A DNA stretch of 64,000 bases from Candidatus Hydrogenedentota bacterium (lineage in GTDB: Bacteria; Hydrogenedentota; Hydrogenedentia; Hydrogenedentales; SLHB01): assembly GCA_963745075.1 (NCBI GenBank), contig CAVUWV010000020.1, forward strand, positions 128,001 through 192,000, given 5' to 3'. Under the pieces are notes generated by a model. It worked only from the letters and a program-made list of their open reading frames with translations, did not search any database and had not been told where the DNA came from. Within the stretch, counting starts at the first letter, position 1. Every line of letters begins with the position of its first letter. The translations under genes were made by a program, and so were the position numbers. Below, in pieces: positions 1 through 64,000 of this stretch.

Positions 1-180
1 GAGGTCCACTGCTTGGGGGCACGCAAGGCAACTGACCTACAGAACGCGCTCCAATTGGCAGAAAATGAACTCGCGGCATCGAGGCGCCGTGACTGCTATC
101 TGATGCCTTCCGCGGCCTACACAGTGCCTTTCGACCGCGAACGCGTGTGAGAAAAAGAATTGCCGACCCAGGCCGACGGA

Positions 181-372
181 TTACTGCACCTTGCGTGCAG
201 ATCCAGGCGATTCGATTTGCCGCACGGACCGTACCACCCGCACCTTCCAAACCAGTCCGTCGTTCCGCATTGTTCCGACCCAGCCGCTTTCCAGCAACTC
301 GCGCAGGCGCGCTTCTCCGGCGAATTCATCCCGAAACCACAGCGTCATCTCCTGCAAACCGGCCGAACTCAT
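181..372 (-). CDS. Possible small hypothetical protein (63 aa, MSSAGLQEMTLWFRDEF...)
   Basis: ATG at 372 preceded by GAGG; lies downstream of the sigma54-like promoter at 648-664; no recognisable domain. Confidence 0.3.
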   Translation of the reverse strand: MSSAGLQEMTLWFRDEFAGEARLRELLESGWVGTMRNDGLVWKVRVVRSVRQIESPGSARKVQ

Positions 373-647
373 AAGGATACCTCGTTTCTCACACCTGCGA
401 GCAGCATCCCAGGAACTTTGAAGTCGACAACCAACCTCGAACATGAACGAATTGGCGTTCGCACCGTCCCCGACGACGCAAAACATTGCAACCCACAAAA
501 TCTCGCGACGGTTTCCCTGCACGCAGATTCAACTGCAAGAAATACAGGAGGCACGATCAGATCCTCGTGAAGAGAAACCTGACCGCGCCTCCCCTCATTC
601 AGACCCCCTTAAAAGAGTCCTGCCTGAGGATTGGGTAGCTTATAACA

Positions 648-664
648 AGCAACCAATATGCCAA
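648..664 (-). promoter_or_regulatory. sigma54 (-24/-12) promoter
   Basis: Minus strand reads TTGGCATATTGGTTGCT = GG-N10-GC consensus; IHF-like TATTAAagacTTG at 690-702; next to a sigma54 activator gene. Confidence 0.7.
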
Positions 665-774
665 AAATGCGTTCACGCGGCGACAATTCTATTAAAGACT
701 TGTGAAATATAGACTTATCTCATCTCAGTATCGACTGATCCGCTCTTAGGAGATAATCCAACGCGCCGTGGAAG

Positions 775-811
775 TGTAACAAAATATTACTCAATGTAAC
801 AAGGTGTTTCG
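775..811. promoter_or_regulatory. Putative upstream activator sites for the adjacent enhancer-binding protein
   Basis: Two TGTAACAA copies 20 bp apart (775, 795), each part of an imperfect dyad, about 110-150 bp upstream of the -24/-12 element. Confidence 0.45.
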
Positions 812-2644
812 CTACGGGCGGGTCGGAGCTTCAATAGCGTATTCTGCCATTTTGCGGTAGACCGTCGGACGACTTACACCGAGCATCTTGGCGGCCAGCG
901 TAATATTGCCGCGAGATTTTTCCAGAACTTCCGTAATTCGCCGACGCTCCAAATCGGCCAACGACGGTTCGCCGGTGGGGTCGGGTTCACCTTTCCGGCC
1001 CACGGGCAGACGAAGGTCCTTTACCCGCACGCATGCTTCACTTGCCAAGAAACACGCCCGTTCCACACAATTGCGTAATTCGCGGACGTTCCCCGGCCAA
1101 TGCCAGTCCATCAGGGCCTTGGTGGCATCGGCATGGATGGAACGCACGGACGGCGTACGCCCAGCCTGGACGACGCTCAGGAAGTGTTCGGCCAGGATGG
1201 GAATATCTTCCGGCCGCTCCCGAAGCGGAGGCAACTCGACAACGAACCCGTTGATCCGATGATAGAGGTCTTCGCGAAATTGTCCGGCCTGCACGGACGA
1301 CGCGATGTTCTTGTTCGTCGCGGCGACGACCCGTACGTCGACTTTGATTTCGCGATTCCCTCCGACCCGGTAAAACGTGCCATTCTCTATTGCACGGAGG
1401 AGCCGCGCCTGATTTTCGAGACTCAGATCCCCGATTTCGTCCAGAAAAAGGGTGCCGCCGTCCGCCTCTTCCATTCGGCCGATTTTTCGGGACAGTGCGC
1501 CGGTGAACGCGCCCTTTTCGTATCCGAAGAACTCGCTTTCCATCAGATCGGGGGGGATGGCCGCACAGTTCACGACAACGAACGCTCGGCCGTTGCGATC
1601 GGATTGCTCGTGCAAAAGGCGGGCCGCCAACTCTTTGCCGGTTCCCGTTTCGCCCAGGATGAGTGCGGGCATTCCGGAACGTGCGGCTTCGCGCAGTTGG
1701 GCTTGGGCTTTCCGAATCTCGGGACTCTCACCCACAAGCGTCGTCGTGCCAATCGTGCCCGAACGCAACCGTTCATTTTCGTTCCGAAAGAACTCCACCT
1801 GCTCGATCATATGAAACAAGGGGGCCAATTGATGGGCCACCGCCCCAAGGTACGCCATGGCTTTATCATCACTGCGAAGCACACTTTCCAACGCACAAAG
1901 CGCGAGGACGCCAACTTTCTCCTTCCCCACGGTCATGGGTATGGCAAGGGCGGTGTACGCCGATAGCGCGCCGGTCAGCCGGACGGTCAGCAGATGCTGA
2001 TCGTGGAAGGCCTGCTCAAGCAACTCGTGAGGTGGATTAAGTTCCAGTGGTGCGTCATCGCCGAGCTGATTGTAGATGGAAAAGCCCCCGCCTCCGACGG
2101 ACCGGCAAAAACACAGGCAGCGGCATGGCAGTCTTGGCTCCAGTTCCTTTCGCACGGCGTCCAGGAGTTGCGCGATCGAAGCGGCGTTTCCGACATTGCG
2201 AAAAGTGTGGAACAGATCCACGTAGTCTTCAATGGTGTCCAACCCTTCAATCGGCGGGTTTGCAGCGATAAATCGTGGGGTATGAGGGACCCTATCGTCG
2301 GGTGAGTCGATGGTGTCAGGTTCCGGCACGTCCGGCGGCTCGACTTCCCGGCCCATGTCCGCCATGCTGACGACAAATATCGTGCTGCCAACCGCGACCT
2401 CGTCACCGGCATGAAGGGCCGACTCATCGATGGGGCGGCCATTCAGCAAAGTACGATTACTGCTGCCAAGATCTTTGACGAAGGGTTTCCCTTCCTCCAG
2501 ATAGATTACACAGTGTTGCCGTGATATCAGAGGATCGGGAATGGTGACGTCGCACCCCTGGCCGCGACCGAACATCAGTGGATGCTCGCCGATTCGCCAT
2601 GATACCCCGCGAATAGTGCCCAATCGCGCAGTAACCCAATACAC
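812..2644 (-). CDS. FHA-domain sigma54-dependent Fis-family transcriptional activator (FHA-GAF-like-AAA+-HTH)
   Basis: FHA motifs GR..SRQH..DLGSSN; Walker A GETGTGKE; GAFTGA loop; FLDEIG; WPGNVRELRN; C-terminal Fis HTH. Confidence 0.93.
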   Translation of the reverse strand: MYWVTARLGTIRGVSWRIGEHPLMFGRGQGCDVTIPDPLISRQHCVIYLEEGKPFVKDLGSSNRTLLNGRPIDESALHAGDEVAVGSTIFVVSMADMGREVEPPDVPEPDTIDSPDDRVPHTPRFIAANPPIEGLDTIEDYVDLFHTFRNVGNAASIAQLLDAVRKELEPRLPCRCLCFCRSVGGGGFSIYNQLGDDAPLELNPPHELLEQAFHDQHLLTVRLTGALSAYTALAIPMTVGKEKVGVLALCALESVLRSDDKAMAYLGAVAHQLAPLFHMIEQVEFFRNENERLRSGTIGTTTLVGESPEIRKAQAQLREAARSGMPALILGETGTGKELAARLLHEQSDRNGRAFVVVNCAAIPPDLMESEFFGYEKGAFTGALSRKIGRMEEADGGTLFLDEIGDLSLENQARLLRAIENGTFYRVGGNREIKVDVRVVAATNKNIASSVQAGQFREDLYHRINGFVVELPPLRERPEDIPILAEHFLSVVQAGRTPSVRSIHADATKALMDWHWPGNVRELRNCVERACFLASEACVRVKDLRLPVGRKGEPDPTGEPSLADLERRRITEVLEKSRGNITLAAKMLGVSRPTVYRKMAEYAIEAPTRP

Positions 2645-2802
2645 ACCGACCTCCTCACAGCTTGCCCCAGCCTGCGCGCCAATCGCTCATCGTAACCCTT
2701 ATGATACATGTACTTACCGATAGTGTCCAGATGCGGCCATGGTTTGACTTCGGAAGCAGGAATTTGCTACGCTACGCGCTAATCCTTTTCGGAGGTTTCC
2801 CG

Positions 2803-3393
2803 GTGGTGAATGGTATGCAGATTCCGCTGTCGGCTGTTGCCGAAGACGGGATATCCGTCGACGTGGAGACTTCCGAGGCCGAGTTGCGGCCTGCGGGTGC
2901 CTCTGAACTGCTGACGGGTCCTCTCCACCTTACGGGCACCGTGAGCGGAGACGGTGACGAGTTTATCTTTCACGGACGTTTGGCGGGGACCTATCTTGGT
3001 CGATGCGACCGGTGTCTGGGCCCTGCGGAACTGCCGTTCTCGACGGATGTCTTGTGGGTATTTGCGGAAGGCACGCCCCCGCATCCTCTTGAGGATGATG
3101 TGGATGACGAGGGTGACGGCGACGGAGCGGAAGACGGAGTGATTCATACCTTCTTTGAAGGAAATGTGCTCGACCTGTCGACCGCTGCGTGGGAAGAACT
3201 TGTCCTGGGGACACCCCTCAAGCTCTTGTGTAGCGAGGATTGCGCCGGCCTTTGCCCGGTGTGTGGAACGAATTTGAATGACGCCCAATGCAACTGCGCA
3301 GCGGGCGTGAGTGATACAACATTAGCAAACAAGGGGCTGAAGGGTCTTAAGGACATCTTCCCCGACCTCAACCCCGATCGATTGGAGGATTGA
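2803..3393 (+). CDS. yceD: DUF177/YceD large ribosomal subunit accumulation protein
   Basis: CDRCL and LCSEDCAGLCPVCG motifs; directly upstream of rpmF; start placed at GTG 2803 after GGAGG. Confidence 0.88.
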   Translation: MVNGMQIPLSAVAEDGISVDVETSEAELRPAGASELLTGPLHLTGTVSGDGDEFIFHGRLAGTYLGRCDRCLGPAELPFSTDVLWVFAEGTPPHPLEDDVDDEGDGDGAEDGVIHTFFEGNVLDLSTAAWEELVLGTPLKLLCSEDCAGLCPVCGTNLNDAQCNCAAGVSDTTLANKGLKGLKDIFPDLNPDRLED

Positions 3394-3395
3394 CC

Positions 3396-3578
3396 GTGCC
3401 GGTACCAAAGAGAAGAACCGGAAAGACCCGGAAAAACACTCGCCGCTCTCACCACGCGCTGAGCAAGCGCGTGTTCTCTGAATGCCCGAGTTGTGGAGAG
3501 CGCATCATGCCGCATCGCGTCTGTCCGAAATGCGGTCATTACAAAGATCGTCTCGTCGTCAACACGGAAGGCAGTTAA
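3396..3578 (+). CDS. rpmF: 50S ribosomal protein L32 (zinc-ribbon type)
   Basis: VPKRRTGKTRKNTRRSH...CPSCG...PHRVCPKCGHY; GTG start after GGAGG. Confidence 0.96.
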   Translation: MPVPKRRTGKTRKNTRRSHHALSKRVFSECPSCGERIMPHRVCPKCGHYKDRLVVNTEGS

Positions 3579-3604
3579 ACCCCAAGGGTTGGCGGGAGCC
3601 TGCC

Positions 3605-4660
3605 ATGCGAATCGCTATCGATGCCATGGGTGCGGATACCGCGCCGGATCCCGAGATCGAGGGCGCCCTTACGGCGGATATTTCCAACGACGTGGAGTTG
3701 ATCCTGGTCGGCGACGAGTCTCGCCTGAAGGCCGCGCTCGGCAACCGCGCCAAGAGGCGTACGATCTCGATCGTCCACGCCTCGGAAATCATCACCATGG
3801 ATGACGCCCCGATGCTGGCCGTCCGCAAAAAGAAGGATGCGTCCCTGCTGGTTGCCATGCGACTGGTCAAACAGGGCGTCGCGGATGCCTTCTTGAGTGC
3901 GGGCAATACGGGCGCCGTCATGCTGGCCGCGCGAACCATTCTCCATCCCATCCAGGGGGTGGCGCGCTCCGCGATCTGCCAGCTCCTGCCTACGATGAAG
4001 GGCACGTGCCTGGTTCTGGATCTGGGCGCCAACGTCGATTGCAACGCCAAGCAGCTCTGCGATTTCGCTGAAATGGGCGTCGTCTATTCACGCGAAGTGC
4101 TCGGGAAAGCGAACCCGCGCGTCGGACTTCTCAACATTGGCGAAGAGCAGGCCAAAGGCAACGATCTCGCCAAAACGGTACATCGCAACCTTTCCGCAGC
4201 TCCCCACGTGAATTTCATCGGCAACGTGGAACCCAAGGGCATGTATGCGGGAATCGCGGACGTGGTGGTATGCGACGGATTCGTGGGCAACGTAGTCCTG
4301 AAAACCAGCGAAGGCGCCGGGGCGCTGATACGCAACCTGTTAGCGAAGGAATTGCGCTCGAGTTGGGTCAGCATGCTGGGCGCGCTTCTAAGCCGCGGTG
4401 CCTACAAGCGGCTCAAACGTACGGTGGATCCGAATGAATACGGCGGTGCGCCGTTGTTGGGTGTTAATGGCGTGGTGATCATCATGCACGGCGCCACTTC
4501 GGGGCAAGGGGTCGCCCACGCCCTCGAACTCGCCTGCGCCGCGGTCAAACACGAAATCAACAAGCATATTGAAGAAGGCATCGCGCAATTGCGCGCAACG
4601 GTGGCCGATCTCGAATCGGATATCCATCCCGTTACGCAGGAAGTGAACGCGCACAAGTAG
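3605..4660 (+). CDS. plsX: Phosphate acyltransferase PlsX
   Basis: MRIAIDAMG, SAGNTGA, LDLGANVD, LLNIGEE, CDGFVGN, YGGAPLLG; follows rpmF. Confidence 0.95.
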   Translation: MRIAIDAMGADTAPDPEIEGALTADISNDVELILVGDESRLKAALGNRAKRRTISIVHASEIITMDDAPMLAVRKKKDASLLVAMRLVKQGVADAFLSAGNTGAVMLAARTILHPIQGVARSAICQLLPTMKGTCLVLDLGANVDCNAKQLCDFAEMGVVYSREVLGKANPRVGLLNIGEEQAKGNDLAKTVHRNLSAAPHVNFIGNVEPKGMYAGIADVVVCDGFVGNVVLKTSEGAGALIRNLLAKELRSSWVSMLGALLSRGAYKRLKRTVDPNEYGGAPLLGVNGVVIIMHGATSGQGVAHALELACAAVKHEINKHIEEGIAQLRATVADLESDIHPVTQEVNAHK

Positions 4661-4787
4661 GGTACTTGCCGTGTCGAGGGAAAGCCGCTGAACCGGTGTC
4701 CACCGGCGTACGCGGCGTTAGTCAGAGGTCACGCCAAATCCTCCCTGGAATTGGCCAACATCACCATAACCGGAAGGATCGATCCCA

Positions 4788-5534
4788 TTGAGTGAGTTCA
4801 CGGACAAGACCGTCCTCATAACCGGAGGAACGCGCGGCATCGGACGCGCCTGCGCGCTCACGTTCGCCCGCGAAGGCGCCGCCGTGGCCGTGTGCGGGCG
4901 CACCGCGGCCACGGCGGAAGAGACTGCAAGAGCAATTGCAGCCGAGACCGGCGGCCAAGTCGCGGGATATGAAACCGACATCGGCAACGCGGAGGCCGTG
5001 GACGAGTTGGTCAAGAAGGTTGCGGAGCGCTTCGGACCGGTGTACGTCCTGGTCAACAACGCGGGGATCACGCGCGACGGTCTACTCATGCGTATGAAGC
5101 CGGCGGACTGGTCCACCGTTCTCGACACGAATTTGACGGGGGCTTTCAATTGCTGCCGTGCGGTCGCACGCGGCATGGTCAAGCAACGTCAGGGCCGCAT
5201 CGTTAACATCTCCTCGATCATCGGCATTCGTGGGCAAGGCGGCCAGACCAACTACGCCGCAGCCAAGGCCGGCCTCATCGGATTCAGCAAGTCTCTCGCC
5301 CAGGAATTGGCGTCGAGAAATATCACCGTCAACGTCGTCGCGCCGGGCTATATCGAAACCGACATGACCGCGGTCTTGGGGGAAGATGTGAAGAAAATGT
5401 TGCTCGAGAAGATCCCCTTGCGCCGTCAAGGCACGGGCGACGACATCGCAGCCGCCGTTCGGTACTTAGCAAGCGATGGCGCTTCCTATGTGACCGGCGC
5501 CGTGCTCCAGGTGGACGGCGGGCTTGCCATGTAG
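4788..5534 (+). CDS. fabG: 3-oxoacyl-ACP reductase
   Basis: TGGTRGIG, NNAGITRDGL, YAAAKAG, VAPGYIETDMT, VDGG. Confidence 0.93.
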   Translation: MSEFTDKTVLITGGTRGIGRACALTFAREGAAVAVCGRTAATAEETARAIAAETGGQVAGYETDIGNAEAVDELVKKVAERFGPVYVLVNNAGITRDGLLMRMKPADWSTVLDTNLTGAFNCCRAVARGMVKQRQGRIVNISSIIGIRGQGGQTNYAAAKAGLIGFSKSLAQELASRNITVNVVAPGYIETDMTAVLGEDVKKMLLEKIPLRRQGTGDDIAAAVRYLASDGASYVTGAVLQVDGGLAM

Positions 5535-5683
5535 CGGGACGCGGGGGCACGTTCATCCCGCGAACCTTCCGCGACTTCGTCTAATTCGTGATTCCCAATA
5601 CGCAATCAGGAACAATCGTCCGGTCGAGTACGAAGCACGGTTGAGAGGACGCGGAAAGCGTAAAAACTCGGGCGAGGCACCGA

Positions 5684-7606
5684 TCACAGGTCTGCAGTTG
5701 ATATGCCGTAGACATGCACCGCGTGGTACGCGTCGTGCACAAAGAGGGCCTCTCGCAGGGCGCCTTCTCGGGTAAACCCGACGGCTTCGAGAAAACCTTG
5801 AAGATCGCCTTCGTAATCGGCAGCGGGGACGGTCACCCGCCGAATCGATTGTTGGCCACCAGCTTCTTTCAGGATGGCTTTGAACCCTTTGCGGACGTCG
5901 TCAGCGTTGTAGTCTGCGGGATCGTGCATGTAGAGCCAGGCTTGGGCGGCGCCGGGTTCGCGTTCCGGCCGGAGCTTGATGAGACCAAAGGACTCGCCGG
6001 TTCGTTTGACGAGGATCATCTCCTGTTCGATGCCGCTGGGATGCAGTGCATCCATTTCACGATCGTACTTCGTTGTGACCATCACGCCCTTCTCATTGAA
6101 GAGAAAATAAGCCGCTGTGTTCCAATTCTCCCACGTCATCAGCATTTCCGCGTCGGTTTCTTCGATCGGCCGCATGCCGATGGTCAACCGGAATGCCGCG
6201 CGTACCATGGTGAACAAAGATGGTTTGGCCGTACGGGTCAGCGTGTTGTAGACCCGCGTGAAATTCACCCCCTGGGAGGAGAGCAGGTTGAAAGCCGATA
6301 CCGCGGACGCCATCCAGGCGCGCTGGGCTTCACACCACGGCTCATGCGGCTTGCGATGCGAGCCACTCAGGGTCAGGTGAACGGCGGCATTGCCGCCACC
6401 GCATAAGTTGCGTGCCCAGCAGCGCCGGCACACGCCGGTTGTCGCGGAACCCACCTCGTCGAAACGCGCACGCACGTCTTCATTGATGGAGCCATCTTCC
6501 AGGTTCCCCAAGCGGAACTCTTCTCTGCCAAAAAAGCGGCGGCTGGGGTAGATCGCGCCGGACGCATCGATGGCCAATTCATTCGTGCCCGCAGGATCGG
6601 TCCGGCGCGACGGCGATCCGTCATAGATGCGATAAAAGAGCGGCGCGATCGGGTCCAACCGAAAGTACCGCTGCTGCAAAAGCCCGTTGGCGTAGTAGAC
6701 CGCAGTTTCGCGCAATGCACCCAGCATGGCCGCGGGATCCAGTTCGGGATTGGCCACGTAGGCGCCGTCCAAATCCAATTCAACCGTCGCAAACCCGGCG
6801 GCGTCGAGTTCTTTTACCACGTTGTCAAAGGCGGGATGATTCGGGCGCACAATGATACGGCCGGTCACGCCGGGAGCATCGGGATGAAGTATTTTGGCGA
6901 GCCGGGCCAGAGTTTCACCACGGGCACGAGCCAACGCTTTCAGATGGGTCAAAATGTCCGCGGCGTCGCTGAACTCCAACTGAGCATCGATGGTGTGTCC
7001 CTCGAACGCGGGGGACAACTTACTGACTTCGAGTCCCAGAACCCGCACCATTGCCGTGGTTTTCTTCGCGGCCATACGGCCGCATTTCATCGCATGTGCG
7101 CACAGGTCAGCTAGCAAGTCCGGATTGTAAACGGCGCCTTCTTCGAGGAACTCTATGGACACGTCCGCTTGGTCGCCCGCACGGCCAAAAAGCAGGGCAA
7201 TGGCGTCACGGCCGACGTCCCGCGCGGAATGTGAACGCACGGTTGCGCCCTGCCCGAACCAGCCCTTCTTCTTTTCGACTGTTTCTTCCGTTTCGCGGGA
7301 GAGCTGCACGGAGACGCGTCTGATCCCCCGCTCCTGCTGGATTTCCTTTTGCAGTTCCTCTTTCTTGCGCGGCGGTAGAATGGCCCGTGTAGCCCGAAGC
7401 CACTCGAGTTCGCCGACGACCTCCTCGAGTTCTTTCACGTCGTGCTTATCGCCGAGAAGGTGGTAGATTCGGTTCACGGAATCATAGGGGTAGTGCTCGA
7501 GCACGTCCCACGAGATTTCATCGCATTCGAAACAGAAGCACGTTTCCGGGTCGATGGCGAATCGGCGGTCGTTCTCGATAAATCGATGTAGCGCTTCCCG
7601 TGCCAT
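5684..7606 (-). CDS. RRE + degenerate radical SAM/SPASM (SCIFF maturase CteB-like) protein fused to a C-terminal RimL-type GNAT domain
   Basis: N-terminus HRFIENDRRFAIDPETCFCFECDEISWDVLEHY...ELEEVVGELEWL resembles the CteB-type RRE; SPASM-like LAIDASGAIYPS..RLGNL..CRRCWARNLCGGG..PWC; C-terminal MRPIEETD..AVGFTREGALREALF..HVYGI GNAT; ATG 7606 overlaps the upstream TGA. Confidence 0.8.
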   Translation of the reverse strand: MAREALHRFIENDRRFAIDPETCFCFECDEISWDVLEHYPYDSVNRIYHLLGDKHDVKELEEVVGELEWLRATRAILPPRKKEELQKEIQQERGIRRVSVQLSRETEETVEKKKGWFGQGATVRSHSARDVGRDAIALLFGRAGDQADVSIEFLEEGAVYNPDLLADLCAHAMKCGRMAAKKTTAMVRVLGLEVSKLSPAFEGHTIDAQLEFSDAADILTHLKALARARGETLARLAKILHPDAPGVTGRIIVRPNHPAFDNVVKELDAAGFATVELDLDGAYVANPELDPAAMLGALRETAVYYANGLLQQRYFRLDPIAPLFYRIYDGSPSRRTDPAGTNELAIDASGAIYPSRRFFGREEFRLGNLEDGSINEDVRARFDEVGSATTGVCRRCWARNLCGGGNAAVHLTLSGSHRKPHEPWCEAQRAWMASAVSAFNLLSSQGVNFTRVYNTLTRTAKPSLFTMVRAAFRLTIGMRPIEETDAEMLMTWENWNTAAYFLFNEKGVMVTTKYDREMDALHPSGIEQEMILVKRTGESFGLIKLRPEREPGAAQAWLYMHDPADYNADDVRKGFKAILKEAGGQQSIRRVTVPAADYEGDLQGFLEAVGFTREGALREALFVHDAYHAVHVYGISTADL

Positions 7607-8409
7607 CAATACGCTCCCAACGTGCCCTTGTCGCGGCTCCAGTTCTCCATATACTTGAAGCAAAAGATTCCGAGCGTAGTCCAGAGCACTACGTTTACAA
7701 GAAGAAAGAAGAATGACGGGTGGGCGAATACTCGTACCCCCAACCCTTCAATGAGAACCAGTTTCAGGCAAATGGACGCGTCGGTTATCGGGATGATATG
7801 CGCAACGCCCATAATGACGGCCGGAAAATCGTACCAGCCCGGGTTGGCGGCAAATGCGATTGCGATCATGCCCATCCGGATAAGCATCGTCGCCTGGCCG
7901 ATCTGCTTGAAGACCAGGGTCAGCCCCCCCACCATGAATCCGAACCCAATTAGATTCAGGTACGTCAACAGGAGAAGGATGAAAACGGGAATCGGATCCG
8001 CGTGGAGGTCGCTGTTCAAGGTCATCGAGACAAAGACGAGCATGATCGTCCACGTCACGATGCTCACGATCGAATTGACAAAAGAACGCGCCAGAAAATT
8101 CGTAATCAACCCGTGCGGGCTCATACAGACCTGTTCCAGCTCGCCCGTTCGCGCCATGCCCTGCAACCCTTGGCTGAACATGCCGACGACGCCAAAGGCG
8201 AAGATTCCGACGACGAACCCGAGGGCTTTCTCGGTTTGGTCCGTTGCCCACTGCGCGTCCACGGTACCGGAACGAAACCCGAAGATCAGGCCGATGAGCA
8301 TGCCGTACCCCACGGTCATCCCCATCAACGTGGCGAACCAGTACCGCCGCATGATGATGAATGCGCGGACCAACTCCGCCTTCATTACAAGAAAAAATCC
8401 CATACTCAC
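7606..8409 (-). CDS. ABC-2 type exporter permease
   Basis: About six hydrophobic segments; ARTGELEQVCMSP motif typical of ABC-2 permeases; coupled to the ATPase gene. Confidence 0.85.
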   Translation of the reverse strand: MSMGFFLVMKAELVRAFIIMRRYWFATLMGMTVGYGMLIGLIFGFRSGTVDAQWATDQTEKALGFVVGIFAFGVVGMFSQGLQGMARTGELEQVCMSPHGLITNFLARSFVNSIVSIVTWTIMLVFVSMTLNSDLHADPIPVFILLLLTYLNLIGFGFMVGGLTLVFKQIGQATMLIRMGMIAIAFAANPGWYDFPAVIMGVAHIIPITDASICLKLVLIEGLGVRVFAHPSFFFLLVNVVLWTTLGIFCFKYMENWSRDKGTLGAY

Positions 8410-9446
8410 TTCCTGTCGCCGCGGTGTTCGGACTGCGACGCGGTCAGTTGGAGAAAAACCCCTTCCAGATTCTGGTAACGCTGGGTAACGGTGCGCAGCA
8501 GAATGCCCTGGGACTGCAAATGCCCAAGGGTCGCATACAAGGCGGACGAACGCTCCGCTTCGTCGGGCGAGGTCTGGAGAACAATGCCCGGCCCTCCGTC
8601 GGAATTGACCGGTTCCACTCCCATCACGCCTTGAAATCCTCGAATCGGCTCAAGGTCCGGCATACGATCGAGGCGCAATTCAAATCGCTGGTCCGAGAAC
8701 ACGTCCAGGAGTTCCTCCGTCGGCTTGCAGGCGACCAGCGCACCATCTTTAATGATGCCGATCCGGTCGCACAATTCCTGGGCGGTGCCCATGTCGTGGG
8801 TCGTTACCAGCACACATTTTCCCTGTTCCCGGGTCATCTCGATTACTTTGTCCTTGATGGCGCGGCTGCTCTGCACATCGAGGCCGGTGGTCGGTTCATC
8901 CAACAGCAGGACCGGCGGATCGGTGATGAGCGCAATGCAGATGGCCAGTTTTTGCTTCTGGCCGCGGGAAAGACGCCGCACCTGGATATCCTTCTTGTCG
9001 GTCAATCCGATGAAATCGAGTAAGCGATGCGAGCGTTCCTTGAGGACCTTGCCTTTCACATCGCGTAAATTCCCGAAATAAGCCAGGTTCTCCAGCGGCG
9101 TCAAGGGCCAGATGCACGTCCGCGTTCCTTCCAGCACGACCCCGATGCGGCGCAGCACCTGCAAGCGCTTCTTCTCCACGGGCAGATCGTCGACCAACAC
9201 CTCCCCGCCGCAGGGCCTCACCAGGCCGGAAACCATCTTGACCGTGGTGGTCTTACCGGCGCCATTGCGGCCGAGCAGGCCAAAGATCTCACCGGGACAC
9301 ACGCCGAACGAGACACGATCTACCGCGTGGACGGTTTTCTTGTGATAGATGGGACGGCGGCCCGTATCGTCATCCTTCGTGAAGAAGTGCCGCGTATGGA
9401 ACGTCTTGTCGACGTCGCGAAGTTCTACTAAATACCGCGTGCTCAT
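8406..9446 (-). CDS. ABC exporter ATP-binding protein
   Basis: Walker A GRNGAGKTT, signature LSRGQKQK, Walker B LLLDEPTTGLD, H-loop VTTHDM. Confidence 0.93.
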   Translation of the reverse strand: MSTRYLVELRDVDKTFHTRHFFTKDDDTGRRPIYHKKTVHAVDRVSFGVCPGEIFGLLGRNGAGKTTTVKMVSGLVRPCGGEVLVDDLPVEKKRLQVLRRIGVVLEGTRTCIWPLTPLENLAYFGNLRDVKGKVLKERSHRLLDFIGLTDKKDIQVRRLSRGQKQKLAICIALITDPPVLLLDEPTTGLDVQSSRAIKDKVIEMTREQGKCVLVTTHDMGTAQELCDRIGIIKDGALVACKPTEELLDVFSDQRFELRLDRMPDLEPIRGFQGVMGVEPVNSDGGPGIVLQTSPDEAERSSALYATLGHLQSQGILLRTVTQRYQNLEGVFLQLTASQSEHRGDRK

Positions 9447-10180
9447 ACGTTCTCCGGCCGTCCGGGCATGTAGGTCTGCTCGATGGCTTTGGCCGCCTGT
9501 TCTTCGTCGCCCAGTTCTTCAATCTTGATGAGGTACTCGAGATAGGCGATCTCGATATCGCGCAACGCGTGAATGACCACGACGAGGATGAAGCTGCCGG
9601 TCCAGTAGTAGAGGAACCCGATAACCAGCGCGAAGGCCACGAATTCCAGCGAAATGTGCCACGTGTTTTCAAAAAAATGCTTGTGAACCACAACAAAAGC
9701 TGCGGCCACCAGGAGAATTCCTGCAAAGGCGGCGGCGGCACCGGACATCCACTGGGCCATGAATGCGATGACGAGCGTCTGGGCGGCGACGCGCCAAATC
9801 AGTTCTTCTGCCACGGCCACGCCCAGGAATCGCGTCAACACGACCGGGCTGTCCATGGTGAAATTCCATATCGGCCCGAAGTCAAAGAAGTGGGTCAACG
9901 CATCTCGCCAAGACAGGTGCGTGGCCAGCAGCGACAACCCGAAAATGAGATGTCCTGCCACCAAACCGATTGCGATGTATACGGGAGAAACCAACTGGCG
10001 CGAAAACACGCCCTGGTCCCACGCGATAAAGGTGGCCAGCCAGAACAAGGGACCTTGCATGAGCACATGGATCATGCGGACGCGTCCGCGGGGTTGTCCG
10101 TCTGCCTGGAAAGGATTCGTCGCCAGCGAGAACGCGACGTGGGCAACGAGAAACGCTATAAACACCCATTCGAGAATCAC
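9443..10180 (-). CDS. CPBP family (CAAX/Abi) intramembrane glutamic protease
   Basis: Multi-TM protein with EELIWR (EExxxR), FVVVH (FxxxH) and HALRD motifs. Confidence 0.85.
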   Translation of the reverse strand: MILEWVFIAFLVAHVAFSLATNPFQADGQPRGRVRMIHVLMQGPLFWLATFIAWDQGVFSRQLVSPVYIAIGLVAGHLIFGLSLLATHLSWRDALTHFFDFGPIWNFTMDSPVVLTRFLGVAVAEELIWRVAAQTLVIAFMAQWMSGAAAAFAGILLVAAAFVVVHKHFFENTWHISLEFVAFALVIGFLYYWTGSFILVVVIHALRDIEIAYLEYLIKIEELGDEEQAAKAIEQTYMPGRPENV

Positions 10181-10809
10181 GAGGCCACCTCGTCCGCGAT
10201 TGGCGTTTTCTCGAGTTCCTCGATCATGGTGGCGAGGTCGATGCCTTTGAACTTCTTCTGGAACATCTCGCGCAGTTCCTCGAACTCGCTACGCAACAGG
10301 CCGTACCCGTACAGGTCGTACATCTCACCGTCACGGGAAACGTGTTCCTTTAGTACCAACTCGCGCTTTGCGCCGGACAGCTCGAAGTTTCGCCACGACC
10401 GCGTATTGAAGCCGTAAATGTAGATATTGATCCGGTGCATGTTCAGTTCGTGAAAGCAGAATTCCAGCACCCGGTAGAATGCAATCGTTCCGAGAAAGCC
10501 ATTGCGGCGTTTTTCCGTCAGGTACGAGTCGATGTTGCACGAGCGGTTGCGCCAACTGATATTCACGACCGAAAACAGCCCCACCGGCCCCAACTTCCTG
10601 GAATCGGCCATGAAGTAAATGCCGCCGGGCATGCCGTGATTGGACGAGCGGCCGAGCATTCCGACGATCTGTTCCCGGATTTGCTTTGGGGAGCGCGCGG
10701 GATCGCCGTACAGGAACCGTTGAAATGCGGGGTCTTCCATCCAGGAAACCACCGTATCGAGATCGTCCCGGTCAGCGCGCCGGATATACACACTGGATTT
10801 AAGCGCCAT
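10177..10809 (-). CDS. GNAT N-acyltransferase, RimJ/RimL/SpeG-like (GNAT3)
   Basis: YIRRADRDDLD..ISWRNRSC..RRNGFLG..FHELNMHRI..FN..SGAKRE..YDLYGYGLLRSEF; ATG 10809 after GGAGG. Confidence 0.88.
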   Translation of the reverse strand: MALKSSVYIRRADRDDLDTVVSWMEDPAFQRFLYGDPARSPKQIREQIVGMLGRSSNHGMPGGIYFMADSRKLGPVGLFSVVNISWRNRSCNIDSYLTEKRRNGFLGTIAFYRVLEFCFHELNMHRINIYIYGFNTRSWRNFELSGAKRELVLKEHVSRDGEMYDLYGYGLLRSEFEELREMFQKKFKGIDLATMIEELEKTPIADEVAS

Positions 10810-11377
10810 GGGAAACCTCCGCGCGGTCTTGCTGCCGTCCGCCCTCGGCCCGGATCGCGTCGAAATCGGCCCGCAGGAGGCCGTAGCCGTACACGTCGCA
10901 GGGGGAGCCGTCGCGTAACGCGTGCCGGTGATATACCACTTCGCGAACGGCCCCCAGCCGGGCGTAGGCATCTTGCGCCAGTGTATCGGCCGCGTCGACG
11001 CGGGCACTGACTCGATGGAGATTCAGTTCGTCGAAGGCGTACTCGACGATGCGGAAACAGGCCCCTTCGTAGAATGCCGCTGCGTCGTGCCGTTGCGCAT
11101 TGTAGGTGCTGACGGTGCACGAGCGGTTTCGCCAACTCAGATCCAGAACGCTTGCCAAACCGACCGGGCCACGGTTTTCGGCGTCACAAATAAAGTGGCC
11201 GGCGGTGGCGATGGGCATGGTAAGCGCGCCGCCGAGCATCGCCAGAATCTGCGAACCCATCTGACGTTTCATGCGCTCGTTATCGCCGTAGATGAAGCGG
11301 CGAAACGCCGGGTCGCTCAGCCAGTCGACAACAACGTCGAGGTCGCTGCGTTCAGGCCGTCGAAGCGTCAGGTTCAT
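10799..11377 (-). CDS. GNAT N-acyltransferase, RimJ/RimL/SpeG-like (GNAT2), paralog of GNAT3
   Basis: LTLRRPERSDLD..LSWRNRSC..YAFDELNLHRV..LGAVRE..DVYGYGLLRADF. Confidence 0.86.
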   Translation of the reverse strand: MNLTLRRPERSDLDVVVDWLSDPAFRRFIYGDNERMKRQMGSQILAMLGGALTMPIATAGHFICDAENRGPVGLASVLDLSWRNRSCTVSTYNAQRHDAAAFYEGACFRIVEYAFDELNLHRVSARVDAADTLAQDAYARLGAVREVVYHRHALRDGSPCDVYGYGLLRADFDAIRAEGGRQQDRAEVSHGA

Positions 11378-11924
11378 ACTCCGGCTCCTTCAACCGCTTC
11401 AGTCCTTCATCGCTGAACAGCGTCAACGATTCAAGATCGAAATACCGCCCCTTTGTGTACACCATGTCGCGTTGAATGCCGTCGCTCGTAAATCCGCGTT
11501 CGGCAAGAAACTTCCGGTACGCCTGCTCGGTCACGATGCAATGGGCCTGCAACTTGTTGAGTTTCTTCTCGACGAGCGCCGTACGAAGAATAAACTGAAA
11601 GACCTCTTCGGCCAAAGGCGTTTCGTAGTGCCGGTCGTCCCCGAATACGAGAACCATTTCCGCATATCCGGCCTCGGACTTCGCACCACGCAGGACACAG
11701 CACCCGCAGACTTCCCCCGTCGTGTCTTCGACTGCGAAGAAAGCCCCTTGCACGATATCCCGCCGGCCGAGCATCTCGCGAAGTTCGTCGATGGTCGGAA
11801 TCATGACCTCGCGGGCCGGACCCAACAAGAAAGAACGCGGATGGCCGGGGTCGTAAAGCCGCCACAGCGCGAAGGCGTCGTCCGGTTCCGCCGAGCGAAT
11901 GACAGCAAAATCGCCAGTAATCAT
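11352..11924 (-). CDS. GNAT N-acyltransferase, RimJ/RimL-like (GNAT1)
   Basis: MITGDFAVIRSAEPDD..FFAVEDTTGEVCG..KLNKLQAH..GFTSDGIQRDMVYTKGRYFD. Confidence 0.82.
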   Translation of the reverse strand: MITGDFAVIRSAEPDDAFALWRLYDPGHPRSFLLGPAREVMIPTIDELREMLGRRDIVQGAFFAVEDTTGEVCGCCVLRGAKSEAGYAEMVLVFGDDRHYETPLAEEVFQFILRTALVEKKLNKLQAHCIVTEQAYRKFLAERGFTSDGIQRDMVYTKGRYFDLESLTLFSDEGLKRLKEPEYEPDASTA

Positions 11925-12053
11925 GTGGAAAACATCCTGGTCAGAAGGCCGAGGGGGTTATAGAACCGGTCTCCGGCGATGTCCATGTTCGCCGAATCGG
12001 ACCGTCCCGCGGATCGATACGCACCCCTGCAAATGGACAGTGTATACAGTATG

Positions 12054-12092
12054 AAAAAACAGCCGGGACTTCAAGAAACCCGAAGCCCCGGC
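12054..12092 (-). terminator. Rho-independent terminator after the two small peptide genes
   Basis: Minus strand GCCGGGGCTTC-gggtttctt-GAAGTCCCGGC followed by TGTTTTTT. Confidence 0.8.
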
Positions 12093-12119
12093 GAAGACGT
12101 TTTGTTCTAGAATTTGCCG

Positions 12120-12257
12120 TCAGGTGGTCGTCGTGATGATGGCGTTCTTCTTGGTATATACATAATCAAGCCACGCCTGCCACACCGCGTTGTACAAATC
12201 GGAAAGCGCGTCCGCCCTGACCACTCGACTCGACGAAATGCCTCGAAGATGCTTCAT
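12120..12257 (-). CDS. Putative precursor peptide B, 45 aa: MKHLRGISSSRVVRADALSDLYNAVWQAWLDYVYTKKNAIITTTT
   Basis: Translated by hand (below the ORF-track cutoff); strong RBS GAGGAGAAGGG before ATG; same MKH start as the upstream peptide; followed by a terminator. Confidence 0.8.
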   Translation of the reverse strand: MKHLRGISSSRVVRADALSDLYNAVWQAWLDYVYTKKNAIITTTT

Positions 12258-12376
12258 GGTAACCCTTCTCCTCACGGTTGTCAGGCCCGTGGCCTTGCGA
12301 CAAGAACGACCACCCCCAATATGGGGCCGTTCTCGATATTCTCATACCCGGGGGGTGTCGCTCAGAAGCGCTACCC

Positions 12377-12571
12377 TCAGCCAGTCGGGTGCTTTACATC
12401 GTTGAACTGCTGCAGTGCAGTCAACAGTCCCTCGAATACCGTCGAAGCGGCGCCGATGAACGTCGTCATCAAGTCAAAACCCAGACTCAGAATCGATAAG
12501 AGGAACGACAGGTCGGTGGTTTGGTTATTGGCGAGCAGCGGCGTCTTGGTAATTGTCGTAACGTGCTTCAC
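12377..12571 (-). CDS. Putative precursor peptide A, 64 aa: [64 protein letters not shown]
   Basis: GTG start after GGGAG RBS; first ORF after a strong promoter; MKH leader reminiscent of SCIFF leaders; hydrophobic core. Confidence 0.78.
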
Positions 12572-12657
12572 AATCTCGTCTCCCGCATGGTGTATGCAGT
12601 GTCTACACTTTAAGGCGCGCCCAGTTTACAATACTGGGGTTAGGGGACGCCAGAGCG

Positions 12658-12686
12658 AGTATAGCACCGCTCCAAAATGGTGTCAA
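12658..12686 (-). promoter_or_regulatory. Strong sigma70 promoter for the peptide genes
   Basis: Minus strand TTGACA-17 bp-TATACT with extended -10 TG. Confidence 0.8.
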
Positions 12687-12866
12687 CAGTTTCTCAACTC
12701 TGTATCACGCAAATGCTTACACCTCAATGCGCCGCATGCTGCACTTGGTGTCCCGTACCCTAATCTACAGTTCTCCATCGCACATGTTACGTGGGCGGCG
12801 CAATCGAGTTCCCGACTTAAAGTACTATGCCTTCTTTGGCGGCGGAGTTGCCTCAATTGGCCGGAG

Positions 12867-14354
12867 TCACGCGTCGGAAAGTGCCACGCTGTCATACCCG
12901 TGGGTGTACGCGCCAGGAAGGTCCGAGTATCCCATCAAGGTAATGTCGATGACACGGGCCGCTTCACGGCCTTCGTGGATGGCCCACACCACCAGGGACT
13001 GCCCGCGACGGGCGTCACCAGCAGCGAAGACCTTGTCGCGACTGGTCTTATAAATGCCGTACTCGGCCTTTATGTTACCGCGTCCGTCCAGTTCGAGGTT
13101 CAACTGTTGCGGCAGCGCATGCTCGGGATGCACGAAACCCATAGCCAGTAACACCAAGTCGCACTCGATGGCGAACTCGCTGCCGGGGATTTCAATCATT
13201 TTCGGACGGCCATTGGCGTCCGGCTCACCCCACTCCAAGCGTACGGCGTTGATGCGTGTCACCTTGCCGTTCTCACCGCTGAAGCTCTTGGTCAAAATAC
13301 TCCAGTCGCGCTCGCCGCCTTCTTCGTGGCTGGACGATGTGCGCAGAATGAGCGGCCAATTGGGCCACGGCGTCTTCTCGTTAAAGCCCTCCGGTGGCTT
13401 TGGCAGCAGTTCGATCGACCAGACGTGCTTGGCGCCTTGACGCAAGCTGGTGCCATGGCAGTCCGAACCGGTGTCGCCGCCACCCAAAATCACGACTGTC
13501 TTGTCCTTCGCCGTAATCTCGGAACCGGGGACCGATTTGCCAGCGACCCGGCGGTTTTGCTGCGTCAGGAATTCCATGGCGAAATGCACGCCATCCAATT
13601 CCCGGCCCGGGATGGGCAAATCCCGGGGTTGCGTTGACCCGGTCGTAATCAGTATGGCGTCGAATTCCGCCTCGAGTTCGGGTCCGGTAACGTCTTTTCC
13701 AACGAAACAACTGCACTTAAAGATGACGCCTTCGTCCTCCATTTGCCGGAGCCGGCGGCGAACCACTTCCTTGTTCAACTTGAAATCCGGAATCCCGTAC
13801 ATGAGGAGTCCGCCCGGTTCGTCATCGCGTTCAAAAACCGTGACGGAATGGCCGGCCCGGTTCAGTTGCTGGGCCGCGGCGAGGCCCGCCGGACCGGATC
13901 CCACGACGGCGACCTTCTTCCCGGTGCGCACGTTGGGCGGTTCGGGATTGATCAATCCATCCTTGAAACCGTGGTCCCCAATGGTCCGCTCGATCAGCTT
14001 GATGGTCACGGGGGGCTCGATGATACCCAGGACGCAGGACGCTTCGCACGGCGCCGGGCAGACGCGGCCGGTGAATTCGGGAAAATTATTGGTCGAGTGC
14101 AATCGCTCCAACGCTTCTTCCCAGTTGAGGTCTTTGACGAGGTCGTTGAAGTCCGGAATGATGTTGCCCAAGGGACATCCGGACTGACAAAACGGCACGC
14201 CGCAATTCATGCAGCGGTACCCCTGATCCTGCATCTTTTCGTCGTCGAAATCGGTCAGGAACTCGTCCCAATTCTTCGTACGCTCCTCTTTGGGAACATA
14301 CGCGGGAAGCTCCCGCCGGTATACCATAAAGCCCTTTTCTTTATTGGGGCGCAT
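12867..14354 (-). CDS. gltD: Glutamate synthase small subunit
   Basis: [58 protein letters not shown]. Confidence 0.96.
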
Positions 14355-14366
14355 ACATGAACTCCT

Positions 14367-17300
14367 CTACACTTCCACCGGCTGCGCGGTTGCCTGCTGC
14401 TTGTCCAATTCCCGCAGGATGCGGGCATAGTCGCGCGGCATCACCCGCACAAATCTCGCGAGAGCGGCTTCCCAGTGGTTCAGAATGTCGTTCGCCACGG
14501 CACTGCCGGTGTATTCGACATGCCGTTCGACCATGAACCGCAGGTCCGCGATACTCTTCTCGTTCATGGGTTTGAGATCGACCTGGTCCGGGTTGCAGTG
14601 CTGCGGGAAGGTCCCATCTTCGTCGTAGACAAACGCAATGCCGCCGCTCATTCCCGCGGCGAAATTGCGGCCGGTCTTACCGAGAATCGCGGCGCGTCCG
14701 CCGGTCATGTATTCGCAGCCGTGGTCTCCAACGCCCTCGACAACCGCCCACGCGCCGCTGTTGCGCACGCAGAACCGTTCGCCGGCGATGCCACGAAAAT
14801 AGGCTTCGCCGCCGGTGGCGCCGTACAGCGCCACGTTTCCGATGACGATGTTCTCTTCCGGCACAATGGGACAATCGGACGGCGGCGTTACAATGATCTT
14901 GCCGCCGGAGAGCCCTTTGCCGCAATAGTCGTTGGCCTCGCCGGTGACGTTCAAGGTGACGCCTTTGATGGCAAAGGCCCCGAAACTCTGGCCCGCGGTC
15001 CCGTGGCAATCAATCCAAACGGTATCTTCCGGCAAGGCGCCGGTCTCAAGACCGACCTTATGACGCCGGGTCAGCTCGCTCGAAAGCATGGTGCCGACCG
15101 TACGATTGACGTTGCGGATATCGATAGCGATTCGCGTTTTCGTTACGTCTTCGCGATTCGGTTTCGGTTCCAGCGACGCCTTGCACATTTCCAGGAGTTG
15201 ATTGTCCAGGGCTTTGTCGATTCCGTGGTCCTGGACCTGGCTGCAATAGAGCGTTTCACCTTCCCAAGGCTTGGCCTGGTACAACACACGGGAAAGGTCC
15301 AGCTTCTTGGCCTTCCAATGCTCCGGCAGCGGGTCGTACTCGAGCATGTCCGCGCGGCCGATCATTTCGTTGACCGTTCGAAACCCGAGTTCGGCCATGA
15401 TTTCCCGCACTTCTTCGGCGATGAAGAAGCAGAGATTGACCACGTACTCCGGTTTGCCCGCAAACTTTTTGCGCAGCTCGGGGTCCTGCGTCGCGATACC
15501 CACGGGGCACGTGTTCAGGTGACACTTGCGCATCATGATGCAGCCGGTGGCGATCAACGGCAGGGTCGACATGCCCACTTCATCAGCGCCAAGCAGAAAC
15601 GCGATAGCCACATCGCGGCCCGTCTTGATTTGACCGTCCGTCTGGACCCGAATGCGGCTGCGCAGGTTGTTCTCCACGAGCACCTGATGGGTCTCGGACA
15701 AGCCCAACTCCCAGGGAAGTCCCGCGTGTTTGATCGAACTCAGCGGGGAGGCGCCGGTACCGCCGTTATCGCCGCTGATGAGCACGAGGTCGGATTTGCC
15801 TTTTGCCACACCGGCCGCGACCGTACCCACACCGACTTCCGATACGAGCTTCACCGAAACTTTGCCGTGAACGTTCGCATTCTTGAGGTCGTGGATCAAC
15901 TGCGCCAAATCCTCGATGGAATAGATGTCGTGGTGCGGCGGCGGCGAGATCAGTTCGACGCCCGGTGTGGAATAGCGAATCCGCGCGATTTCGGGGAACA
16001 CCTTGTGCCCCGGCAATTCGCCGCCTTCGCCCGGTTTCGCGCCCTGGGCCATCTTGATCTGAATCTCGTCCGAATTGACAAGATATTCGTTCGTCACGCC
16101 GAACCGGCCGGAAGCCACCTGCTTGATTGCGCTTCGCCGCAGGTCGCCGTTCGCATCGGCGATGAATCGTTTCGGATCTTCGCCACCTTCACCCGTGTTG
16201 CTGCGACCGCCCAGCCGGTTCATGGCGATTGCCAGAGTCTCGTGGGCCTCTTTACTGATGGACCCGAAGGACATGGCGCCGGTGCAGAACCGCTTCACGA
16301 TCACGCTGGCCGGTTCCACCTCGTCGAGCGCAACCGGATGCCCCTTCTTGAATTTCATGAGGGCGCGCAACGCGGACAGGTTCCGGTTGCGATTGTTAAT
16401 CAACTCCGCGAACTGCCGGTATTTTTCCTTGTCGTTCGCGCGGGTCGCGTGCTGAATCGACGCGATCGTCTCCGGATTGTACTGGTGGTATTCGCCGCGC
16501 TTACGCCAACGGTACGATCCACCCGGATCGAGTTCCCGCGGCCGGGCGTGGTTCTTCGGATACGCCACGGCATGACGCATCAGCGCTTCGCGCGCGACAT
16601 CTTCCACGTCGATGCCGCCGACCCGCGATGCGGTGCCGGTAAAGCAACGCTCGACCAGCGTCGTGCTCAGACCCACCGCCTCGAAAATCTGCGCATTGCG
16701 GTAACTATGCTGCGTCGAGATGCCGATCTTCGACATGGTCTTCAGCATGGCGCCTTCGATGGCTTTGATGAAGTTCTTCTGGGCCTGACCGGAGTGGTCC
16801 TCAACCAGTTCTTCCTTCTCCAGAAGGTTGGCAATGGTTTCAAAGGCAACATACGGATTCACTGCGCCCGCACCGTACCCGGTCAGCAGACAGAAATGCA
16901 TGACCTCACGCGGCTCGCCGGACTCGACGACGAGCCCGCAGTCCGTTCGCTTCTGCTCGCGAACCAGGTGTTGATGAACCGCGCCCGTAGCCAGCAGGCT
17001 CGGAATTGGACACAGCGTTTCGTTAACGCCGCGGTCGGTCAGGACGAGTATTGTGTTCCCGTCGGCCAAGGCCTTCATCGCCTTTTCACAGATCGTGTCG
17101 AGCGCCTTGACCAGTCCCTTGGGTCCTTCCGCCGCTGGAAACAGGGTTGAAATGACTGCCGTTTTCAGGCCGGGCTTATCAATATGTTTGATGTAGTCGA
17201 GCTGCGCGTCGGTGATGATCGGCGACAAGAGGTGCAACCGTTCGCAGTGCTCCGGCGTCTCGTCCAGCAGGTTGCGCTCGCGGCCAATGTCCGTTTCCAA

Positions 17301-18920
17301 CGACATGACGATCTCTTCACGGATCGGGTCGATGGGCGGGTTCGTCACCTGCGCAAACAGTTGTTTGAAGTAGTTGAACAGCAACTGGGGCCGGTTCGAA
17401 AGGACGGCCAACGGCGCGTCGTTCCCCATGGATCCGACGGGCTGTTTGCCCTTGCGGGCCATAGGCTCGATGAGGATTTCCAGATCTTCCAAGGTGTACC
17501 CGAAGACCTGCTGCCGCTCCACCAACGGGACTTCTTCCGGTTCCGACTTGCCGTTGGTAGATGGGCACTCGGCCGGCAACACGTGACGGTGGGTGTTCAG
17601 CCACGTGCGGTAGGGCTGGCGCTTACCCATAGACTCTTTGATCTCATCGTCGCCTACGATGCGATGTTCGTGGGTGTCAATGAGGAACATCCGCCCGGGC
17701 TCCAGCCGGCCCTTCTTGACGATCTTGTCCTGCGGCACGTCCAGCACCCCCACTTCGGACGCCATGACGACGAAATCGTCGTCCGTGACCCAGTAGCGGG
17801 ACGGGCGTAGTCCGTTGCGGTCCAAAACCGCGCCGATTTGAACGCCGTTCGTGAAGGCGATAGACGCGGGGCCGTCCCACGGTTCCTGAAGACAGGCGTG
17901 GTACTCGTAGAAGGCCTTCTTCTCGTCCGGCATGCCTTCGTGGCGGCTCCAGGGCTCGGGGATGAGCATCATCATGGAGTGCGCCGCCGACCGGCCACCT
18001 AACATAAGCAACTCGAAAGAGTTATCGAGTATTGCAGAATCGCTGGCACCCAAAGTGTGGACGGGCAGCAGCTTCTGGATGTCGTCTCCAAACAGCGGGC
18101 TCACCATATGCGCCTCGCGGGACCGCATCATGTTGATATTCCCGCGCAGGGTATTGATTTCGCCGTTGTGGGCGAGATAGCGGAACGGGTGCGCCAGCGG
18201 CCACGAAGGAAACGTGTTCGTGCTGTACCGTTGGTGCACCAACGAGATGGCGCTCTCGCAATCTTCATCGGACAGGTCGAGGTAGTACCGGTCGATCTGC
18301 GGCGCCAGCATCAGCCCCTTGTATATGATCGTGCGAGACGACATGCTGGGAATATAAAACTGCGCCTTGGACCGCAGCTTCGAATGTTTGACGGTCCGCT
18401 CGATGACCTTGCGAATAACATACAGTTTTCGCTCGAAGGCGTCCTGGTCCAATCCCGCCGCTCGTTTGATGATGACCTGTTGGATGACCGGTTCGCCCTC
18501 ACGAGCGATGGTACCGATGGACGACGAGTCCCGGGGAACGTCGCGCCAGCCGAGAATTTCCTGCCCTTCCTCTTTGACCGTATGTTCAATGATACCAATG
18601 CATTTCGCGCGATCTTCCGCGTCGTGGGGCAGGAAAATCATGCCCGCCGCATAGGCGCCAGGCTCGGGCAAGACAAACTTCTGGCGTTCGGCTTCTTTCT
18701 GGAAAAGGCGATGGGGGGTCTGGATCAGCATGCCGGCGCCGTCGCCGGTTTCAGGGTCGCAGCCGCAGGCCCCTCGATGCTCCAGGTTTTCGCAAATCTG
18801 GATCCCCTGCCGAATTATCGTATGGGTCGCCTGTCCGGTCAGGTTTGCGACAAACCCTACGCCGCACGCATCGTGCTCGTAAAACGGGTCGTACAAACCA
18901 TTTCGAGAAATTGGAGTCAT
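14367..18920 (-). CDS. gltB: Glutamate synthase large subunit
   Basis: EHDACGVGF Ntn cysteine, [46 protein letters not shown]-terminal domain; start approximate. Confidence 0.97.
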
Positions 18921-19351
18921 GGACAACAGCACCGTCCTTTCTTCAAGCTCTTCCGGGGGATTCTGCCCGTTCGGGCCCGCATAAGGCCGGGAAGATACAA
19001 CACACCCTGCCTCCCCGGACAAGACTTGCGCCGCGATAGTACTAAATAGGGCCTGATCGTGTCAAATTCGCCGTGGTGCGCAGGCATCCTGTGCACCCGT
19101 CAATCAAGGGCCGGAATACCCATTCGCATTGGGCCGAATCACGTGCTCTCGCGTCGGTATCCACCCCCGGACTATGCCTACTCCCTTTCATTCTGCGCCG
19201 GTTCCAGCGGAGTCGTCGAAGAGTGAAGGTATCTATCAGACCGGAAAGAATGCAGGGTTTATTCCCACAGACCCGTTTTCGTACTATAGGGCTTGGCGGG
19301 GCCTTCCTGACGTTTGTGGTCTTCAATTGCAAGAAAGGATGGGGAAGTAAC

Positions 19352-20299
19352 GTGTCACCGGACGGAATTTTGGTTTTTGGCGGGTCGGGCAGTCCCAAGC
19401 TCACCCAGAGCATTGCGGCGTATCTCGGGGTGGAGGTCGGGCAAAACGAGGTGTTGCGCTTCTCCGAAGGCAATCTGTTCGTACGGATTTTGGAGAATGT
19501 CCGCGGGCGCCGAGTCTACTTGGTCCAATCGACGGCGTTTCCGGCCAACGATAACTTCATGGAACTCCTGTTCTGGATCGACGCGTTCCGCAGGTCCAGC
19601 GCTGAGAAGGTCACGGTCGTCATGCCGTACTTCAGCTACGCGAAGGGCGACAAGAAGGATGAGCCGCGGGTATCCATCCGCGCGCGGGTCTGCGCAGACG
19701 CAATCGAAGCCGCGGGCGCCGACCGCGTGGTAACGCTGGATCTTCACGCCCCACAAATCCAGGGCTTCTTCCGGGTTCCTGTAGACGATCTCTATGCCCT
19801 GCCCATCCTCGGGAAGGCCATTCAGGCGAAGAAACTCGAGGATCTCATCGTCGTTTCGCCGGACACGGGGTTCGTGAAGCCGGCGCGCCGGTACGCCTCG
19901 TATCTGAACGTCTCCTTAGCAATCGGGGACAAGGAGCGGGCGGCCCATGATGAAAACGCCGAAGTCATGCAAATCATCGGCAACGTCGAGGGAAAGACCG
20001 CCCTGGTGGTCGATGACTTCACGATTTCCGGCGGCACCCTCATCGAAATCGCGGAGAAGCTGATGGAACGTGGCGCAAAAGCAGTGTATGCGGCGGTGAC
20101 CCATGGGGTCCTTTCACCGGGCGCGAAAGAAAAGATCGACAACAGCCCCATCGAGAAGCTGCTCATAACGGATAGCATCGAGACCCAGCCGGGTCCACTT
20201 CCCGACAAGGTGGAGGTGGTGTCCGTGGCCCCGCTGTTGGGCGAAGCCATCCGTCGGATCCACAATCGCGAAAGCGTGAGCGTCTTGTTTCCGGAATGA
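19352..20299 (+). CDS. prs: Ribose-phosphate pyrophosphokinase
   Basis: FSEGN, MPYFSYAKGDKK, DLHAPQIQGFF, VSPDTG, VDDFTISGGT, THGVLS. Confidence 0.93.
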   Translation: MSPDGILVFGGSGSPKLTQSIAAYLGVEVGQNEVLRFSEGNLFVRILENVRGRRVYLVQSTAFPANDNFMELLFWIDAFRRSSAEKVTVVMPYFSYAKGDKKDEPRVSIRARVCADAIEAAGADRVVTLDLHAPQIQGFFRVPVDDLYALPILGKAIQAKKLEDLIVVSPDTGFVKPARRYASYLNVSLAIGDKERAAHDENAEVMQIIGNVEGKTALVVDDFTISGGTLIEIAEKLMERGAKAVYAAVTHGVLSPGAKEKIDNSPIEKLLITDSIETQPGPLPDKVEVVSVAPLLGEAIRRIHNRESVSVLFPE

Positions 20300-20316
20300 G
20301 ACGGCCACCGGTCGGC

Positions 20317-20696
20317 TCAGGACGTGTTCAGTACCACGGCGGCGCGAACGAGCGCCTTCAATGCCTTCTCGTCGATCGTGTCGCCCTCGTGAAGATCGAT
20401 AGCACGCCGGGTGTTGCCGTCCAGGCTCGAATTGAAAAGGCCCGAAGGGTCCGGGAGCGACGCGCCCTTGGCGAAGGTCATCTTCACCTTGTCCTTATAC
20501 GTCTCACCGGAGCAGATCATCCCGTTGTGCGACCACACCGGGACCCCTCCGGGTTCGACGGCTTTCGCCATTTCACCTCTTCGACCACCTCGGGGTCGGC
20601 CTGCTGGATAAGATGCCGTATCCGCGCGAGCATATCGCCCCGCCAGTCGATCGACTCAGAGGGGGAATCGCCTTTCTGCGATCCGATCTTCTTCAT
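20317..20696 (-). pseudogene. DUF1801 (YdhG-like) protein, frameshifted
   Basis: MKKIGSQKGDSPSESIDWRGDMLARIRHLIQQADPEVVEEVKWRKPSNP then a shifted frame GVPVWSHNG..KMTFAKGASLPDPSGLFNSSLDGNTRRAID; one G missing in a G-run near 20545; may be a sequencing error. Confidence 0.7.
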
Positions 20697-20771
20697 GGCC
20701 CTTTTTCCTCCTCGCTAGTGTCCCGAGTTCCAAGTTCTTCCCACGGATTCCGTTCGATGGGCTGCGCAAAG

Positions 20772-20917
20772 CCCCCCTTTGAAGACAGGTCCGACAAAAG
20801 TCGATGCCTGGACCTTAGGTGACGCGCAAGTCGTTGCCGAGCCTGGACCGCTTTTGCACAAACCGGACCTTTGGCGACTTTTGTCGGCTCCCCCTTTGAA
20901 GGGGGATTTAGGGGGAT
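20772..20917. repeat. REP/MITE-like palindromic element
   Basis: 13-bp inverted repeat CCGACAAAAGTCG (20791) / CGACTTTTGTCGG (20875) plus hairpin TCCCCCTTTGAAGGGGGA; CCCCCTTTGAAG occurs at both ends. Confidence 0.55.
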
Positions 20918-20970
20918 GTTCCCATGCAATCGCCGGCCTGGCATATGGCACAGATCTCAGACTCGTGAGA

Positions 20971-21339
20971 CTAGAGCGGTTTTAACACAAACCTGCCGTA
21001 AGCAATAAACCCACATAAAGCAGCCACGACCAGCCAGTAGATCATCGGCCCGAAGTTCTTGTCGCCGGAATACAGATGCAATCCGCAAAAGAGCACCATT
21101 TCCGCGGCGATGCAGACTGCCGCGATAGGCGCCAGGATGGCCAGAGGCTTGTGAAAAGCCGGAACAATCAACGCCACAGCGCAAAGCAGCTCCAGACCGC
21201 TCATCCCCAACCAGATGCCCTGGGGAATCGCCTTCAGAGACGGCATAGTCTGCTCGGTGGAATGGGAAAACTTCCATACCGCACCCATGGTCGTATGCAG
21301 AGCAAGAACGATTTGGAGGACCCATAGGAGAACGTTCAT
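20971..21339 (-). CDS. DoxX family membrane protein
   Basis: MNVLLWVLQIVLA..K..GLELLCAVALIVP..LAPIAAVC..H..FIAYGRF, four TM segments. Confidence 0.8.
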   Translation of the reverse strand: MNVLLWVLQIVLALHTTMGAVWKFSHSTEQTMPSLKAIPQGIWLGMSGLELLCAVALIVPAFHKPLAILAPIAAVCIAAEMVLFCGLHLYSGDKNFGPMIYWLVVAALCGFIAYGRFVLKPL

Positions 21340-21371
21340 GGTTTCTTCCTTTCATTTCTAACAAAACCTAT

Positions 21372-21451
21372 GATGTAGCGTAGGTGTCTCCGCCTGCATT
21401 CTCTGGGGGTTATGTCTCGGAATTTGCAGGCGGGGACGCCTGCGCTACATC
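21372..21451. repeat. GTAG-type REP doublet (REPIN-like)
   Basis: GATGTAGCGTAGGTGTCTCCGCCTGCA ... TGCAGGCGGGGACGCCTGCGCTACATC inverted pair. Confidence 0.7.
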
Positions 21452-21537
21452 TTCTACGCCTCGCCGATATCCCACTTTTGCACTACGCTCTCAGTTTGGC
21501 AAACCACCGTGCACCTGAAGAACAAGGGCCACGCTCC

Positions 21538-21978
21538 TCATGGAAGCCTCCCGAGCAACTCGACCAGCCTCCCGCCCATCAGCCTCCAACCGTAGCGCGC
21601 GCCGCCAAACGCCCGCTTTTGGTCCGGCTTAAAGCCCGACTGCACGAGAGACAAGCGCGTGCCCGTCGCCGTCGGCGTGAGCGTGAACGTCACGACGGTG
21701 TCAATCTCCATATCGCCGACAACCCACGTGTAGCGCAGCTTCCGCTTCGGTTCGATTTCGAGCAACCGGCACCTTACCCTGCCGTCCCACTCCGGCTGCG
21801 GCGGCGCCTGGAACGTGAACGCCGCATCCGGTTCGAGCTTCAGATCGACGACCGGCAGCAGCCACTCCGCCAGCAATTCCGGGTCCGTCAACGCCCGCCA
21901 CACCTTCTCCAGCGAATGATGCAATTCGAACTCGAACGAAATAGTATCGCTTTGCCCTTTTGCCGTCTTGTCCGTCAT
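21538..21978 (-). CDS. SRPBCC/AHSA1 domain protein
   Basis: EKVWRALTDPELLAEW..LEIEPKRKLRYTW..DTVVTFTLTPTATGTRLSLVQSGF..GARYGW; classic ArsR-SRPBCC pair. Confidence 0.9.
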   Translation of the reverse strand: MTDKTAKGQSDTISFEFELHHSLEKVWRALTDPELLAEWLLPVVDLKLEPDAAFTFQAPPQPEWDGRVRCRLLEIEPKRKLRYTWVVGDMEIDTVVTFTLTPTATGTRLSLVQSGFKPDQKRAFGGARYGWRLMGGRLVELLGRLP

Positions 21979-22004
21979 TCGTCCATCTTCTCCAACCGTT
22001 GAGC

Positions 22005-22060
22005 GGGACTGACGCCGTCTTTCGCGTAGGCTTTGCGAAGCGAAACACGGTGTCTGTCCC
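22005..22060. repeat. Palindromic REP-like element (GGGACTGAC...GTCTGTCCC), copy 1
   Basis: Imperfect long hairpin; related copy at 22729-22782. Confidence 0.65.
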
Positions 22061-22114
22061 TCTCCCGGGCGACCTTATGCCTGCCACGCCAAAACCAGCG
22101 TTGTAGGGTTAACG

Positions 22115-22444
22115 TCATTCGTCCATCGTCTCCAACAGTTGTTCGAGGCGATCGACCCGCTCCGTCCAGAATGCGCGATAGTGCGCGATCCAATCGACGA
22201 GCGGCTTCAACCCGCGCGGCTCGATCCGGTAATAAACGCAACGCCCCTCGCGCCGGCCATTCACCAGCCCGGCCTCCTTCAACGCCGCGAGATGCTGCGA
22301 CACCGCCGGCTGCGAGATGTCGAACCGCGCCGTGAGATCCTTCACCGCCGTCTCGCCAAGCGTCAACGACTCGAAAATCGCCCGCCGGCTCGGGTCCGCC
22401 AGCGCCTGAAAGATCTTGTCCTCGACCAAAGCTGCACCTTGCAT
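22115..22444 (-). CDS. ArsR/SmtB family transcriptional regulator
   Basis: FQALADPSRRAIFESL..ISQPAVSQHLAALKEAGLV..REGRCVYYRI. Confidence 0.92.
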   Translation of the reverse strand: MQGAALVEDKIFQALADPSRRAIFESLTLGETAVKDLTARFDISQPAVSQHLAALKEAGLVNGRREGRCVYYRIEPRGLKPLVDWIAHYRAFWTERVDRLEQLLETMDE

Positions 22445-22450
22445 GGTTAA

Positions 22451-22479
22451 AGCATAAGCGATCACTTATGAATTGTCAA
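22451..22479 (-). promoter_or_regulatory. sigma70 promoter with embedded operator (probably leaderless arsR mRNA)
   Basis: TTGACA-17-TATGCT, 6 nt before the ATG; dyad CATAAG-N6-CTTATG at 22453-22470. Confidence 0.75.
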
Positions 22480-22728
22480 GCACCCGGAACGGGCCACTCA
22501 CGGGGTTAGCGGGCGCGCGGCACAACTGCGGGTACGGTCGATTTTCCTCGAATTGTCGCGATTCTTTTTGTACGTGAACACCCACAATGGCAGGATCAAC
22601 TGGATAGCCACGAGGACCGGCCTGCATTCACACCGGAGGTGTGACGCAACCCTAGCCAGGGGTGAAGCCCCTGGTAACCGGGTTCCCCAATGATCGAGCG
22701 CTGAAAGTGCGACGCAATTTCCACTGGC

Positions 22729-22782
22729 GGGACTGACCCCGTCTTTTGCGGAGTCTTCGGAGCAAAACACGGGGTCTGTCCC
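22729..22782. repeat. Palindromic REP-like element, copy 2
   Basis: GGGACTGACCCCGTCTTTTGC...GCAAAACACGGGGTCTGTCCC. Confidence 0.65.
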
Positions 22783-22792
22783 TGTCCCCACC

Positions 22793-23497
22793 AACCGGAT
22801 TGACGAAGCTTTGGCAGCTTTCGACACCGCCCTCCGCATCGGCGAAGGCGGGAAGGAAACGCTGAACAACCTCGGCAGCGTTTGCGCAGAATACGGACAG
22901 TTGGCGGCGGCGGAGCGGTATTACATGCAAGCCCTGGAGAATGACCCCGTCTACGGCACGTCGCTACGCAACCTGGGCAAGGTCTACCTCCAGACGGGAC
23001 GTTACCGGGAGGCATTACCCCTCTTTGAGCGGCTGCTGAAGAAAGACCCCCTGGAACCGGAAGCGAACTGGCTGGCCTTTACCTGCCTGAAAGGGCAGGG
23101 CCGCATCGATGAGGCCATCGCCCAACTGGAGCGGATGGATACGTTCCCCGGCGACTACCGTGGAGCGAAGTCGCCTGTGTCGCCAGGTTTCACGCTATCA
23201 GGAGTGATACCGAGAGACAAAGCCCGCATCTACCGCGAACTCGGGATGATCTACCTCAACGAGAAACGGCAACCCGCCGTGGCTCAGCGGTTCTTCATGA
23301 GGAGTCTATCTATTGACTCCGAACAACCGGAATTACAGAAGGTCATCGCCCAATTGCAGTCCGGTGTTGGCCAGGACGCGGCCTCGAATGCTCCGCTCAT
23401 GCCGGAAGATTTGATGCCAGGTCTGCCGGGAATGCCGCCTTCCGTGCCTACGCCGCAGGTACCCCGGCCTGGTGTTGGAGTACCGGGCGTGCCTTGA
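22793..23497 (+). pseudogene. 5'-truncated tetratricopeptide repeat protein with Pro-rich tail
   Basis: TPR motifs LNNLGSV..AERYYMQALENDP..LRNLGKVYLQTGRYREA; the frame begins mid-repeat (NRIDEALAAF) right after the REP-like element with no RBS. Confidence 0.6.
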
Positions 23498-23507
23498 GCA
23501 GCACACG

Positions 23508-23761
23508 TTACTGCACAAGGTGGCTTCGCGGGTGGCAGCACCCGTCGTATTCGTAATCCCAGAACGACTCGTCTTCATAGGTTGTCGTCGTGATGTTCCC
23601 CACGTCGTCCAGGGCATCGGTAAACCCGTCCAGCACGTTTGCTCCGTCCTTATGCTCAATGGCGGTCAACCGATTGCGCGAGTCGTAGCTGTAATTCGTC
23701 GTCATCCCGTTGGGATGACTGTACCGGCCGGAAGGCCGAAGGTGTTGTAGTCAAAATCCCA
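23508..23761 (-). pseudogene. Rhs/YD-repeat gene fragment
   Basis: WDFDYNTFGLP / HPNGMTTNYSYDSRNRLTAIEHKDGANVLDGF..DDVGNIT..WDYEYD; frameshifted, no start. Confidence 0.7.
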
Positions 23762-23793
23762 CACAACTTACAAATTAAAATCATCTGGACAGA

Positions 23794-24279
23794 TCAATTC
23801 TGATTCGGCGGACCGTCCAACGATCCACCTAATTCACGATATTTCTTGGTGTACACATTCGTTTCCCCCGCAAGTACAGCGATTTGCCTCAAGATTTGCG
23901 GATCAAAGGCCGAGAAAAAACCCATCCTTATGCACGTTCCGTCACGAAATGACAAATTCCGCGTTAGGAAATTGACCTTGACAAGTTCAGACCAAAATCC
24001 AAACTGTTCCTTGCCAGACGGCATCTTCTTTCGTATCCCCTCATTTGTGATTATGAATTCTCCTCGAAACCACTCTTCCCGATACCCCAACCAAATCTGA
24101 ATCGCTAAAGCGAGAAAAGCAGCGCCAGATACAACGAGGATGCCAGCGTCGCATTTCCTACCCAAGAGTCTCGGCGCTGGATCAAAAGCGAGGGCGGTCA
24201 CCACCAAGTACCATCCCACTGTGGCTACAAAAATCACGATATACAGTATCGTTGCCAGCCACCAGAACAGCCTATCCAT
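23794..24279 (-). CDS. Low-GC hypothetical membrane protein (two TM helices plus soluble domain)
   Basis: Open 161-aa frame, AT-richer than its flanks, two N-terminal hydrophobic stretches. Confidence 0.55.
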   Translation of the reverse strand: MDRLFWWLATILYIVIFVATVGWYLVVTALAFDPAPRLLGRKCDAGILVVSGAAFLALAIQIWLGYREEWFRGEFIITNEGIRKKMPSGKEQFGFWSELVKVNFLTRNLSFRDGTCIRMGFFSAFDPQILRQIAVLAGETNVYTKKYRELGGSLDGPPNQN

Positions 24280-24317
24280 AAAAGGGCACCGGACCCTAAC
24301 GGAATTTGCATCCACGT

Positions 24318-24925
24318 AATAAATGGGGACAGTAACCATTTATTGCAGTCCCCTCCTTGACGCTCGATGCCGGGTGCGTGAATTCCGATGGGCCCGTGCA
24401 TCCGTGATCCTTTTGCAATACTACTACTGGCGCCCGAAATGCGCAATCGGTTTCGCGCACGGTCTCGTTTACCGTCGCTTGCGCGGGAACGTTTCTTTGC
24501 TGCCGTGGGGGCGCCCGCACGGGATGGCGCGGACACGGCGGCCGAGGTAGGTTTCTACCTTGCTGAGAAGCGAATCGCCGCCGAGGGGACGGCCCGTACG
24601 CGTGTGCAGGCGAAGGAGGTCCGCCTCGGGGCCGGAATCGGCGAGGGCTGTGAGCGTGCCCTTCCAGTTCGAGGCGGGCGTCGCCTCGAACCACCCGCCC
24701 AGGTCCAGCTGCAATAAATGGTTACTGTCCCCAATTATTGCCTTGCTGAGAAGCGAATCGCCGCCGAGGGGACGGCCCGTACGCGTGTGCAGGCGAAGGA
24801 GGTCCGCCTCGGGGCCGGAATCGGCGAAGGCTGTGAGCGTGTCCTTCCAGTTCGAGGCGGGCGTCGCCTCGAACCACCCGCCCAGGTCCAGCTGCAATAA
24901 ATGGTTACTGTCCCCAATTATTGCA
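24318..24925 (-). mobile_element. Non-autonomous, internally deleted derivative of the RAYT element with a 183-bp tandem duplication
   Basis: Bounded by AATAAATGGGGACAGTAACCATTTATT-type palindromes (24318, 24711, 24893); sequence homologous to 25616-26000, encoding LLRLHTRTGRPLGGDSLLSK twice. Confidence 0.8.
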
Positions 24926-24997
24926 ACCCGTCCAACACGTTCGCGCCGTCCTCTTGCTCGATGGCGGCACTTTTTGATGGCCGTGTTGATGGGGTTG

Positions 24998-25429
24998 TTA
25001 TGCATGATTGTACTCCGCCAAGAGTTCGTGCTCGCGACTCGTTTCCGATATATGCAAGATCAATGTCCCTCGAAGTTCCACTACCGGGTGAGATGCGTTG
25101 TTCTTTGCGAAGCAGAATACCTCCTTTAAGGCCTCGTTCTTGTGCCACGTTGTCAGTACAAAGTTTGCTTCCGGGACATTTTCAAAATTGAATTCTTCGA
25201 GGTTTGCCACATCAACCGCGTCATCCCATGAGGAGCAGTCATAACCCCAAGCCATCATGTACAGACATCCAGATTGCACTAGCCAAGTGCTCACTTGGGA
25301 CTGCCATTCCAAACTCACGGGCTCTTCGATGACCATAATTGCCCGAAACGGGCTAACACCCGAAATTTCAGGAAGACTCGACTCCGGCCTAAGCTGGAGA
25401 TATGTCAGTGTCCTCTCGCTAGATGTCAT
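24998..25429 (-). CDS. Low-GC conserved-looking hypothetical protein
   Basis: 143-aa ORF with GCLYMMAWG..CSSWDDAVD..TTWH; resembles an uncharacterised family from memory only. Confidence 0.6.
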   Translation of the reverse strand: MTSSERTLTYLQLRPESSLPEISGVSPFRAIMVIEEPVSLEWQSQVSTWLVQSGCLYMMAWGYDCSSWDDAVDVANLEEFNFENVPEANFVLTTWHKNEALKEVFCFAKNNASHPVVELRGTLILHISETSREHELLAEYNHA

Positions 25430-25615
25430 AACAGGGCCTGACTGCCAGGTAAATTTCGGATTTGCTCAATTCACTCAACAATGTTGATACAAGGCAAATA
25501 AGATAAAATAATTCTGTTCTACTCGCAAACATAAAGAGCTAGGACCTTCTTGATCAAGGTTACGAACCATGCTTCTGCAAACATGCCCGAAGTTGTTTTT
25601 CAAAGTTCTTTAAAG

Positions 25616-26528
25616 AATAAATGGGGACAGTAACCATTTATTGGGGCCCCTTCCTTGCTACTTGATGCCGGTCGGGTAAATCCGATGCACCCGCGCACCC
25701 GTGATCCTTTTATAATACTACCACTCGCGCCCAGAATGCGCAATGTATTTCGCGTGATGGAATGTTCACCGCCGTTTGCGGCGGACTCGGTCCTTGCTAC
25801 CGTGGGGGCGGCCGCGGGGAATGGCGCGCACCCTTCGGCCAAGGTAGGTCTCCACCTTACTGAGAAAGGAGTCGCTGCCGAGGGGACGGCCGGTGCGGGT
25901 GTGCAGGCGAAGGAGGTCCACTTCGGGGCCGGAATCCGCAATGGCGACAAGCGTGGCCTTCCAGTGGGAGGCGGGCATTGCGTCGAACCACGCGTTCAGA
26001 TCCAGCAAGCGAGCCGGGTCCCGCCCTTCCCCGCAGTGGGCGCGCGCGCTGGACCACGCATAGTCCCATGCCGAAGCGGCCATTCCCGCGCGCACGGGAT
26101 TGAGTTCTACATACGCCTTCGCGTTGTGCGCGTAATCCTCATCCATGGGGCACGAGTAAAACCGGCTTTGCCAGAGATGGCCCAAGCGCCCGTGGAGGCG
26201 ATGAATATACTGGGCGTACATGAGGTGGGTGCGCCCCATGGTATTCGCCAGCGATTCCTCCCCCTCCGGCGTGGCGACAAGGTGGACGTGATTCGTCATG
26301 AGGCAGTATGCCGACACCGCCAGGCCATGGCGTTGCGCACTCTCCCGCAGAAAAGACAGGTAGACGCGCCGGTCATCATCCGTGAAAAACACGTCCTGCC
26401 GGTAGTTGCCCCGCTGCGTGACGTGATGCGCCACTCCGGGGAGAACGATTCGCGCCTGCCGTGCCATGGGGGAGACGATAGCACCGGCTGCGTGCGGATG
26501 CAATAAATGGTTACTGTCCCTATTTATT
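25616..26528 (-). mobile_element. REP-associated tyrosine transposase element flanked by inverted 27-bp palindromic ends
   Basis: AATAAATGGGGACAGTAACCATTTATT at 25616-25642 and inverted copy AATAAATGGTTACTGTCCCTATTTATT at 26502-26528 bracketing the transposase. Confidence 0.8.
25766..26467 (-). CDS. REP-associated tyrosine (HUH Y1) transposase, RAYT/IS200-like
   Basis: MARQARI..HHVTQRGN..AYCLMTNHVHL (HUH)..GHLWQSRFYS..YVELNPVRAG..YAWSS. Confidence 0.92.
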   Translation of the reverse strand: MARQARIVLPGVAHHVTQRGNYRQDVFFTDDDRRVYLSFLRESAQRHGLAVSAYCLMTNHVHLVATPEGEESLANTMGRTHLMYAQYIHRLHGRLGHLWQSRFYSCPMDEDYAHNAKAYVELNPVRAGMAASAWDYAWSSARAHCGEGRDPARLLDLNAWFDAMPASHWKATLVAIADSGPEVDLLRLHTRTGRPLGSDSFLSKVETYLGRRVRAIPRGRPHGSKDRVRRKRR

Positions 26529-26565
26529 TCCAGCCTCCGGACTGGGAAGCCCGTTTGTGTTCCCC

Positions 26566-26609
26566 AAAATAAAAGCCGCGCGGCGAGGGTCAACCCTGCC
26601 GCACGGCTT
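26566..26609 (-). terminator. Rho-independent terminator of hppA
   Basis: AAGCCGTGCGGCAGGG..CCCTCGCCGCGCGGCTT hairpin followed by TTATTTT on the minus strand. Confidence 0.65.
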
Positions 26610-26632
26610 GCGCTATCCGTATCGTGCGTGTT

Positions 26633-28693
26633 CTACGCGAAGAGCGGTGCGAGCACCAGTGAAATTACGCACATCAATTTGATGAGGATGTTGATGGACG
26701 GACCAACCGTATCTTTCAAGGGATCGCCGACGGTGTCGCCGACTACGGCAGCCTTGTGGGCCTCGGAGTTTTTGCCGCCGAAATGGCCTTCCTCGATGTA
26801 CTTCTTGGCGTTGTCCATGGCGCCGCCGCTGTTGGCGGTCTGGATGCCCAGCATAACGCCGGTGCAAATCGCGCCGACCAGCATGCCGGCAAGGCCATCC
26901 GCGCCCATGGTAAAGCCGATAATAACGGGGAACACAATGGCCATTCCGCCGGGCAACAACATACCGTTAATAGCGCCTTGGGTGGCGATGTCGACGCAGG
27001 TGGTACTGTCGGGGATGACCCCTTCCTTGCCTTCCTTGAGGCCGGGAATCTCACGGAACTGGCGGCGCACTTCCATGATCATCGTATCGGCACACTTGCC
27101 CACCGCGCGGAACAGCATGGACGAGAACCAGAACGGCATCATGCCGCCAATGAGGATTCCCGCGAGGACATGGGGTTTTGAAAGGGATACCGCGCCTTCG
27201 GTCAGGCCGGCTGCCAACATAAACGCGCTCAGCAGACCGATAGCTGCGAAGGCCGCGCTGCCGATGGCGAAGCCCTTACCGATGGCGGCCGTGGTGTTTC
27301 CGACCGCGTCGAGGTTGTCCGTAATCTTGCGAACCTTCGGATCGAGGTGGCTCATTTCGGCGATACCGCCTGCGTTGTCCGCAATGGGGCCGTAAGAGTC
27401 TACGGCCACCACCATTCCCGTCGTGGCGAGCATGCCGAGGGCCGCGATGGCGACCCCGTACACGCCGCAGAAGTGGTAGGCCAGAATTACGGCTATCGCC
27501 AGCAGGATGATGGGCACTGCGGTGCTTTGCATGCCGACCGCGGTACCGTCGGTCACGGCGATGGCGGGTCCGGTCTGACAGCGTTCGGCCAGTTTCTTCA
27601 CGGGATTGTATTTCGCGGAGGTGAAGTATTCACTGATAAATCCAATCCCCGCGCCGCAGCCGATGCCGAGAATGCACGCGATGAAGGGGCCCCACTTGCC
27701 GTAGGTGACGCCATCCAGCGCAAAGGGCGCACCGTAGAAGTGAACATAAATGGCAGTTCCGGCCACGCTCAGGATCGCGCTGAGGTAGGTGCCGTTCATC
27801 AGCGCGCTCTGAGGGTTGTTCTTGGCGAACGTCTTCACATACAAGACACCGATAATCGATGCGAGGATACCAATCGCCGCCACGGCAAAGGGAAATGCCC
27901 GGACAAATTCGGGCGTCGTGTCCGGATTAGCCAGCATCATGGTGCCGGCAATGGCAAGGCTCGCAATGATGGATTCCACATAGGACTCGAGCAAGTCCGC
28001 CCCGAGACCGGCTACGTCACCGACGTTGTCACCGACGTTATCGGCGATTACGGCGGGGTTACGGGGGTCGTCTTCGGGAATTCCGGCTTCGACTTTACCC
28101 ACGAGGTCGGCGCCCATATCCGCGCCCTTCGTGAAAATGCCGCCGCCGGAGCGGGCGAACAGCGCCACCAACGAAGCGCCCATGGCGTAGCCGTTCACAA
28201 TGACCGGATCTCCGTTGAAGATGAAATACACGATGACCAGGCCCAGCAGCGCTATGCCGACCACGCCCATGCCCATGACCGCGCCGCCGCTGACGGCCAC
28301 GTCAAGCGCACCCTTCACGCCGCCGGATTCGGCTGCGGCCGCGGTACGCGCGTTCGACCGCGTGGCAATGGTCATGCCGAGGAAACCGGCGCAAGTGCTG
28401 GCGATGGCACCCGCCATGAACGCCACCGCCGTCTTCCAACTCAGGCCGAGCGATTGATCGAACACGCCCACGCCCGCCAGGAAAATTGCAATCACGATGA
28501 CGAAAGAGAATACGTACCGGTATTCGCGGTACAAGAACGCCTTGGCGCCTTGCTGGACCAGGCCCGAGATCTTGGCCATGGTCTCGGTGCCCTGCGGCTT
28601 CGAGAGCACGTACTTGGCGAGATAGGCCACAAATGCGAGTGCGGCGAGGCTTGCCACAGCCGATGCGTCTAAGAATCCAAAACTCGTACTCAT
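26633..28693 (-). CDS. hppA: Membrane-bound pyrophosphatase, K+-dependent type (probably Na+-translocating)
   Basis: GGGIFTKGADMGADLVGKVE, EDDPRNP, DNVGDNVGD, DLLESY, GNTTAA (Ala = K+-dependent), GDTVGDPLKD. Confidence 0.95.
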   Translation of the reverse strand: MSTSFGFLDASAVASLAALAFVAYLAKYVLSKPQGTETMAKISGLVQQGAKAFLYREYRYVFSFVIVIAIFLAGVGVFDQSLGLSWKTAVAFMAGAIASTCAGFLGMTIATRSNARTAAAAESGGVKGALDVAVSGGAVMGMGVVGIALLGLVIVYFIFNGDPVIVNGYAMGASLVALFARSGGGIFTKGADMGADLVGKVEAGIPEDDPRNPAVIADNVGDNVGDVAGLGADLLESYVESIIASLAIAGTMMLANPDTTPEFVRAFPFAVAAIGILASIIGVLYVKTFAKNNPQSALMNGTYLSAILSVAGTAIYVHFYGAPFALDGVTYGKWGPFIACILGIGCGAGIGFISEYFTSAKYNPVKKLAERCQTGPAIAVTDGTAVGMQSTAVPIILLAIAVILAYHFCGVYGVAIAALGMLATTGMVVAVDSYGPIADNAGGIAEMSHLDPKVRKITDNLDAVGNTTAAIGKGFAIGSAAFAAIGLLSAFMLAAGLTEGAVSLSKPHVLAGILIGGMMPFWFSSMLFRAVGKCADTMIMEVRRQFREIPGLKEGKEGVIPDSTTCVDIATQGAINGMLLPGGMAIVFPVIIGFTMGADGLAGMLVGAICTGVMLGIQTANSGGAMDNAKKYIEEGHFGGKNSEAHKAAVVGDTVGDPLKDTVGPSINILIKLMCVISLVLAPLFA

Positions 28694-28744
28694 AGCGGAA
28701 ATAACCCCCTGTCGCAGCAGTCGAGCCGGGTCGACTACTGACCG

Positions 28745-29470
28745 TTAAGTCGCTTGGCCGGACTGCCACCGTTTGTTTTCGATGGCCACCCGAGCGGCGT
28801 TCTGTTCTGCTTCCTTTTTGCTGAGCCCGGTACCACGGCCCGCGGGTTCGCTGCGGAGGTAGACTTCGACCTCGAACTCCTTCTTATGGTCGGGCCCTTC
28901 GGACCGGACCACTTCGAATCGGGGGAGCGGAATTCGTTCGGCCTGACATAGATGTTGGAGTCTCGACTTGAAATCCCAGCCGACCTCCGCCTTGGTAGCG
29001 TGTTCAAATTCTTTCTGAAACGTGCGCACCACAAATCCATGCGCCGCTTCCCAGCCTCGGTCGAGATAGACGGCGCCTATCATCGCCTCCAGGCAATCTG
29101 CCAACAATGCCGTCCGTTGACGGCCACCCGCCGACTCTTCGCCTTTGCCGAGTCGTATGGCGGGCGCAATCTCCAAGTCGCGGCCAATCCGGGCGAGGCA
29201 ACGGCGATTCACCAAGCTCGCCCGCATCCGGCTGTACTCCCCGGGAGTGCAGTCCGGCTTGTGCTCGAACAGATAATGCGCCACCGCCAACCCGAGCACT
29301 GCGTCGCCCAGGAACTCCAGCGACTCGTAATCGTAGCCGGGGCCTTCTTGTTCGGCGGTAATCGAGGCGTGAGTCAGCGCCCGGTCCAACAATTCCGCGT
29401 TGTGCACGATGAACCCCAGCCGGTCCATCAAGGTCCGAAGCTGGGCGGCTCGTTCCCCGCTAACCATCAT
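28745..29470 (-). CDS. rnc: Ribonuclease III
   Basis: RALTHAS..YESLEFLGDAVL..LADCLEAMIGAVYLD..DFKSRLQ..GPDHKKEF..SKKEAEQNAA. Confidence 0.95.
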   Translation of the reverse strand: MMVSGERAAQLRTLMDRLGFIVHNAELLDRALTHASITAEQEGPGYDYESLEFLGDAVLGLAVAHYLFEHKPDCTPGEYSRMRASLVNRRCLARIGRDLEIAPAIRLGKGEESAGGRQRTALLADCLEAMIGAVYLDRGWEAAHGFVVRTFQKEFEHATKAEVGWDFKSRLQHLCQAERIPLPRFEVVRSEGPDHKKEFEVEVYLRSEPAGRGTGLSKKEAEQNAARVAIENKRWQSGQAT

Positions 29471-30692
29471 ACCTTTTGAGGATAAGCGACGCATTATGGC
29501 CGCCAAATCCTAACGAGTTTGACATTGCGATTGCAACTTTTCCCTCGCGCGCTTCGTTGGCAATCAGGTTCACGGGACACTCGGGATCGGGGGTGTCGTA
29601 ATTGATCGATGGCGGCAGTACACCGTCTCGAATCGCCAGCATGCAGATGATGGCCTCGAGCGACCCCGCGGCGCCGAGCAAATGGCCCGTCATGGATTTC
29701 GTCGAGCTGACCGGGGGCATGCCTTCGCCGAATACGTTGACCAACGCGAGGGATTCGGCGGAATCGTTGTGCTTGGTGCTCGTTCCGTGGGCGTTAAAAT
29801 AGTCGACCTGAGACGCCTCGATTTGCGCGTCGGTCAAGGCGGCCCGCATGGCGCCCATCGCCCCGGACCCGTCGGGCAGGGGCGCCGTGATGTGGTAGGC
29901 GTCGCAGGTTTCCCCGACGCCGGCGACCACGCCCAGGATGGCCGCGCCGCGCGCTTTCGCGTGTTGTTCGGATTCGAGCACGACGATACCGGCCCCGTCG
30001 CCCATCACGAACCCGTCGCGATCGAGGTCGAAGGGACGGCTCGCGCGCTGTGGCTCGTCGTTGCGGCGGGACATGGCCTTCATGGCGCAAAAGCCCGCCA
30101 TGCCGAAGGGCGTAATCGAGGCTTCGGTGCCGCCGGCCACCATGGCGTCGGCCAACCCGAGACGAATCATGTGGACGGCTTCGCTCATGCTTTGGGCGGA
30201 AGAGGCGCAGGCGGTAACGACCGACTTGTTCGGTCCGCGAAGGCCAAGCCGGATGGCAACCTCGCCGGCAGCAATGTTGGACAACAGTTTCGGGATCGTA
30301 AGCGGGGAGAGTTTCCGGTAACCGCCGCCCAAGAAGGCTTCGTGGCCTTCTTCGAGCGTGGCGATCCCGCCGATGCCGCTGCCAACGACGGTACCGCAGC
30401 GTTCGGGATTCTCACGGTTCAAATCGACGCCGGATTGCGCCCACGCCTGATCGGCCGCCGTGAGCGCGTACAACGTGTAGAGGTCTCGGCGGCGAAGGTC
30501 TTTCGCGGACATATCCGCGGGGACCCCGTCGGGCGACTGCCCGGCAATTTGTGTGGGCAATTCCGAGGGATCGAAGCGGTCGACTCGCCGGATCCCGGAC
30601 TGGCCCGCGCATACGGCTTTCCACATGGTTTCAACGTCGTTGCCCAAGGGCGACACGACGCCCATACCGGTTACTACAACCTTTGTTCGCAT
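29460..30692 (-). CDS. fabF: Beta-ketoacyl-ACP synthase II
   Basis: VVVTGMG, TACASS, SRPFDLDRDGFVMG, DAYHITAP, NAHGTST, TGHLLGAAG, NSLGFGGHN. Confidence 0.95.
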   Translation of the reverse strand: MRTKVVVTGMGVVSPLGNDVETMWKAVCAGQSGIRRVDRFDPSELPTQIAGQSPDGVPADMSAKDLRRRDLYTLYALTAADQAWAQSGVDLNRENPERCGTVVGSGIGGIATLEEGHEAFLGGGYRKLSPLTIPKLLSNIAAGEVAIRLGLRGPNKSVVTACASSAQSMSEAVHMIRLGLADAMVAGGTEASITPFGMAGFCAMKAMSRRNDEPQRASRPFDLDRDGFVMGDGAGIVVLESEQHAKARGAAILGVVAGVGETCDAYHITAPLPDGSGAMGAMRAALTDAQIEASQVDYFNAHGTSTKHNDSAESLALVNVFGEGMPPVSSTKSMTGHLLGAAGSLEAIICMLAIRDGVLPPSINYDTPDPECPVNLIANEAREGKVAIAMSNSLGFGGHNASLILKRYDG

Positions 30693-30861
30693 AGTAGCCC
30701 TTATCCGACTTCCTCAAGCACGCACCGTCAGGTCGGTTGAATCCAGCGTGTGAGAAACCCCGGTTAAACGTTGAACACCCAGCCCGCGCGATTGTGCCAC
30801 GGACTGGGTGTAGCAAGCAATGTTTCTATACGAAGCGCTCGATAGAGCGCGAGACGCTAAG

Positions 30862-31098
30862 CTAAAGCTTCGACTCGATGTATTTCACTGCGTCGCCGAC
30901 CGTCTGAATCTCGTTTGCTTCGTCATCGATGTCGATGTTGTACTCTTCTTCCAATGCCATCAGAAGCTCCGTAAGATCCAACGAATCCGCGCCGAGGTCA
31001 TCGATAAAGCGCGCTTCGAGCGTGACCTCTTCCGGCTTCCGGTCCAACTTCTCGACCACGATTTTTTTGACCGCCTCTGCGACGTTGTTCTCCGCCAT
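30862..31098 (-). CDS. acpP: Acyl carrier protein
   Basis: [43 protein letters not shown]. Confidence 0.96.
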
Positions 31099-31310
31099 AC
31101 GATTCACCTCCCTCCGAATTAAGTCGTGTGGATTCCCGGAGCGTCTCAACCAAACCGCCCGCAGGTGGCAGGAGTATAGCAAACCAAAAACCCGAATTAC
31201 CATTTTTCTCCCCCTGCGATTGCGGGTCTCGCGCGGTGGGGCGGTTCATGCTTCATCGGATTGCAGTCGGGGCTTGCGCAGGGACCACGATTTCGGTATG
31301 TTGGTGCGCC

Positions 31311-31898
31311 ATGGGACGCGATATCGTACATTTCAAATGCCATCATTGTAATCATTGTTGCACCGAGGTGGTGTGCTTACCGACGCCGTGGGACGTTGTC
31401 CGCATCGTGAAACAAACGGGAGCCGACCCCTACGAGTTCCTCGAGTTCCTCGCACCGGACGAGATCGGCGAGGTCGCAAAAAGCGACCCTACCTGGCTGA
31501 ATTGCAACGGAAACCGCTTCATTATGGCGCTGCGGCGGGACGAACGGGGCTGCCACTTCCTCGATAAGAGGACGCGGTATTGCTCGATCTACGAAGCACG
31601 CCCAATCTTGTGCCGGTTGTATCCGTTCAAACTGCAGGAAACGCGCAAGGGCAAGTTCAAAGGGTTCACGCTCCATTCGGATGTGGGATGCCCGCGCCAT
31701 CGCGATGGCGAAGTGCCCACCAAGCCACTGTATGACTTGTATGTCGATGACTCAGAACACCAGGAAGACTATGACGACCTGGTCGAGGTGTTCAACCTGG
31801 ACCAGTACCCCGGGAAACGGCCGGAAGATTTCATCGAGATGTTTGTGAAAGGCGCGCGAAAGAAGAAGAGAAGTTCCGGAACGGGTCAAAAGGCCTGA
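31311..31898 (+). CDS. YkgJ-family CxxCxxCC cysteine-cluster protein
   Basis: FKCHHCNHCC..GCHFLD..CSIYEARPILCRLYPF..CP. Confidence 0.85.
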   Translation: MGRDIVHFKCHHCNHCCTEVVCLPTPWDVVRIVKQTGADPYEFLEFLAPDEIGEVAKSDPTWLNCNGNRFIMALRRDERGCHFLDKRTRYCSIYEARPILCRLYPFKLQETRKGKFKGFTLHSDVGCPRHRDGEVPTKPLYDLYVDDSEHQEDYDDLVEVFNLDQYPGKRPEDFIEMFVKGARKKKRSSGTGQKA

Positions 31899-32045
31899 AT
31901 TATGCCGAAAAAGGGCGCATTCGACCTTTAGTTGAACACGCCGGCAGGTTTGGGGGGTATGCGGACCACCCCAGCATGCTGTATCTGGTTTTCGGCAGAA
32001 GCCCAATATATTGAGTAACTTAGGGTGATCGGGACGATTATCGGG

Positions 32046-32074
32046 TTGACTTCGCCATACCGCCGTGCTATAGT
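32046..32074 (+). promoter_or_regulatory. sigma70 promoter upstream of the M23-bactofilin-mnmA genes
   Basis: TTGACT-17-TATAGT with extended -10 TG. Confidence 0.6.
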
Positions 32075-32218
32075 GACGCCGATTCACGGGGAACCCCGAA
32101 CATACATGCGGGGATATATCATCAGCGGACGGAAGATATATCAGCGGTGGGGAGTATTTCCCAAAACCCTCAATGGTGCAGAGTCTTTGTGCCATGAAAA
32201 GCTCGGAGCAATGCCTGC

Positions 32219-33241
32219 ATGAAGCGTTGGACAGTCATGCTAATTCCCCACGATCAGGGGAATACACGTAGTCTCAATCTTTACTCTCTTCAGATTTGGG
32301 TTGTCATTGGCGTTTTCGCGTCCTTGTCGTTTGTTTCTGCGTACGCATACCAGCGGTATGGCGTCGCGCAGGCCAAAGTCGAACGGCTGCAAGTGGAGAA
32401 TCGGGAACTGGGCGTGGCCGCTGCGGCCAAGCCGGAGCCGGTCGACTCGGGTCTGAGCGAAACGCAGAAAGCCGATATCGAACAACGGGTGCGCGATGAA
32501 TACGAAGTGCGCCTGACCGCGATTACGAGCCAGTTGAGCGAGCTGTACGATCTGGAGACGCGGTTCCGGACCATTAACGGACTTCCCCCGAAGTCGAACA
32601 CGCCGGCCGGTTTTGTGGGTGCGACGGAAGAATCGGGAACGGGCGGCGGAAAAGGTGGCGCCCCGGCGACGGGACCAGACTCGGAATTGGAGTCGAGTGA
32701 CGACGCACTGATGCGGCCACCGAGTGTAATCAATGGTGTGTATCGGCCCGGAGCGGACTTGATCGTTCAGGAAATCAACCTTCGCGCCGAGAGTCTGCGC
32801 GAGTATGCGATTGCGAGTGACGCGCGGAAAGACACCATCGAGCGCATGCCGGCGGTGTGGCCGGTGCGCGGGCGCAAGGGAATCGTAACGTCGCGGTACG
32901 GCTACCGCAAGGATCCGTTCACACGGGATTTGAGCTTCCACGACGGATATGACATATCAGCGCCGTATGGTTCACCGATTGTCGCCACCGCGCGCGGCAC
33001 GGTAATCTTTGCGGGTTGGGATAGGTATTTGGGCAATTGCGTCCGTATCGACCACGGGAACGGACTGGTCACGGTGTATGGCCACATGCAGAAATGTCTG
33101 GTCAGTGAAGGCGACAGAGTTTCTCGCGGCGATCAAATTGGTAAACTCGGCAGCACGGGTCGAAGCACGGGAGCCCACGTGCATTACGAAGTCCGCAAAC
33201 GCGGCAAGACCGTGGACCCCGAGAAATACCTGGGATACTAA
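32219..33241 (+). CDS. M23 family peptidoglycan endopeptidase (TM, coiled coil, LytM domain)
   Basis: HDGYD (HxxxD), YGHM, GSTGRSTGAHVHYEV. Confidence 0.92.
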   Translation: MKRWTVMLIPHDQGNTRSLNLYSLQIWVVIGVFASLSFVSAYAYQRYGVAQAKVERLQVENRELGVAAAAKPEPVDSGLSETQKADIEQRVRDEYEVRLTAITSQLSELYDLETRFRTINGLPPKSNTPAGFVGATEESGTGGGKGGAPATGPDSELESSDDALMRPPSVINGVYRPGADLIVQEINLRAESLREYAIASDARKDTIERMPAVWPVRGRKGIVTSRYGYRKDPFTRDLSFHDGYDISAPYGSPIVATARGTVIFAGWDRYLGNCVRIDHGNGLVTVYGHMQKCLVSEGDRVSRGDQIGKLGSTGRSTGAHVHYEVRKRGKTVDPEKYLGY

Positions 33242-33250
33242 CCACACCTT

Positions 33251-33703
33251 ATGCTTGATGCATCGAAGAAACGTTCATTTGGCGACACCAAGGTCGTCAC
33301 CATCATCGGTCAGGGCACTACGGTCATCGGTGAACTGAAATCCAAGGGGACGATCCGAATTGAGGGGGTCGTGTCCGGCCGGGTTCACAGTGACGACACC
33401 ATCGTGGTGCAGGAATCGGGCCGCGTGAAGGCCGACTTGTATGCCGGCCAGATTACGATCAGCGGCGAAGTGGAAGGCAACGTCTTCGCCCAGGATCGCC
33501 TGGAGATTGCCACCAACGGCAAACTGGTGGGCGACATCGTCTCCCCGCGGGTGAGTATCGCCGAGGGGGTCCTGTTTGAAGGCAAGTGCACCATGAAGCC
33601 CCCCGGTCAGGCGGCTTCAAGTCAAGGGGCAGCCCAAGCAGCGCCCGCGCGAGTTGACGGCGGTTCCCAGTCGCAAGGCGGATCCGCGCCGAAAGCCGAG
33701 TAA
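33251..33703 (+). CDS. Bactofilin (polymer-forming cytoskeletal protein)
   Basis: TIIGQGTTVIGEL..IRIEG..ISGEVEGN..LEI..GDI..IAEGVLFEGKCTM; usual M23 neighbour. Confidence 0.9.
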   Translation: MLDASKKRSFGDTKVVTIIGQGTTVIGELKSKGTIRIEGVVSGRVHSDDTIVVQESGRVKADLYAGQITISGEVEGNVFAQDRLEIATNGKLVGDIVSPRVSIAEGVLFEGKCTMKPPGQAASSQGAAQAAPARVDGGSQSQGGSAPKAE

Positions 33704-33708
33704 CTTAG

Positions 33709-34812
<1,104 letters not shown>

Positions 34813-34816
<4 letters not shown>

Positions 34817-37800
34817 CGCGCCACTTCAGCGTGTTTCAGGGGATGGATCATCACCGGCCCTAACAGACCCGATCGCGGCAAGGGTTCAAAACCAATCAGC
34901 CGCGCCATCGCTTGCGGCGTATCGTTCACGCCTTTGCCAAGCCGATCCCGCAATTCCTCGGGTACCGGGGGCGGACCGGTCAATCCCGAAACGCGATTGA
35001 TGAGCGTATTGGTCACTTGCACTTCCAGACGGTTCACACCTTCGCGGACGAGTCGCGTGATATTGAGCTCCTGTCCGCGCATCCATACGACGCCTGCCGC
35101 CTGGTCGTTAAGAGACACTTCCGCGACGTTCCCTACATCACCGAGATCCAGTTGCAATTCGATATCCTCGCGGACGTATTCGGCGGGCAAATCGAAGTCG
35201 AGCGTGTAGATTCCCGTACCGCTGAAGTGGCGTGTGGCGCGGTGCTCCGTCCAGGAGGTAAGCGCCTCCATGGTCTTCTCAACCCTTGAGAAATGCTCGG
35301 ACTCAAGGACAAGGGACCAGGGGCCCGAGATGTGAAATGGCGAAGGCACATCGTCAACCGTCACGCGGTGGACGGCGACGCCACCGAATTGTAGTGCGTA
35401 CAATCCATTTTCGTTGACAGTGAAATGCACATGGTCATCTCCGACTGCCGACACGTCGCATGCGTCCGTATAGGTCACATGATCGACCGGCGCGTCGGCC
35501 TCGAAAACAACGAACGTCGAGGCATAGGGGGCCAGCCGGATGGGCACGGCCGTCACTCCACCGCGGTCGTCGTATACAAGCATCCGCCGGACCAATCCGT
35601 CGTAGGGGTTCCACATCCACGGCATCTTCCCGGTCACGTGGAATGCGACGGGAATATCGACGGCGTGTTCCTGAATGTTGGTGACGAAATAAATGTCGCG
35701 TTCGCCCTCACGACGGTGGACGAAAGTCAGACCCGGGTTGTCCCGCCAGGCCAGCCGCACGAAGTCGATGCCGAAATCGGGCTGACACTCCTTGCGGAGA
35801 ACTTTCAGGAAAGGGTCCAGGACACTGCTCCGCCGGTCGAGCACGTCGGACCGGTCCATCACCGTGTTAAGCTGATAAGTCCGCCCTTGGCCGAATTCAT
35901 GATATCCATTGCCATTGCGGCCGCGCGGGACCTCGAACAGTTCGCCTGCCATTGTGCGCACGGCTTCGTCTTTATGAGCGTAGTCATCGAGGCCGGTCGA
36001 TTGATCCGGCACGCGTTCGAGGGCGATAACCGTTCCTCCCTGCTGGACATACTCTTGAATGCGTTGCAATGATGCCAGGGGCATCGCTTCAATATTGGGA
36101 AGGATAAGAATGCGATAGGCGTTCTCACCTACGCGCAAGCGCTCGCCGTCGAGTGCTGCGGCGTGCTGCAACACGTCATCGTTGATGAGATCGAAGTCGT
36201 AGCCGTTGGCGATGAACAGGCGCCCCACATCGCCCCAATCGAAGTCGCGGGTCCAGCGGCGGGCGTTCAGCACATCTTTGGTCCATTGGTTGGCGAGGGG
36301 AGAATAGATGGCGACGTCGGCGGTGAATGCGCCTTGACGAAGCAGATAGCTGCATCGCGAAACGTAATCGCTCAAATATGGGTAGTACGGCCACCAGACA
36401 TTGTCGGGACTGATGTGGATAGCGGCGTAGAACCCGCGCGTCGGGGCGATGTCGCGTTCGGGAATCCCGGTAAAGCCGTGGTTGTAGATCTTGTTCGCAC
36501 CGGACCGCAGGAAGATGTCGTCGGCGATCTTCAGTTCCTCCAACGTCGCGCGATAAGGGTCCCAATGTTGGTACGTATGCGCTTCCGTCGTGACGATGTT
36601 GCGGCCGTATAGATGCGCGCCGGAGGCCACGTACTTTTTCGGCCCGATCCGCGTGTCGAACCAGGGAACGGCATCTTTCTCGCCGGCCGTGATTTCCATT
36701 TCGGGCACGTCCGCGAGGCCGGCGCCTTGGATGTTATCCGTGACGAATCCGTAGGGCTGGATGCGCGCTTTCACGTTGTGCGCGGCGCACCAACGCAACA
36801 TGGGTTTGAAGAACGCCTCGATACCGGTGTGGTTGAGGAACGCGTTCACGTCGTATCGAATCTTCGGGGAGAGGTTTCCCACGTCCCACCACAGTGCGGG
36901 AAGGTACGGGGTAAGGTCGTAGCCCTTGTATTCGCGGAATGCTTCGAGCAGATGCTGGTTCCAGTAAATCCCGTTGCGGTGGATGGGCACTTCAAAACTG
37001 TCGGAGAACATGGACTCGACCGTTTTGCCGAATTCATCGCCGACCGCCGATTCCAACAGTCCGCCAACGTGGTCGAAGTAGCGCGTCATGGCGGCCTCGT
37101 TGAGGTGGTCCACGACGGTGCCGTCATCTACATAAGTCAGCCAGAAGGCCATGACGCGCCATTGGCCCCGCGGCACATCCCAGCGAAGCGTACGGCCATC
37201 GACGCGGTCCGTCAGAACCGCGAGCGACGACTCGTCGATCCGGTTCCCGTCGAGTAATCCCGCAACCACAGCAACCAAGCGATCGTCGGGGTTAATGTCC
37301 GGGCGCGAACGCCAATCGCGCGGATTCAGCGTGGCTTCCTCCGAGAGCGGTCCTTCAAATGACCGGCCCCCTTCGATATCGAAGGAACTGGCGAGGAGAT
37401 TCTGGTTGCGTTCTTCCTGCGGCACAAAATCGCCGCCAAAGACCCACCCCGGCCCGCCGAAGTTCAAGGAGAACTCCATTCCCAACCGTTTAGCTTCGCT
37501 GACGGCGTGCCGAAGCAGTTCGAGGTACTCGGGTGAGAGATAGGGGTGGTTCCCCTTCTCGTAGACGTCGTCCATGGTGATTTGTTCGACGCCGCCGATG
37601 CCGTGGTCGTGCATTTGTTCGAGCTGCCACGTAATGTCGTCTTTGGACAGGGCATTTCCCATCCACCACCAACGCGTGTGGGGCCAGCACGAGACCGGCG
37701 GATCGGCGAACTGGGATTGCATGGCTGAAGGTGGCTCGGCGGACACGGGTGTGGCGGGGGCGACTGCCAGCACCCAAATGAGAGCTAGTGAGAACTGGAC

Positions 37801-37818
37801 CGTGATTCGTTTGGACAT
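34813..37818 (-). CDS. Secreted glycoside hydrolase, GH106 alpha-L-rhamnosidase-like
   Basis: Signal peptide; [28 protein letters not shown]-terminal FSGTGIY..LDLGDV..VTNTLIN..SGLLGPV. Confidence 0.8.
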
Positions 37819-37855
37819 GGTGGCTCCCCCAAGTGCAAAAGCTCAGTGTAGCACG

Positions 37856-37904
37856 ATGGACGAAATGGACTGTATGGACGAGATGGACATGGAGGAAGAT
37901 GGCC
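37856..37904. repeat. Short 9-bp-period tandem repeat (ATGGACnnn)
   Basis: ATGGAC at 37856, 37865, 37874, 37883 plus degenerate copies, intergenic. Confidence 0.6.
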
Positions 37905-37952
37905 ACGGGCTGAGGGGACCGTGCAGCCCGGTGATTCCATATCGTCCATTCT

Positions 37953-38693
37953 TCACCGGACCGCCAGCCACACGAGCCAGGCAGGGACAATCTGCATGGT
38001 CGCGTTGTCCCAGCCGTGCGGTGTGACGGCTTCGCAGCATGCAGATACGATCCCGATACCCAACGCAACGAGCAAGAGGCGTGGTGAAAGATCGACGCCG
38101 GGCAGGAGCATGAAGCTCAGGACAACGGCCAAGGCCGAGACGATCAGCACGGCGAAGGAGCCTTCCCAACTGCGGGTGCACATGACGCCGCGCAGGGCCG
38201 GTACGCGGTAGGTGTGCTGTCCAAAGCGGGTGCCGATGGGTTCGCCGATTGCGTCGCCGACGCCGGTGACGAGAAATCCAGCCAAGGCAATGGGACCGAA
38301 CCAGATCGCGGAAAGCACGCCGCCTACGAGAGTCGCAAGATATGGCACAACGATATAGTGCGTGCGGTGCGGCGCGTCTTTTTCCCGCGCGATGGCTTCG
38401 TAAAAAGAAGCTCCGGGACCGCGCAGGAGAGCAAAGGCAATCACGACAGTCGTCATCGCACCGAACAGGCATACGGCCCGCGTTCCGACGGCGGCCTGCA
38501 ATAATGCGGCGGAGAAGAATATGCCGAAGTGGAAGACTTTGCGCGTGAATCCGGTGGGCCACCGGGCGCGGCGTTTCAGGTACGCCGCAAGGGCCAAACA
38601 AAAGAGCGCCCAAAGCAGGGCCGGTGGACCGTATATGGCAACCTCGGCCGGCGTGGGCAAATTGTCGATGAAAAATTGGGCCAGCGCCCGCAT
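37953..38693 (-). CDS. Phytol/dolichol kinase-like (CTP_transf_1 superfamily) membrane protein
   Basis: FTRKVFH, GVGDAIGEPIGTRFG, RSWEGS, EAVTPHGWDN. Confidence 0.78.
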   Translation of the reverse strand: MRALAQFFIDNLPTPAEVAIYGPPALLWALFCLALAAYLKRRARWPTGFTRKVFHFGIFFSAALLQAAVGTRAVCLFGAMTTVVIAFALLRGPGASFYEAIAREKDAPHRTHYIVVPYLATLVGGVLSAIWFGPIALAGFLVTGVGDAIGEPIGTRFGQHTYRVPALRGVMCTRSWEGSFAVLIVSALAVVLSFMLLPGVDLSPRLLLVALGIGIVSACCEAVTPHGWDNATMQIVPAWLVWLAVR

Positions 38694-38718
38694 CGCTTAC
38701 GGCCTCTCCGAAAGAACG

Positions 38719-40086
38719 TTAATCCATCGCCGCTTTATCGGGGTACGATTGCACACCATTTTGAAGTTCATCCGCGGTGATGACGAAAGGTTTCCAGGCC
38801 GGATTGCCTTCGGCGTCGTAGAGGTTGAACGTCAGCGTGGGAATGCGGGTGAGGTCGAAGGACAGGATCCCCACGTTCGGTTTCTCGAAGCCGGGACGCA
38901 AACGGACTTCCGGATTCCGGGTCCGCCAGTTGTCGGAGGCCGCTTGCGCCAATGGCGAACTGACGAGATCGTAGAAGTCGTAGCCGCCTTTTTCGGACCA
39001 TGGGATGGCGTTGAGTTCGCCAACATGGGTATCGCCGGACAGCAACACGACGCCGCGGATGTCGTTGGTGCGGATGAACTCGAACAAGGCGTTACGCTCG
39101 TGGAGAAAGGCAGCCCAGGAGTCGCCCCCCTCCCCTTTTGCCGAAGTCCAGCCACTGCCGCTGACGAGCACCTTGAAGACTCCATCGCTCGACTTCAGTT
39201 CGTCCTTCAACCACTGGAGTTGCTTCGCGCCGAGAAAGGTCTTGTCCGGCGTGTCGGGGGCGTCATTGGGATCGCGGTAGTAGCGGCAGTCCAGGAAGAA
39301 GAAGTCGACGCCGCCGTATGAATACGAAAAGAACACGCCGGGTGCATCGGGAAGGCCGTAGGACGGGTTGGGCCAGTATTGCTGGAAGACCGCGAGGGCT
39401 TCGTCTTTGATTGGATTGGTCCGATCGTGATCGTTGAGCCCGTAGTCGTGGTCGTCCCAGACCGCCAACTGCGGGACTTTCCGGTTCACCGGACGAAGAT
39501 TCGGGACGTCGCGCGCCCGCCGGTATTCCTCGGCGAGAATGGTGGGTTCCAGGGAATCTCCGTACATGTTGTCGCCGAGCCAGAAGAAAAGGTGGGGCGC
39601 GAAGTTGGAAACGGTATTCCAAATTGGTTGGACGGGGTCGCGCTGATACCGCGCGCAGGATCCGAATGCGACGGTAAACTTCGCGGGCGTGCCCGATGCG
39701 GGCGCCGTCATAAACGTACCCAGCGAGCCTTTCTCAAAGTAGGCGGGGGCGCCACCGTTCACTTCGACCCGGTAGAAATAGCGGGCGCCGGGCTGCAGGC
39801 CCTCCACTTTCGCGACCACGATGAAATCGTTTTCCCGCTGCGCGGTAACGGGTTCGCCCCAGGTGATTTCGGTTAATGCGGCATCCTGCGCGCACCCGAC
39901 CCGAAACGTGAATTCGCCGGAGAGCCGCGCCCAGACCGTGATGCTGTCTTCGGTGACCGGCCCCAGCATGGGCCCCTGCATACAGCGGGGAGAGCCGAGG
40001 TCGCTTTTCGCGGAGGCCAATGGGGACAGGATTAGGAATGCACAAAGCAGGAAGAATCCCACCCGATAAGAGCGCTCTGCGATCAT
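38719..40086 (-). CDS. PhoD-like alkaline phosphatase/phosphodiesterase
   Basis: Signal peptide; FGSC, WLGDNMYGD, WDDHDYG, LDCRYYR, LSGDTH. Confidence 0.9.
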   Translation of the reverse strand: MIAERSYRVGFFLLCAFLILSPLASAKSDLGSPRCMQGPMLGPVTEDSITVWARLSGEFTFRVGCAQDAALTEITWGEPVTAQRENDFIVVAKVEGLQPGARYFYRVEVNGGAPAYFEKGSLGTFMTAPASGTPAKFTVAFGSCARYQRDPVQPIWNTVSNFAPHLFFWLGDNMYGDSLEPTILAEEYRRARDVPNLRPVNRKVPQLAVWDDHDYGLNDHDRTNPIKDEALAVFQQYWPNPSYGLPDAPGVFFSYSYGGVDFFFLDCRYYRDPNDAPDTPDKTFLGAKQLQWLKDELKSSDGVFKVLVSGSGWTSAKGEGGDSWAAFLHERNALFEFIRTNDIRGVVLLSGDTHVGELNAIPWSEKGGYDFYDLVSSPLAQAASDNWRTRNPEVRLRPGFEKPNVGILSFDLTRIPTLTFNLYDAEGNPAWKPFVITADELQNGVQSYPDKAAMD

Positions 40087-40138
40087 CGCAAACCTCCCAC
40101 GTCGTGGCTAGCGTGTTGGTATCTATCCGCGGCTGATT

Positions 40139-41200
40139 CTAACTGTACTTGGCGCGTAACGTTTGTGCGGCTTTCGCCTCATTCGACAGTTTCTCGTACG
40201 CTTCGTCGATGGGAATCTCTGCGGCGTTGCCGGGGGCAAATCCGCAATCGGGATTCAGGTACACCTGCTCGGGTTTGAGGTACTGCAATGCCTTTTCGAC
40301 GCGCTCGACGATGGCGTCGACCGAGTCGATAGTCTCGCCGCGGCAGTCGACACAGCCCAACCCGACCTGGCAATTCGCCGGTAGCTGTTGGAGCACGGAA
40401 AGATCGCCCGCCACGGGAATGGTAAATTCCATGACGTATTGATCGACGTTCAACCGTTGTAGGGCGGGAAGAATGGGATCGTACCCGCCCTCGCCGACCC
40501 ACCCGGCGCGGGCCTTGTTGCGGCGGCAGAGGTGAATCGCTTTGGTGACGCCGTCGACCCCATCCATGATTTGGTTCAACAGGTCGACGCACAAATCGAT
40601 TTCGCGCTGCGGATTGTCGTATTTGGCGCGGACCCGATCGTCGACGAAAAGGCAGAGGTGCGGGTCGTCGAATTGCACGATGTCGGCCCCGGCGTCCCGC
40701 AACGCGATCAATTCACCACGCAGAATGGGAACCAGCGCCTCCATAAACGCGTCCCGCGTCGGATACGCGGCCGCCGAGTCCGCTTCACTCCACATCCGCT
40801 GTCCCAACAAGTACGGAGACGGGAGTGCAACCTTGATCAATCGGTCGGTGCGCTCGTGCAGGTACGCGGCCTCCTTCGCGGCCAACCCAGGACGTACGGG
40901 CTTCAACGGCGCAACGACCGTGTGCCACCAGACTCCATCCTTCCGTTCCAGTCGAAACCCGTCGCACACGTCCGCGATGATGCCGATGTAGGAGCGGCGC
41001 CGGTACTCGCCGTCGGAGACGATATCGAGCCCGGCCGATTCCTGCACGGCCAGGATGTAGTCCACGGCCGCATCCATCCGTTTCTCGAACGCTCCGGGTT
41101 CGGATGGTGTCTTTTCGGGGTCCAACAGGTCCCGGACAAACTGGGATCGCGGCATGCTTCCCACCACGCCGGCGGGGAAAAGTGGAATTGCGCGGCTCAT
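40139..41200 (-). CDS. Cobalamin-independent methionine synthase II (MetE C-terminal-like) family protein
   Basis: VVGSMPR, SDGEYRR, QFDDP, Zn ligands HLC..E..PDCGF. Confidence 0.88.
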   Translation of the reverse strand: MSRAIPLFPAGVVGSMPRSQFVRDLLDPEKTPSEPGAFEKRMDAAVDYILAVQESAGLDIVSDGEYRRRSYIGIIADVCDGFRLERKDGVWWHTVVAPLKPVRPGLAAKEAAYLHERTDRLIKVALPSPYLLGQRMWSEADSAAAYPTRDAFMEALVPILRGELIALRDAGADIVQFDDPHLCLFVDDRVRAKYDNPQREIDLCVDLLNQIMDGVDGVTKAIHLCRRNKARAGWVGEGGYDPILPALQRLNVDQYVMEFTIPVAGDLSVLQQLPANCQVGLGCVDCRGETIDSVDAIVERVEKALQYLKPEQVYLNPDCGFAPGNAAEIPIDEAYEKLSNEAKAAQTLRAKYS

Positions 41201-41952
41201 AGGGCCCATTCCTTTCGTGCAATCTGAAAATCCTGGTTGGTGTCGATTTCCATATAGCCGCCGTGCGTCGGCAAGGCGTGCATATCAATACCCGCATCGA
41301 TCATGTGCTGAAACAAATCGATGAGGTACGCTTTCCGGAACGTCTTGGAGGCCTGAAAGGGACCGTCGCCGTGCCGCTCGCGGGCTTGGTGGTAGTGGGT
41401 CTTCAGCGCCGCCGCACCTGCGGGGGTAAACCGCGCCACGCCGATGTACTCGCCGAAGGCTTCTTCCGAGGGCATGGTCCGGTTGACGTGCGCGACGCGC
41501 AGGTTGCCGTCCAGCCGAATCTTTTCCCCGTCTTCCTCCGGGTGATTGGTTCGCTGGACGTACCGCGTTCGCCAGTCCGTATCGCACACCAGCGTGCAGT
41601 CGTGGGTGGATTGCATCAAGTCGCGGACGATATCCGGGGTGTACAGGATATCGCTGTACGCGCAGACGAATCCGTCGTCCATGTGTACTTCCGCGTGCAG
41701 GAGCGATTCCATGATGTTGTTGTTGGGCCAGTCCGCGTTGTGACAGAACGTGAACTGGGGATATTCGCGCTTGATGAGTTCGATCTGATATCCGCCGATA
41801 TAGACGACGTCCGTCAATCCGCCCGCACGAAGGGACTCGAGGCCCCAGTCCAGAATGCGCTTCCCACCCACTTCCGCAAAACACTTGGGCGCGTCCGCGG
41901 TATGCGGCATCAGCCGCGCCCCACGCCCGGCGCCGATAATAATCGCTTTCAC
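41197..41952 (-). CDS. NTP transferase (LicC/phosphocholine or phosphonate cytidylyltransferase-like)
   Basis: MKAIIIGAGRGARL..PKC..NNIMESL..YSDILY..GEYIG..EIDTNQD. Confidence 0.85.
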   Translation of the reverse strand: MKAIIIGAGRGARLMPHTADAPKCFAEVGGKRILDWGLESLRAGGLTDVVYIGGYQIELIKREYPQFTFCHNADWPNNNIMESLLHAEVHMDDGFVCAYSDILYTPDIVRDLMQSTHDCTLVCDTDWRTRYVQRTNHPEEDGEKIRLDGNLRVAHVNRTMPSEEAFGEYIGVARFTPAGAAALKTHYHQARERHGDGPFQASKTFRKAYLIDLFQHMIDAGIDMHALPTHGGYMEIDTNQDFQIARKEWAL

Positions 41953-41989
41953 AGTCGCCCTTTCCTTGTCTTTCTACCGCGGTGGTTCG

Positions 41990-42565
41990 TTACCGCGCTC
42001 GCGTTTTCGCCACTTGCCCGTATCGAAAGCAATCGACGGTATGATCGTTCACCATGCCGGTCGCCTGCATGAAGGCATAACATATCGTGGAGCCCACGAA
42101 TTTGAATCCCCGTTTCTTGAGATCTTTGCTCATGGCGTCGGACTCGCCGGTCTTGGCCGGAATATCCTGGAGCCGCTTCCAGCGGTTTACAATCGGGCGA
42201 CCGCCGACAAACTGCCAGATATACGCGTCGAACGATCCAAATTCGCGTTGGACCTTCAGAAAGGCCTTCGCATTGACGACGGCCGATTCGACTTTGAGCC
42301 GGTTGCGCACGATACGTTCGTCGGTGAGCAGCCTTGCAAGCTTTCGAGCATCGTAGCGGGCAATCTTCTTCGGGTCAAAGTCGTCGAACAGCGCGCGGTA
42401 TCCGTCCCGCTTTTTGAGAATGGTCGACCAACTCAACCCCGCCTGGGCGCCTTCCAGGATAAGAAACTCGAAGAGCAGCCGGTCATCGTGAACGGGAACG
42501 CCCCACTCGGTGTCGTGGTAGGCGATATCGCGTTCGCCGCGGGCCCAAGCGCATCGATTCGGCAC
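41990..42565 (-). CDS. tag: DNA-3-methyladenine glycosylase I
   Basis: RCAW..YHDTEWG..LEGAQAGLSW..IVRNRLK..GFKFVG..MQATGMVNDH..C. Confidence 0.95.
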   Translation of the reverse strand: MPNRCAWARGERDIAYHDTEWGVPVHDDRLLFEFLILEGAQAGLSWSTILKKRDGYRALFDDFDPKKIARYDARKLARLLTDERIVRNRLKVESAVVNAKAFLKVQREFGSFDAYIWQFVGGRPIVNRWKRLQDIPAKTGESDAMSKDLKKRGFKFVGSTICYAFMQATGMVNDHTVDCFRYGQVAKTRAR

Positions 42566-42659
42566 AGTGCGAGTCCTTTCCAGGCATACGCTACGAGGGG
42601 TCGTGTTCGAGATCGCCGCGCGGACGATAGCTCCGTTCTCGCACCGTGCGGCGCCCGCA

Positions 42660-44048
42660 TCATTGTGCGGGCACTCCGGCCGCCATCACCCGGGGATTGC
42701 GGCACACAAAGCGCAGGATGCAATATCCGCCGACACCGGACAGGAAACTGGCAAGAAAAATGCCGACTTTGGCGTCCGCCAAGTGGCGGGCCATCATTGC
42801 CGGGTCTTCTCCCGCGACTCCACCGGCTTTGAAGGCCAGCTCATCGATGAACAGGGCCATGGTGAATCCGATCCCCGCCAGCCAGGCGACGCCGTAAACG
42901 TGACTCCACGAAATGCCGTGCGGCAATTCCGCCCAGCGCAGTTTGACTGCGGCAAACGAGAACACCATGACGCCCAGTTGTTTCCCGAGCATCAATCCGA
43001 CCAGCGCGCCCAAGGTGACCGGTTCAATGAGGGTGCGCCCGAGCCCGGAGAAATCGATCGCGACGCCGGAATTCGCAAAGGCAAAGATCGGCATGATGAC
43101 GAATACGCTGAAGGGATGCAGCAGGTGCTCGATCCGTTGCAGCGGCGCTTCGACGTGATGGCATTCCTTGAGAATGGAACTAATCAACGACTGCTGCCGG
43201 GCATTGACCAGGAGCGGGTTCTTGTAGTCCTCGGCGTCGGTAAACCGGTAGAGCAACGTGGTCATGCGGCCGAAGAAATGGGGCGTCTCATAGCGCGCGT
43301 CGGCCGGAATGGTGAAGGCCAGGAGCACGCCGGCGATGGTCGCATGCACGCCGGATTGGAGGAACTCGAACCAGATGATGACGCCGACAATGACGTAGGG
43401 GAAGGTGCGCCGAATTCCCATGCGGCTCATTCCGTAGGATAGTAGTATCAGGAACGCGCCTACGAGTAGGGGCCGTACGGCCAGTTTCTCCGTATAGAAC
43501 ACGGCGATAACGAGGACCGACCCGATGTCGTCGACGATGGCCAACGCCACGAGAAAGGCGCCAATGGCCGCAGGGACCCGTTTCCCGAGGAGGGCCAGAC
43601 AGCCCGTCGCGAAAGCGATGTCGGTGGCCATTGGAATGCCCCAGCCTTTGACGGCGGGAGTTCCGAAGTTGAACACCACGTAGATCAGCGCCGGAAAAAT
43701 CATGCCCCCTGCCGCAGCCATGGCCGGAAGCAGGGCCTTGCGAAAGCTGGCGAGTTCGCCAACGAGAAGTTCCCGTTTGATTTCAAGCCCGACCATGAAG
43801 AAGAAGATGGCCATCAGGCCGTCGTTAATCCAATGGTGGAATGATTGATCCAGTTTCCAATCACCGAAATTAAGGCCTAAGTGGGTATGCCACAAGTCCT
43901 CGTACCAGCCGTGAGCGGGACTGTTCGCAACGATCAATGCAGCAAGCGCGGAGAACAGCAGGAGGCACGCGGCAACCGCGTCCTGCTTTAAAAACTGTGC
44001 GAGCGGGGAAACTTGTTCCAAATCGGGAAGCGGATCTTCTTTGGCCAT
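42660..44048 (-). CDS. nhaA: Na+/H+ antiporter NhaA
   Basis: WINDGLMAIFF..GLEIKRE, GWGIPMATDIAF, LAIVDD, SGVHATIAGV, GK, GIGFTMALFI. Confidence 0.94.
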   Translation of the reverse strand: MAKEDPLPDLEQVSPLAQFLKQDAVAACLLLFSALAALIVANSPAHGWYEDLWHTHLGLNFGDWKLDQSFHHWINDGLMAIFFFMVGLEIKRELLVGELASFRKALLPAMAAAGGMIFPALIYVVFNFGTPAVKGWGIPMATDIAFATGCLALLGKRVPAAIGAFLVALAIVDDIGSVLVIAVFYTEKLAVRPLLVGAFLILLSYGMSRMGIRRTFPYVIVGVIIWFEFLQSGVHATIAGVLLAFTIPADARYETPHFFGRMTTLLYRFTDAEDYKNPLLVNARQQSLISSILKECHHVEAPLQRIEHLLHPFSVFVIMPIFAFANSGVAIDFSGLGRTLIEPVTLGALVGLMLGKQLGVMVFSFAAVKLRWAELPHGISWSHVYGVAWLAGIGFTMALFIDELAFKAGGVAGEDPAMMARHLADAKVGIFLASFLSGVGGYCILRFVCRNPRVMAAGVPAQ

Positions 44049-44171
44049 GTATTCGGGTCCCTTCAGCTAACGACGGCCTATTTTGGTGATTTTGTACGCG
44101 GATGTCTAGTAGTGCGTTTCTATTGAGTTTGTGCACCACTAAATATGAGCGCCCCGTACAACGGACCACCA

Positions 44172-44281
44172 AAGTAGACGCGGCTTCCAGCCGCGAAAGT
44201 TCTTCAGGTTCTGTCGGTTGGTCAGACTTGATAGTGCGGTTAAGTGCGGATAATTAACGCGGCTGGAAGCCGCGTATACTT
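44172..44281. repeat. GTAG-type REP doublet between nhaA and gltA
   Basis: AAGTAGACGCGGCTTCCAGCCGCG (44172) and inverted CGCGGCTGGAAGCCGCGTATACTT (44258); each unit is itself a hairpin. Confidence 0.72.
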
Positions 44282-44550
44282 CGTCCGCCGTAATTCAGAA
44301 CCCCGCGCTCCGATTCAAATGAAACGGACTACTGGACGGAACGACCAAAAGCAGGGCGTTGCCGCGTAACCTCCATTTGAAAGGAAGGTTGATTCGGAAG
44401 GCCTTTGCCGGATATATTACAGTTCCTCTCGGAGGTCTATGGGCGGTGCGACACCCACGGCTTCCGGCACTGGGCGGACAACGCAAGAAGAACCGGTACG
44501 GGGGAGCGGCGTCATTGGGGGACGGAGCCTGTACGGAAACGGAGAACAGT

Positions 44551-45825
44551 ATGAGCACTGCGAAATTAATCTTCGAGGGCAACGAGCACGAATTTCCGGT
44601 ACTTGAGGGAACGGAGCACGAGAAGGCGATCGACATCAGTACGCTTCGTTCGGCGACGGGGGCCATCACTTACGACAACGGCTATGGCAACACGGGCTCG
44701 TGCAAAAGTTCCATTACGTTTATTGACGGCGAAAAGGGGATTCTTCGCTATCGCGGGTACCCCATCGAAGAACTCGCCACCAAGTCGAAATTTCCGGAAG
44801 TCGCGTATCTGCTGATCCACGATCATCTGCCCAATAAGGAGGAGTTACTGGAGTGGCGCCGGCAATTGACGAAACACAGTTTCATCCATGAGGGAATGCT
44901 GAATTTCTTCGACCATTATCCTCCGACAGCCCATCCCATGGCCATCCTTTCCGCGATGGTCGCCTCGCTCCATGCGTTTTTCCCGGGCTCGGATTCGGAA
45001 GATATGGTCGAGACCAATATCATGCGCCTTCTGGGCCAGGCAAAGACGATCGCCGCGTTTTCGTACAAGAGTTCACGTGGGGAGCCCGTTCTCTACCCGA
45101 AAGCGGAACTGAGTTACGCCGCCAACTTCCTTCGCATGATGTTTGGCTCACCGGCCGAAGAGTTTGAAGTTTCCGAAGTCCAGGAACGCGCGCTGAACCA
45201 GCTGCTGATTCTGCACGCGGATCATGAACAGAACTGCAGTACGTCCACGGTTCGTATGGTGGGCAGCAGCCATGCCAATCTGTATGCCTCGGTTTCGGCG
45301 GGCGTCAGCGCGCTGTGGGGTCCGCTCCATGGGGGCGCGAATCAGGCCGTCATCGAGATGCTGGAACGGATCGTTGCGGACGGCGGCGACTACAAGAAGT
45401 ATGTCGAGATGGCCAAGCACAAGGATTCGGGATTCCGGCTGATGGGCTTCGGCCACCGGGTATACAAGAACTTCGATCCGCGGGCGAAGATCATCAAGAA
45501 GGCGTGTGACGAAGTACTTGCCGAAATGGGCGTTTCGGATCCGTTGCTGGACATCGCGAAGAGCATTGAAGAAGCGGCGCTCAGGGACGATTTCTTCATC
45601 GAGCGCAAGCTTTATCCGAACGTTGACTTTTACAGCGGCATCATCTACCGCGCCATGGGCTTCCCGACGAATATGTTTACGGTGATGTTCTCCATCGGCA
45701 GGTTGCCGGGTTGGATCGCGCAATGGTTGGAAATGCGCAAAGATCCGGATGGCCGCATTCATCGTCCACGGCAGATCTACATTGGTGAGAACGAGCGTAC
45801 GCTTACGCCGGTCAACAAGCGATAG
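44551..45825 (+). CDS. gltA: Citrate synthase
   Basis: ITFIDGEKGILRYRGYPIEEL, HADHEQNCST, LWGPLHGGAN, RLMGFGHRVYKNFDPR, YPNVDFYSG. Confidence 0.96.
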   Translation: MSTAKLIFEGNEHEFPVLEGTEHEKAIDISTLRSATGAITYDNGYGNTGSCKSSITFIDGEKGILRYRGYPIEELATKSKFPEVAYLLIHDHLPNKEELLEWRRQLTKHSFIHEGMLNFFDHYPPTAHPMAILSAMVASLHAFFPGSDSEDMVETNIMRLLGQAKTIAAFSYKSSRGEPVLYPKAELSYAANFLRMMFGSPAEEFEVSEVQERALNQLLILHADHEQNCSTSTVRMVGSSHANLYASVSAGVSALWGPLHGGANQAVIEMLERIVADGGDYKKYVEMAKHKDSGFRLMGFGHRVYKNFDPRAKIIKKACDEVLAEMGVSDPLLDIAKSIEEAALRDDFFIERKLYPNVDFYSGIIYRAMGFPTNMFTVMFSIGRLPGWIAQWLEMRKDPDGRIHRPRQIYIGENERTLTPVNKR

Positions 45826-45892
45826 CATCGGAGAGTTGTTGCCGGCCGTGCGCGATGGATCCCGGGCCGCTTCCCGGATCGCGTGAGGGGGT

Positions 45893-47773
45893 ATGGGCGT
45901 CGATTCGGTTACCGTGACCTTTGAGCCGCAAGGCCGGGCCGTGCGCGTGCACCCGGGGGTGACGGTGCGAGAAGCAGCAGCCCGGGCGGGGGTCTTTCTG
46001 GACTATCCGTGTGGGGGGCAGGGCACCTGTGGCAAGTGCCGCGTTCGGATGTCGGCGGATTCGGGGCAATTGACCTCTGTCGAGCGCGACCTCCTGCCGG
46101 AATCGGAACGGCGACATGGCATGCGGCTGGCGTGTCAATGTGTGGTCAAGGATTCTTTGACTGTTACCGTGCCGGAAACCTCGCTTCTCGCGTCGTCCTA
46201 CAAGATCCTTTCCGAAGCGTCGGCCACGACGCACGCGGCCGACGATCCGCCGATACGAAAGCAATTGGTAAACCTCCCGACTCCAGTATTGGCCGACGAT
46301 TGCGCGGATTTCGAACGGCTGCAACGGGTCCTGGGACCTGTCTCGGCCGACCTCGATTTGCTGGCGGCATTACCGGCCTTCCTTCGCACACATGGGTTTT
46401 CAGGAACGGCAGTTGTCGCGGACGGTCGCCTCCTCGATGTGGAATCTGACGATACGGCGGCATCGTGCCACGTGGCGGCGGTGGACATCGGCACCACGAC
46501 GCTGGTGGCGGCGTTGCTCGATTTGGTTACGGGAAATGAGCTTGCCCGCGTGTCGCGGATGAATCCCCAAACGAGCCTGGGGGACGACGTGCTTACCCGG
46601 ATTCTGCATGCCCGCGAGGGCGGCGACGGGCTTCGGGAATTGCAGCGCGACGTGGTCTTGGCGGTGGATGCAATGTTGGCCGAACTCGCAGCGCAGGCCG
46701 GTATTCACGCCGCTGACATTTACGAAGTCACGGTCGCGGGAAACACCACGATGCAGCATTTGTTCGCTGGTCTGGATCCGAGCGCTCTTGGCGAGATCCC
46801 CTTTGCACCGGCCATCAGCGCGCCGATGCAGATTCCCGCCGAAGGGCTGGGGTTGACGATCCACGCGCGGGGAATCGTGCATGTTTTTCCAGTCATCGGT
46901 GGTTTTGTCGGCGGAGACACGGTGGCGGGCTTGCTCGCTACGGACTTGGATCAGGCGGCTGCGCCAACGTTGCTCATCGACATCGGAACCAACGGGGAAC
47001 TGGTTCTCCAGAAAGACGGGGAATTGTGGGCTACATCCTGCGCGGCAGGCCCGGCATTCGAGGGCGCCCGCATCGCCCACGGTATGCGCGCGGCGGCCGG
47101 CGCGATCGAGTCCGTGTCCTTTAACGGAGACGTACGGTGTGAAACAATTGGAGACGCGACGCCGGTCGGCATCTGCGGTTCGGGGTTGATCGACGCGGCG
47201 GCTGGTTTGCTGCGATCGGGTATCGTCCTTCCTCAAGGTTTGATGCTGGACCGGGACCAGGCGCCGGAGACCGTACCGGCATCGATTCGTGAACGAATCG
47301 TTGACGGGCCGAAGGGTCCCGAGTTCGTGTTGGTGTCGGGCCACGAATCTGCAACGGGACATCCGATCGTGATTACGCAGGTGGACATGCGCGAACTGCA
47401 ACTTGCGACCGCCGCCATTCGATCCGGCACGGCGATATTGCTGAAGCGGGCCGGTATTGGCGCCTCCGATTTACAGCACGTGCTTGTCGCCGGCGCCTTT
47501 GGGAACTACGTGCGCTGTGAGAACGCACAGCGCATCGGGTTGCTGCCACACAATGTTGCGCCGTCTCGCCTGACCTTTGTCGGCAACGCATCCCTGGCGG
47601 GAGCGCGCCGGGCGGCGGTTTCTTCCGGGGCGCGGGGATTGGCGGAGTCCTTGGCGCGGCGTACGCGGCACATCGACTTATCCCTGGATCCGGAGTTCCA
47701 CGAAACCTACGTGGAATGCATGTTCTTTCCCGAGGACGAAGCTACAGAAACGTTGCCCGCGGACCATCCATAA
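45893..47773 (+). CDS. ASKHA/DUF4445 ATP-dependent reductive activator of corrinoid proteins (RACE-like) with N-terminal 2Fe-2S domain
   Basis: CGGQGTCGKC..RLAC; VDIGTTT; AGNTTMQH; GFVGGD; IDIGTNGE; AAGPAFEG; GICGSG; AGAFG. Confidence 0.9.
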   Translation: MGVDSVTVTFEPQGRAVRVHPGVTVREAAARAGVFLDYPCGGQGTCGKCRVRMSADSGQLTSVERDLLPESERRHGMRLACQCVVKDSLTVTVPETSLLASSYKILSEASATTHAADDPPIRKQLVNLPTPVLADDCADFERLQRVLGPVSADLDLLAALPAFLRTHGFSGTAVVADGRLLDVESDDTAASCHVAAVDIGTTTLVAALLDLVTGNELARVSRMNPQTSLGDDVLTRILHAREGGDGLRELQRDVVLAVDAMLAELAAQAGIHAADIYEVTVAGNTTMQHLFAGLDPSALGEIPFAPAISAPMQIPAEGLGLTIHARGIVHVFPVIGGFVGGDTVAGLLATDLDQAAAPTLLIDIGTNGELVLQKDGELWATSCAAGPAFEGARIAHGMRAAAGAIESVSFNGDVRCETIGDATPVGICGSGLIDAAAGLLRSGIVLPQGLMLDRDQAPETVPASIRERIVDGPKGPEFVLVSGHESATGHPIVITQVDMRELQLATAAIRSGTAILLKRAGIGASDLQHVLVAGAFGNYVRCENAQRIGLLPHNVAPSRLTFVGNASLAGARRAAVSSGARGLAESLARRTRHIDLSLDPEFHETYVECMFFPEDEATETLPADHP

Positions 47774-48352
47774 TCTCGAAGAGGTTGTGCCCGATCGGAA
47801 CGCAGGAGGCGATCCAGCCAAACGATCGGCAAACCCAGGACGTTCTGGTAACATCCGTCATACGCCGCGACCAGGAGACTGCCGGGGCCATCCACCGTGT
47901 ACGCGCCCGCGCGATCGATCGGCTTCACGGCGTGAACGAAGTGGGTGATTTCATCCTCGTGAAGCTCGCGAAACGTCACCCGGGTGGTTTCACTGCCTCT
48001 CCACGTGCCGGCCCGTTTGCGTGTCAACGACCGCGAGACCGGTGATGACCTCATGGGTGCGGCCGGACAATTGGGTGAGCATCGCGCGCGCGTCGTCCAA
48101 ATCGCGTGGCTTTGAGAGGATTTGATCGCCGAGAAAGACCAGCGTATCGGCGGCGATGACGAGGGCAGGTCCGTCGATTCCGCGCGCGACGCCGTCGCGT
48201 TTTGCCACGGCGTTGGCAATCACGATTTCTGCGGGAACTTCCCCGTCGTCGACCTCCTCTACCCCGCTCTTCACGACCGTTACGTCGATGCCTAACGCGG
48301 AGAGCAGTGCGTAACGCCGCGGGGATGCGGATGCGAGAACGATAGGGATCAC
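47742..48352 (-). CDS. maf: Maf family nucleotide pyrophosphatase (two apparent frameshifts)
   Basis: IVLASASPRR..AADTLV..KP..LSGRTHEVITG, then a shifted frame ETTRVTFR..DRAGAY..NVLGLP; shifts near 47997 and 47797. Confidence 0.82.
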
Positions 48353-49098
48353 GGCGCGGGCTCGGCGGTCGCGCCGGCCTCTACGGGAATCCATTTTCCT
48401 CCCGGGCCCACTTGTTCCACGTTTTCTTCGTTTTCGATAATCATGGTGCCTTCGGGCAGGTCGATGCGAGCGGCGGCATCGCCGGCCGCATCGTTGATTT
48501 TGAAGTCATCGACGGAGATCTCGACATTCGATTCGGCATCGTTGATTACATGAATGCGGCAAGGGAGCAGATCGTCGCCCCGGAGATACAGGGCGATTTC
48601 CTGAAACAACGGCGCCACGCTTTCGTCTGTCGAACCGGCGGCGCCGGATGGCTCGGCCGGGAGTGGCAGCAACCGCAATCCTTCTTCGCCACAGGTCGAC
48701 GGGTCCGGATCGAAGAGTTCGATTGAATACGCGTCGCGCAACCGATTGGTATCACTGTCAAACCCGAGAAAGAGGGCTTCCAGTTGGGGATCGTCGTCGA
48801 GATCGTAGACTTGGACCTGTTCGAGCTCGACGTTGTATTGATAGACGCGATTGCCATCGACGAGGTAGGTCACCTCGGGATCGAGATACCGCAGCATAAT
48901 CCGGCGCGGTTTCTGGTAGACGATATATCCGATCGTGCGCGTGGTCTCGTCGGGCGTGACGGTGTCCTGCACGAATCGCGCTTCCAGTCGTTCGATAGGT
49001 TCCCGTTTCTTCGCGAAATCCGCGAAGAACTCATCGACAGTCGGCGCCGTGGTACTCGCAGCAACCGCGAATATTGCGGCCAGCGATAGAAATCTCAT
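48349..49098 (-). CDS. LolA-like outer-membrane lipoprotein carrier protein
   Basis: Signal peptide; LEARFVQ..GYIVYQKPRRIMLRYLDPE..VDGNRVYQYNVELEQV. Confidence 0.75.
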   Translation of the reverse strand: MRFLSLAAIFAVAASTTAPTVDEFFADFAKKREPIERLEARFVQDTVTPDETTRTIGYIVYQKPRRIMLRYLDPEVTYLVDGNRVYQYNVELEQVQVYDLDDDPQLEALFLGFDSDTNRLRDAYSIELFDPDPSTCGEEGLRLLPLPAEPSGAAGSTDESVAPLFQEIALYLRGDDLLPCRIHVINDAESNVEISVDDFKINDAAGDAAARIDLPEGTMIIENEENVEQVGPGGKWIPVEAGATAEPAP

Positions 49099-49928
49099 GG
49101 AAAGCGGCCCTCCGGGGACTCGTCGGGGTCGACTTCCACATCCTCCCGGATGGGTGGCGTCTCGTCGACCAGTTCTTCCAACCCGTCCAGGATATGATCC
49201 CCGGAATCGACTTCGAGTTCCGCGTCGTCTTCCGCCGGCGCTTCGGCATCCGAGGGCGTTTCGGCGTCAGAGGGGTCTTCCAGGTCCGAGTCGTCTGTAT
49301 TGTCGGACTCCTGCGGATCGGCGACCGGCGCATCTGCGGCCGCCAATTGTGCGGTTGCAGCCGGTTCGTGATGTTCCAAGAGGTCATCGGGCTCACCGGC
49401 CTCGAAGAAGCTGGTGGGGGTCTGTACGGCGTCTTCGGGCACGAGGCTGTCGATCAGTTTCCGATGGGTCTCCAGAATAGCCATCATTTCCACGCGGAGC
49501 CGCGAACGTTGTTGTTCGAGGATGTGAATGTCGCGGGTCAGGGCGGCGGGAACCCGGGAAACCGCGAGTTGGGCCTGGGCTTTCTTCAATCGGGCTTCCT
49601 CGACGATAACGTGGGCCTCGCGCTTGGCGGAGTCGAGCACGTCGTCGCCAAATCGTTGCGCCGAGACGAGGGCGTTGCGCAGGGTGGTCTCGACTTCTTT
49701 CAGTTCCGCCATGGCCTTTCGTTGTTCCTCGGCCTTGTCCTTCAATACGCGCACCTGAACGATCAGATTTTCCACGGCGTCGGCGACGTGTTCCAGGAAA
49801 TCGTCCACTTCGCGCCGGTCGTACCCGCCGAAGTGGCTGCGCCTAAACTGTTTCGCGAAAATGTCGCTGGGCGTCAGGGCGTGCTCGTCGCCCAGGACTT
49901 CCTCGACAATCTTGTCATCGCTATTCAT
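49095..49928 (-). CDS. DivIVA domain protein with acidic low-complexity tail
   Basis: LTPSDIFAKQFRRSHFGGYDRREVDDFL, coiled coil, LRNALVSAQ. Confidence 0.88.
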   Translation of the reverse strand: MNSDDKIVEEVLGDEHALTPSDIFAKQFRRSHFGGYDRREVDDFLEHVADAVENLIVQVRVLKDKAEEQRKAMAELKEVETTLRNALVSAQRFGDDVLDSAKREAHVIVEEARLKKAQAQLAVSRVPAALTRDIHILEQQRSRLRVEMMAILETHRKLIDSLVPEDAVQTPTSFFEAGEPDDLLEHHEPAATAQLAAADAPVADPQESDNTDDSDLEDPSDAETPSDAEAPAEDDAELEVDSGDHILDGLEELVDETPPIREDVEVDPDESPEGRFP

Positions 49929-49997
49929 GTGCATCGCTCCCTACGCCGGAATTCTCACACGCACCCGACGTTGGATCTGTAACGTCAAGGCGATCCT

Positions 49998-50807
49998 TCA
50001 CTGCCCCAGTTCACGCGAACGTTCGACGGCCGCATTCACGGCCGCTTTGACCAGATTCTCCAATCCGTCCGCGGCGAATTGTTTCAACGCGGCTTCGGTG
50101 GTGCCTCCCTTGGACGTAACCCGCTCGCGCAGTGTCGCGGCCGATTCGCCGGAATCGCGCAGCAGCAATCCGGCGCCGACAAGGGTCTGGCTCGCAAGCC
50201 GGGCCGCCTGGGATTCGGGCAGTCCTTGAGCCACGCCGGCCCGGGTGAGCAACTCCACGACATAGAAGAAATAGGCGGGCCCACTGCCGCTGAGCGCCGT
50301 CACGGCGTCGATGAGCGGTTCGGAGACCATCTCCGCAACGCCGATGGAGCTGAAAATCGTGCGGGCCGTGCTTGCATCCTCTTCCGAACAATTGGGACTC
50401 GGCGCCAGGCCCGCGGCGCCCGCACCAACCATGGCCGGCGTGTTCGGCATGACGCGGACCACACGGAAATTCGCGCCGATCCGATCCTGGATGAATTTGA
50501 TCGAGATACCGGCGGCGATGGATACGATGAGCGTGGAGGGAGCCAGAGCCGATCGAATCTCGTCAAGCGCTTCGTCCATGCTTTGGGGTTTTACGGCAAG
50601 AACCAGCGTGTCGCAGGCGCCGGCGAGTTCCTGTGCGGAACCATAGACGGTGAGCCCCATCACCTCGGCGGTCGTTTGCTTCTTTGGATCGAGGTCGAAC
50701 GCGGCGACGTGTTTGCCGGCAATCGCGCCGTTCTCCAGAAGCCCGCCAGCGATGGCCCGGCCCATGTTGCCGAACCCAAGAAATCCAAGTGTGCCCCCAA
50801 GTGCCAC
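49998..50807 (-). CDS. proC: Pyrroline-5-carboxylate reductase
   Basis: GFLGFGNMG, LAVKPQ, VSIAAG, RVMPNTP, ALSGSGPAY, VTSKGGTT. Confidence 0.95.
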   Translation of the reverse strand: MALGGTLGFLGFGNMGRAIAGGLLENGAIAGKHVAAFDLDPKKQTTAEVMGLTVYGSAQELAGACDTLVLAVKPQSMDEALDEIRSALAPSTLIVSIAAGISIKFIQDRIGANFRVVRVMPNTPAMVGAGAAGLAPSPNCSEEDASTARTIFSSIGVAEMVSEPLIDAVTALSGSGPAYFFYVVELLTRAGVAQGLPESQAARLASQTLVGAGLLLRDSGESAATLRERVTSKGGTTEAALKQFAADGLENLVKAAVNAAVERSRELGQ

Positions 50808-50838
50808 GGGTCGATCTCCTTTTCCGTCCGGACGGGCG

Positions 50839-51327
50839 CTAGCGGTCTGCGGCCCCCACCTCTCGTATCATCGCGACCGATTCGCAGTGCATGAACAGAT
50901 GGCACTGGATACAGTCCCGCTCCACTTTCTGCGGCAGTTCGTATCGGTCGATTTCCCGGAAACCCCGCCGGCCGAAGAATCCCGGGGACTTGCTCAATGC
51001 GTAGACCCGGGTCACGCCGCGGTCGCACGCGTCGTCGAGGCAGGCCTCGACCAGGTCGATGCCGACATGGTTTCCCCGCAGGTCCTCGCGAACCACAAGG
51101 GCCCAGATTTCGGCCAATTCCGGCGTGTCAAGATGCAAGGCGCAGCACCCGCCGATTCCGTCCTCGTCGGCGTAGACGAAGAATTCGTGCAGGTTGTCGT
51201 AGAGTTCGGCGTGTGTCCGGGGCAACAGCAAGCCCCGCATGACGGCACGGTCAATCAATGCCTTCATGCCCGGCACTTCCGATACATCCGGTCTGCGAAC
51301 TCTGTGTAGACTCAAGGCGTCTGTCAT
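50839..51327 (-). CDS. Short ArgA-like GNAT amino-acid N-acetyltransferase
   Basis: LLLPRT..LYDNLHEFFV..GCCALH..LAEI.ALVV..LPQKV..DC..C..C. Confidence 0.82.
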   Translation of the reverse strand: MTDALSLHRVRRPDVSEVPGMKALIDRAVMRGLLLPRTHAELYDNLHEFFVYADEDGIGGCCALHLDTPELAEIWALVVREDLRGNHVGIDLVEACLDDACDRGVTRVYALSKSPGFFGRRGFREIDRYELPQKVERDCIQCHLFMHCESVAMIREVGAADR

Positions 51328-51643
51328 GTCACCACTGCAGCCGATCGCCACGAACTGAACTCCCAGGGCCCGGGACACCCGGTTCGTCGCTGGGAATCCC
51401 GCTGAATTTCGCGGTAGTGTAGCATAAGGTGGGCTGGCTTTCGACCGGATCGCTGCGGCCGGGTCGCCGTATGGCCCGGAAATGGGGCGCGGTTCCCGTT
51501 TTCTGCGTTGACCCCGAACGCCGTGTCTGTCGATAATCGTGGCGCAACAGCGAATCGGTTGAGGTGTTTCTTGGCGCGCGGGCGGCGCGTCGTTTCGCGG
51601 AAGTTTCTCGCGCATTCAGCCACGGACGACGCTTGCCCACGGG

Positions 51644-53335
51644 ATGCATCACGAGAGCGTAGAGGAGCGAGGACCGGCCATGAGCTGGAACGCGATTGGG
51701 GTACGGCCGTCACGACGGCACTCCGCGGCACTGGAAGTTTGCGGCGTTGGCGGTTTGCTGCTTGTGGCGTTGATTCTACGATGTATCCGGTTGGATTCCA
51801 GTCTTTGGGAAGACGAAGTGCTCACCTACCGGGGCGCCAACCAGCCGCTCGTCGACGTTTTCATGCACCGTACGCAGTTCCTGTATTACGTGCTCGCCCA
51901 CTTCGCACTCAAGATTTCGGATACGGAAGCGATGCTTCGCCTGCCGAGCGTGCTCGCGGGTGTTGCGGGTGTCGCGGCAATGTACGGATTTACGCGGAAA
52001 TTGGCGGGCCGACGCGTCGCCTTTGTGGCCGCTTTCGCACTCGCCCTTTCGCCATATCACGTGGAAAAGAGTCAGGAGGCACGATTTTATGCTTTCGTCA
52101 TGTTGGCGGATATTCTCCTGGTCTGGAGCCTTTGGCGGGCGACCAAGGGCGGTCACTGGAAGGCCTTGGCTGCCTTCGCTGCCGCGGCCAACCTGGGCAT
52201 TGCATCGCAGTTTACGGTCGCACCGTATGTCGTGGTCCTGGCCATTGCCGCCGTTATTTGGATTGCGTCGATCGCGCGTGACTTGTCTCCGAAGCAGCGA
52301 ACCAAGCGTATTCTGCATTTGGCGATGGCCGCACTTCTCGGGTTATCCTGCCTCGGTGCAAGCATCAACGCCCGGGGCACCTTTCCATTCGTGATCGCTG
52401 GTGAAACGCATCAACTTGTTGGAACCGAGGAGGGAATTGCCAACGTGGGCGATGCCGGAACCTACGTATCCACGTATCGACTGCATCTCCGCCAGTACCT
52501 CGGAATACTCTACGATTACGTGCCACGGCATGGCACATGGATCGGGCTGGTGTTTCTCTTGCTCATCATAGCGGGGGCCGCGGTTCTGGTCCGACGACAA
52601 CGGCTCGTCGCGTATTTGATCGCGGTCCAGTTTATCCTCGTGCCACTCCCCCTGTTTTTCCTCGATGTAAAGCACTGGTATCACGAACGGTATTTTTCCG
52701 CTGTGTACCCAAACTATGCCTTGTTCATCGCCGTGGGCGGAATCTTTCCGATCGAGCAATGCACACGCCTCGGACTACGGGGTATTTCGTTTCGCCGGTG
52801 GGATGCGCAACGCCTGCGTATGCTTGTGAGCACGATTTTGATCGTCATTTTCATGGTGGGATACGCGCGAGTCTCGTACACCCAATTAATTCATCAATAC
52901 GAATATGGGCGGCTGAACGACTGGAAAACGGTGACCCGTTGCCTGGCGACCCAACTGGCGCCGGGGGACACCATCGGGCTCGCATTGCCTTCGGCATATG
53001 CAACCCGACAATTACCGAAGCACCAACAGGTGTTTTCGTCAACGCACGTCGCGCTGGAGTTCTATCTGCCGCGCGCTCTTTCCGCAGCAAACCCCGCAAA
53101 TGGAGCGATATCGGCCGATGCGGTTCACATCGTCGCGGCGGGGACGAAGAAACAAATCGCGCGGTTGCGCTCCGACGCCCGGAAGGGAAACGTATACATT
53201 ATTGTCGAGGATTACCGCGAGGCCGATCGTGCGCCCGACGAAGATCTCGAAAGACTCCCTACCGTTGATCTGATCCGGGCGCCGGGGCTCACCCTGCGAA
53301 AACTGGTTTCACCCGATGAGCCAATCGGGCAATAG
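51644..53335 (+). CDS. GT-C (GT39/ArnT/PMT-like) membrane glycosyltransferase
   Basis: SLWEDE, LYY, EAMLRLPS, LSPYHVEKSQEARFYA; many TM segments; start uncertain. Confidence 0.8.
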   Translation: MHHESVEERGPAMSWNAIGVRPSRRHSAALEVCGVGGLLLVALILRCIRLDSSLWEDEVLTYRGANQPLVDVFMHRTQFLYYVLAHFALKISDTEAMLRLPSVLAGVAGVAAMYGFTRKLAGRRVAFVAAFALALSPYHVEKSQEARFYAFVMLADILLVWSLWRATKGGHWKALAAFAAAANLGIASQFTVAPYVVVLAIAAVIWIASIARDLSPKQRTKRILHLAMAALLGLSCLGASINARGTFPFVIAGETHQLVGTEEGIANVGDAGTYVSTYRLHLRQYLGILYDYVPRHGTWIGLVFLLLIIAGAAVLVRRQRLVAYLIAVQFILVPLPLFFLDVKHWYHERYFSAVYPNYALFIAVGGIFPIEQCTRLGLRGISFRRWDAQRLRMLVSTILIVIFMVGYARVSYTQLIHQYEYGRLNDWKTVTRCLATQLAPGDTIGLALPSAYATRQLPKHQQVFSSTHVALEFYLPRALSAANPANGAISADAVHIVAAGTKKQIARLRSDARKGNVYIIVEDYREADRAPDEDLERLPTVDLIRAPGLTLRKLVSPDEPIGQ

Positions 53336-53391
53336 CAGGGGTCCCACGTTGGTGGATGCACCTGCATCGCGCAGTTTGGTAGTCTGGGTGC

Positions 53392-55500
53392 ATGCGATGC
53401 CTGGAGCCCATTCCGGTTTCTTCGAAGTTCACTGGGGTTCGACGCCTACCGGCGGCCCGTGTGGTTGTCTGCGCAGCACTGTATGCACTATTCGCGGGAT
53501 TGACCGCCTCAGGGGAACGCGCGGAACACGTGACCCCGCGACCTCACATGTTCGTGACCGGCCAGCCGGTGAAGGGACTGCGCTCCCTGGACGATGTACG
53601 GAAGGCCATTCGGACTGGACACGCCGCCGCGCTGTGGAATGAACTCCTCGATAAGGTGAAGCGCGAAGCTCAGGAAGAGGCTTGGACGCCCGCTACTGCC
53701 CTTCCCGGACGCGGCGAAGCGCAAATCAAACACGCTAACCGCGATTTCTCCATCGTTGCCATGACGGCAAACCGTATTCTTGACGCGTCGCTGGCAGCAC
53801 TGATAACCGATAAGCGGACGTATGCCGATGCCGCGCTCACGCAGTTGGACGCGTTGTTCGACCCCGAGCAATGGCCGGATTGGGAAGATAAGGCCCATGT
53901 CGAGGCCGGTCTCATTACCGATCTTCGCCACGGCCAGCTTGCTTTTGCCGTCTCCGTGTCCTACGACTGGCTGTACGATCTCCTCCGGCCGGAGGAACGC
54001 AAACGCATCATCGACGGCCTGGATCGGTGTGCGATTCAACGGTACAAGGCAGGAATTGACGCGAAGGAGAGTTGGACGCGAAACCGCACGAACTGGATGA
54101 CGGTCGTTGTGGGCGGATTTGGCATCGCAGGAATGGCCTTGGGCGAAGACCATCCGGACAGCGAATTTCTCGTGGATTTTGCGCGTCCCCGGATGGAAAG
54201 CTACCTGGAGGTGGCGGGCCCCGACGGCGAGTTCAACGAAAGTGTCCAATACGCGGGGTCGATGCTCTTTTTGGTGCGCTACTTCACCGCGGTTCGGTAC
54301 GCGTCAGGAGGTCTGGACAACCCGTTCGATCGGCACTCGCTCGCGGAATTCTGCCGCTGGTACCTGTATATGACCTTTCCCCCGGGGAGGGTTGCGGGGT
54401 TTGGGGATCCGGCTCCCGATATGCCGCCGGTGGTTAATTATATCAGCGCGGTTGCGGCTGCGACGCGGGATCCGCTTCTCCAATGGTTCTATCTCCAGTA
54501 CTGCGACATGATGCTGGAAACCCACCGCAATCTGGCCATGGAGTTGCTCTATTACGACGCGACGTTGGACGCAAAATCTCCCGAAGGACGCCTGCCACTG
54601 GGAAGAGCCTACCATCATCAGGGCAAACTTATCAGTAGCCGCAGCAGTTGGGATCCGGTCTCGACCCCATCGGTCGTCTACGCGAAAGCCAGCCGGGAAA
54701 GCACGCACAGTCACGCGGATTGGGGACAGGTCTGCATCGACGGTTTCGGCGAACGTCTCCTCATCGACCTCGGATCGCCGCCGGGCTACCCGAAAAGCCA
54801 CAAGGAGCGGTATTACAACTATCAACAGTGGGGACACAATGTATTTGTGTTCGGCAAAAACGATACGGGGGGGATTCCCTGGGCCGAGCAAAAGCGGGAA
54901 GGACGCATCGCGTGGGCCGAGTTCGACGATACTCGGGGCGCCGCGTGGACGATGGACCTGACGGCGATCTATGATGGCGTTAAAACGGTGACACGGACGG
55001 TCGTGCACCTGCTTCCGCGCGTCGCGGTCGTACTCGATTCCGCGGCGTTGCAGGAATCGCAACCCATCAGCATGCGGTGGCATCTCGCTGCGCCAGCGAA
55101 TCCCGGCGCCGACGGCGGGTTCCATACGGCGTCCGGCCGCGCGAAACTGGCCGGGTTAACCGCGCGGATCGACGGAGACGCTACGGTCCGATCCGGGCGG
55201 CACGCCTACGAAGCCCCGTACAACCGGGATCGTCTAGGAGAAATTTATCCGCAACGGCACGAACCATACATCGAAGTGGCAGCCGAGGACGATGCGTGTC
55301 GCGTCCTGTCGTTGTTTTGTGTGTACGGCCCCGACGACATCGAAGATTCCTGGAAGACGTCTCCAAAAGGTTGGTCGATTGAAACGCCGGAAGGACTGGT
55401 TCGAGTCCAACTGGAGGAAAACAAACTTACCGTCGAGTGTGCGGAAACGGGGAAAAGCTGGTCCGTCGTCGCCGGACCGACGGGGAAAGGCAGCTCATGA
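53392..55500 (+). CDS. Heparinase II/III-like polysaccharide lyase family protein
   Basis: YDWLY, TNW, DGEFNESVQY, GFGD, HSHADWG, LLIDLG, GHN; start uncertain. Confidence 0.75.
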   Translation: MRCLEPIPVSSKFTGVRRLPAARVVVCAALYALFAGLTASGERAEHVTPRPHMFVTGQPVKGLRSLDDVRKAIRTGHAAALWNELLDKVKREAQEEAWTPATALPGRGEAQIKHANRDFSIVAMTANRILDASLAALITDKRTYADAALTQLDALFDPEQWPDWEDKAHVEAGLITDLRHGQLAFAVSVSYDWLYDLLRPEERKRIIDGLDRCAIQRYKAGIDAKESWTRNRTNWMTVVVGGFGIAGMALGEDHPDSEFLVDFARPRMESYLEVAGPDGEFNESVQYAGSMLFLVRYFTAVRYASGGLDNPFDRHSLAEFCRWYLYMTFPPGRVAGFGDPAPDMPPVVNYISAVAAATRDPLLQWFYLQYCDMMLETHRNLAMELLYYDATLDAKSPEGRLPLGRAYHHQGKLISSRSSWDPVSTPSVVYAKASRESTHSHADWGQVCIDGFGERLLIDLGSPPGYPKSHKERYYNYQQWGHNVFVFGKNDTGGIPWAEQKREGRIAWAEFDDTRGAAWTMDLTAIYDGVKTVTRTVVHLLPRVAVVLDSAALQESQPISMRWHLAAPANPGADGGFHTASGRAKLAGLTARIDGDATVRSGRHAYEAPYNRDRLGEIYPQRHEPYIEVAAEDDACRVLSLFCVYGPDDIEDSWKTSPKGWSIETPEGLVRVQLEENKLTVECAETGKSWSVVAGPTGKGSS

Positions 55501-56486
55501 GAGCGAGGGTGGTCGTCGCGGTAGTCGTAATCATGCTTGCACCGTTGTCCTGTGCCAAGGCCAATCGTATCGCCGTCGCGCGTCTTTCGGAAACCGAGCA
55601 CGAGAGCGAGCCGGTCTTCGTTTACGAGAAGGCGCACGGTTCGTTTTACGTGGAGAACATTGGTCCGGATGCATTTCGAATCGCCAGCGTCAAGACCACG
55701 TGTGCGTGCACGACGGCGGTACAAACCAAGGGCACGATCGCGCCGGGCGACCGGGCGGAAATCGAATATGACATCAGCTCCGCGGCTCCGCGGGAGAAAT
55801 CCGTAACGATCGTCGTGCAAACCAACCCGCCGCTTCCGGAGCCGTTGCGATTCAAGGCCTCCGGGATCTTCAAACCCGTTCTGGTAGGCGAGCCGGACGG
55901 GTTGTCCATCGAGGCGCGATTCGGAGAACCGTTCGAGCAATCGATTGCACTGCATCCCGCACCGGGCGTTGGATCGATTCGGGTAACGAAGGTGTCGACC
56001 CGCCAGACGTGGGCCGAGGTAACGCTTGAGAACACCCCAAATAGTGCAGATCCGGTCGTCCACGTGCAGTCGAAGGATTCGCTGCAACCCGGCACCCACC
56101 AACTCGGCATCGCGGTCGAGTTCGAGCGCGAATCTCCCGGCCGGCAGGACATCACGGCGGAGGTCCACGTGGATTCGGATTACTCCGTCGAGCCCCGGCA
56201 ACTAATCGTCAACATCCCGGAAGACGGCAGCGATCCCACGACGGAAATCACGATTCGCAATAAGAAAAAGATACCGTTCATTCCGCGGTCGGTGCGGGCG
56301 GAGAAATTCCAAATCGAACCTCCGGAATTGCCGACCGAGCCGAGTGCCTTCCAAAGGATTCCCATCACGTTCAAACTTCAGGACGGCACGATCGCCCGTC
56401 GCGGCCGGCTTTTGCTCGACCTGGGCGACAAAAGGGGTCTCTATACCATCGACGTATTCTTTTCGGAACCGAGAAAGAAGTCCTGA
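55497..56486 (+). CDS. DUF1573 domain secreted protein
   Basis: Signal or lipoprotein-like N-terminus; FYVENIG..I.SVKTTCACT..IAPGD. Confidence 0.75.
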   Translation: MRARVVVAVVVIMLAPLSCAKANRIAVARLSETEHESEPVFVYEKAHGSFYVENIGPDAFRIASVKTTCACTTAVQTKGTIAPGDRAEIEYDISSAAPREKSVTIVVQTNPPLPEPLRFKASGIFKPVLVGEPDGLSIEARFGEPFEQSIALHPAPGVGSIRVTKVSTRQTWAEVTLENTPNSADPVVHVQSKDSLQPGTHQLGIAVEFERESPGRQDITAEVHVDSDYSVEPRQLIVNIPEDGSDPTTEITIRNKKKIPFIPRSVRAEKFQIEPPELPTEPSAFQRIPITFKLQDGTIARRGRLLLDLGDKRGLYTIDVFFSEPRKKS

Positions 56487-56614
56487 TTGGGGACAGGAAA
56501 CACGGGGCATTTTGGGCATCCCAGCCGCGCTTTGGTATCATAGCGTGCTTCGGAACCGGGTGCGTCCCATCGATGGCACCGGGTAACTATCGGCGGAAAG
56601 GAGTTACGGGGAAA

Positions 56615-58285
56615 ATGGCACGAAAATACGCCATCGGGCTGGATTATGGAACAGAATCGGGCCGCGCACTGCTCGTCGCGGTCGACAACGGCGAGGAAAT
56701 CGCGACCGCCGTGGAACCGTATCCGGATGGCGTGATCGATGACAAGCTTCCGGGCACGGGCGAATCGCTCCCGCCCGATTGGGCGCTGCAGAATCCCCGG
56801 GACTACCTCCACGTGCTCGAGAAGGTTGTTCCGCAGGTGCTTAAGGATTCGGGGGTCAGCGGAGACGATGTTATCGGTATCGGGACGGATTTCACCGCGT
56901 GCACGATGCTTCCCATCGACGCGACAGGCACGCCGCTGTGCATGAAACCCGAGTTCGCCAAGAATCCCCATGCCTGGGTCAAGCTCTGGAAACATCACGG
57001 CGCCCAACCGGAAGCCGACAAAATCAACGAACTCGCCGAAAAACGCGGGGAAGATTTTCTCGCGCGGTACGGCGGGAAGATTTCCAGCGAATGGTTCTTC
57101 CCGAAGGCGCTTCAGATTCTCGATGAGGCGCCGGAGATTTACGATGCCGCGGACAAATTGATCGAAGCCGGCGACTGGCTGGTGCTGCAACTTTGCGGGG
57201 AAGAGAAACGCAATGCGTGCGCAGCCGGGTACAAGGCCATCTGGGATGACGGATACCTGAGCCCGGACTTTTTCAAAGCGCTTGACCCGCGGTTTGAGAA
57301 TATCGTGCGGGACAAGATGAGTGAAGACGTTTATCCCGCGGGCGTGAAGGCCGGTGGTCTTCTCCCTGAAATGGCGAAGAAGCTCGGGCTGAAGGCGGGA
57401 ACGGCCGTTGCAACGGGCGGTATCGACGCCCACGTCGCTGTCCCCGCGACCGCGGCCACGGAGGCCGGTAAGATGGTCATGATCATGGGGACGAGCCTGT
57501 GCCACATGGTCTGCGGTACCGAGAAGAAAGTCGTGGAAGGCATGTGCGGCGTCGTGAAAGACGGTATCCTGCCGGGGTTCTACGGCTTCGAAGCGGGCCA
57601 GTCCGCCGTGGGCGACATCTTCGCGTGGTTCGTCAATACTTGCGTGCCGGCCAGTGTTGCCGAAGCAGCGGCCAAGGCGGGAATGGATATCCACGGATAC
57701 CTTGCGAAAGAGGCCGAGGGACTGAAACCGGGCGAATCGGGCGTGCTGTGCCTGGACTGGTGGAACGGGAACCGTTCGATTCTGGTGGACGCCGACCTTT
57801 CGGGCTTGATGATCGGCATGACCCTGACGACGACCCCGGCCGAAATGTACCGCGCGGTGCTCGAGAGTACGGCTTTTGGTACGTACACGATCATCCGGCA
57901 GTTGGAAGAGGGCGGAGTACCCATTTCCGAGTTGTACGCCTGCGGAGGACTACCCGGGAAAAATCCGTTCCTCATGCAGATCTTCGCGGACGTCACGAAT
58001 CGGGAGATCAAGATCAGCGCCAGCGACCAGACGGTTGCGCTGGGCTCGGCCATGTGGGGCGCGGTGGCAGCCGGATCGGGGGCGGGCGGTTTTGACGACG
58101 TTACCCAGGCCGCGAAGAAAATGGCGCGCCTGCGCGACACGGTCTACAAGCCGGACGCGAAGGCCCACGCGGCCTACGAGAAGTTGTATGCGATCTACCG
58201 CCGTCTTCACGATTTGTTTGGGTGCGGCACGGATATGGCGATGAAGGAACTCAAGTCCATCAAAGCGGAAACGCGCCAAGGGTAG
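56615..58285 (+). CDS. araB: L-ribulokinase (FGGY family)
   Basis: IGLDYGTESGRA, DWALQNP.DY, GTDFTACT, KLWKHH, YGGKISSEW, IDAH, FEAGQSAVGD, LDWWNGNRS. Confidence 0.93.
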   Translation: MARKYAIGLDYGTESGRALLVAVDNGEEIATAVEPYPDGVIDDKLPGTGESLPPDWALQNPRDYLHVLEKVVPQVLKDSGVSGDDVIGIGTDFTACTMLPIDATGTPLCMKPEFAKNPHAWVKLWKHHGAQPEADKINELAEKRGEDFLARYGGKISSEWFFPKALQILDEAPEIYDAADKLIEAGDWLVLQLCGEEKRNACAAGYKAIWDDGYLSPDFFKALDPRFENIVRDKMSEDVYPAGVKAGGLLPEMAKKLGLKAGTAVATGGIDAHVAVPATAATEAGKMVMIMGTSLCHMVCGTEKKVVEGMCGVVKDGILPGFYGFEAGQSAVGDIFAWFVNTCVPASVAEAAAKAGMDIHGYLAKEAEGLKPGESGVLCLDWWNGNRSILVDADLSGLMIGMTLTTTPAEMYRAVLESTAFGTYTIIRQLEEGGVPISELYACGGLPGKNPFLMQIFADVTNREIKISASDQTVALGSAMWGAVAAGSGAGGFDDVTQAAKKMARLRDTVYKPDAKAHAAYEKLYAIYRRLHDLFGCGTDMAMKELKSIKAETRQG

Positions 58286-58321
58286 GGCCGGGCCGCGCCG
58301 AAACTCGGCAGGGAGCCAACA

Positions 58322-58723
58322 ATGATTATTGAATGGAACGACGAACGGTTCGCAACCGGGATTGTAGAAATCGACGAGCAGCACAAAGAGCTGTTTCGTC
58401 AGATAAACCGGTTGACGGATTCGCTGGAGCGCAATCCCGACGGCAAGGCGGAGGCGGGCAATTTCCTGTACTTTCTCGAAGACTACGTGAAAACCCACTT
58501 CGGATGTGAAGAGGACATCATGGAGAAGCGCCGGTGTGCTGCATGCCCGCGAAACAAGAAGGAGCATAGCGGATTCCTGCGCACGTTTCACGAAATCCGT
58601 CTCACGTTCGATCGAGAAGGCATCAGCCCTTCGTTTGTGGAGCGCATCCACCGGGAAGTGGTGGACTGGATTCAGGGTCACATCGCCAACACGGATACCG
58701 AACTCAGGTCGGTCGCCACGTAA
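58322..58723 (+). CDS. Bacteriohemerythrin-like protein (variant)
   Basis: EWNDERFATGIVEIDEQHKELF..HFGCEE..KEH..HIANTD. Confidence 0.85.
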   Translation: MIIEWNDERFATGIVEIDEQHKELFRQINRLTDSLERNPDGKAEAGNFLYFLEDYVKTHFGCEEDIMEKRRCAACPRNKKEHSGFLRTFHEIRLTFDREGISPSFVERIHREVVDWIQGHIANTDTELRSVAT

Positions 58724-58783
58724 CCGATATCACCACGGCCCGCATCGCGGGTCGTTCTTTCAAATCAACTCAGGGATTTGTCC

Positions 58784-59843
58784 ATGCGTAAAGAGTCACT
58801 CAATTTCCTCAAACAATTACTATCCACGCCAAGTCCGTCCGGGTTTGAAGAGAGAGATCCAACAAGTCTGCAAGTCGTATGCGAAACCGTACGTGGATAA
58901 GATCTATAAGGACGTTCACGGCAACCAGTACCACGTGAAGAACCCCGGCGCGGACTTGCGCGTTATGCTCGCGGGGCACGTCGACGAAATCGCCCTGATG
59001 GTCAATCATATTGACGACAATGGTTTCTTGGGATTTCAGGCCATCGGCGGTATTGACGCGTCGGTGCTTGATGGACAGCGGGTGCAGGTCCACCACGAGA
59101 AAGGGTCGGTCCCCGGCGTCATCGGGCGCCGCGCGATTCATCTGACGGATCCGGAGGAACGCGGCAAGCCCTTGCCGATTCATCAGTTATGGATCGATAT
59201 TGGCGCGCGCGACAAGAAAGAAGCGGAACGGGTCGTCGCCATCGGCGATCCTGCCACGATCGACGTGGGATTTGTAGAGCTCCGGAACGAGCGCGTCGTC
59301 GCGCGGGCCCTGGACGACCGCATCGGCGCATTTGTCATCCTCGAAGCCATGCGGCTGCTGCACAAGCGCAAGATCAATTGCGCGGTTTACTGCGTGACCA
59401 CCGTCCAGGAAGAGATCGGCCTGCGGGGTGCAACAACCAGCGCCTACGGCTGCAATCCGCACGCAGGTATCGCGGTGGATGTAGCCCACGCGACCGACCA
59501 CCCGAACTGCGACAGCAAACGTTTCGGTTCGTTTTCCTTGGGTGGTGGTCCCATCCTCAACCGGGGACCCAATATCAATCCGATCGTGGCCAAAGGGCTG
59601 ATCGATACGGCAAAGAAGAAGAAGATCCCCTACCAGATGGAAGCGGCCCCACGCGGCACGGGCACGGACGCAAACGCCATGCAGCTCAGCCGCGGCGGGG
59701 TGGCCACCGGTCTGATCGGGATCCCGAATCGGTACATGCATTCGCCCGTCGAGATGGTGTCGCTGAAAGACGTCGAGCACTGCTCGCAACTGTTGGCGGA
59801 ATGGATCGGCACCCTGAAGCCCAAGCACAATTTCATCCCATGA
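58784..59843 (+). CDS. M42 family metallo-aminopeptidase (apparent frameshift near 58849)
   Basis: MRKESLNFLKQLLSTPSPSGFE, then a shifted frame with GHVDEI, ALDDRIG, QEEIGLRGA, AVDV, GTDA, RYMHSPVE. Confidence 0.88.
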
Positions 59844-60572
59844 GCGAGCCGGTTCGGATCGAAGTGGCCGACAATTACAACGACCTCAGCCGCCGCGGCG
59901 CATCGATTGTCTTGGAGTCCCTTCGCACGAATCCTGCGGCGTTACTTTGTGCCGCAACTGGAAGTTCCCCCCTGGGTGTCTATTCGGAATTGGCGAAGGC
60001 ACACACGCAAGACGCCACCGTCTTCTCCAAGCTGCGCGTTATCAAGCTCGACGAATGGTGCCCACTGGGTCCAGACGATCCGGCATCGTGCGAGTTCTAC
60101 GTTCGTACGAAGGTAATCGAGCCTTTGGCCGTCGCTGAGGATCGAACCATCACCCTGCGCGGAGACGCCGCCGACGCGGAAGCCGAATGCCGAACCTTCT
60201 CCTCGGCACTGGCGAAGGCGGGGCCCATCGACGTTCTGTATCCTGGGTTTGGGCGTGAACGGGCATCTGGGAATGAACGAACCGGCGGACTGGCTGCATG
60301 AGACCGCGCACGTTACGGCGTTGGCGAAGGAATCGCAGGGCCATGCCATGCTGGAAGGCGCCCGTACCCAACCCACGTACGGGCTCACGCTTGGGATGGG
60401 GGAAATTCTTCGGTCGGATTTGATCCTGCTGCTGGTCAGTGGCGAGAAGAAGCGGGACGCCCTGACCCGGCTCATGTCGCGCCAGATTACGACGCGGTTT
60501 CCCGCCTCCTTCTTATGGACTCACGGCCATACGATCATTATTGCGGATCGCGATGCGTATCCGAATCCGTGA
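59840..60572 (+). CDS. Glucosamine/galactosamine-6-phosphate deaminase-isomerase family (apparent frameshift near 60235)
   Basis: ATGSSP, KLDEW, then ILGLGVNGHLGMNEP, GLTLGMGEI, FPASFL. Confidence 0.82.
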
Positions 60573-61248
60573 CACCGACGATTGCGGCGTTCACTTGAGC
60601 AATGCTCAAGGCCAGGACCGCTTGCCCTCCAAAATAGAGCGGTAGGCCGACAATCGCGTTTATTGAGCCCGGCGCAACGAATTGTTGCCGGGCCACGAAG
60701 ACGTCGGATATGTAAAACATCACTGCGCCCAGCAGAATAAGTCGGCCGCCCGGCTTCGATATCGTCCCGCCGGCGAGCGCGACCATCGTGCTGATGACGG
60801 CAACGTATGCCGCGACCGGAATCTTCATATCGCTGGGAACGTGCGGCCAGACCCATCGAACGACAAAGACCGATGCAATCACCATCGCCGCACCGGCTAC
60901 AGCCGCCCCAGGGAGTCGGGTTCCTCGCACGGCGTACGCTACGCAATAGGCAACGTGCGCGATGAAGAAACTGACGAGACCGGCCAGAAACCGGCTATCC
61001 GTTGGTGCCAGGAGAAAGTAGTCGCCAAAGGACGAGGCTATGAGCCCGGCGAATAATACCCAGCCATAAGTCGAGTGCCTCGCACCGGCCAGCCAGGCGG
61101 TGGCGATAAAGCTGAACGACGCCGCCATCTTGAAAGCTTTGGCGGCCAGCGAGAATCCCGCAGCGTTCAGCGCCAAACAAAGGCCGCAAAAGACGACCGT
61201 GAGCGCCGCGGCGGTCAAGGTTCGATTCCAGTTCGAGACAGACTTCAT
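60538..61248 (-). CDS. YhhN/lysoplasmalogenase family membrane protein
   Basis: K.., GL..S.FGDYFL, FLAGLVSFFIAHVAY, Y..VISTM, FYISD, LYFGGQ. Confidence 0.85.
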   Translation of the reverse strand: MKSVSNWNRTLTAAALTVVFCGLCLALNAAGFSLAAKAFKMAASFSFIATAWLAGARHSTYGWVLFAGLIASSFGDYFLLAPTDSRFLAGLVSFFIAHVAYCVAYAVRGTRLPGAAVAGAAMVIASVFVVRWVWPHVPSDMKIPVAAYVAVISTMVALAGGTISKPGGRLILLGAVMFYISDVFVARQQFVAPGSINAIVGLPLYFGGQAVLALSIAQVNAAIVGVTDSDTHRDPQ

Positions 61249-61260
61249 TCTGAGAACAGG

Positions 61261-61696
61261 TCAACCGCCGGGCGCGTCGTTGAGATACCCCTCGAGCGCT
61301 TGAATCTCATTCACGAGATCGTTGATCCGGTCGTGCAACAGATACCGAAGCGAGATCATCCCCGCCATTTCACCGTTGGCCTTCATGATGGGCAGATGGC
61401 GAATTCGCTTCTCGCTCATCAGACGGATGGCGTCGGTCAACTCGATGTCTTCGCTGGCCACGGTGATGTCCGCGGTCATTACGTCGCGTAGCAAAGTCAT
61501 ATTTGGATCTTTGCCGGCCAGTACGATGCGCGACATGAACGTCCCGTTCGCTGAATATGCCGCGCACATCGGTCAAGTCTCCAACCAGCACGACGCCGGA
61601 CCGATGCTCGACCATGACCTCGATAGCCCGTTTGGCCGTGTCGTTCTCGGTAAGCATCAGCAGAGATGTGTTCTTCAAAAACGGCTTTAGAGACAT
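61261..61696 (-). CDS. CBS-pair protein (apparent frameshift near 61540)
   Basis: AIEVM..GIFSERD, then a shifted frame MSRIV..RDVMT..M.EKRIRHLPI..GMIS. Confidence 0.8.
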
Positions 61697-61868
61697 CGTT
61701 GCACCCTCTCACATAGTTCGTACAAACCCCGCAGCCCGTCTACCATGCACGAGAAGGGGAAAAAGCGCAAGATAAATCGGTCAGAAATGGGGTGGACACG
61801 CGGCAAGGGGTTTCACCCCAAGCACATACAGAGAATTGCGAATACGTATACTGGACCTAGTCAAGGGT

Positions 61869-62342
61869 TCACGATTTGGGGCTGCTGCGACCGCCAATTT
61901 GCTGGTCCAGTTCGTCGAGGAACCAGCGAAGTGTCCGTTGATCTTCCTCGCTGAGGGCGCGGAACTGGACACCGCACGCATGACCCTTCTTTTCCGGGAC
62001 CGGCTTGGTCCAGCGCACCTGCGCGCGCGGATGAATGGTTGTCGTCGCTTGCAAGTCCACGTGCAGCGTGACATCTTGGCCGGGAGTGATTTCATATTTG
62101 ATCAGCACGCAGGCGCCGCCGGAACTGAGGTCAAGCAACCGCCCCTTGGTTGTGTGCGTGTCCATCTGCATATCCCCGCCGGAGGAGAATCCGACCGCGA
62201 ATTCGACTTTGACCTGGCAGGTCTTACGGATGGTGCGCCGGCGAAGACGCCGCTGATCGGAGGAGCTATCGCCGCCGGAATGACTCGAGGACTCCGGGCT
62301 GTACCTCGCGATTGAACCCGGGACCGGGCGCGTAATAGACAT
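61869..62342 (-). CDS. PilZ domain (c-di-GMP-binding) protein
   Basis: RRxxR motif (QRRLRRR), DLSSGG motif, AQVRW, GVQF. Confidence 0.82.
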   Translation of the reverse strand: MSITRPVPGSIARYSPESSSHSGGDSSSDQRRLRRRTIRKTCQVKVEFAVGFSSGGDMQMDTHTTKGRLLDLSSGGACVLIKYEITPGQDVTLHVDLQATTTIHPRAQVRWTKPVPEKKGHACGVQFRALSEEDQRTLRWFLDELDQQIGGRSSPKS

Positions 62343-62457
62343 GGCCATCTCCCTTTCCCAATGTCGCGATACCGGCTGTAACCATAGCGCGTATGCTATC
62401 GTAGCTACAATGTTGGATATCGTGTCGCGACGTACCTAATGAATTGGGGGTTGTCAA

Positions 62458-64000
62458 GTGAAACGGCGTAGCTTTGCACACGGTGGGCTGTCCCTGTTGG
62501 AAGCAGGTCGAGGTACCGGATTGCAACGGCGTTACACGATCATCACGGTGGGCGTGTTGGCCGCTATGGCTGTCCTCGGAACAGCGCGAGCCGACGTGCT
62601 CCGGGAAGGCTTTCAAAACCCGCCGCGCGAATTCAGCATGGTGCCGTTGTGGTCCTGGAACGGGACACTCGACCGGGACGAATTGCGGTTCCAGATCGAC
62701 GAATTCGTGGACAAAGGCGTCTACGGGGCGTTCATGCATGCCCGGGCAGGCATCGACAGCAGCGAAACCCCGTATTTTTCTGAGGGATGGTGGGATGCGA
62801 TCGCGTTCTGCGTCGAATACGGCGAATCAGTCGGATTCTCCCCCTGGATCTATGACGAGGATAAATGGCCCAGCGGCGCCGCGGGTGGCCGCACGATGGA
62901 ACGCAATCCCGAACGAAACAGCCAGAAAACATTGCACCGAATCGAGCAACGGATCACGGGACCCCAAAAGGTTGACGTTTCGATCCCTGGTGCACGATAC
63001 GTGGTAGCGGCGAAGGTTGTCGAGGACGGCGGACTTGACCCGGATAGCATGGTCGACCTCAGCCGGTTCAACCACGAAGCCGACACGCAAAGCATTCCCT
63101 GGACCTGCCCGGACGGTGAGTGGCTGATCGCAGGGTACGTGTTCGGCCCGTACGGACATGGCGTCAATTACTTGAACAAGAATACGGTTCGCGATTTCAT
63201 CGACATCACCCATGAAGCATATGCCAGCCGGATTGGCGATGCCTTCGGGACGACCGTTCCCGGCGTGTTCTTCGACGAAATCATGAATGACGCAGGTAAG
63301 GACCCGGAACAAGTGGTCTGGGCCGAAGGTTTTGAAGAACGCTTTCGCGAAATGAAAGGGTACGACATCGCGCCGCTTCTCCTGGCGTTGACATACGATA
63401 CCGGGCCGCGCACGCCGGTCATTCGCTGCGACTACTACGATGTGTATACCACGCTTTATGAAGAGGCTTGGTTTGAACAGATCTCGGACTGGTGCGCGGA
63501 TCACAACCTCATGCTGTGCGGACATACGATCGAGGAATTGAACCGGTATATCACGCAGGGCGACTACATGCGCACCGAACGCCACCTGCAAATCCCCACG
63601 ACCGACAACGAGGATTTCCGGTACACGTGGCCGCGTACCATCGGTGCCTGGAAACCGAAGCAACTCGCGAGCATCGCGCAACTCTACGAGAAACCCCGGG
63701 CCGCGGTGGAAGCCATGGGCGGCGCCGGATGGTCATTCACGTTGGATTCGGGACGGTACGGTTTCAATATGCTCGCGGCCTACGGCATCGACTTCTATAT
63801 CTCCCATCTCTTTCACTACGCCCAGGACACGCCGACCCAGGTGGGAGACTGGCCGAACAGTTGGTTCTTCCGGAATCCGTACTGGAAGTATTTCAAGACG
63901 TTTGCAGACCACGGCAGCCGGATTAGCTATGTCGTTCGCGGGTCCACTCCAGTCGTCGACGTGGCGATTCTCTACCCGCAGGCAAACCAGTGGAGCGGCA
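62458..64000 (+). CDS. Secreted glycoside hydrolase (GH106-like), runs off the window end
   Basis: Hand translation: FQNPPREFSMVPLWSWNG..FMHARAG..YFSEGWW..WIYDEDKWPSG.AGG..FFDE..; no stop before 64000; start approximate. Confidence 0.78.
   Translation, partial: MKRRSFAHGGLSLLEAGRGTGLQRRYTIITVGVLAAMAVLGTARADVLREGFQNPPREFSMVPLWSWNGTLDRDELRFQIDEFVDKGVYGAFMHARAGIDSSETPYFSEGWWDAIAFCVEYGESVGFSPWIYDEDKWPSGAAGGRTMERNPERNSQKTLHRIEQRITGPQKVDVSIPGARYVVAAKVVEDGGLDPDSMVDLSRFNHEADTQSIPWTCPDGEWLIAGYVFGPYGHGVNYLNKNTVRDFIDITHEAYASRIGDAFGTTVPGVFFDEIMNDAGKDPEQVVWAEGFEERFREMKGYDIAPLLLALTYDTGPRTPVIRCDYYDVYTTLYEEAWFEQISDWCADHNLMLCGHTIEELNRYITQGDYMRTERHLQIPTTDNEDFRYTWPRTIGAWKPKQLASIAQLYEKPRAAVEAMGGAGWSFTLDSGRYGFNMLAAYGIDFYISHLFHYAQDTPTQVGDWPNSWFFRNPYWKYFKTFADHGSRISYVVRGSTPVVDVAILYPQANQWSG

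Follow-up and report, generated by a model that had tools for sequence, protein, structure and literature searches.

A conserved 45-residue precursor peptide of a RiPP-like system in Hydrogenedentota

In the SCIFF/ranthipeptide system (CteA-CteB, PDB 5WGG; TIGR03973/TIGR03974), an RRE-barrel-SPASM protein is paired with a peptide carrying an M-x-H-I leader; SCIFFs are described as conserved across Clostridia (PMC8326336) and the leader as binding the RRE as a beta-strand at alpha3/beta3 (PMC6231123, PMC8326336). For selidamides (KspN, PhaN, NpuN), PMC8784127 and PMC13647313 describe GNAT acylation of a Lys side chain in peptides with NHLP/Nif11 leaders ending in Gly-Gly and with lanthionines, the acylated residue being the most N-terminal core Lys or Orn. 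Daptides (mpa; PMC10036551) derive from short, helical and hydrophobic precursors that have a common N-terminal motif and are encoded several to a cluster; they are handled by an RRE-dependent intramembrane leader peptidase and an ABC transporter, and need an invariant C-terminal Thr, a decarboxylase, an aminotransferase, a methyltransferase and a site-2 protease. In agr (AgrD/MroQ), the peptide leader is taken off by a CPBP protease that has the EExxxR and FxxxH motifs (PMC10482373), and in the prochlorosins, which have a Nif11 leader and lanthionine chemistry, one promiscuous enzyme makes a peptide library (PMC8784127).

The locus reported here lies in a window of 64,000 nucleotides, the whole stretch of DNA that was analysed, from a Candidatus Hydrogenedentota genome; an earlier note had claimed an unlisted 45-aa ORF within it, here named peptide B, as a precursor. 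Like the SCIFF system, the locus has a homologous RRE-barrel-SPASM protein and an M-x-H-I leader and is conserved across a whole taxon; it differs in that the maturase has no CxxxCxxC, has lost its Aux I ligands and is fused to a GNAT, and in that the core has no six-Cys motif, extra GNATs, CPBP and ABC-2 proteins are present and the precursors are many. A CteB-type RRE and an M-x-H-I leader, predicted to bind each other, are both found, and of the two SPASM auxiliary clusters only Aux II remains. Peptides A and B did not match the six-Cys precursor model TIGR03973, for which nothing in the source genome rose over cut-off. The proposed GNAT acylation of a Lys side chain recalls the selidamides; here the leader is a 12-15-residue MKH leader, the Lys sits at the C-terminal end of the helix and the GNATs are of RimJ/SpeG type, with neither an NHLP/Nif11 Gly-Gly leader nor a lanthionine synthetase (LanM) found in the operon or the peptides. 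Daptides resemble the locus in their short helical precursors, shared N-terminal motif, leader peptidase and transporter. The operon has no daptide oxidative decarboxylase, aminotransferase, methyltransferase or site-2 protease, and the C-terminal Thr is not invariant: it ends peptide B here, while homolog tails vary. A daptide reading from the TTTT tail was rejected, column 45 being mostly gap or another residue among homologs. The CPBP protease is as in agr, but the operon has no AgrB, thiolactone or AgrCA; one processing locus apparently serves many diverse precursors, as for prochlorosins, but with neither Nif11 leader nor lanthionine chemistry. By these traits the system falls outside the SCIFF, selidamide and daptide families, and it does have the general traits of RiPP precursors, a conserved leader and variable core beside an RRE protein, a protease and a transporter. 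We found no description of the MKH/RRE-GNAT system in the searched literature, including PMC8172795, and genome-mining supplements could list such loci. Peptide B is a genuine and conserved precursor, and the RiPP-like system to which it belongs is undescribed; that system probably combines an acylation like that of the selidamides with removal of the leader in the manner of daptides or MroQ.

Peptide B, the last and most conserved member of an MKH array, is encoded on the minus strand (12257..12120) with an ATG start, 45 aa and the sequence first quoted. The ORF lister carries it from an upstream GTG as 51 aa; the MKH Met is the preferred start because the GTG overlaps the RBS and homologs begin at the MKH Met. 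The strong RBS (GAGGAG) that had been claimed lies at 12273-12268 on the minus strand, 10 nt ahead of the ATG, and the MKH start is indeed shared with peptide A (12377..12571, minus strand), a 64-aa MKH-leader peptide whose long amphipathic helix ends in an in-register Lys. A near-consensus sigma-70 promoter (12658..12686, minus strand; 11/12 match, extended -10) stands ahead of the array and peptide A; of 35 loci, 14 have a -35/-10 pair of this type before their first peptide and another 6 have just an extended -10 there, as counted by a loose regex run with no control. The claimed terminator corresponds to a 14-pair hairpin with a T-run (12092-12062, minus strand), 27 nt past the stop and between the peptide array and the enzyme genes; the single match is not significant, since the scan gave 12 such sites against 12.7 expected, and most of the 35 loci have a comparable hairpin after their last peptide (a raw count with no shuffle control). 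Farther upstream (window positions 12867-19022), a glutamate synthase small-subunit gene accompanies the array in 16 of 33 upstream regions, a neighbourhood that may be synteny alone.

Comparison of peptide B with 7 close relatives gave dN of 0.13-0.23 and dS from 1.1 to saturated, that is, purifying selection. Its third codon positions are the most variable (38 of 42 columns vary, versus 21 and 12), and the 345-aa plus-strand ORF that overlaps it in mirror frame is a shadow, as its first codon positions are these third positions of peptide B. With the single sequence as query, 36 of 41 genomes gave a match at E up to 1, and for 35 of these E was 0.006 or better. A profile built from 33 homologs was then run on the 109 Hydrogenedentota genomes with completeness at least 85% and matched 94; family f3 is the main gap (1/10 genomes). 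Conservation in syntenic loci, a check that the earlier note had proposed, was also found: among 38 upstream regions peptide B stands just before GNAT1 in 30, 6 others being cut short, 1 belonging to a split operon and 1 holding a diverged peptide. A protein collection held 79 clusters including peptide B's own sequence; the names given are all 'hypothetical protein', and the named related records are mostly labelled Candidatus Hydrogenedentota or Hydrogenedentales, a few bearing other labels. Peptide B is mostly single-copy, and occupies the last array slot ahead of GNAT1 wherever present. Its conservation, polar D20 and N23 included, far exceeds that of the remaining array peptides. It had no Pfam match, one spurious NCBIfam match (ModA, E 0.03; none at 0.01), PDB profile matches all at E 0.48 or worse, and no usable match in an Atlas family search, which speaks to neither novelty nor absence. 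With purifying selection, synteny and presence in 94 of 109 phylum genomes, the claimed ORF is a real, precursor-like gene.

On the same strand and 3' of peptide B lie GNAT1 (11352..11924), GNAT2 (10799..11377), GNAT3 (10177..10812), a CPBP (Rce1-like) intramembrane protease (9443..10180), a DrrA-like ABC transporter ATPase below the curated cut-off (8406..9446), an ABC-2 type permease (7606..8409) and a 659-aa protein that brings the GNAT domains in the operon to four. The roles of the GNAT motifs, the CoA-binding Asn and the glycine-rich loop, are established. At the Asn site, GNAT1 has an invariant Glu (40/40), so that by its sequence it is probably non-canonical, and the fused GNAT of the 659-aa protein has Glu or Asp (28/28). 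GNAT2 is a lineage-limited duplicate of GNAT3 with a degenerate motif B, recovered in 9 sequences versus 53 in the GNAT3 set (some GNAT2 copies being within the latter). GNAT3 keeps R103, N136 and S139 in 42/42 and its glycine-rich CoA loop in part (G105 in 20/42), and its fold matches RimJ/SpeG/PseH (Z 17.4, rmsd 2.5-2.6, 164-169 aligned, top rows tied); judged from these residues it is likely the best candidate catalyst. The partial loop of GNAT3 and the Glu or Asp at the Asn site of GNAT1 and the fused GNAT mean that all four could be non-catalytic. Since the closest folds are small acetyl-CoA N-acetyltransferases (RimJ, SpeG, PseH) and not selidamide enzymes, the acyl group may be acetyl. 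The CPBP protease scores over cut-off for PF02517, its EExxxR, FxxxH and HxxxN motifs being conserved in 47 aligned sequences. A fatty-acid supply by plsX/fabG was considered and dropped, as these neighbours are genus-limited, with plsX in 4/30 and 2/34 loci.

The 659-aa protein (5684..7663, minus strand; probable start Met20 at 7606) consists of an RRE, a dead radical-SAM barrel, half a SPASM domain with Aux II Cys only, and the GNAT, and was matched in 40 of 41 genomes. Residues 23-454 align with CteB (5WGG, E 5.8e-36), the sole radical-SAM match in the PDB search, and the C-terminus matches RimL-type GNATs; an AlphaFold model (mean pLDDT 75) gave the same two matches, CteB being the top fold match. 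The CxxxCxxC motif is absent in 28/28 aligned maturases, in every fusion-type representative checked and in G042, a genome from another order of the phylum in which the operon recurs, there with three MKH peptides and with a dead maturase still carrying Aux I Cys. Cys 412/415/421/444 of Aux II are invariant (28/28), and the Aux I positions are Ser374 and Asn425, each Cys in 1/28. A quick tree of 59 rows, for which 40 of the active relatives were used and SH-aLRT was the only support measure, places the 15 dead proteins together (SH-aLRT 100) in a group not nested among SCIFF rows, and three Aux I-keeping dead forms fall outside the other 12 (SH-aLRT 99). No loci were found for P0049, the closest active radical-SAM relative. 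Separately, P0034 and P0037 are strongly diverged maturase forms on a long branch, members of the P0034 cluster being labelled Candidatus Hydrogenedens. Another observation concerns maturase residues 42-47 (window positions 7523-7540), where C-F-C-F-E-C-D is invariant (28/28) in the RRE leader-binding strand and absent in CteB and the G042 maturase; a novel site for metal binding or acyl relay is conceivable here.

Several results bear on whether this protein reads the MKH leader. Its RRE residues D48, E81 and E85 are invariant (28/28) and align with acidic residues of CteB that presumably contact His3 of CteA. The SCIFF peptides begin M-x-H-I-K-V-I in 5/5 loci (2/2 tested were confirmed as TIGR03973), and this shared M-x-H-I motif makes it appear that leader and RRE reader were inherited together. 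The source genome (89.7% complete) holds one CteB-type RRE (E 8e-33; next 0.79). A leader-maturase complex model scored 0.60 against 0.00 for the best control, with contact agreement of at least 43% and partner pLDDT of at least 41; the mark is reached by 116/157 solved and 2/215 mismatched pairs, and only 18 of the 157 solved pairs pass at 0.60 or under, as did both mismatches. The model thereby lends weak support to binding of the MKH leader by the RRE of the CteB-like protein, and the solved CteB-CteA complex may explain its pass.

In peptide B the leader comprises residues 1-15 (M-K-H-h-x-x-h-S ... R-A; 12213..12257, minus strand). Across 79 homologs H3 is kept in 79 and A15 in 78, making Ala15 a plausible leader end, as had been suggested, with cleavage putatively after it. 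In a few loci (L035, L037, L038, L039, L045), the leader motif of the peptide B homologs is separated by an insertion of 12-20 residues from the A-D-A at which the core starts, for which reason the cleavage site may float. The amphipathic helical core D16-K36 (12150..12212, minus strand) has D20 in 73, N23 in 74, A28 in 72 and W29 in 73 of the homologs, and the hydrophobic moment of residues 17-34 (0.35) was matched by 0.7% of 5000 shuffles. The single helical face described by the earlier note holds for L18, Y22, V25, W29, Y32 and V33, all within 60 degrees of its centre, and W26 is at the edge (78 degrees). Acylation had been suggested at the KK pair or the new N-terminus. Lys36 (codon 12150..12152, minus strand) fits, at the face centre (-2 degrees), and is kept in 74/79 homologs and replaced in 5; Lys37 (codon 12147..12149, minus strand) is off-face (98 degrees) and kept in 67/79. 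The data favour Lys36 specifically as the predicted modification site. A side chain would also fit better than the new N-terminus, because an RRE-tethered GNAT would presumably act with the leader still attached. Peptide B contains no Cys, which had been read as matching the loss of thioether chemistry; family-wide this argument fails, since 11/100 array and 14/23 dispersed peptides carry Cys beside the same dead maturase.

The same plan recurs in the arrays of 1-6 small genes upstream of GNAT1 that peptide B ends. From 35 loci we collected 114 candidates, of which 11 were dropped by eye as spurious, leaving 103 (100 unique). Their common leader is M-[KR]-H-[ILV]-x-x-[IVL]-[ST], then Ala 4 or 6 residues on. 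A Lys ends the helix before the polar tail in 98/100, and in 85 of these 98 it is no more than 60 degrees off the hydrophobic face, positions -4, -7 and -11 being hydrophobic, although the rule that picks this Lys itself demanded nearby hydrophobic residues. Core positions ahead of it hold only 27 Lys in 2565. Applied to other residues, the rule gave R 1/20, D 9/60, N 7/66, Q 4/53, S 11/64, T 10/58 and E 31/64. The full Lys motif is present in 87/100 array peptides versus 13.4 (max 24) in 300 shuffles, counts that overstate independence because the peptides are related to each other. C-terminal tails vary, and in genome G065 one array peptide has no core Lys. Two Cys occur in 11/100, and ten arrays (L049, L050, L051, L052, L053, L054, L060, L061, L062 and L081), from other families of the order, form a conserved class with a Cys-x10-Cys pair at the core start, which probably forms a disulfide.

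A dispersed precursor family, which the earlier note had proposed to look for with a leader search, was found. Scanning the source genome with a leader matrix gave 17 small ORFs scoring 16 or more, 14 of them with an RBS versus 8.6% of all small starts, and about 23 more tagged genes are scattered in this genome. Prochlorosin precursor genes are likewise scattered in the genome. Among the 23 dispersed peptides, chosen by eye, Cys is present in 14 and the Lys motif in 10 (shuffle mean 3.0, max 7); among 26 from other genomes the motif is in 8 (shuffle mean 3.9, max 9), not beyond chance, so that the MKH tag does not always come with Lys. In 42 ORFs scanned of 133 neighbours there was no radical-SAM maturase and one ATP-grasp enzyme, beside a graspetide-like ORF left out of the dispersed set. 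That weak-scoring precursor (L141:4503-5560, G000:C10) has repeated TTxAxGEE cores, which we take to be of graspetide type, and its ATP-grasp neighbour scores below curated cut-offs. An RBS-plus-leader DNA pattern had 336 matches in 40 of 41 genomes versus 12 for the reversed control (some starts counted twice). Among starts that scored at least 11, no large protein made a convincing tagged case. Three genomes of genus g33 had no tag match, nor any match in maturase searches of two and a GNAT3 search of one. In another set of 12 genomes, most of them chosen because they lack peptide B, seven had tag matches without a GNAT3 match, several being fragmented and two holding the maturase; G043 had no maturase match and two tag-pattern matches, the one checked being a 162-aa gene.

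Other tagged loci were seen in passing. In a second array (L132:5429-6251, G000:C17), the genes for an ECF sigma factor and its anti-sigma partner are immediately followed by three MKH peptides, and a peptide similar to its first one heads arrays in G024 and G029. At L134:2212-4914 and L137:2851-5933, thermolysin-type M4 proteases are followed by mostly two-Cys peptides of M-R-R-I type whose leaders score in the MKH family, and these may use the MKH export locus.

Taken together, we give an even chance to RRE-guided acylation of the Lys36 side chain, leader removal after Ala15 by the CPBP protease and ABC export. As read from the sequence, a strong promoter would drive the peptide array, with the hairpin parting it from the enzyme genes. 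By homology, the MKH leader would bind, as a beta-strand, the RRE of the CteB-like protein, which would no longer do radical chemistry and would serve as scaffold. The GNAT assembly, in which GNAT3 is the likely catalyst and is partnered by GNAT1 and the fused GNAT, would then acylate Lys36, and acylated Lys36 would extend the hydrophobic stripe of the helix. Finally, the CPBP protease would remove the leader after Ala15 and the ABC-2 transporter would export a roughly 30-residue amphipathic lipopeptide.

The MKH leader could instead be simply an address for the RRE scaffold, CPBP protease and ABC exporter, with no acylation; the GNAT domains would then have a structural role, and the Lys at the helix end would snorkel or be recognised by the transporter. 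Degenerate CoA motifs in three of the four GNAT domains speak for this, as do the many dispersed tagged peptides without the Lys motif, with Cys pairs or with unrelated cores, and the lack of a maturase among the scanned neighbours save the ATP-grasp enzyme beside the graspetide-like ORF. We nevertheless consider it unlikely, given that GNAT3 retains its three invariant residues, that the phylum-wide retention of two or three GNAT genes and an RRE-fused GNAT would be hard to explain, and that a bare Lys centred on the hydrophobic face is unfavourable.

A RimJ/RimL-like GNAT might also acylate the new N-terminus (Asp16) after the CPBP cut, as in lipolanthines and goadvionins; N-terminal fatty acylation following leader removal is documented (PMC13647313). 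The closest solved relatives do include the N-alpha acetyltransferases RimL and RimJ, and such a reaction would cover tagged peptides without Lys. It would leave the in-register Lys unexplained, however, residues past the leader Ala vary widely, and an RRE-fused GNAT presumably needs the attached leader, making this reading improbable. We rank next, and as improbable too, the idea that peptide B is no cargo but a small regulatory or structural subunit, an adaptor or inhibitor of the GNAT or transporter complex. Its fixed slot before GNAT1, mostly single copy and much higher conservation, D20 and N23 included, would suit such a role, but it has the same leader-helix-Lys-tail plan as the variable array members, and it is dispensable for the machine, as the GNAT genes persist in G042 and in two loci of family f3 (G065, G068) where different peptides fill the last slot. 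That the ORF is a chance or non-coding feature (an attenuator leader or a shadow of the plus-strand ORF) is barely credible: it is short, has no Pfam, NCBIfam or Atlas family and is overlapped by the 345-aa ORF, but dN far below dS, 94/109 genomes and 79 protein clusters, that is, conservation at the codon level, already contradict this.

Returning to the acylation and export of peptide B, it is present almost universally and both faces of its helix are conserved, which points to housekeeping work at the membrane or surface, or to signalling towards a conserved partner, rather than to a strain-specific antibiotic. More tentatively, and with less than even confidence, we propose that a SCIFF-type maturase became a chemistry-free leader receptor feeding a dedicated small-protein lipidation and secretion system, in which peptide B would be a near-universal core envelope or signalling lipopeptide and the MKH tag of 12-15 residues would let one locus serve small proteins that are unrelated, scattered and number in the tens, adding lipid only where a Lys caps an amphipathic helix. 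Short, Cys-free, conserved and with one predicted site, peptide B is the best test substrate. If true, a radical-SAM enzyme would have been kept for leader recognition only, its stepwise decay being traceable through G042, which retains the Aux I cysteines, and the short portable tag, together with the helix-Lys rule, would offer a compact means of acylating peptides at a chosen site and exporting them. The finding would then define a class of ribosomal lipopeptides that is so far undescribed, along with a housekeeping pathway spanning a phylum of uncultured bacteria whose biology is little known.
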